This document shows, in pieces, positions 1-18,259 of a stretch of 18,259 bases of DNA. Numbering within the stretch: position 1 is the stretch's first letter; every line of letters begins with the position of its first letter. The DNA is taken from assembly GCA_964645535.1 (NCBI GenBank), contig CAZYCQ010000024.1, positions 1 through 18,259 of the forward strand, given 5' to 3'. The translations under genes and the position numbers were made by a program. The notes below the pieces were generated by a model. That model was not told where the DNA came from. It searched no databases and saw only the letters and a program-made list of their open reading frames with translations. Source of the DNA: an uncultured archaeon (GTDB lineage: Archaea; Asgardarchaeota; Heimdallarchaeia; Heimdallarchaeales; Kariarchaeaceae).

Positions 1-948
1 ATGTTCATCGACACACATATCGATACACTTTGGGCCATGAAAAGAGAGGAACGAGAGTTCAGCACCCGTTCCGAAAAAGGCCATGTTGACCTACCTCGTG
101 CGCAGGAGGCGGATCTCCTCTGTGGCTTCTTCACAGGTTTTCCCACCGAAAGCCACCATGTCACCGAGAAAATGTTAAAGGAGTGGCTGGTCTGGACAAG
201 GAACCCAGAAAACAAGCTTGTCAGAATACGATCCATGAACGATCTTGAAAAACTTGAACAAAGAAGAAGATCGCAAAAAGAGAAGGAAAGGGAAATCGGC
301 GCGGTGCTCTGCCTTGAAGGAGCTGCAGGAATCGATTCCGAACTCAACCGCCTTGACATCTACTATGAAATTGGCTTAAGATCCATGGGGCTTACGTGGA
401 ATGAGGAAAACCAGTTCGCAACGGGACAGGCACAAGGAAACGGAAGAGGCCTGACCGCAGAGGGGAAAAATCTTGTTACAAGGATGGAGGAATTGGGGAT
501 CATTGTTGATGTCTCACATCTCAACGATACCAGTTTCTGGAATCTCATGGATATCGTCTCCAAACCTGTCATCGCCTCGCATTCCAATGTCAGGGAATTG
601 GCAGACCATCCCCGGAACCTGACCAAGGAAATGGTCGAAGCGGTTCAATCCACTGGAGGAACCATCGGAATCAACTTCTACAAGGCATTCCTGGAAACAG
701 ATCCCGAAAAGGCAGGAATCAACTCCATCATCAGGATGTTCGAAGCGGTAATTGACATAGCCGACACAAAGACAGTCCATGTAGGTGCAGATCTCGACGG
801 TTGCACACTGCCCCCTGACCTCAAGGACATTACAGACATCCCCAAGGTGTTGGACAGGGTGCAGGAGGAATTAAGCCTAACCAACCAGGACATGGAAAGA
901 ATACGAACAGGGAATATCAAACGGGTCATGACCAAGGTTTGGAAATAG
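1..948 (+). CDS. Membrane dipeptidase (peptidase M19 family, amidohydrolase fold)
   Basis: Motifs DTHID, LEGA, LTWN, DVSH, ASHSN, HPRN and GADLDG in the usual M19 order; 315 aa. Start is at the window edge. Confidence 0.92.
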   Translation: MFIDTHIDTLWAMKREEREFSTRSEKGHVDLPRAQEADLLCGFFTGFPTESHHVTEKMLKEWLVWTRNPENKLVRIRSMNDLEKLEQRRRSQKEKEREIGAVLCLEGAAGIDSELNRLDIYYEIGLRSMGLTWNEENQFATGQAQGNGRGLTAEGKNLVTRMEELGIIVDVSHLNDTSFWNLMDIVSKPVIASHSNVRELADHPRNLTKEMVEAVQSTGGTIGINFYKAFLETDPEKAGINSIIRMFEAVIDIADTKTVHVGADLDGCTLPPDLKDITDIPKVLDRVQEELSLTNQDMERIRTGNIKRVMTKVWK

Positions 949-971
949 GAAGCCTCCGACCCTTTTGGACA

Positions 972-1400
972 TCAGTCCACCTCCCATTTGTCAGACCCCA
1001 TCTCAAAAACCAGAACCTTGAAGAAATCCATCCCCTTCAAAGTTTCCAAGGACGTTATTATTGATTTCAGCTCCCGGCGAGTGCCGGTGAGTGTGATCAC
1101 CTCAAAGCAAAGCCCACCATGCAAATGCCGATGAAGAGATTCTTTGATCTTTGACATGTGTTTGTGCTGAATCTCCAAAAGCTGACTTCTGAGTGCAGGT
1201 GTGTCGACATAGGAAAAAATAAGGATGGTCTCTGTCGGTATGTCCTCCCTGATATGCTGCCCCTCCCGGTTTGAGACAAATTCCCGGAGTGCCAGCCGGA
1301 AGGCTTCCGACTTTGTGGAATACCCCTCTTCCGCCATTATGGCCTCAAAACGCCTTAATAAACCAGAATCCACTGAAAAGCTGATGATCGGCATGTTCAT
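972..1400 (-). CDS. nikR: NikR-family metal-responsive regulator (ribbon-helix-helix + ACT-like metal-binding domain)
   Basis: N-terminal RHH (IISFSVDSGLL...GYSTKSEAFRLALREF). C-terminal QH...SLHRHLHGGLCFEV matches the NikR His/His-x-His/Cys ligand set. Confidence 0.85.
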   Translation of the reverse strand: MNMPIISFSVDSGLLRRFEAIMAEEGYSTKSEAFRLALREFVSNREGQHIREDIPTETILIFSYVDTPALRSQLLEIQHKHMSKIKESLHRHLHGGLCFEVITLTGTRRELKSIITSLETLKGMDFFKVLVFEMGSDKWEVD

Positions 1401-1490
1401 TATTAAATGGCAGAAGGTCTTTATTAAAGCTTAATAAAAAATCAGGAAAATTTAATAGCACATTATTAAACCCTCGGCTACATATGTAGC
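1401..1490. promoter_or_regulatory. Divergent promoter/operator region between nikR and the CDF gene
   Basis: Inverted repeats TTTATTAA-agc-TTAATAAA (1420-1438) and TTTAATA-gcacat-TATTAAA (1451-1470), perfect palindrome GCTACATATGTAGC (1477-1490), and TATA-like boxes about 30 nt upstream of both starts. Confidence 0.6.
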
Positions 1491-1502
1491 ATAGAAACCC
1501 CC

Positions 1503-2441
1503 ATGAGTTCAATGTCCAACACACATCAGGATTCTGACCGCCACTCACATGATTCCATGAAAAACCTTCCATTGCAACGGCTTTGGATCGTGCTGATATT
1601 CACCACGACATTCATGTTTGTTGAGACAATAGCCGGCTACATATCGGGATCACTCGCCCTTCTCGCAGATGCAGGACACATGCTCAATGATGTGTTCTCA
1701 ATTTCACTGGCCATCGTGGGGATCTACATTGCCAGACAGAAAAGCACGGCAAAACAGACATTCGGATTCAAACGGGTTGAGGTTTTTTCTGCACTCCTCA
1801 ACGGCATCTCATTGCTTGCCATCAGCTATTTCATCATCCAAGAAGCGATTAAACGCCTTCACAGTCTTGAGACCCTTGAGATCATCGGCCCGGTCGTCAT
1901 GACCATTGCAGTCGTAGGACTCATCATCAACCTTGTTGCCATGAAACTCTTGGCATCTGCAAGCGAACAAAGCATCAATGTTGCAGGAGCATATCATCAC
2001 GTAATTGCAGACATGTTGGGTTCTGTTGCCGCCCTGATTGCCGGTGTGGGAATATACCTTTGGAATGCAACTTGGCTGGATCTCGCCGCCAGCTCGGTCG
2101 TAGCAGCCATGGTCGCAAATAGCGGGTTCACCATCACCAAAAAGGCACTATCAATTCTTCTTGAAAGCGCTCCAGAAGATAAGGAAGTCGATAAACTGCT
2201 TGATGAACTCAAAAAAATCGAAGGAGTCGTTGCAGTCCATGATTTCCATGCATGGAGAGTGACCGATGGCCTAGACATCCTGACTGCACACATATGTGTT
2301 GGAAGGAATGTCAACCAGGATCAGGTATTGCAGAAAAGCCTTGAAATCGCAAAGGACCATGGATTTGAACATTCCACCTTCCAATTGGAACTGGAAGAAT
2401 GCAATGGATCATATGATGATTGCGTCCCCCAAACGAATTGA
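1503..2441 (+). CDS. czcD: Cation diffusion facilitator (Co/Zn/Cd efflux, CzcD/ZitB-like)
   Basis: SLALLADAGHMLND (TM2 HxxxD), TFGFKRVE, AYHHVIADMLGS (TM5 HxxxD), VHDFHAW, HSTFQLE, His-containing N-terminus. Confidence 0.93.
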   Translation: MSSMSNTHQDSDRHSHDSMKNLPLQRLWIVLIFTTTFMFVETIAGYISGSLALLADAGHMLNDVFSISLAIVGIYIARQKSTAKQTFGFKRVEVFSALLNGISLLAISYFIIQEAIKRLHSLETLEIIGPVVMTIAVVGLIINLVAMKLLASASEQSINVAGAYHHVIADMLGSVAALIAGVGIYLWNATWLDLAASSVVAAMVANSGFTITKKALSILLESAPEDKEVDKLLDELKKIEGVVAVHDFHAWRVTDGLDILTAHICVGRNVNQDQVLQKSLEIAKDHGFEHSTFQLELEECNGSYDDCVPQTN

Positions 2442-2534
2442 AACCTAACACTTCCAACAACAGAACCATTAAAAATAGACCAACCACCCCCAACCAAGTC
2501 CTCAGATACATCATACATCCAGGATCAAGCTACA

Positions 2535-3284
2535 ATGGCAACCACTGGCACGAACATGAACAACACAATGACATCCATGGATGCAATCCTCTCTGACACT
2601 CTCAACAAAAATTCAGAACCCGTCCTAAAATTCAAGGATGATCCCAGAATACTCACGAGGGTTGCAATACTTACTGGATTGCCTATTGAATAGATACAAA
2701 AAGGGATAAGGCTTTCTGAAGCAAGGTTTTTCAAAAATGGGCTTAGCTCTCAAGACATAAAGTTCCTTCAGGACATACCCGAAGAGGTTAATGCACTATT
2801 TGTCGATCTGTTTAGAAAAAACCATACTTTTAATCAAAAAGGATACAAGGATATTGTAAGAATACTGGACAAACATTTGGTCACTAGATACCAAAATCCA
2901 TTTAGAATGGATAGGATAATGGAAAATGCAGACCCCGCCTATAGGGACCTCCAAATTAGGATACTCGCAACTTTCTTCACCCCGGCAGACATTTGGTTCG
3001 CTCCATCTGGGAGGGTGGGCGTAAAGGACATTATTAGAATTAGACACGATACTCCTATTGGAATTCACTTTGTGGATCCAGAGACATTGCCAATCGAGAA
3101 TCTCAACGACGAAGTCCAGTTTATTCAGGAAGTATTGCGAGGTATCATTGACTTTTTCCAAAAGATTGCTTCGAAACCAACAGATTCCCTCGTTAAAAAA
3201 CTCCTCGAGAAAATCGCGGACAATCCTAAGGCCAATGAACTCGTTGAATTACTTAAACAATGGTTGAAAAATATGAAACCATAG
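2535..3284 (+). pseudogene. Hypothetical protein interrupted by one in-frame TAG (2691-2693); includes ORF 2877-3284
   Basis: Manual translation: ATG 2535 gives 52 codons to TAG 2691. The same frame then stays open through 2877 to TAG 3282-3284. Confidence 0.55.
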
Positions 3285-3387
3285 ACGCGCAACTAACAAA
3301 ATACAAAAAAACTTCGAACCCGATTGGAATTTGTTGTTTCGACAACAACATCCAACAACCACCCCAAAAATGGGATAATTTCCGAAA

Positions 3388-3462
3388 GAGCCATTAGCTC
3401 AGCTTGGTTAGAGCGCACGGCTGATAACCGTGAGGTCGCCAGTTCGAATCTGGCATGGCTCA
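3388..3462 (+). tRNA. tRNA-Ile(GAT): tRNA-Ile (anticodon GAT), intronless, CCA not encoded
   Basis: Cloverleaf: acceptor GAGCCAT/ATGGCTC, D-stem GCTC/GAGC, anticodon stem CACGG/CCGTG with loop CTGATAA (GAT at 3423-3425), T-arm GCCAG-TTCGAAT-CTGGC, discriminator A. Confidence 0.98.
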
Positions 3463-3466
3463 TTTT
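3413..3466 (+). repeat. att-like direct repeat, copy 1 (3' part of tRNA-Ile)
   Basis: 54 bp identical to 6081-6134. Confidence 0.95.
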
Positions 3467-3474
3467 ATTTTTTT
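3463..3474 (+). terminator. Oligo-T tract after the tRNA (archaeal-type terminator)
   Basis: TTTTATTTTTTT directly follows the discriminator base. Confidence 0.5.
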
Positions 3475-3965
3475 CACCATGTTGTATTTGTTTTGGACTT
3501 TTTTTGTATTTTTTTGGAAATTTTCCAATTTGACTTTTCTTTCGGGATATTTTTCCTTGGAATTATTTTGTGAGAAGGTGGGCATGAATGGGGTGGTTTT
3601 GAGATCATGTTGTTGTTCTGTTCTATTTGTTTGTCATTTTTTTTGGTTTAGCAAATCAGGTTAGGAGTTGTGGTTCATGATGGCTACAAATTGTCAATTG
3701 TATTATTGCGTAGGGTATTGGAATTTTCTTTTTTAGTCAACCTAATGGTTTTCCATATCTTTAGAGCGTATGGTCAATACAAGTGATTTTGGTAGTTCGA
3801 TCCCATTTTGGGAGGTTCATCATTGGAAAATGTGTCAGGCATTGGAAAGGAGGATTGCACTTGGTCGATTGGAGTTTCATTTTTTTCAGCAGAGATTTGT
3901 TATATAGGGATGGGTTATCGGAGTAAGTCATGGGGAGTTATTCCGCAACCAGATGGTGTAGGCTT

Positions 3966-4544
3966 TCAGAGGTGATGTTTTATCTGGTTCATGAACTGGT
4001 CAAAGGAAACATTGTTTTTTCTGGCTTCTTGAATTTTGTAATGTTCGATGATTTCGGAGTAGAAAGCAATGTCGGGTTCTTTATGGCAGAGGTTATAGAA
4101 ATCTTGCTTTGAGAGGTTATCCGTAGTGAGACCTTTGCTTTTTTTGAATTTGAGTTTTTTTCTGGCGTTCATATCCAAACCTGCAAGGTACCAGCTTTCA
4201 ATTTCTATGACAGCAAATGCAATGGATTTTTGTATTTGATTTGGCTTGATGCCCATTTCTTTTGAGAATTGGTCGATCCGTTGTTTTTTTGTGTTTTTAT
4301 TCCATCCCCCATAGTTGTTGGCATCTGAATCGATGAGGACGATAAGGTCGATAAAACCCTTTCTTTTTGAATTGAGGGCACTTTTGATTTTTTGCGGAGC
4401 AGTTTTTCCCGATTTAGAGTTGGGTTTGAGTGGGATGACCGTTGTTTTGGTTTTTATTTCGGGAAGAATAATTTTTTCCATGAAGAGTTGATCAATGATA
4501 CCTTCGACATAGATTAGGAGTTGAATTCCAATCTCCCCCTTCAA
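3966..4544 (-). CDS. TOPRIM-like protein (DUF4276/DUF4435-like), putative nuclease effector
   Basis: LIYVEGIID (TOPRIM Glu motif), IVLIDSD (DxD), EIESWYL. The TTG start overlaps the ATPase stop (TTGA at 4541-4544). Confidence 0.7.
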   Translation of the reverse strand: MKGEIGIQLLIYVEGIIDQLFMEKIILPEIKTKTTVIPLKPNSKSGKTAPQKIKSALNSKRKGFIDLIVLIDSDANNYGGWNKNTKKQRIDQFSKEMGIKPNQIQKSIAFAVIEIESWYLAGLDMNARKKLKFKKSKGLTTDNLSKQDFYNLCHKEPDIAFYSEIIEHYKIQEARKNNVSFDQFMNQIKHHL

Positions 4545-5710
4545 AGTGTATTGTCAACCATCAGATCTGCAAGAGTAAAACCATCCTCGATAAATTGAAC
4601 AACCATTCGGTTGTTTGTGGGATGATGGACAGTTGTACTTCCACTTTCGTCCCTATCAACCAAGATCACATTTTCTGGAAAAGTGTTTTCAATAAGTTCG
4701 GGACTATGGGTAGTGATCAGGAACTGCTTATTTTCTTGTTCCTCATAGAGTATTGCCGTGATTTTTTTGAGGACTGAGGGATGGACAAAACGTTCGGGTT
4801 CTTCCAAAATAATGATGGAGGCATTTTGAAATTTGATGGCAACAATAATTCCAATGATGTTTAATGTTCCTTCAGAGAGAGCTGGTGCCGTCACAAAATA
4901 TTCCTTGCTGTATTTTTCCTTAACTGTGAGGATGTGAGAAGATCCGAGAATGTTTTGGGTGCCGATGTCTGTTATGTAACCCAAGACATAATTAAGATAA
5001 TGGAGAAACTTTTTCTTTTTTTTGTCATCATTCAGTATTGAGCGGATCACACTGGCCAAGTTAGATCCATCTTCCTCCAAAACAGTTGTGTGTTCAATAG
5101 GGGTGGCTTCCTTCATCCATTGGATGTTGAAATCAAAGATGGCGATATTTTCAATGGCCTGTCTAAATACAAGGAGCGTAGGGTCAAATGGAACTTGAAG
5201 AAAGGAAATATTTTTGGGAAGTTCCATGCCACGAATTTCCTTGTTTTGGTAACTGACTTTTCCTTGGCTATTACGATTGAACTCAAATTCTTTTTTTTTC
5301 GAGGAAGGATCAAAAAGTCGAAGCCTTTCCTTTGTTATCCTAACCTCTTTTTTGGTTTTGAGTGTTTGAAAATTGAGTTCATAATGGAATTCCATGCTCT
5401 TTTTTGGCATTCCCTTGATTGGGTAATTTGGGTTGAATGTTCCAAAAAGGGAGATGGAGGTCTTCTTTTTGTTCAAGAGAATATTTTGTATTCCTAAAGT
5501 TCCGCCATGTTGCATCACAGCAGGTTGGATTCCATCTTGGATTACGTCTTTCAAGAATCTAAAAATATCAACAAGATTTGATTTCCCACTTGCATTTCGA
5601 CCAATGAAAACGTTGATGTTATTCAAGTCCAAATGAAGTTCATCAATGCTTTTGTAATTAGATACTCTGATTGATTCTAGCACGAATGAACTAGGAGCAT
5701 TAATGCTCAT
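4541..5710 (-). CDS. ABC-class ATPase (AAA_15/AAA_21, COG4637/OLD-like)
   Basis: VSNYKSI, Walker A GRNASGKSN, EDGSNLA, signature LSEGT, Walker B IIILEEPE..HP, H-loop LITTHSP. Confidence 0.92.
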   Translation of the reverse strand: MSINAPSSFVLESIRVSNYKSIDELHLDLNNINVFIGRNASGKSNLVDIFRFLKDVIQDGIQPAVMQHGGTLGIQNILLNKKKTSISLFGTFNPNYPIKGMPKKSMEFHYELNFQTLKTKKEVRITKERLRLFDPSSKKKEFEFNRNSQGKVSYQNKEIRGMELPKNISFLQVPFDPTLLVFRQAIENIAIFDFNIQWMKEATPIEHTTVLEEDGSNLASVIRSILNDDKKKKKFLHYLNYVLGYITDIGTQNILGSSHILTVKEKYSKEYFVTAPALSEGTLNIIGIIVAIKFQNASIIILEEPERFVHPSVLKKITAILYEEQENKQFLITTHSPELIENTFPENVILVDRDESGSTTVHHPTNNRMVVQFIEDGFTLADLMVDNTL

Positions 5711-6080
5711 GGGTATTGGTTTATTTAGTTGTTTAAATACTTTAAGTCCCGTAATTCAAATAAATAACCACCATGAGCCGATTATATTGAGTGTCAGAAA
5801 TTCATTTTGAATGATTTTAGAGGGAAAAGTGTATCAATGGATTGAAAGGCCAATTTATCGAAAGTGGAAATCACGAAAGAAAATCATAAGGTTGTCGGTT
5901 TTCCTAATGTCTAAGTGGATGGAATTTATGATGAAAATCCGTATCCTATCCTCGATAGCAGGTTCTGTCAATCCAGAATTGTCGCTTCAACAGACCTTAT
6001 GTAGTGAGAAGCCGTTGAAATTTAAGTTTGACTGACAAAAAATCATGTTGGGGTTTACCAAGATCAAACGTTATCCTAAT

Positions 6081-6134
6081 GCGCACGGCTGATAACCGTG
6101 AGGTCGCCAGTTCGAATCTGGCATGGCTCATTTT
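6081..6134 (+). repeat. att-like direct repeat, copy 2 (tRNA-Ile 3' fragment lacking the 5' acceptor strand and D-loop)
   Basis: GCGCACGGCTGATAACCGTGAGGTCGCCAGTTCGAATCTGGCATGGCTCATTTT, identical to 3413-3466. Confidence 0.95.
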
Positions 6135-6559
6135 TCTGCACACGGTACGTTTTTTTGCGAAAACGCATTTTTCGGAAATTTTCCAACATTAGGTCATAGA
6201 CTTTTCAACCTTTTTTTGGGGAATTTTCGATTGAATAAGTGACATATCCCATGGAATTTTCCGGGTTGATTTGCATTTTGACTTCAGAGGTCTGTGCGAG
6301 GTTTGGCATTGTCAATTATAAGGACATGGGATTGAGGCCCTTGATCATCAAATGCTTGCCGTGGATCAACCAAATGTAAAAGGAGCAGGTCCAGACCGGC
6401 TGTCCGGTCTATTGCTAATTCTCGGGGATTTGTTGTGGAGAAAGAATGATTTTTCAAATGGTTCTTCTAAGTTCATATTTACGGCAGGAGTCAGGTCTCT
6501 TCTTCCTTTCATTATTCAGTTGAAAAAAAAATTTAACCGACAACGTTCCAGTTACATTT

Positions 6560-6814
6560 ATGAATGAAGGGAATCGTGAGATGAGGTCATCTGAGGGAAT
6601 TATTGATTTGCTCCGAAGGTTTACGCCAGGAGTTCGGGTTGAGGTGGCAAAGATTGCGGAGTTACTTGAAAGGGATCAGAAATGTGTTGTTGCTCATCTG
6701 GAGGAGATGCAGGAGTCCAAGATACTTCCTGAAACGTATTTGGAAGAGGTATTCATCCGGTCAGAAAGATCTTATCAATCAGGGGATGAACATGGCCATG
6801 CTTGCAGAGTATAG
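6560..6814 (+). CDS. Winged-helix-like ORF, probably the out-of-frame N-terminus of the LRR gene
   Basis: IIDLLRRFTPGVRVEVAKIAELLE...VVAHLEEM...EEVFIR has a wHTH/PCI-like pattern; it overlaps the LRR frame. Confidence 0.45.
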   Translation: MNEGNREMRSSEGIIDLLRRFTPGVRVEVAKIAELLERDQKCVVAHLEEMQESKILPETYLEEVFIRSERSYQSGDEHGHACRV

Positions 6815-7568
6815 AGGAGTGTCACTGGTTTTGGGAGATGCCGAAGTGCTCCTTGAGCTGGAAAAGCAGGTCGGGAGTATCCCTGTTGTTGAAAAGATTG
6901 AATGGAACACATTTGGTTTTGTGGCTGAAGACCATCGAGTGACAGGACTCGGTTTATGTGAAAGAGACCTTACAACCCTTCCAGAATGCATAGGCAAGCT
7001 GAGCAACCTCAAAAGGCTACGTTTGGACAAAAACCAGTTGACCGGACTTCCGAAGACGATCGGGGGTCTGACCAATCTGCAAGTGCTTGATGTGAGTGAC
7101 AACAGACTAAGTGAGCTGCCTGACTTGAGCAAGCAGACCAATCTACAAGAGTTGAATGCATGGAACAATGATCTGAGAGAACTGCCTGACTTGAGCAGCT
7201 TGACTAACCTACAAACGTTGGGTCTGATTGGAAACCAATTGAAAGGACTGCCTGATTTGAGCAAGCTGAGCAACTTGCAGAGGCTGGGTGTGAACAGCAA
7301 CCAGCTCATCCAGCTACCTGATTTGAGCAAGTTGACAAACCTGCAAGGGTTGAGTGTGAGCGACAACAGGTTGACCGAGCTACCTGACTTGAGTAACCTG
7401 AGCAATCTGCAAGGACTGTATGTGAGTGGCAACAGACTGAGTGAGCTGCCCGACTTGGGTGACCTGAGCAATCTGCAAGTGCTGGATGTAAGGGGCAATC
7501 CCCTGACCGAAGGGGCAAGAAGACAATTGAGAGAGCTTCAGGGACGAGGCGTATTGGTAAAATTCTAA
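6786..7568 (+). CDS. Leucine-rich repeat protein with Asgard-type cap
   Basis: Cap YRGVSL..DAEVLLELEKQVG.IP.VEKIEWNTFGFVAED.RVTGLGL, then about 8 LRRs of 22-23 aa (L.ELPDLS.LSNLQ.L.VS.N.). ATG 6786 is in frame with track ORF 6603-7568. Confidence 0.9.
   Translation: MNMAMLAEYRGVSLVLGDAEVLLELEKQVGSIPVVEKIEWNTFGFVAEDHRVTGLGLCERDLTTLPECIGKLSNLKRLRLDKNQLTGLPKTIGGLTNLQVLDVSDNRLSELPDLSKQTNLQELNAWNNDLRELPDLSSLTNLQTLGLIGNQLKGLPDLSKLSNLQRLGVNSNQLIQLPDLSKLTNLQGLSVSDNRLTELPDLSNLSNLQGLYVSGNRLSELPDLGDLSNLQVLDVRGNPLTEGARRQLRELQGRGVLVKF
6969..7506 (+). repeat. Tandem ~66-bp coding repeats (LRR units)
   Basis: For example 7068-7130 and 7398-7460 are highly similar at an offset of 330 = 5 x 66. Confidence 0.85.
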
Positions 7569-8259
7569 TCCGCACCTTCCCCGATCCAGAAATGTGTCCG
7601 AAACCCCAGAGATATGTACGCATTCTACAGACTACATTTCGGTAAAGATACCTCTATGGATTGTGTTTGGGAGCTTGAGTTGATTTTGTATGATTTCATT
7701 TTCCGAAGTGGTTTGTCATCTTTGTTTTTTTCTTTCAAAATATTGGATTATAGAGGCTGGTCGATAGTTGTATGGATTAGGGGAATGAACCATATTGTGA
7801 ATTGACTAGATGAATGGTTTTTTGGAGGTTGAATGGTTTGTTTTTTTGTGTTATGACCGATCCAATTTTTTTATGTATGTAGGTTAATTTGGCTGAAGTA
7901 AGAATTTGTTTCACAAATGGTTGTTGATAAAGTAATGTTTTTTTTTATATGTGTATTGTGTCAATTGAATTTTCGGATGTCTTTGAGGTTTAAGATGGTA
8001 AGGATGGTGACGGCAAGGATTTTTCTTTCGGCCAATTCATGACCCACGATCGTTGAATGGGCAGTCAAGCGCTCAGAAAGGAGGCAATTTCATGTTGGAA
8101 TTTCAGACACCTAAATTTCGTAATTTCTGTTTAATATAGTCAGCATCATATTCCAAACAAAAGTTGATTTGGATGGAATGTTGAAACGATTTAGCTTCGC
8201 AGATTTGTTTTATGATTTTTTCAAGAAGAAAGTTCTTGATGACTAAGGAGATGGAGGCG

Positions 8260-10047
8260 TTAACTTAACTGGAACAACTTTTCCAATAGTTCCTTTCTAA
8301 TAATTTTCTCTGTGTTTTTTTCCATAATCTCTTCACGGCAAATATTTTCGAGAATTCTATCAATTGCCTGCAAGAACTTGGGATATAATCCCTCAACATT
8401 TTTTCCATTCACCAGCAACCAGAATTCACGGTTTGCCACGGAATGGTACAATATTCCATAATCTTCAACTTGGACATATTTCTGCCCATATTCCTTCCAG
8501 AATTGAAGAAGTAGCTTTATGCCATAAAGCAACCCACTTACGAAAACAGAAAGGACATTTTCGGAGAGGAGAGGCACATTCAGGAGTTCAAGCCCATCAT
8601 CTTGAGTAATTATGAATGCAATTGGATTAGATTGATGAGATGGGCCAAAGTCATATAATTCTAAAAAATCTTCCTTAAATCCTACTTGATCGAAGATCCG
8701 ATTGTGCAAGTTAGTGATCCCTTTTACCTTTTCTGCTGTTTTCCGAATTTCTGCAATTTTTGGGAAGAGGTAATGCAGTCTGTATTCAGCAATAAAACCC
8801 TCCGCAAGATCTAAAGTCGGTTGAAGTAGTTCATCATTTTTCTTAATTGCATGGAATTTAGCCTTTAGAATGAGATAGAGTACCTTATGGTATATTGAAT
8901 TTTCCTTTTCTGCAAATTCGATAATGAAATCCAATATATCTGCAATCTTGAAAATCACGTTTGTCTCAAATTGTCGAGATCTTTGTATCTTTTCCAATTC
9001 TATGTCCACAAGGTGGTAATATAAGTCAAGCTTCAAAGGGATTGCAATATGAGGATCGTTAAGCAATTTTATGAGTGCAGAGACATCTGTGTTTGTAGGC
9101 TTGCCGGCAGCATTGCGAATGATAAACGAAAACGCGAAAACCCCTGGTTGATTTTTGAATTTGGAAATGAGGGAATCAAACCTGTTGAAGAGGTTTTCAA
9201 AAGGCTTTTTTAGTTTTATTTTGGTCAATGTTTGGTAGTACATCAATTCTGGCATCAGTCGTTTTGTTTCCTCTTGGCTTATGATGTCAATGCCTTTTTG
9301 AAAGTCTTTTTCTGCAGCCATATATCGTCCATTTTGATAATTTATCTGTCCCCTCTGTAAAAAGGCATAAGCATTAATTTCATTGTTTCCAAATTTTTGC
9401 CCTAAATGTGTCAATAGGGTTAATTCAAATGATGCCAGCTCCAGTTGTCCCACTTTAATGAGTAGATTACATAGGAGAAATGTCCCAAGATAAACCCCAT
9501 AATCGAACCCATAGGTTTTGGCTTCAACCACTGCCTCATCAATCATTTTTTTGGAATTAATAATCTGGCCCATCGATAATATTGCAAATGCATGGTAGAT
9601 CTTAGAATATAGTAACCTATGAATTTCTCCATTTTTTAGATAAAAGGCATTCATTTTTTTGTAACCGGTCGCGGCAACATCAAACCTTCCCAAAAGTAGG
9701 TTCGCAAATGCAATGGTTTCTAACGACAACCCATAAATTCTCATAAGACCCTCTTTGGGAAGACTTTGAACTAAGCCATCCAATTTATGGATGCCATTGA
9801 GGACATTCTCTCGAGAATTAATATCAATCATCCCTTCGAAAAGAAGTCGAAATGCATTTAGATGGAGATTATCGGATCGATCTTGGATTTTCCGAATTTT
9901 TTTACAAAGATCCCTTGCGGATTGTAATTTGTTTTGCTGTATTGCCAAATATGTTGACAGGACAAGCCACGATTGATATTGTTCCGTGAATTCTTCGGAA
10001 GGTTGAAATTTGGAAAGTAAAATTTCAGCATCTGCAAAATATCCCAT
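8260..10047 (-). CDS. TPR-like helical repeat protein with C-terminal longin-like domain
   Basis: Repeated TPR-type helices (e.g. AYAFLQRGQINYQNGRYMAAEKDFQKGI). C-terminal AFIITQDDGLELL...VFVSGLLYGI...VQVEDYGILY resembles Asgard longin-like domains. Start uncertain because the frame stays open upstream. Confidence 0.7.
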   Translation of the reverse strand: MGYFADAEILLSKFQPSEEFTEQYQSWLVLSTYLAIQQNKLQSARDLCKKIRKIQDRSDNLHLNAFRLLFEGMIDINSRENVLNGIHKLDGLVQSLPKEGLMRIYGLSLETIAFANLLLGRFDVAATGYKKMNAFYLKNGEIHRLLYSKIYHAFAILSMGQIINSKKMIDEAVVEAKTYGFDYGVYLGTFLLCNLLIKVGQLELASFELTLLTHLGQKFGNNEINAYAFLQRGQINYQNGRYMAAEKDFQKGIDIISQEETKRLMPELMYYQTLTKIKLKKPFENLFNRFDSLISKFKNQPGVFAFSFIIRNAAGKPTNTDVSALIKLLNDPHIAIPLKLDLYYHLVDIELEKIQRSRQFETNVIFKIADILDFIIEFAEKENSIYHKVLYLILKAKFHAIKKNDELLQPTLDLAEGFIAEYRLHYLFPKIAEIRKTAEKVKGITNLHNRIFDQVGFKEDFLELYDFGPSHQSNPIAFIITQDDGLELLNVPLLSENVLSVFVSGLLYGIKLLLQFWKEYGQKYVQVEDYGILYHSVANREFWLLVNGKNVEGLYPKFLQAIDRILENICREEIMEKNTEKIIRKELLEKLFQLS

Positions 10048-10378
10048 TTCAATTTTTTCAAAGCTCTCAATTAAGTATGAAGAAGGGTCTTCAGCAGAAT
10101 TTGAAAATGTGGTTTTTAAAAAACCTAAATCATTACGGGAAAAAAGTTCAAGGAATTTTATGTATAAGTATATTTTTTTATTTAAATAAATCTTTCTGTG
10201 GGTAAATTAGTATATTTTTTAAAAAAATGATAATTAATTGTATAAATATACCATTCCATAAATTCTTTTTTCGTTCTTGAAACCTTGATTTCTTGAGAGA
10301 ACGAACATGGCATTCCACCGGCGTTATTGAATCTTCGAGTGTAAGAAGGCATTAATAAAATAGGGAGGGGTGGTTCTC

Positions 10379-10768
10379 ATGAAAGGGCTCAATAATATTG
10401 GGAACGGCGATTTTTCTTGGTCTGCAATTAGGCGTTGTGCTTGGATTGCTGTTTCACCTTCTGGGGCTTAACATTCTTTGGGGCGTATCTGCAGGAACCA
10501 TTGTCGCACGCCTTACTGGACTGTTTGTATTTGTGGAAACAAGCCGCACTGGCTCGGTTTTGTTCACGGGAGAATTGGATGATTTGGCGAATGAATTGCG
10601 CAAAAGCAATTTTATGCCAGTCAGGACGGAAGGCATCGCTCATCCTACAAATATTGGAATTTCTTGATTGAAGTTCCCGTAAGGGTTGAGGGCGGCGAAA
10701 ATGCGTTGAGAGTCACCGATCCTAAAAGACTGCTTGCTCGGCTGAACGGGTCGCAAATGGGAAATTGA
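10379..10768 (+). pseudogene. Small membrane protein, apparently frameshifted (core ORF 10398-10667)
   Basis: ATG 10379 follows GGGAGGGG but is out of frame with a two-TM core. A protein-like continuation (YKYWNFLIEVPVRVEGGENALRVTDPKRLL) runs in another frame to TGA 10766-10768. Confidence 0.35.
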
Positions 10769-10820
10769 AGTGAAAATTGGCAAAAAGACACCCAGAGTGG
10801 CGAATTTTTAATAGTTCAAA

Positions 10821-11435
10821 TTGCCATACCAACTCATGCCATATTCAAGGGCGTTTGTCAACTGGTTAAGGGTCTGGCTTGGCATCAGTATTGTCCTACA
10901 GATCTTCATCAGATATATTCTACCAAGTGTCATCAATCAATATAATGCATCACAAGTTTCCCTTCTGTTAACGGGGATTGCAATCGTTCGGACAATATTT
11001 CTTGTAACCGTTTCTTTTTGGGGAATTGCATTGGAAGGAAATCCTCGTGACAGGCTGGGTTGGGGATTGATATTAATTTCACTCGTCATAGATTGGATCT
11101 TTAGCTTGTTTGTAGCACCGATGGTCATCATTCAAGGAATCCAAGCATTCTACATGTATTCATTGATTTTTTACCAAATCAGGCTCATGGTTTCTCTTTC
11201 AGCGATTTACCTGATTGGTAGGCCAGATACTTCCAGGTATTTAGCGGTTTCCCTTGCCCTTATCATGATGTCTACCCTTTCGAGTCCCTTGTTTTCATCC
11301 TCAGAGACATTATATTGGCTGAATAATGGAGAATTCATATTGTCTTCGGGCTTTTTGGGAGTCTTGATGGTCAAAGCGGATGGGCTTTTGAAGCATGCAG
11401 AATTCGACACCTATCCCACATGGCAGGTTCAGTAA
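10821..11435 (+). CDS. Hypothetical multi-pass membrane protein (about 6 TM)
   Basis: 204-aa ORF with six hydrophobic segments; no family motif recognised. Confidence 0.7.
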   Translation: MPYQLMPYSRAFVNWLRVWLGISIVLQIFIRYILPSVINQYNASQVSLLLTGIAIVRTIFLVTVSFWGIALEGNPRDRLGWGLILISLVIDWIFSLFVAPMVIIQGIQAFYMYSLIFYQIRLMVSLSAIYLIGRPDTSRYLAVSLALIMMSTLSSPLFSSSETLYWLNNGEFILSSGFLGVLMVKADGLLKHAEFDTYPTWQVQ

Positions 11436-11473
11436 AAACAAAATTGCCATTCTTGCATTTACGATTGTGACGG

Positions 11474-12463
11474 GTGTGCCGATATGGTTTGGGAATTATC
11501 TTTCAGCGGTTCAGCTTTTCCATCCATTGGAGGAGAGCATCAAGGAGTTCAGTGACAACATACGGGATCAGAATTATCGTGACCGTGGAATGGTTCAGAG
11601 AATTGGGGATCGGGGAGTCGAGGATTGACTTCAATGAGGTAGGCGTTCGATATTCCTCCAGCTTTTACCGATTGCCCCATGGATACGAAGACATTCCGTC
11701 AATCATTATTTCACCGGACATCCCCCATGGAAAGAGATATGGGGTATTTTTCAATGTTGGTGATTCAATTCTTTTGACATTGACTGGTGTTCTCAATGAG
11801 GAAGTTTCGACAAAGGATCCGGAGTTCCGGGAATTTGCACGCGAATTGGAGCATGATTCAATATCCCGAATTCTGGATTACCTTGAGCCGATGAGTGATA
11901 TCTATCATTTCAGTTATCCCCGTACAAGGTGGGTAAGATATGATAAGCTCCATAATTTTCCGAACAGGTTCCTTGTCATTGGTGATGCATTGTGTAGCTT
12001 CAATCCGATCTATGGGCAAGGCATGACTGTGGCGTCATATGAAGCATATGTCTTGAATGAGTTGCTCAAAAAGAATGGGCTTGACAATATCCACAGGAAG
12101 TTCTACAGAAAAGCGAATTCGATTGTCAGTTTGAGTTGGAACCTTTCGTCTTCAGACATGCTGAAATATCCGGAGGCATCGGGCAAGAGGACTTTGGCAA
12201 TTCGTTTCAAGAATTGGTATATGAAGCAGGTCATGTTGGCAAGTGGATCTGAATACATCAACAAGAAATTCCTACGTGTCATGACCTATCTTTCTTCACC
12301 GGCAACCCTTTTCTCACCACTGTTTTTGGTTCGTCTGTTTTTGGCTAGACCTTTCAGGCCCAAGTATGAACCAGATTTTGATTCCATTCAGCGGGTAAGA
12401 GAAAGTCATGAAAATGTAAAGCCCTATCAAGAAACGAGTGAGATCATTACACAGGATCATTGA
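11474..12463 (+). pseudogene. N-terminally truncated FAD-dependent monooxygenase/oxidoreductase
   Basis: C-terminal FAD motif FLVIGDALCSFNPIYGQGMTVA is present. Similarity starts near EWFRELG (~11585). No GxGxxG Rossmann motif or DG motif in this or upstream ORFs. Confidence 0.7.
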
Positions 12464-12593
12464 ATTGACAGACTGTAAGCAAGTACCATCAATTTTTGGG
12501 TCGGAAAGGAAGAACCAGAAACAGCAGATGTGTTTTTGGGATTGGGTTCATGCGATGGGGAAAAGTTAAAAATCATTCGGACGTAGGGAATTC

Positions 12594-13985
12594 ATGGAGG
12601 AGAAAACGGGAGATTGGGAGCAACAGGTCAATGAGACGTGGAATGGCTACAAAGCCATAAACAGGGGGGATCCAGAAAAGGAGAGATATGCCCGAGAGAA
12701 GCTTTGGCCATTGACATTGGAAGCATTGAAGCATTCATGGGAGCGATTTCCTGACGCAAGGGTTCGGGGGGCGATCTTGACGGTAGGGTTTTCGCCAGAA
12801 CCCATTGCGGGAACCTTGGCAGTGGTAAAACCGGAGTACGCGTGTTTGCTTCATACGGACAAATCTGAGAAGGTTGTCGACAGGGTTATTTCCTTGGCAG
12901 AATATCCCAGAAGCAGGGTTCGACTGTTCAAGGTTTCCAAGGATGACGTCTCGTCCCTCTACAAGAAGTTCAGGGAGGCAGTCGGTTTTTTGGTCACTGA
13001 GTGCAATATCCCGAAGGAGGAGATTGCAGTGGATCCGACAGGTGGGACGAAAACGATGCCGTTTGCAGGAGGTATTGTTGGTTTGAGCTATAATCTGTCA
13101 TTGCTGTATGTCAGCAATGAAAAATATGATCCGGATGAGAGGCGTCCGATTGCAGGCCATGAGTTTTTTGTTTTCAAGCGGAGGCTTTCCAATTCGTATC
13201 CGATACGGGATTATCTCAAGGCAGTGGATTTGGTTCGAAACTTCGCATTTCATAACGCATTGAAGATCTGGGAGACGATGTATGATGATGAAATCGCAAG
13301 CCACAGGTTGCTCTTTTATCTTGCAAGAGGTCTATCGATGTGGGATTCATTCAGATATGATAAGGCCATTGAACATTTCAGGAAAGTCCTGAAGATTTCA
13401 GATCAATTCCAAACCACAAATGGGGAAGAAGCGAACCGGATCATCAATTCGTGGATTGACCATCTATTGCAGGTGAAGCAGCATGAGGGATTGAAGGCGA
13501 TTGATTATTTCTGCCATGCAAACCGGCTTTATGAACAGGGAAATGCGAATGTAGCAATAATCATGTTTTATGTTTCCTTTGAGACATTTGTTGAATGGGT
13601 ATGCCAAGAGCATGGCATTGACAGGTCTGAGTTCACACAGGAAAAATTGGAATTCAAGACGGCAGAGGAACTGCTCCGCAAATTCAAGAGGAGTTTCAAA
13701 GGAGGGAAATTAGGGCTCATTGAAGGATTGGCAGTACTTGCGCACCATTATCCGATTGATCAGAAGCAGATCGGCAGGAGCATGAGGTTTGCAGAGCTTC
13801 GAAATGATGTCGTGCATCGCGGCAAAGCAGCGGATGCAAGCGAGATCGAAAATTCCATTGATTTCCTGAAGGAATTTTTTGGAATGTTCAAGGATAAATT
13901 GGGTGAGGAAGCATTCTGTACGCGTTTGTCATCGAAGAATCTAAAATTGATTGCTGATTGGCTGGAAGAGATATCATGGTATTGA
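12594..13985 (+). CDS. CARF-helical-HEPN protein (TIGR02710/Csm6-Csx1-like putative RNase)
   Basis: CARF motifs ILTVGFSPEP and AVDPTGGTKTM, LLYVSN...RRP..G.E, a TPR-like middle region, and a C-terminal HEPN RxxxxH (RNDVVH) preceded by AIIMFYVSFE. Confidence 0.85.
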   Translation: MEEKTGDWEQQVNETWNGYKAINRGDPEKERYAREKLWPLTLEALKHSWERFPDARVRGAILTVGFSPEPIAGTLAVVKPEYACLLHTDKSEKVVDRVISLAEYPRSRVRLFKVSKDDVSSLYKKFREAVGFLVTECNIPKEEIAVDPTGGTKTMPFAGGIVGLSYNLSLLYVSNEKYDPDERRPIAGHEFFVFKRRLSNSYPIRDYLKAVDLVRNFAFHNALKIWETMYDDEIASHRLLFYLARGLSMWDSFRYDKAIEHFRKVLKISDQFQTTNGEEANRIINSWIDHLLQVKQHEGLKAIDYFCHANRLYEQGNANVAIIMFYVSFETFVEWVCQEHGIDRSEFTQEKLEFKTAEELLRKFKRSFKGGKLGLIEGLAVLAHHYPIDQKQIGRSMRFAELRNDVVHRGKAADASEIENSIDFLKEFFGMFKDKLGEEAFCTRLSSKNLKLIADWLEEISWY

Positions 13986-14022
13986 ATGGTGGAGGAAAAC
14001 ATAGGTATGGTCATCAAGTCGA

Positions 14023-15453
14023 TTATTTGTGAATAGCAATCACTGTCTTTCTTTTTTTGAGGAGTGGGATGGCAATGAAGGAGGCGACTGGAATCCAAGA
14101 CAGAGGTAGTGCATTGGACGGAGTGGAAGGAGTTTCTGTAACTGAAGAAGTGGCATTATTGGTCGATGAGGAGGAATTTGTTGTGGTCGTGGGAGTTGAG
14201 GGGGGATGTTGTGGCCGGATTCCGAATTCATAGGTCACATTTGTTGAAGATGAAGATATCTCAATCACATAGTTTCCAGATCCGAGGATGTGTGAATCTT
14301 GTGAAAATGTCTCGAAAGCACCAAGACTTAAAATGAAATCCATTTCATCCCCATTTTTTCCGTAAAGTATGAGTGTAAGGAATAAAAAGCGTTCATCCGG
14401 GCCGGAAAAGGTCAGGTTAAAGAAGAACGTGTCGGTTTCGTTGACTGTGAAAGTATAAAGATCCAAATAGTCTAGGGTTCCATCATCGGACAGCAAACCG
14501 TTTCCGACAGTTCCTTGATATTTTCCATACGGTGTGATTTGAATCCCAGTAATTGCATCTGCATCATGTCCAGATCCTGCATCATTCTGGGGCGGGATTG
14601 TGGCAAGAGTAAAGGTGAGGCTGAATTGATAGGTTATGTTTTCACCAAACCCCAAAACGGTTAGGAAGTAATTTCCTGCCACACCGATTGGTGCATCAAA
14701 TGTCATCTCCTCTTCATCGGAAAGATATTGGGAATAGACAAGGGATCCATAATCATTCTCGACACCTAGGGAAATGCTAATTTGTTGACCCAAGAGAATG
14801 GAAAAATTTACTGTGAGATAGCCTTGTCCAGGAAGATCGATTGCGAAATAGTCCAAAGTATCAAGTCTTCCTTCCCAATCCACATGCCCGTTTCCGATTG
14901 TTGCGTTGTATACTGTATTGAGCTGAACTGGTATTGGATGGTCAACATCGGAATCTTGAGACCCATTAGCATCATTTTGTGAATAGGTTCCAGGATGCCA
15001 AGTCAAGATAAAGCTGTAGGCAACATTTTCACTGAAAGTAGACAGTTTCAGGAAAAGAGTACCATTTGCCAAGATAGGAACCGTGAAATTAGCGGTACCA
15101 TCTTCGTTGATGAACCCCTCACCAGCCAGTTCTGTTTCATCGAAATGGATACCGATATCAAGATAGAAGAAGAATTCAGTGGAAGAGGCATTCACCTCAA
15201 CGGTAAGGAATCCCGTTGTAGTGAAGAAAGAGAAAAAATCATCTGTATCCTCACCACCCTGATGATCTGTAAGAGCTGTTCCGATGGTTCCTGAATAGGC
15301 GGTGTTCAGGGCTATTTCAGGAATATCAGGAGAATCGATATTCCCTGGTGCATCATGGCCAGAGCCTGCATCATCTTGAGTGGCCCAAACCCCCATTGAA
15401 AAAGATAGTAGGAAAATTGTGAATATAGATAGAATTGTCGTTTTTTTCACCAT
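14023..15453 (-). CDS. Secreted/surface protein with three repeated beta-sandwich (PPC-like) modules and C-terminal sorting tail
   Basis: Signal peptide MVKKTTILSIF..., three units starting QDDAGSGHDA / QNDANGSQDS / QNDAGSGHDA each with a D..D.(F/Y) motif, S/T-rich linker, tail LPLSWIPVASFIAIPLLKKRK. Confidence 0.85.
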   Translation of the reverse strand: MVKKTTILSIFTIFLLSFSMGVWATQDDAGSGHDAPGNIDSPDIPEIALNTAYSGTIGTALTDHQGGEDTDDFFSFFTTTGFLTVEVNASSTEFFFYLDIGIHFDETELAGEGFINEDGTANFTVPILANGTLFLKLSTFSENVAYSFILTWHPGTYSQNDANGSQDSDVDHPIPVQLNTVYNATIGNGHVDWEGRLDTLDYFAIDLPGQGYLTVNFSILLGQQISISLGVENDYGSLVYSQYLSDEEEMTFDAPIGVAGNYFLTVLGFGENITYQFSLTFTLATIPPQNDAGSGHDADAITGIQITPYGKYQGTVGNGLLSDDGTLDYLDLYTFTVNETDTFFFNLTFSGPDERFLFLTLILYGKNGDEMDFILSLGAFETFSQDSHILGSGNYVIEISSSSTNVTYEFGIRPQHPPSTPTTTTNSSSSTNNATSSVTETPSTPSNALPLSWIPVASFIAIPLLKKRKTVIAIHK

Positions 15454-15602
15454 GATTCACCATCCCCCTCCAATTCTTTAAAAACGTTTTTTTCGGTATT
15501 TGGAGTGGAAGAAGGTGAGGAAAAACAGCCATAAACTATAGCAATGGGTTCAAACAAATCCAAGGATTTCAGATATATTGAAGGTAATTGAAGTTAATAC
15601 AA

Positions 15603-15815
15603 TCATGCCTGTATTTTTTGTTTTTTGCATGAGATCAAGGGAACGACGGCCAATGGGACAAAGAACCACGGATCAATTGGAGATGGCAAGAGTCCGGTAG
15701 TGGTTCCACTTTTCTTTCCTTGGTGATGGATAACTAAGGTCATATCGTACTTTGAGAAGTAATATGTGAGAACAGGAACTCGGTAAACCGGGTTCATTCT
15801 TTTCCAGATGATCAA
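15603..15815 (-). pseudogene. 3' remnant of another surface protein with a sorting tail
   Basis: Ends in TTTGLLPSPIDPWFFVPLAVVPLISCKKQK, the same tail architecture as its neighbour, but has no signal peptide. Confidence 0.45.
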
Positions 15816-15875
15816 ATAACTTATGATCGAACATAACCCTCCAAATTTATAATTCGTGAAAAAACATGACTATTT

Positions 15876-16787
15876 GTGTTCGTGGAGATTGAAGATGGGG
15901 TGAAGGTTGAGGTTAGAATAACAAACGAAGGAAAAGGAGAGTCCATCTTACTTGCCAATGGATCCATATTCAATTTCAGACAATATGACATGGTTCTTTT
16001 CCCATATTTAAGGAAGCTACTCAAGGACAGGTATACCTTCATTCAATACGATTATGTAGGGATCGGTCAGTCCTCTCCACTAAAAGGGGATTTTGATTTT
16101 GTAAAAATTGCAGACCAACAGATTGAACTTCTCGATATTTTAGGAGTCGACAAGGTACACTTATTTGGCTATTCCAAAGGGGCACTGATCAATCAACTGG
16201 TTGCCGCGAAATCTCCTGAACGAGTGAGCTCAATGGGAGCTTATGGCTCACCAAATCTTGCAGATCCAAATTCCTTGGATTGGGCGATTGATGAATTCAA
16301 GAGTAGAGTTAAACGTTTGGAAACATTGAGGGATATCTGGGAACAAAAGATTTCTGAGCAAAATTACGGAAAGGTATACGATACTGTTTTTCGACCCACA
16401 ATTTTCAGGAATGAGAAATTCTCATTGATTGATCGCGTGAAAAATGCCTATTTTAGGAGGAAATTGAAACCACTTCTTTTAGGAACAAAGGTGGAAGTAT
16501 TGTACAAACTTTTTGATTACTATACACGCCCGACACCAAAGGAGGAAAAAGTACGTTATACGGAGGCAATCAAGTCAATACAGGCACCTACTTTTTTGAT
16601 GCATGGAACAGATGATGAAATCATTCCCATCAGTGCGTCCAGATTACTCAATGAATGGATTCCAAATTCCACTCTCATGGAATTGGAAGGCTACCGCCAT
16701 TCCGAACCTATGTTGGTTTCCTCCAAAGGGAAGACATTGATGCATCATTATGCAAATTTTCTTTTTCAATTGAAAGAAATGGATTGA
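15876..16787 (+). CDS. Alpha/beta-fold hydrolase
   Basis: LLANG, YDYVGIGQS, nucleophile elbow GYSKG, HGTDDEIIP, GYRH; GTG start. Confidence 0.9.
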   Translation: MFVEIEDGVKVEVRITNEGKGESILLANGSIFNFRQYDMVLFPYLRKLLKDRYTFIQYDYVGIGQSSPLKGDFDFVKIADQQIELLDILGVDKVHLFGYSKGALINQLVAAKSPERVSSMGAYGSPNLADPNSLDWAIDEFKSRVKRLETLRDIWEQKISEQNYGKVYDTVFRPTIFRNEKFSLIDRVKNAYFRRKLKPLLLGTKVEVLYKLFDYYTRPTPKEEKVRYTEAIKSIQAPTFLMHGTDDEIIPISASRLLNEWIPNSTLMELEGYRHSEPMLVSSKGKTLMHHYANFLFQLKEMD

Positions 16788-16805
16788 AAAATCCATTTGG
16801 ATATT

Positions 16806-17894
16806 TTAGACATAAATCTCATGCACAATTTGTCTGATATGGTTGATTTCCTCTTCAAAGACCTCGGGATAAACTACATCCTTCGTTGTTTCAAGATCAG
16901 ACCGATATTTCTTTTCGAAATTCTGGAGATAATACCGTCCGAGCAATTCAAGGTTGGTAGAGGCATTTCCAGAGAGAATGAAGATGAGTATTGTATATTT
17001 TCCAGGAATGAAGAACAAGAGTGAATCTTGGAAAAATATAGATTTAAGACCTGTGTCTCCAACAATCGATTCCATACTCGTCTTGATTGCACTGAGTACA
17101 CCCATGAGCAGTGTAGTCTCAATTTCCTCACCTGATTTCATATCGACGGAAACAAGGGGAATCCCAGTCTTGTTGGCAATTATTGCCGTATTGACCGTTG
17201 TGGTAGTAAAAGCGAGAGTTAAGGGATTGGTCAAAAGTGACAAGCTCCATATCATAACCCCGAAAGAAAATATAAGGGGACGGAATTGCCTAATGACATC
17301 GTTGGATGTGAAGGGGGTTAATGCAACCCAAACGACAATTAAGAAGTAAGCAACAACAAGCATAATCACATGCGGTCGTTTGATAAATAATTTGTTCATT
17401 TTTAGTTTGAGTATCAGTGGCCGAAAAATATATCCTAGAAATAGCGACAACAGAATAATTGAGAACAAACCAACAGAAGGAGAATAAATAGCGGTGATAC
17501 CAGTTTTATCGACATTAATCTCGACATTTGATCTGGAAGTAAGTAGACCGATAAGTATACCTGTGAGAGCAGTGATGAAATGTGCCCGTATGGGTAACCT
17601 GTCATACTGATTGATTAAGGAAACAAAAATTATTAACAAAATGCCAGCCATAAGTAAGACATTCGCGATTGCCCACGAAACAAAAACCAGATTATCAGGA
17701 ATTAGCAATGTCACAACCTTGCTAAAAACAAAAGATAAAAGAATGAAGGAAAAGCTGATTCCGACCCAAAGATGTCCTACATACCGATATTTTCGATAAG
17801 TGAAAAAGGGGACTATTGCAGCTATTGAACGAAAAAAGAGAATAAGTCCGCTAAATATGACAATTTGAGATGAAATTTGGAAATGTACCATCAA
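16806..17894 (-). CDS. 7TM membrane protein with C-terminal longin-like domain
   Basis: Seven hydrophobic segments in the first ~225 aa, then AIIANKTGIPLVS...LLMGVLSAIKTSMESIV...LKSIFF...NFEKKY..L, a longin-like pattern. Confidence 0.75.
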   Translation of the reverse strand: MMVHFQISSQIVIFSGLILFFRSIAAIVPFFTYRKYRYVGHLWVGISFSFILLSFVFSKVVTLLIPDNLVFVSWAIANVLLMAGILLIIFVSLINQYDRLPIRAHFITALTGILIGLLTSRSNVEINVDKTGITAIYSPSVGLFSIILLSLFLGYIFRPLILKLKMNKLFIKRPHVIMLVVAYFLIVVWVALTPFTSNDVIRQFRPLIFSFGVMIWSLSLLTNPLTLAFTTTTVNTAIIANKTGIPLVSVDMKSGEEIETTLLMGVLSAIKTSMESIVGDTGLKSIFFQDSLLFFIPGKYTILIFILSGNASTNLELLGRYYLQNFEKKYRSDLETTKDVVYPEVFEEEINHIRQIVHEIYV

Positions 17895-18259
17895 TATCTA
17901 TCCTTGAAACAATGTTATTTATTATGCTTCAATTAATTGTTTTCGTTCTAATTTTATTACTTTTCCAATTTATTTCTATTTTTTGGCATTTAGTTAATAT
18001 CCATAAACCATTCGAATCTGCAGCACGGACATCCAAATCCAATTCAGACAGATGTTGGAAACATAACCTTATTTGGAGAAAGACCATGAGCTATGAAAAG
18101 ATAGCAGAACTGAATTGAGAATTGATTCTTTAATAAGTTTCCAGCATCAGACATCAATTTCTAAAGTAGACCAAGAGACGTTTACCTTGAGTTTTCTTAA
18201 GAAAGATGATGATCAAAATATATCTGAAGGCTGGATGAAATTCCCGAAAATAAACCAAT

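Follow-up and report, generated by a model that had tools for sequence, protein, structure and literature searches.

An intact tRNA-Ile gene with the anticodon GAT is followed, within the window (the whole 18,259-nucleotide stretch of DNA analysed here), by a second copy of its own 3' part, and the two copies enclose a pair of coupled genes, Table 1. According to a repeat search of the window, the direct repeat is 54 nt long and 100% identical, with a start-to-start spacing of 2668. Each copy covers positions 26-75 of the tRNA plus TTTT, i.e. from the anticodon arm to 4 nt beyond the tRNA end, and position 26, the start of the repeat, is located just 5' of the anticodon stem. By simple arithmetic, an exact repeat of 54 nt would be expected by chance about 1e-24 times in 18 kb. 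The right copy obtains an Rfam score of 26 bits, under the gathering score of 29 bits, and is thus a partial tRNA. The repeat search, ARAGORN and Rfam together confirm the exact 54-bp repeat over tRNA-Ile that was reported in a preliminary description of this DNA.

The genome is a 3.6-Mb draft of 176 contigs, 89% complete, and the islet is found on a 43-kb contig, C24. The genome encodes Orc1/Cdc6, actin and ESCRT-III and lacks DnaA (an Asgard archaeon). The tRNA-Ile(GAT) gene is the only full copy in the assembly. The preliminary description had proposed a search for additional tRNA-Ile fragments; in the whole assembly the 54-bp sequence matches only at these two places, no further or degraded tRNA-Ile fragment was found in a search of the genome, and no part of the remaining 42 predicted tRNAs is duplicated. 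The GC content of the islet is 0.36-0.39, compared with 0.41 for the genome.

The islet interior (3467-6080) contains two minus-strand genes, overlapping by 4 nt and flanked by two non-coding arms. In the right arm the only ORF is one of 74 aa (5811-6035), which has no family match. Profile searches of the interior gave no match to an integrase, a Rep or a capsid protein, in line with what had been claimed before. Of the Islander-type features, the intact tRNA at one end and, at the other, a direct repeat formed by the displaced 3' fragment are present, and an integrase gene inside the island is absent. The preliminary description had also pointed to this layout of a tRNA plus a 3' fragment, and it does match what Campbell-type integration at the 3' part of a tRNA would give.

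Table 1. Features of the islet and its borders, in window coordinates.
Feature	Position	Strand	Remarks
Remnant of a large-protein gene, C-terminal ~250 aa	2535-3284	+	in-frame stop at 2691-2693
Related motif GGGATAATTTCC	3372-3383	none	directly upstream of the tRNA; conserved in G002
Intact tRNA-Ile(GAT)	3388-3462	+	ARAGORN; Rfam RF00005, 70.9 bits; the 3' two-thirds form the left att copy
Putative attL, left 54-bp repeat copy	3413-3466	+	tRNA position 26 to the 3' end plus TTTT; 100% identity
Left non-coding arm, T-rich	3467-3965	none	no ORF >69 aa; no family match
DUF4276 protein, 192 aa, TTG start; predicted TOPRIM-fold nuclease partner (HEC-01B / MAD4-like)	3966-4544	-	Pfam, motif, fold
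ABC-type ATPase, 389 aa, AAA_21/AAA_15, HEC-01A-like	4541-5710	-	stop overlaps the start of the partner by 4 nt
Right non-coding arm, presumed promoter region of the gene pair	5711-6080	none	
Putative attR, right 54-bp repeat copy, displaced non-functional tRNA-Ile 3' fragment	6081-6134	+	
Second GGAAATTTTCC (6174-6184), 40 bp past attR	6170-6233	none	inverted repeat with 6215-6230; parallels the motif past attL

The ATPase matches Pfam AAA_21 over the full profile (5e-27) and the PADLOC model HEC-01A (4.5e-57). The match to the AriA model is weaker than that to HEC-01A (2e-28), and the NCBIfam model MAD3 (NF047739) gives 139.7 bits, under its cut-off of 420. The sequence neighbours in PDB are GajA, PtuA and OLD, and the Walker A motif, G-x-N-x-S-G-K-S, is invariant. 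The second gene matches Pfam DUF4276 (PF14103, 7e-8) and, weakly, HEC-01B (4e-4). Here, the residues E14, G15, D18, D72 (within D-S-D) and E116 are invariant, and E114 nearly so. An AF2 model of the protein has a pLDDT of 79.5. A Foldseek search of this model against PDB gave no match at E<=0.001; a wide VIA-align search gave folds, with Z-scores of 7.7, 7.1, 6.5 and 5.9 against the TOPRIM regions of BpOLD, TsOLD, GajA and AriB, respectively. DUF4276 is described as a Toprim domain in a 2025 paper (PMC12065111), and MAD3-MAD4 is a 2:2 ATPase-nuclease (PMC13662399). The E/DxD motifs, the predicted fold and the 2025 paper together mark the protein as a putative TOPRIM nuclease and the pair as a candidate OLD/PARIS/MAD3-MAD4-like module. 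Of the ATPase + TOPRIM pair named in the preliminary description, the defence-type pair stands; the database label of the second gene is DUF4276, and the TOPRIM assignment comes from motif, fold and literature.

Judged by MAD3-MAD4, OLD, Gabija and PARIS, the products of the two translationally coupled genes would probably assemble into a complex of ATPase and nuclease that cleaves nucleic acid on sensing a virus, and the role of the pair is probably antiviral. A defence role is unproven, since tests of HEC-01 in E. coli showed no protection from phages (bioRxiv 10.1101/2024.01.29.577857).

Among 80 loci with the ATPase, a DUF4276 homologue lies directly downstream in 75, and the 4-nt overlap is also found in G002, a genome of the same genus. 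A tRNA of any type is located within 8 kb of the gene pair in 6/80 loci. We therefore reject an intrinsic link of the pair to tRNAs: the other 74 loci have no tRNA association, which makes the pair ordinary cargo and not a dedicated tRNA-att cassette. Within the genus the pair is patchy, present in the genome under study and in G002, absent in G001 and G003, and the next homologues, at <=42% identity, are in other phyla; the pair was therefore acquired horizontally. One homologue (P0002, 78% identical) is on a contig of 2325 bp and another (P0004) on a contig of 11 kb.

Neither PF00589 nor PF00239 has a match in the islet or on contig C24. In six frames PF00589 gives no signal, and the int(N)/int(C) halves of an SSV-type element were not seen. 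A split SSV-type integrase was also considered and rejected: when the ends are joined in silico (5711-6134 to 3467-3965), no ORF across att is longer than 77 aa, and the one of this length is antisense to the tRNA. According to PHROGs, Pfam and PADLOC, the right flank and its unannotated ORFs contain no integrase, and the tRNA was the only match in a virus/plasmid similarity search. A tyrosine recombinase elsewhere in the genome had been suggested as a check; we found only a Xer-like protein on C87 and a protein of ~504 aa on C78, in a genome that is 89% complete. The latter is conserved in all 12 genomes of the family (~504-624 aa) and behaves as a core gene. It is not linked to tRNA-Ile, being on a separate contig in the genome under study and on C4 vs C8 in G003, which is assembled in 10 contigs. 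On the tRNA-Ile contigs of the 12 family genomes and of the 83 class genomes there is no integrase; these assemblies are fragmented, and the contigs of G002 break at the repeat. An integrase could be in the unassembled part of the genome. Among the 83 class genomes no integrase-bearing relative of the islet was found at tRNA-Ile, so it is the layout that argues for an integrase-made origin. Movement in trans, as suggested previously, has no candidate mobile-element integrase in the assembly or on the tRNA-Ile contigs of the family.

This tRNA sequence is present in seven genomes of the class, and three of these have extra copies. Two of the relatives, G002 and G011 (from another genus), were assembled independently. 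In G002, a 51-nt tRNA-Ile fragment is followed by a gene for 1287 aa and then by the gene pair; the identity continues past the tRNA (96 nt at 98%), giving about 110 bp of homology in all. The 1287-aa gene has several paralogues in the genome under study, and a search for a recombinase or known defence gene in it gave no family match. To the right of the pair in G002, a possible further tRNA-Ile fragment scores 30 vs a null of 21.7 +/- 3, which is not significant, and no continuation of the broken contigs was found. In G011, three tandem fragments of 58, 58 and 36 nt bound two integrase-less islets (2.9 and 1.2 kb), and 16 nt downstream are common to fragments 2 and 3. On the left the fragments start at different tRNA positions (22, 26, 29 and 44). 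Different cargo between the tRNA-Ile repeats of relatives, which the preliminary description had proposed to look for, is thus seen in both G011 and G002. The small integrase-less islets and the related sequence past each copy in these two genomes point to repeated accretion at one tRNA-Ile site.

No clean empty site was found among the relatives, as the surroundings of tRNA-Ile are no longer syntenic even between members of the genus. The tRNA-Ile loci of G001, G003 and G006 have no synteny to the one under study, nor has G011 to G006, and relative to G002 the whole block is rearranged. In G003 and G006 housekeeping genes come after tRNA-Ile, in non-syntenic flanks. The left arm has no homology to G002, and two pattern scans of metagenome contigs found no closer relatives.

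A palindromic motif, GGAAATTTTCC, is located at 3516-3526 (attL+50), with a degenerate second copy ~30 bp further on. Among the six exact copies in the genome, two follow the two att copies (attL+50, attR+40), and the region around the right one has a fold z-score of -3.46. The palindrome was rejected as a general tRNA-flank signal, as none is near other tRNAs. No other copy of the islet arms was found in this genome. For the large-protein gene left of the tRNA, G002 has a full copy of ~3.5 kb at the same place plus a second copy within its own islet. The right flank (6135-~16900) is almost without counterpart among the genus relatives, as expected for older stacked cargo.

The tRNA and its fragment have a T-loop base in common that differs between lineages, TTCGAAT in both copies here and TTCAAAT in both copies of G002. 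This lineage-specific base implies that the repeats were apparently homogenised recently, through recent events or gene conversion; of the recent or still-active recombination that had been proposed, a recent homogenisation is thus supported. The intergenic DNA of the two genomes is unalignable. The gene pair is 76.6% identical to that of G002 at the nucleotide level and a neighbouring core gene 78.6%; the two divergences are close, and this hints at an old insertion that may be common to both genomes. With such an old insertion, the perfect match of a neutral 54-bp fragment would be awkward to explain, unless re-insertion or gene conversion took place.

We consider the islet to be probably a small integrated element, a defence islet in an Asgard chromosome, that was made by an integrase at tRNA-Ile and is now non-autonomous. 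A circular DNA carrying the 3' part of tRNA-Ile would have recombined with the chromosomal tRNA-Ile(GAT) gene, the agent most likely being a tyrosine integrase with its crossover in or near the anticodon loop. Integrases that cross over in the anticodon loop reportedly give blocks of identity like the repeat from tRNA position 26. The recombination would have restored a complete tRNA at attL and left the former 3' part behind as the displaced 54-bp fragment (attR). The islet could then be the stump of a larger element that has lost its integrase module, or a minimal, helper-dependent, att-flanked unit (CIME-like). In the family, the same tRNA-Ile site has probably taken up units repeatedly, giving tandem stacks with a related arm past each att copy. 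The islet has no recombinase of its own and is therefore non-autonomous; we infer that it is immobile at present. The preliminary description preferred a minimal cassette moved in trans to a decayed provirus. A decayed integrated element is at least as likely, and integrase-less and tandem elements have been described in archaea (PMC8371274).

The islet might instead still be mobile, a circle of 2668 bp excising and re-integrating at tRNA-Ile with a recombinase acting in trans or in cis, either from an unassembled or transient element or the ~504-aa tyrosine recombinase. We regard this as unlikely, although several observations fit it: the repeat is perfect (54/54), the lineage-specific T-loop base (G here, A in G002) is found in both copies in spite of the unalignable intergenic DNA, small integrase-less units are stacked at tRNA-Ile in G002 and G011, a conserved motif follows each att copy, and the tyrosine recombinase is kept in 12/12 family genomes. 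In Asgard archaea there is also a precedent: mini-Yucahu-i, which lacks an integrase and is 2644 bp long, was seen as a circle (PMC11529989). However, the arms have no second genomic copy, the conserved recombinase has no linkage to tRNA-Ile and behaves like a core gene, the other tRNAs of the genome have no integration scars, and gene conversion between 54-bp repeats 2.6 kb apart accounts equally well for the common variant.

It is improbable that the repeat arose without a site-specific recombinase, by host homologous recombination of a circular or linear DNA with the tRNA-Ile 3' segment plus flank, or by a segmental duplication of the tRNA 3' part and the flank downstream of it, into which cargo came later. 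The duplication in G002 does extend over about 110 bp into the flank past the tRNA end, the flanks past both copies share a motif pair in the genome under study, no integrase was found anywhere, and the left boundaries of the fragments vary. However, every fragment reaches the 3' end of the tRNA, on its 3' side and in direct orientation, which is the hallmark of att-type integration, variable identity blocks are normal among different elements at one tRNA, and related elements in a tandem stack should have arms in common.

Speculatively, and with a probability that we consider very low, the family may run a cassette-capture platform at tRNA-Ile, an integron analogue that uses the tRNA end; the host tyrosine recombinase of ~504-624 aa, acting in trans, would insert, stack and exchange small integrase-less units that carry the palindromic arm motif past the tRNA-Ile 3' copy. 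The least probable reading is an assembly artefact, in which strain variants or populations were joined at the conserved tRNA to give a false duplication: tRNA sequences are conserved and the assembly is a draft of 176 contigs that is 89% complete, but the sequence around both repeat copies is unique and lies on a single 43-kb contig, two other species have the same architecture in independent assemblies, and the pair of G002 also adjoins a tRNA-Ile fragment.

Little is known so far about the mobile elements of Asgard archaea. The integrated element that we favour adds to them a small and clean case of defence genes moving through an integration site at a tRNA, and it places an ATPase-TOPRIM module of HEC-01/MAD3-MAD4 type in an Asgard lineage. 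Archaea would have a new way to capture genes if a host recombinase did move the stacked tRNA-Ile units. For now, the locus agrees with existing knowledge of integrase-less integrated elements and CIME-like islets.

CIMEs and tandem accretion were reportedly defined for ICESt1-type elements of Streptococcus thermophilus. Like a CIME, the islet has att-type direct repeats around accessory (defence) cargo and no recombination or transfer genes, and tandem accretion is suggested by the stacks in G011 and G002 and by the motif past both copies in the genome under study. Its archaeal host sets it apart from these elements, and in the fragmented assemblies of the 12 family and 83 class genomes no related autonomous element was found at the same att. 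Integrase-less elements and tandem integration are described in archaea (review PMC8371274, where She et al. 2001, 'Gene capture in archaeal chromosomes', is cited). With such tRNA-integrated elements the islet shares the chromosomal location, the att repeats of about 40-60 bp from the 3' part, the putative loss of the integrase after integration and the stacking at one locus. It differs in its tiny size (2.7 kb, two genes), in having no int(N)/int(C) remnants, and in its Asgard host, vs Sulfolobales, Thermococcales and haloarchaea.

In Asgard archaea, CRISPR-Cas operons and aloposons are integrated at tRNA genes of Heimdallarchaeum (PMC8813620), and mini-Yucahu-i of Atabeyarchaeia is an integrase-less sub-element of 2644 bp, seen as a circle (PMC11529989). 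The Asgard host, the defence cargo at a tRNA gene and the ~2.6-kb unit without its own integrase are common to these and the islet, whereas there is no sequence relationship. Mini-Yucahu-i is within an integrase-bearing, plasmid-like element and uses an 11-bp motif instead of a tRNA.

The gene pair resembles HEC-01 and MAD3-MAD4, and distantly OLD, GajA and PARIS AriA/AriB, in combining an ABC ATPase with a separate putative TOPRIM nuclease that has the metal-binding E/DxD, in a coupled two-gene operon. The partner belongs to the same family, DUF4276, as HEC-01B and MAD4, and the identity to other members is about 30%. In contrast to the eight-gene, methylation-associated MADS, the islet has two genes and no methyltransferase or other MADS genes nearby, and its MAD3 score is under the cut-off (139.7 vs 420). 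It is not PARIS, as the partner matches DUF4276 only and not the AriB-type DUF4435.

The likeness to an integron cassette drawn in the preliminary description did not hold: there is no attC-like site, the repeat being the 3' part of a tRNA and the fragment region having no stable fold (z -0.54), and there is no intI-type neighbour, nor any tyrosine recombinase on the 43-kb contig. The islet is not a new type of mobile cassette but an ordinary kind of stranded or helper-dependent mini-island, i.e. a CIME-like islet or an integrase-less archaeal integrated element.

The exact 54-nt direct repeat claimed at tRNA-Ile is recovered by a repeat search of the window, with 3413-3466 identical to 6081-6134 at a spacing of 2668. 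It runs from tRNA position 26, immediately 5' to the anticodon stem, to 4 nt beyond the 3' end of tRNA-Ile(GAT), the single tRNA found in the window by ARAGORN. The left copy (attL) overlaps this tRNA, and the right copy (attR) reaches only 26 bits against the Rfam tRNA model, below the gathering score of 29, and is therefore a dead tRNA fragment. Such a layout is what Campbell-type integration at the 3' part of a tRNA classically leaves behind. Further tRNA-Ile fragments, proposed as a check in the preliminary description, did not turn up: a genome search of the 3.6-Mb draft assembly (176 contigs, 89% complete) finds these two copies only, and none of the 42 other predicted tRNAs has a duplicated part. 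The window is the initial 18 kb of a 43-kb contig.

Features of the tRNA-Ile islet and its neighbourhood
Feature	Coordinates	Strand	Description
Remnant upstream of tRNA	2535-3284	+	~250 aa; in-frame stop 2691-2693
tRNA-Ile(GAT)	3388-3462	+	ARAGORN; Rfam 70.9 bits
Partner gene	3966-4544	-	192 aa; DUF4276 7e-8; weak match to HEC-01B
ATPase gene	4541-5710	-	389 aa; AAA_21 5e-27 across whole profile; PADLOC HEC-01A 4.5e-57
Leucine-rich-repeat protein	6603-7568	+	LRR_4 1.9e-32; 66-nt DNA repeats; directly after attR
CARF-HEPN protein, Csx1/Csm6 type	12594-13985	+	PADLOC 1.5e-35

The repeat copies enclose a pair of minus-strand genes with a 4-nt overlap. Their description as an ATPase and TOPRIM pair is right, judging from the profile matches, the conserved partner residues, the structural alignments and an independent paper of 2025 that places the DUF4276 domain in the Toprim superfamily and MAD4 among its homologues (PMC12065111). 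In an alignment of 17 partner sequences E14, G15, D18, D72 and E116 are invariant and E114 nearly so; D72 sits in a D-S-D motif in the window's protein. Foldseek with the AlphaFold model of the partner (mean pLDDT 79.5) gave no clear match. In VIA-align the top match was an uncharacterised Pyrococcus protein (Z 8.4), and TOPRIM regions came next: those of OLD from B. pseudomallei (Z 7.7, 163 residues aligned) and T. scotoductus (7.1), and, further down, those of GajA (Z 6.5) and AriB (Z 5.9). The solved structures closest to the ATPase in sequence are GajA, PtuA, retron ATPases and OLD.

The DUF4276 homologue is found directly 3' of the ATPase in 75 of 80 loci, retrieved with the ATPase alignment from bacterial and archaeal genomes, which makes the pair a conserved module. 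An intrinsic link to tRNA genes is rejected, as any tRNA lies within 8 kb in 6 of these 80 loci only. No kinship to viruses or plasmids was seen in the searched collections. The pair is not PARIS, since its partner is DUF4276 rather than DUF4435, and the ATPase is not an equivalog of NCBIfam MAD3 (139.7 bits, far under the 420-bit cut-off). MAD3 and MAD4 assemble into a 2:2 complex that has ATPase activity and cleaves DNA (PMC13662399), and HEC-01, described as an ABC ATPase with a TOPRIM protein, was not protective when assayed in E. coli (bioRxiv 10.1101/2024.01.29.577857). For the pair itself, we infer an antiviral role.

Within the genus, the pair is present in the genome under study (G000) and in G002, and was not found in G001 and G003; its best homologues outside the genus have 42%, then ~30% identity and are spread over many phyla. 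G002 has a full tRNA-Ile close to a contig end and, on a separate contig, a 51-nt tRNA-Ile 3' fragment, after which come a 1287-aa gene and then the pair. Identity between this tRNA and its fragment extends 49 bp past the tRNA, and homology to ~110 bp. In G011, from another genus of the family, three tandem tRNA-Ile fragments (58, 58 and 36 nt) delimit two islets, 2.9 and 1.2 kb long, in which no gene has a match to an integrase or defence family. Other cargo at tRNA-Ile fragments, one of the outcomes to be looked for in relatives, is found in both genomes. Extra copies occur in three of the seven class genomes having the same tRNA sequence; scanning metagenome contigs by pattern gave no match.

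The relatives are fragmented MAGs, G002 contigs break at the repeat, and synteny around tRNA-Ile is lost even inside the genus. Housekeeping genes follow tRNA-Ile in G003 and G006, in flanks not syntenic with G000, and neither locus can serve as a real empty site. The block of large gene, tRNA or fragment, and pair has opposite orientations in G000 and G002 with respect to the M19 peptidase gene. The remnant upstream of the tRNA has 66% amino acid identity to the C-terminus of the 1287-aa protein (L025:6544-10407, minus strand; L026, G002 contig C127), which has no family match. In G002 one full copy of this gene precedes tRNA-Ile, and another (74.6% nt) lies in the islet beside the pair; more G000 paralogues lie on contigs C11, C42, C2 and C6. 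The tRNA-Ile of G001 (contig C303) is preceded, at ~1.1 kb, by a PbeA-type PLD-helicase defence gene (L029:7174-8862; PADLOC 1.3e-126), and defence genes are therefore seen around tRNA-Ile in several relatives.

The T-loop reads TTCGAAT in both tRNA and fragment of G000 and TTCAAAT in both of G002; among the family genomes with tRNA-Ile sequence read, TTCAAAT is also found in G001, G004, G006, G007 and G011. Intergenic DNA of the G000 and G002 islets is unalignable, therefore an ancestral neutral fragment should not mirror a lineage-specific base change. The shared base reflects either insertion within each lineage after divergence or gene conversion between the repeats. Of the proposal that perfect identity means recent or still-active recombination, recent homogenisation of the copies stands, but gene conversion also explains it. 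That the islet is currently mobile through a helper is unlikely. The tRNA-Ile(GAT) of G003 (L028:6940-7028, contig C8) is 89 nt long, with an insert of ~12-14 nt beside the anticodon that is probably an archaeal tRNA intron, absent from G000 and G002.

The host is an Asgard archaeon, with three Orc1/Cdc6 genes, a true actin (455 bits) and two ESCRT-III/Snf7 genes; DnaA was not found in the genome. This matters because SSV-type integrases of archaea split their own gene on integration, and the element then looks integrase-less. When 5711-6134 was joined in silico to 3467-3965, no ORF longer than 77 aa crossed att. Six-frame searches of the contig (C24) found no tyrosine or serine recombinase, and no unannotated right-flank ORF has an integrase-like match; the islet is indeed integrase-less, as claimed. 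Among the family genomes, no tRNA-Ile contig carries an integrase. The tyrosine recombinase that was to be sought does exist elsewhere in the genome, twice, but not on C24. One, Xer-like, adjoins cheA on contig C87. The other (504 aa, contig C78, L004:1075-2589, plus strand) is kept in 12 of 12 family genomes (504-624 aa; orthologues in L066-L070 and L078) together with its upstream 234-aa neighbour, has 86% amino acid identity between G000 and G002, and is a core gene, not an island integrase. Its length and conservation are unusual for an integrase. Cassette capture at tRNA-Ile driven by this conserved host recombinase is highly improbable.

The 11-mer GGAAATTTTCC has six copies in the genome, two of them in the arms, 50 bp after attL and 40 bp after attR, the latter within an inverted repeat with a stable fold (z -3.46). 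Immediately before tRNA-Ile there is a related copy, and none is near any other G000 tRNA. Fragments 2 and 3 of G011 similarly have 16 nt in common downstream. Related arms behind each att copy are the product expected from tandem accretion of related elements, and on this reading the DNA right of attR would be older stacked cargo. The near absence of counterparts of 6135-~16900 in genus relatives fits, as does the CARF-HEPN gene there, beside which no cas genes were seen in the window. A short stretch at 11449-11586 is similar (43% over 46 aa) to residues 120-165 encoded by the MCP gene after the G002 pair and may be left over from a common ancestor of the two right flanks. On G000 contig C19, at 23581 and 23743, two TTGGA(A/T)AATTTCCAA palindromes lie 160 bp apart, one with 24 nt (96%) in common with the islet left arm; they may be a second site of a putative factor that would also bind the islet palindrome.

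The integron-cassette analogy of the preliminary description is rejected, as it fails on the defining features of an integron. In integrase absence, small size and tandem stacks the islet resembles both CIME-like islets (cis-mobilizable, att-flanked elements without recombination or transfer genes) and integrated elements that lack an integrase or lie in tandem, both already known in archaea (PMC8371274). From Asgard genomes, defence operons inserted at tRNA genes have been reported, as has a circularising unit of 2644 bp that lacks an integrase (PMC8813620, PMC11529989). The islet is therefore of an already known sort.
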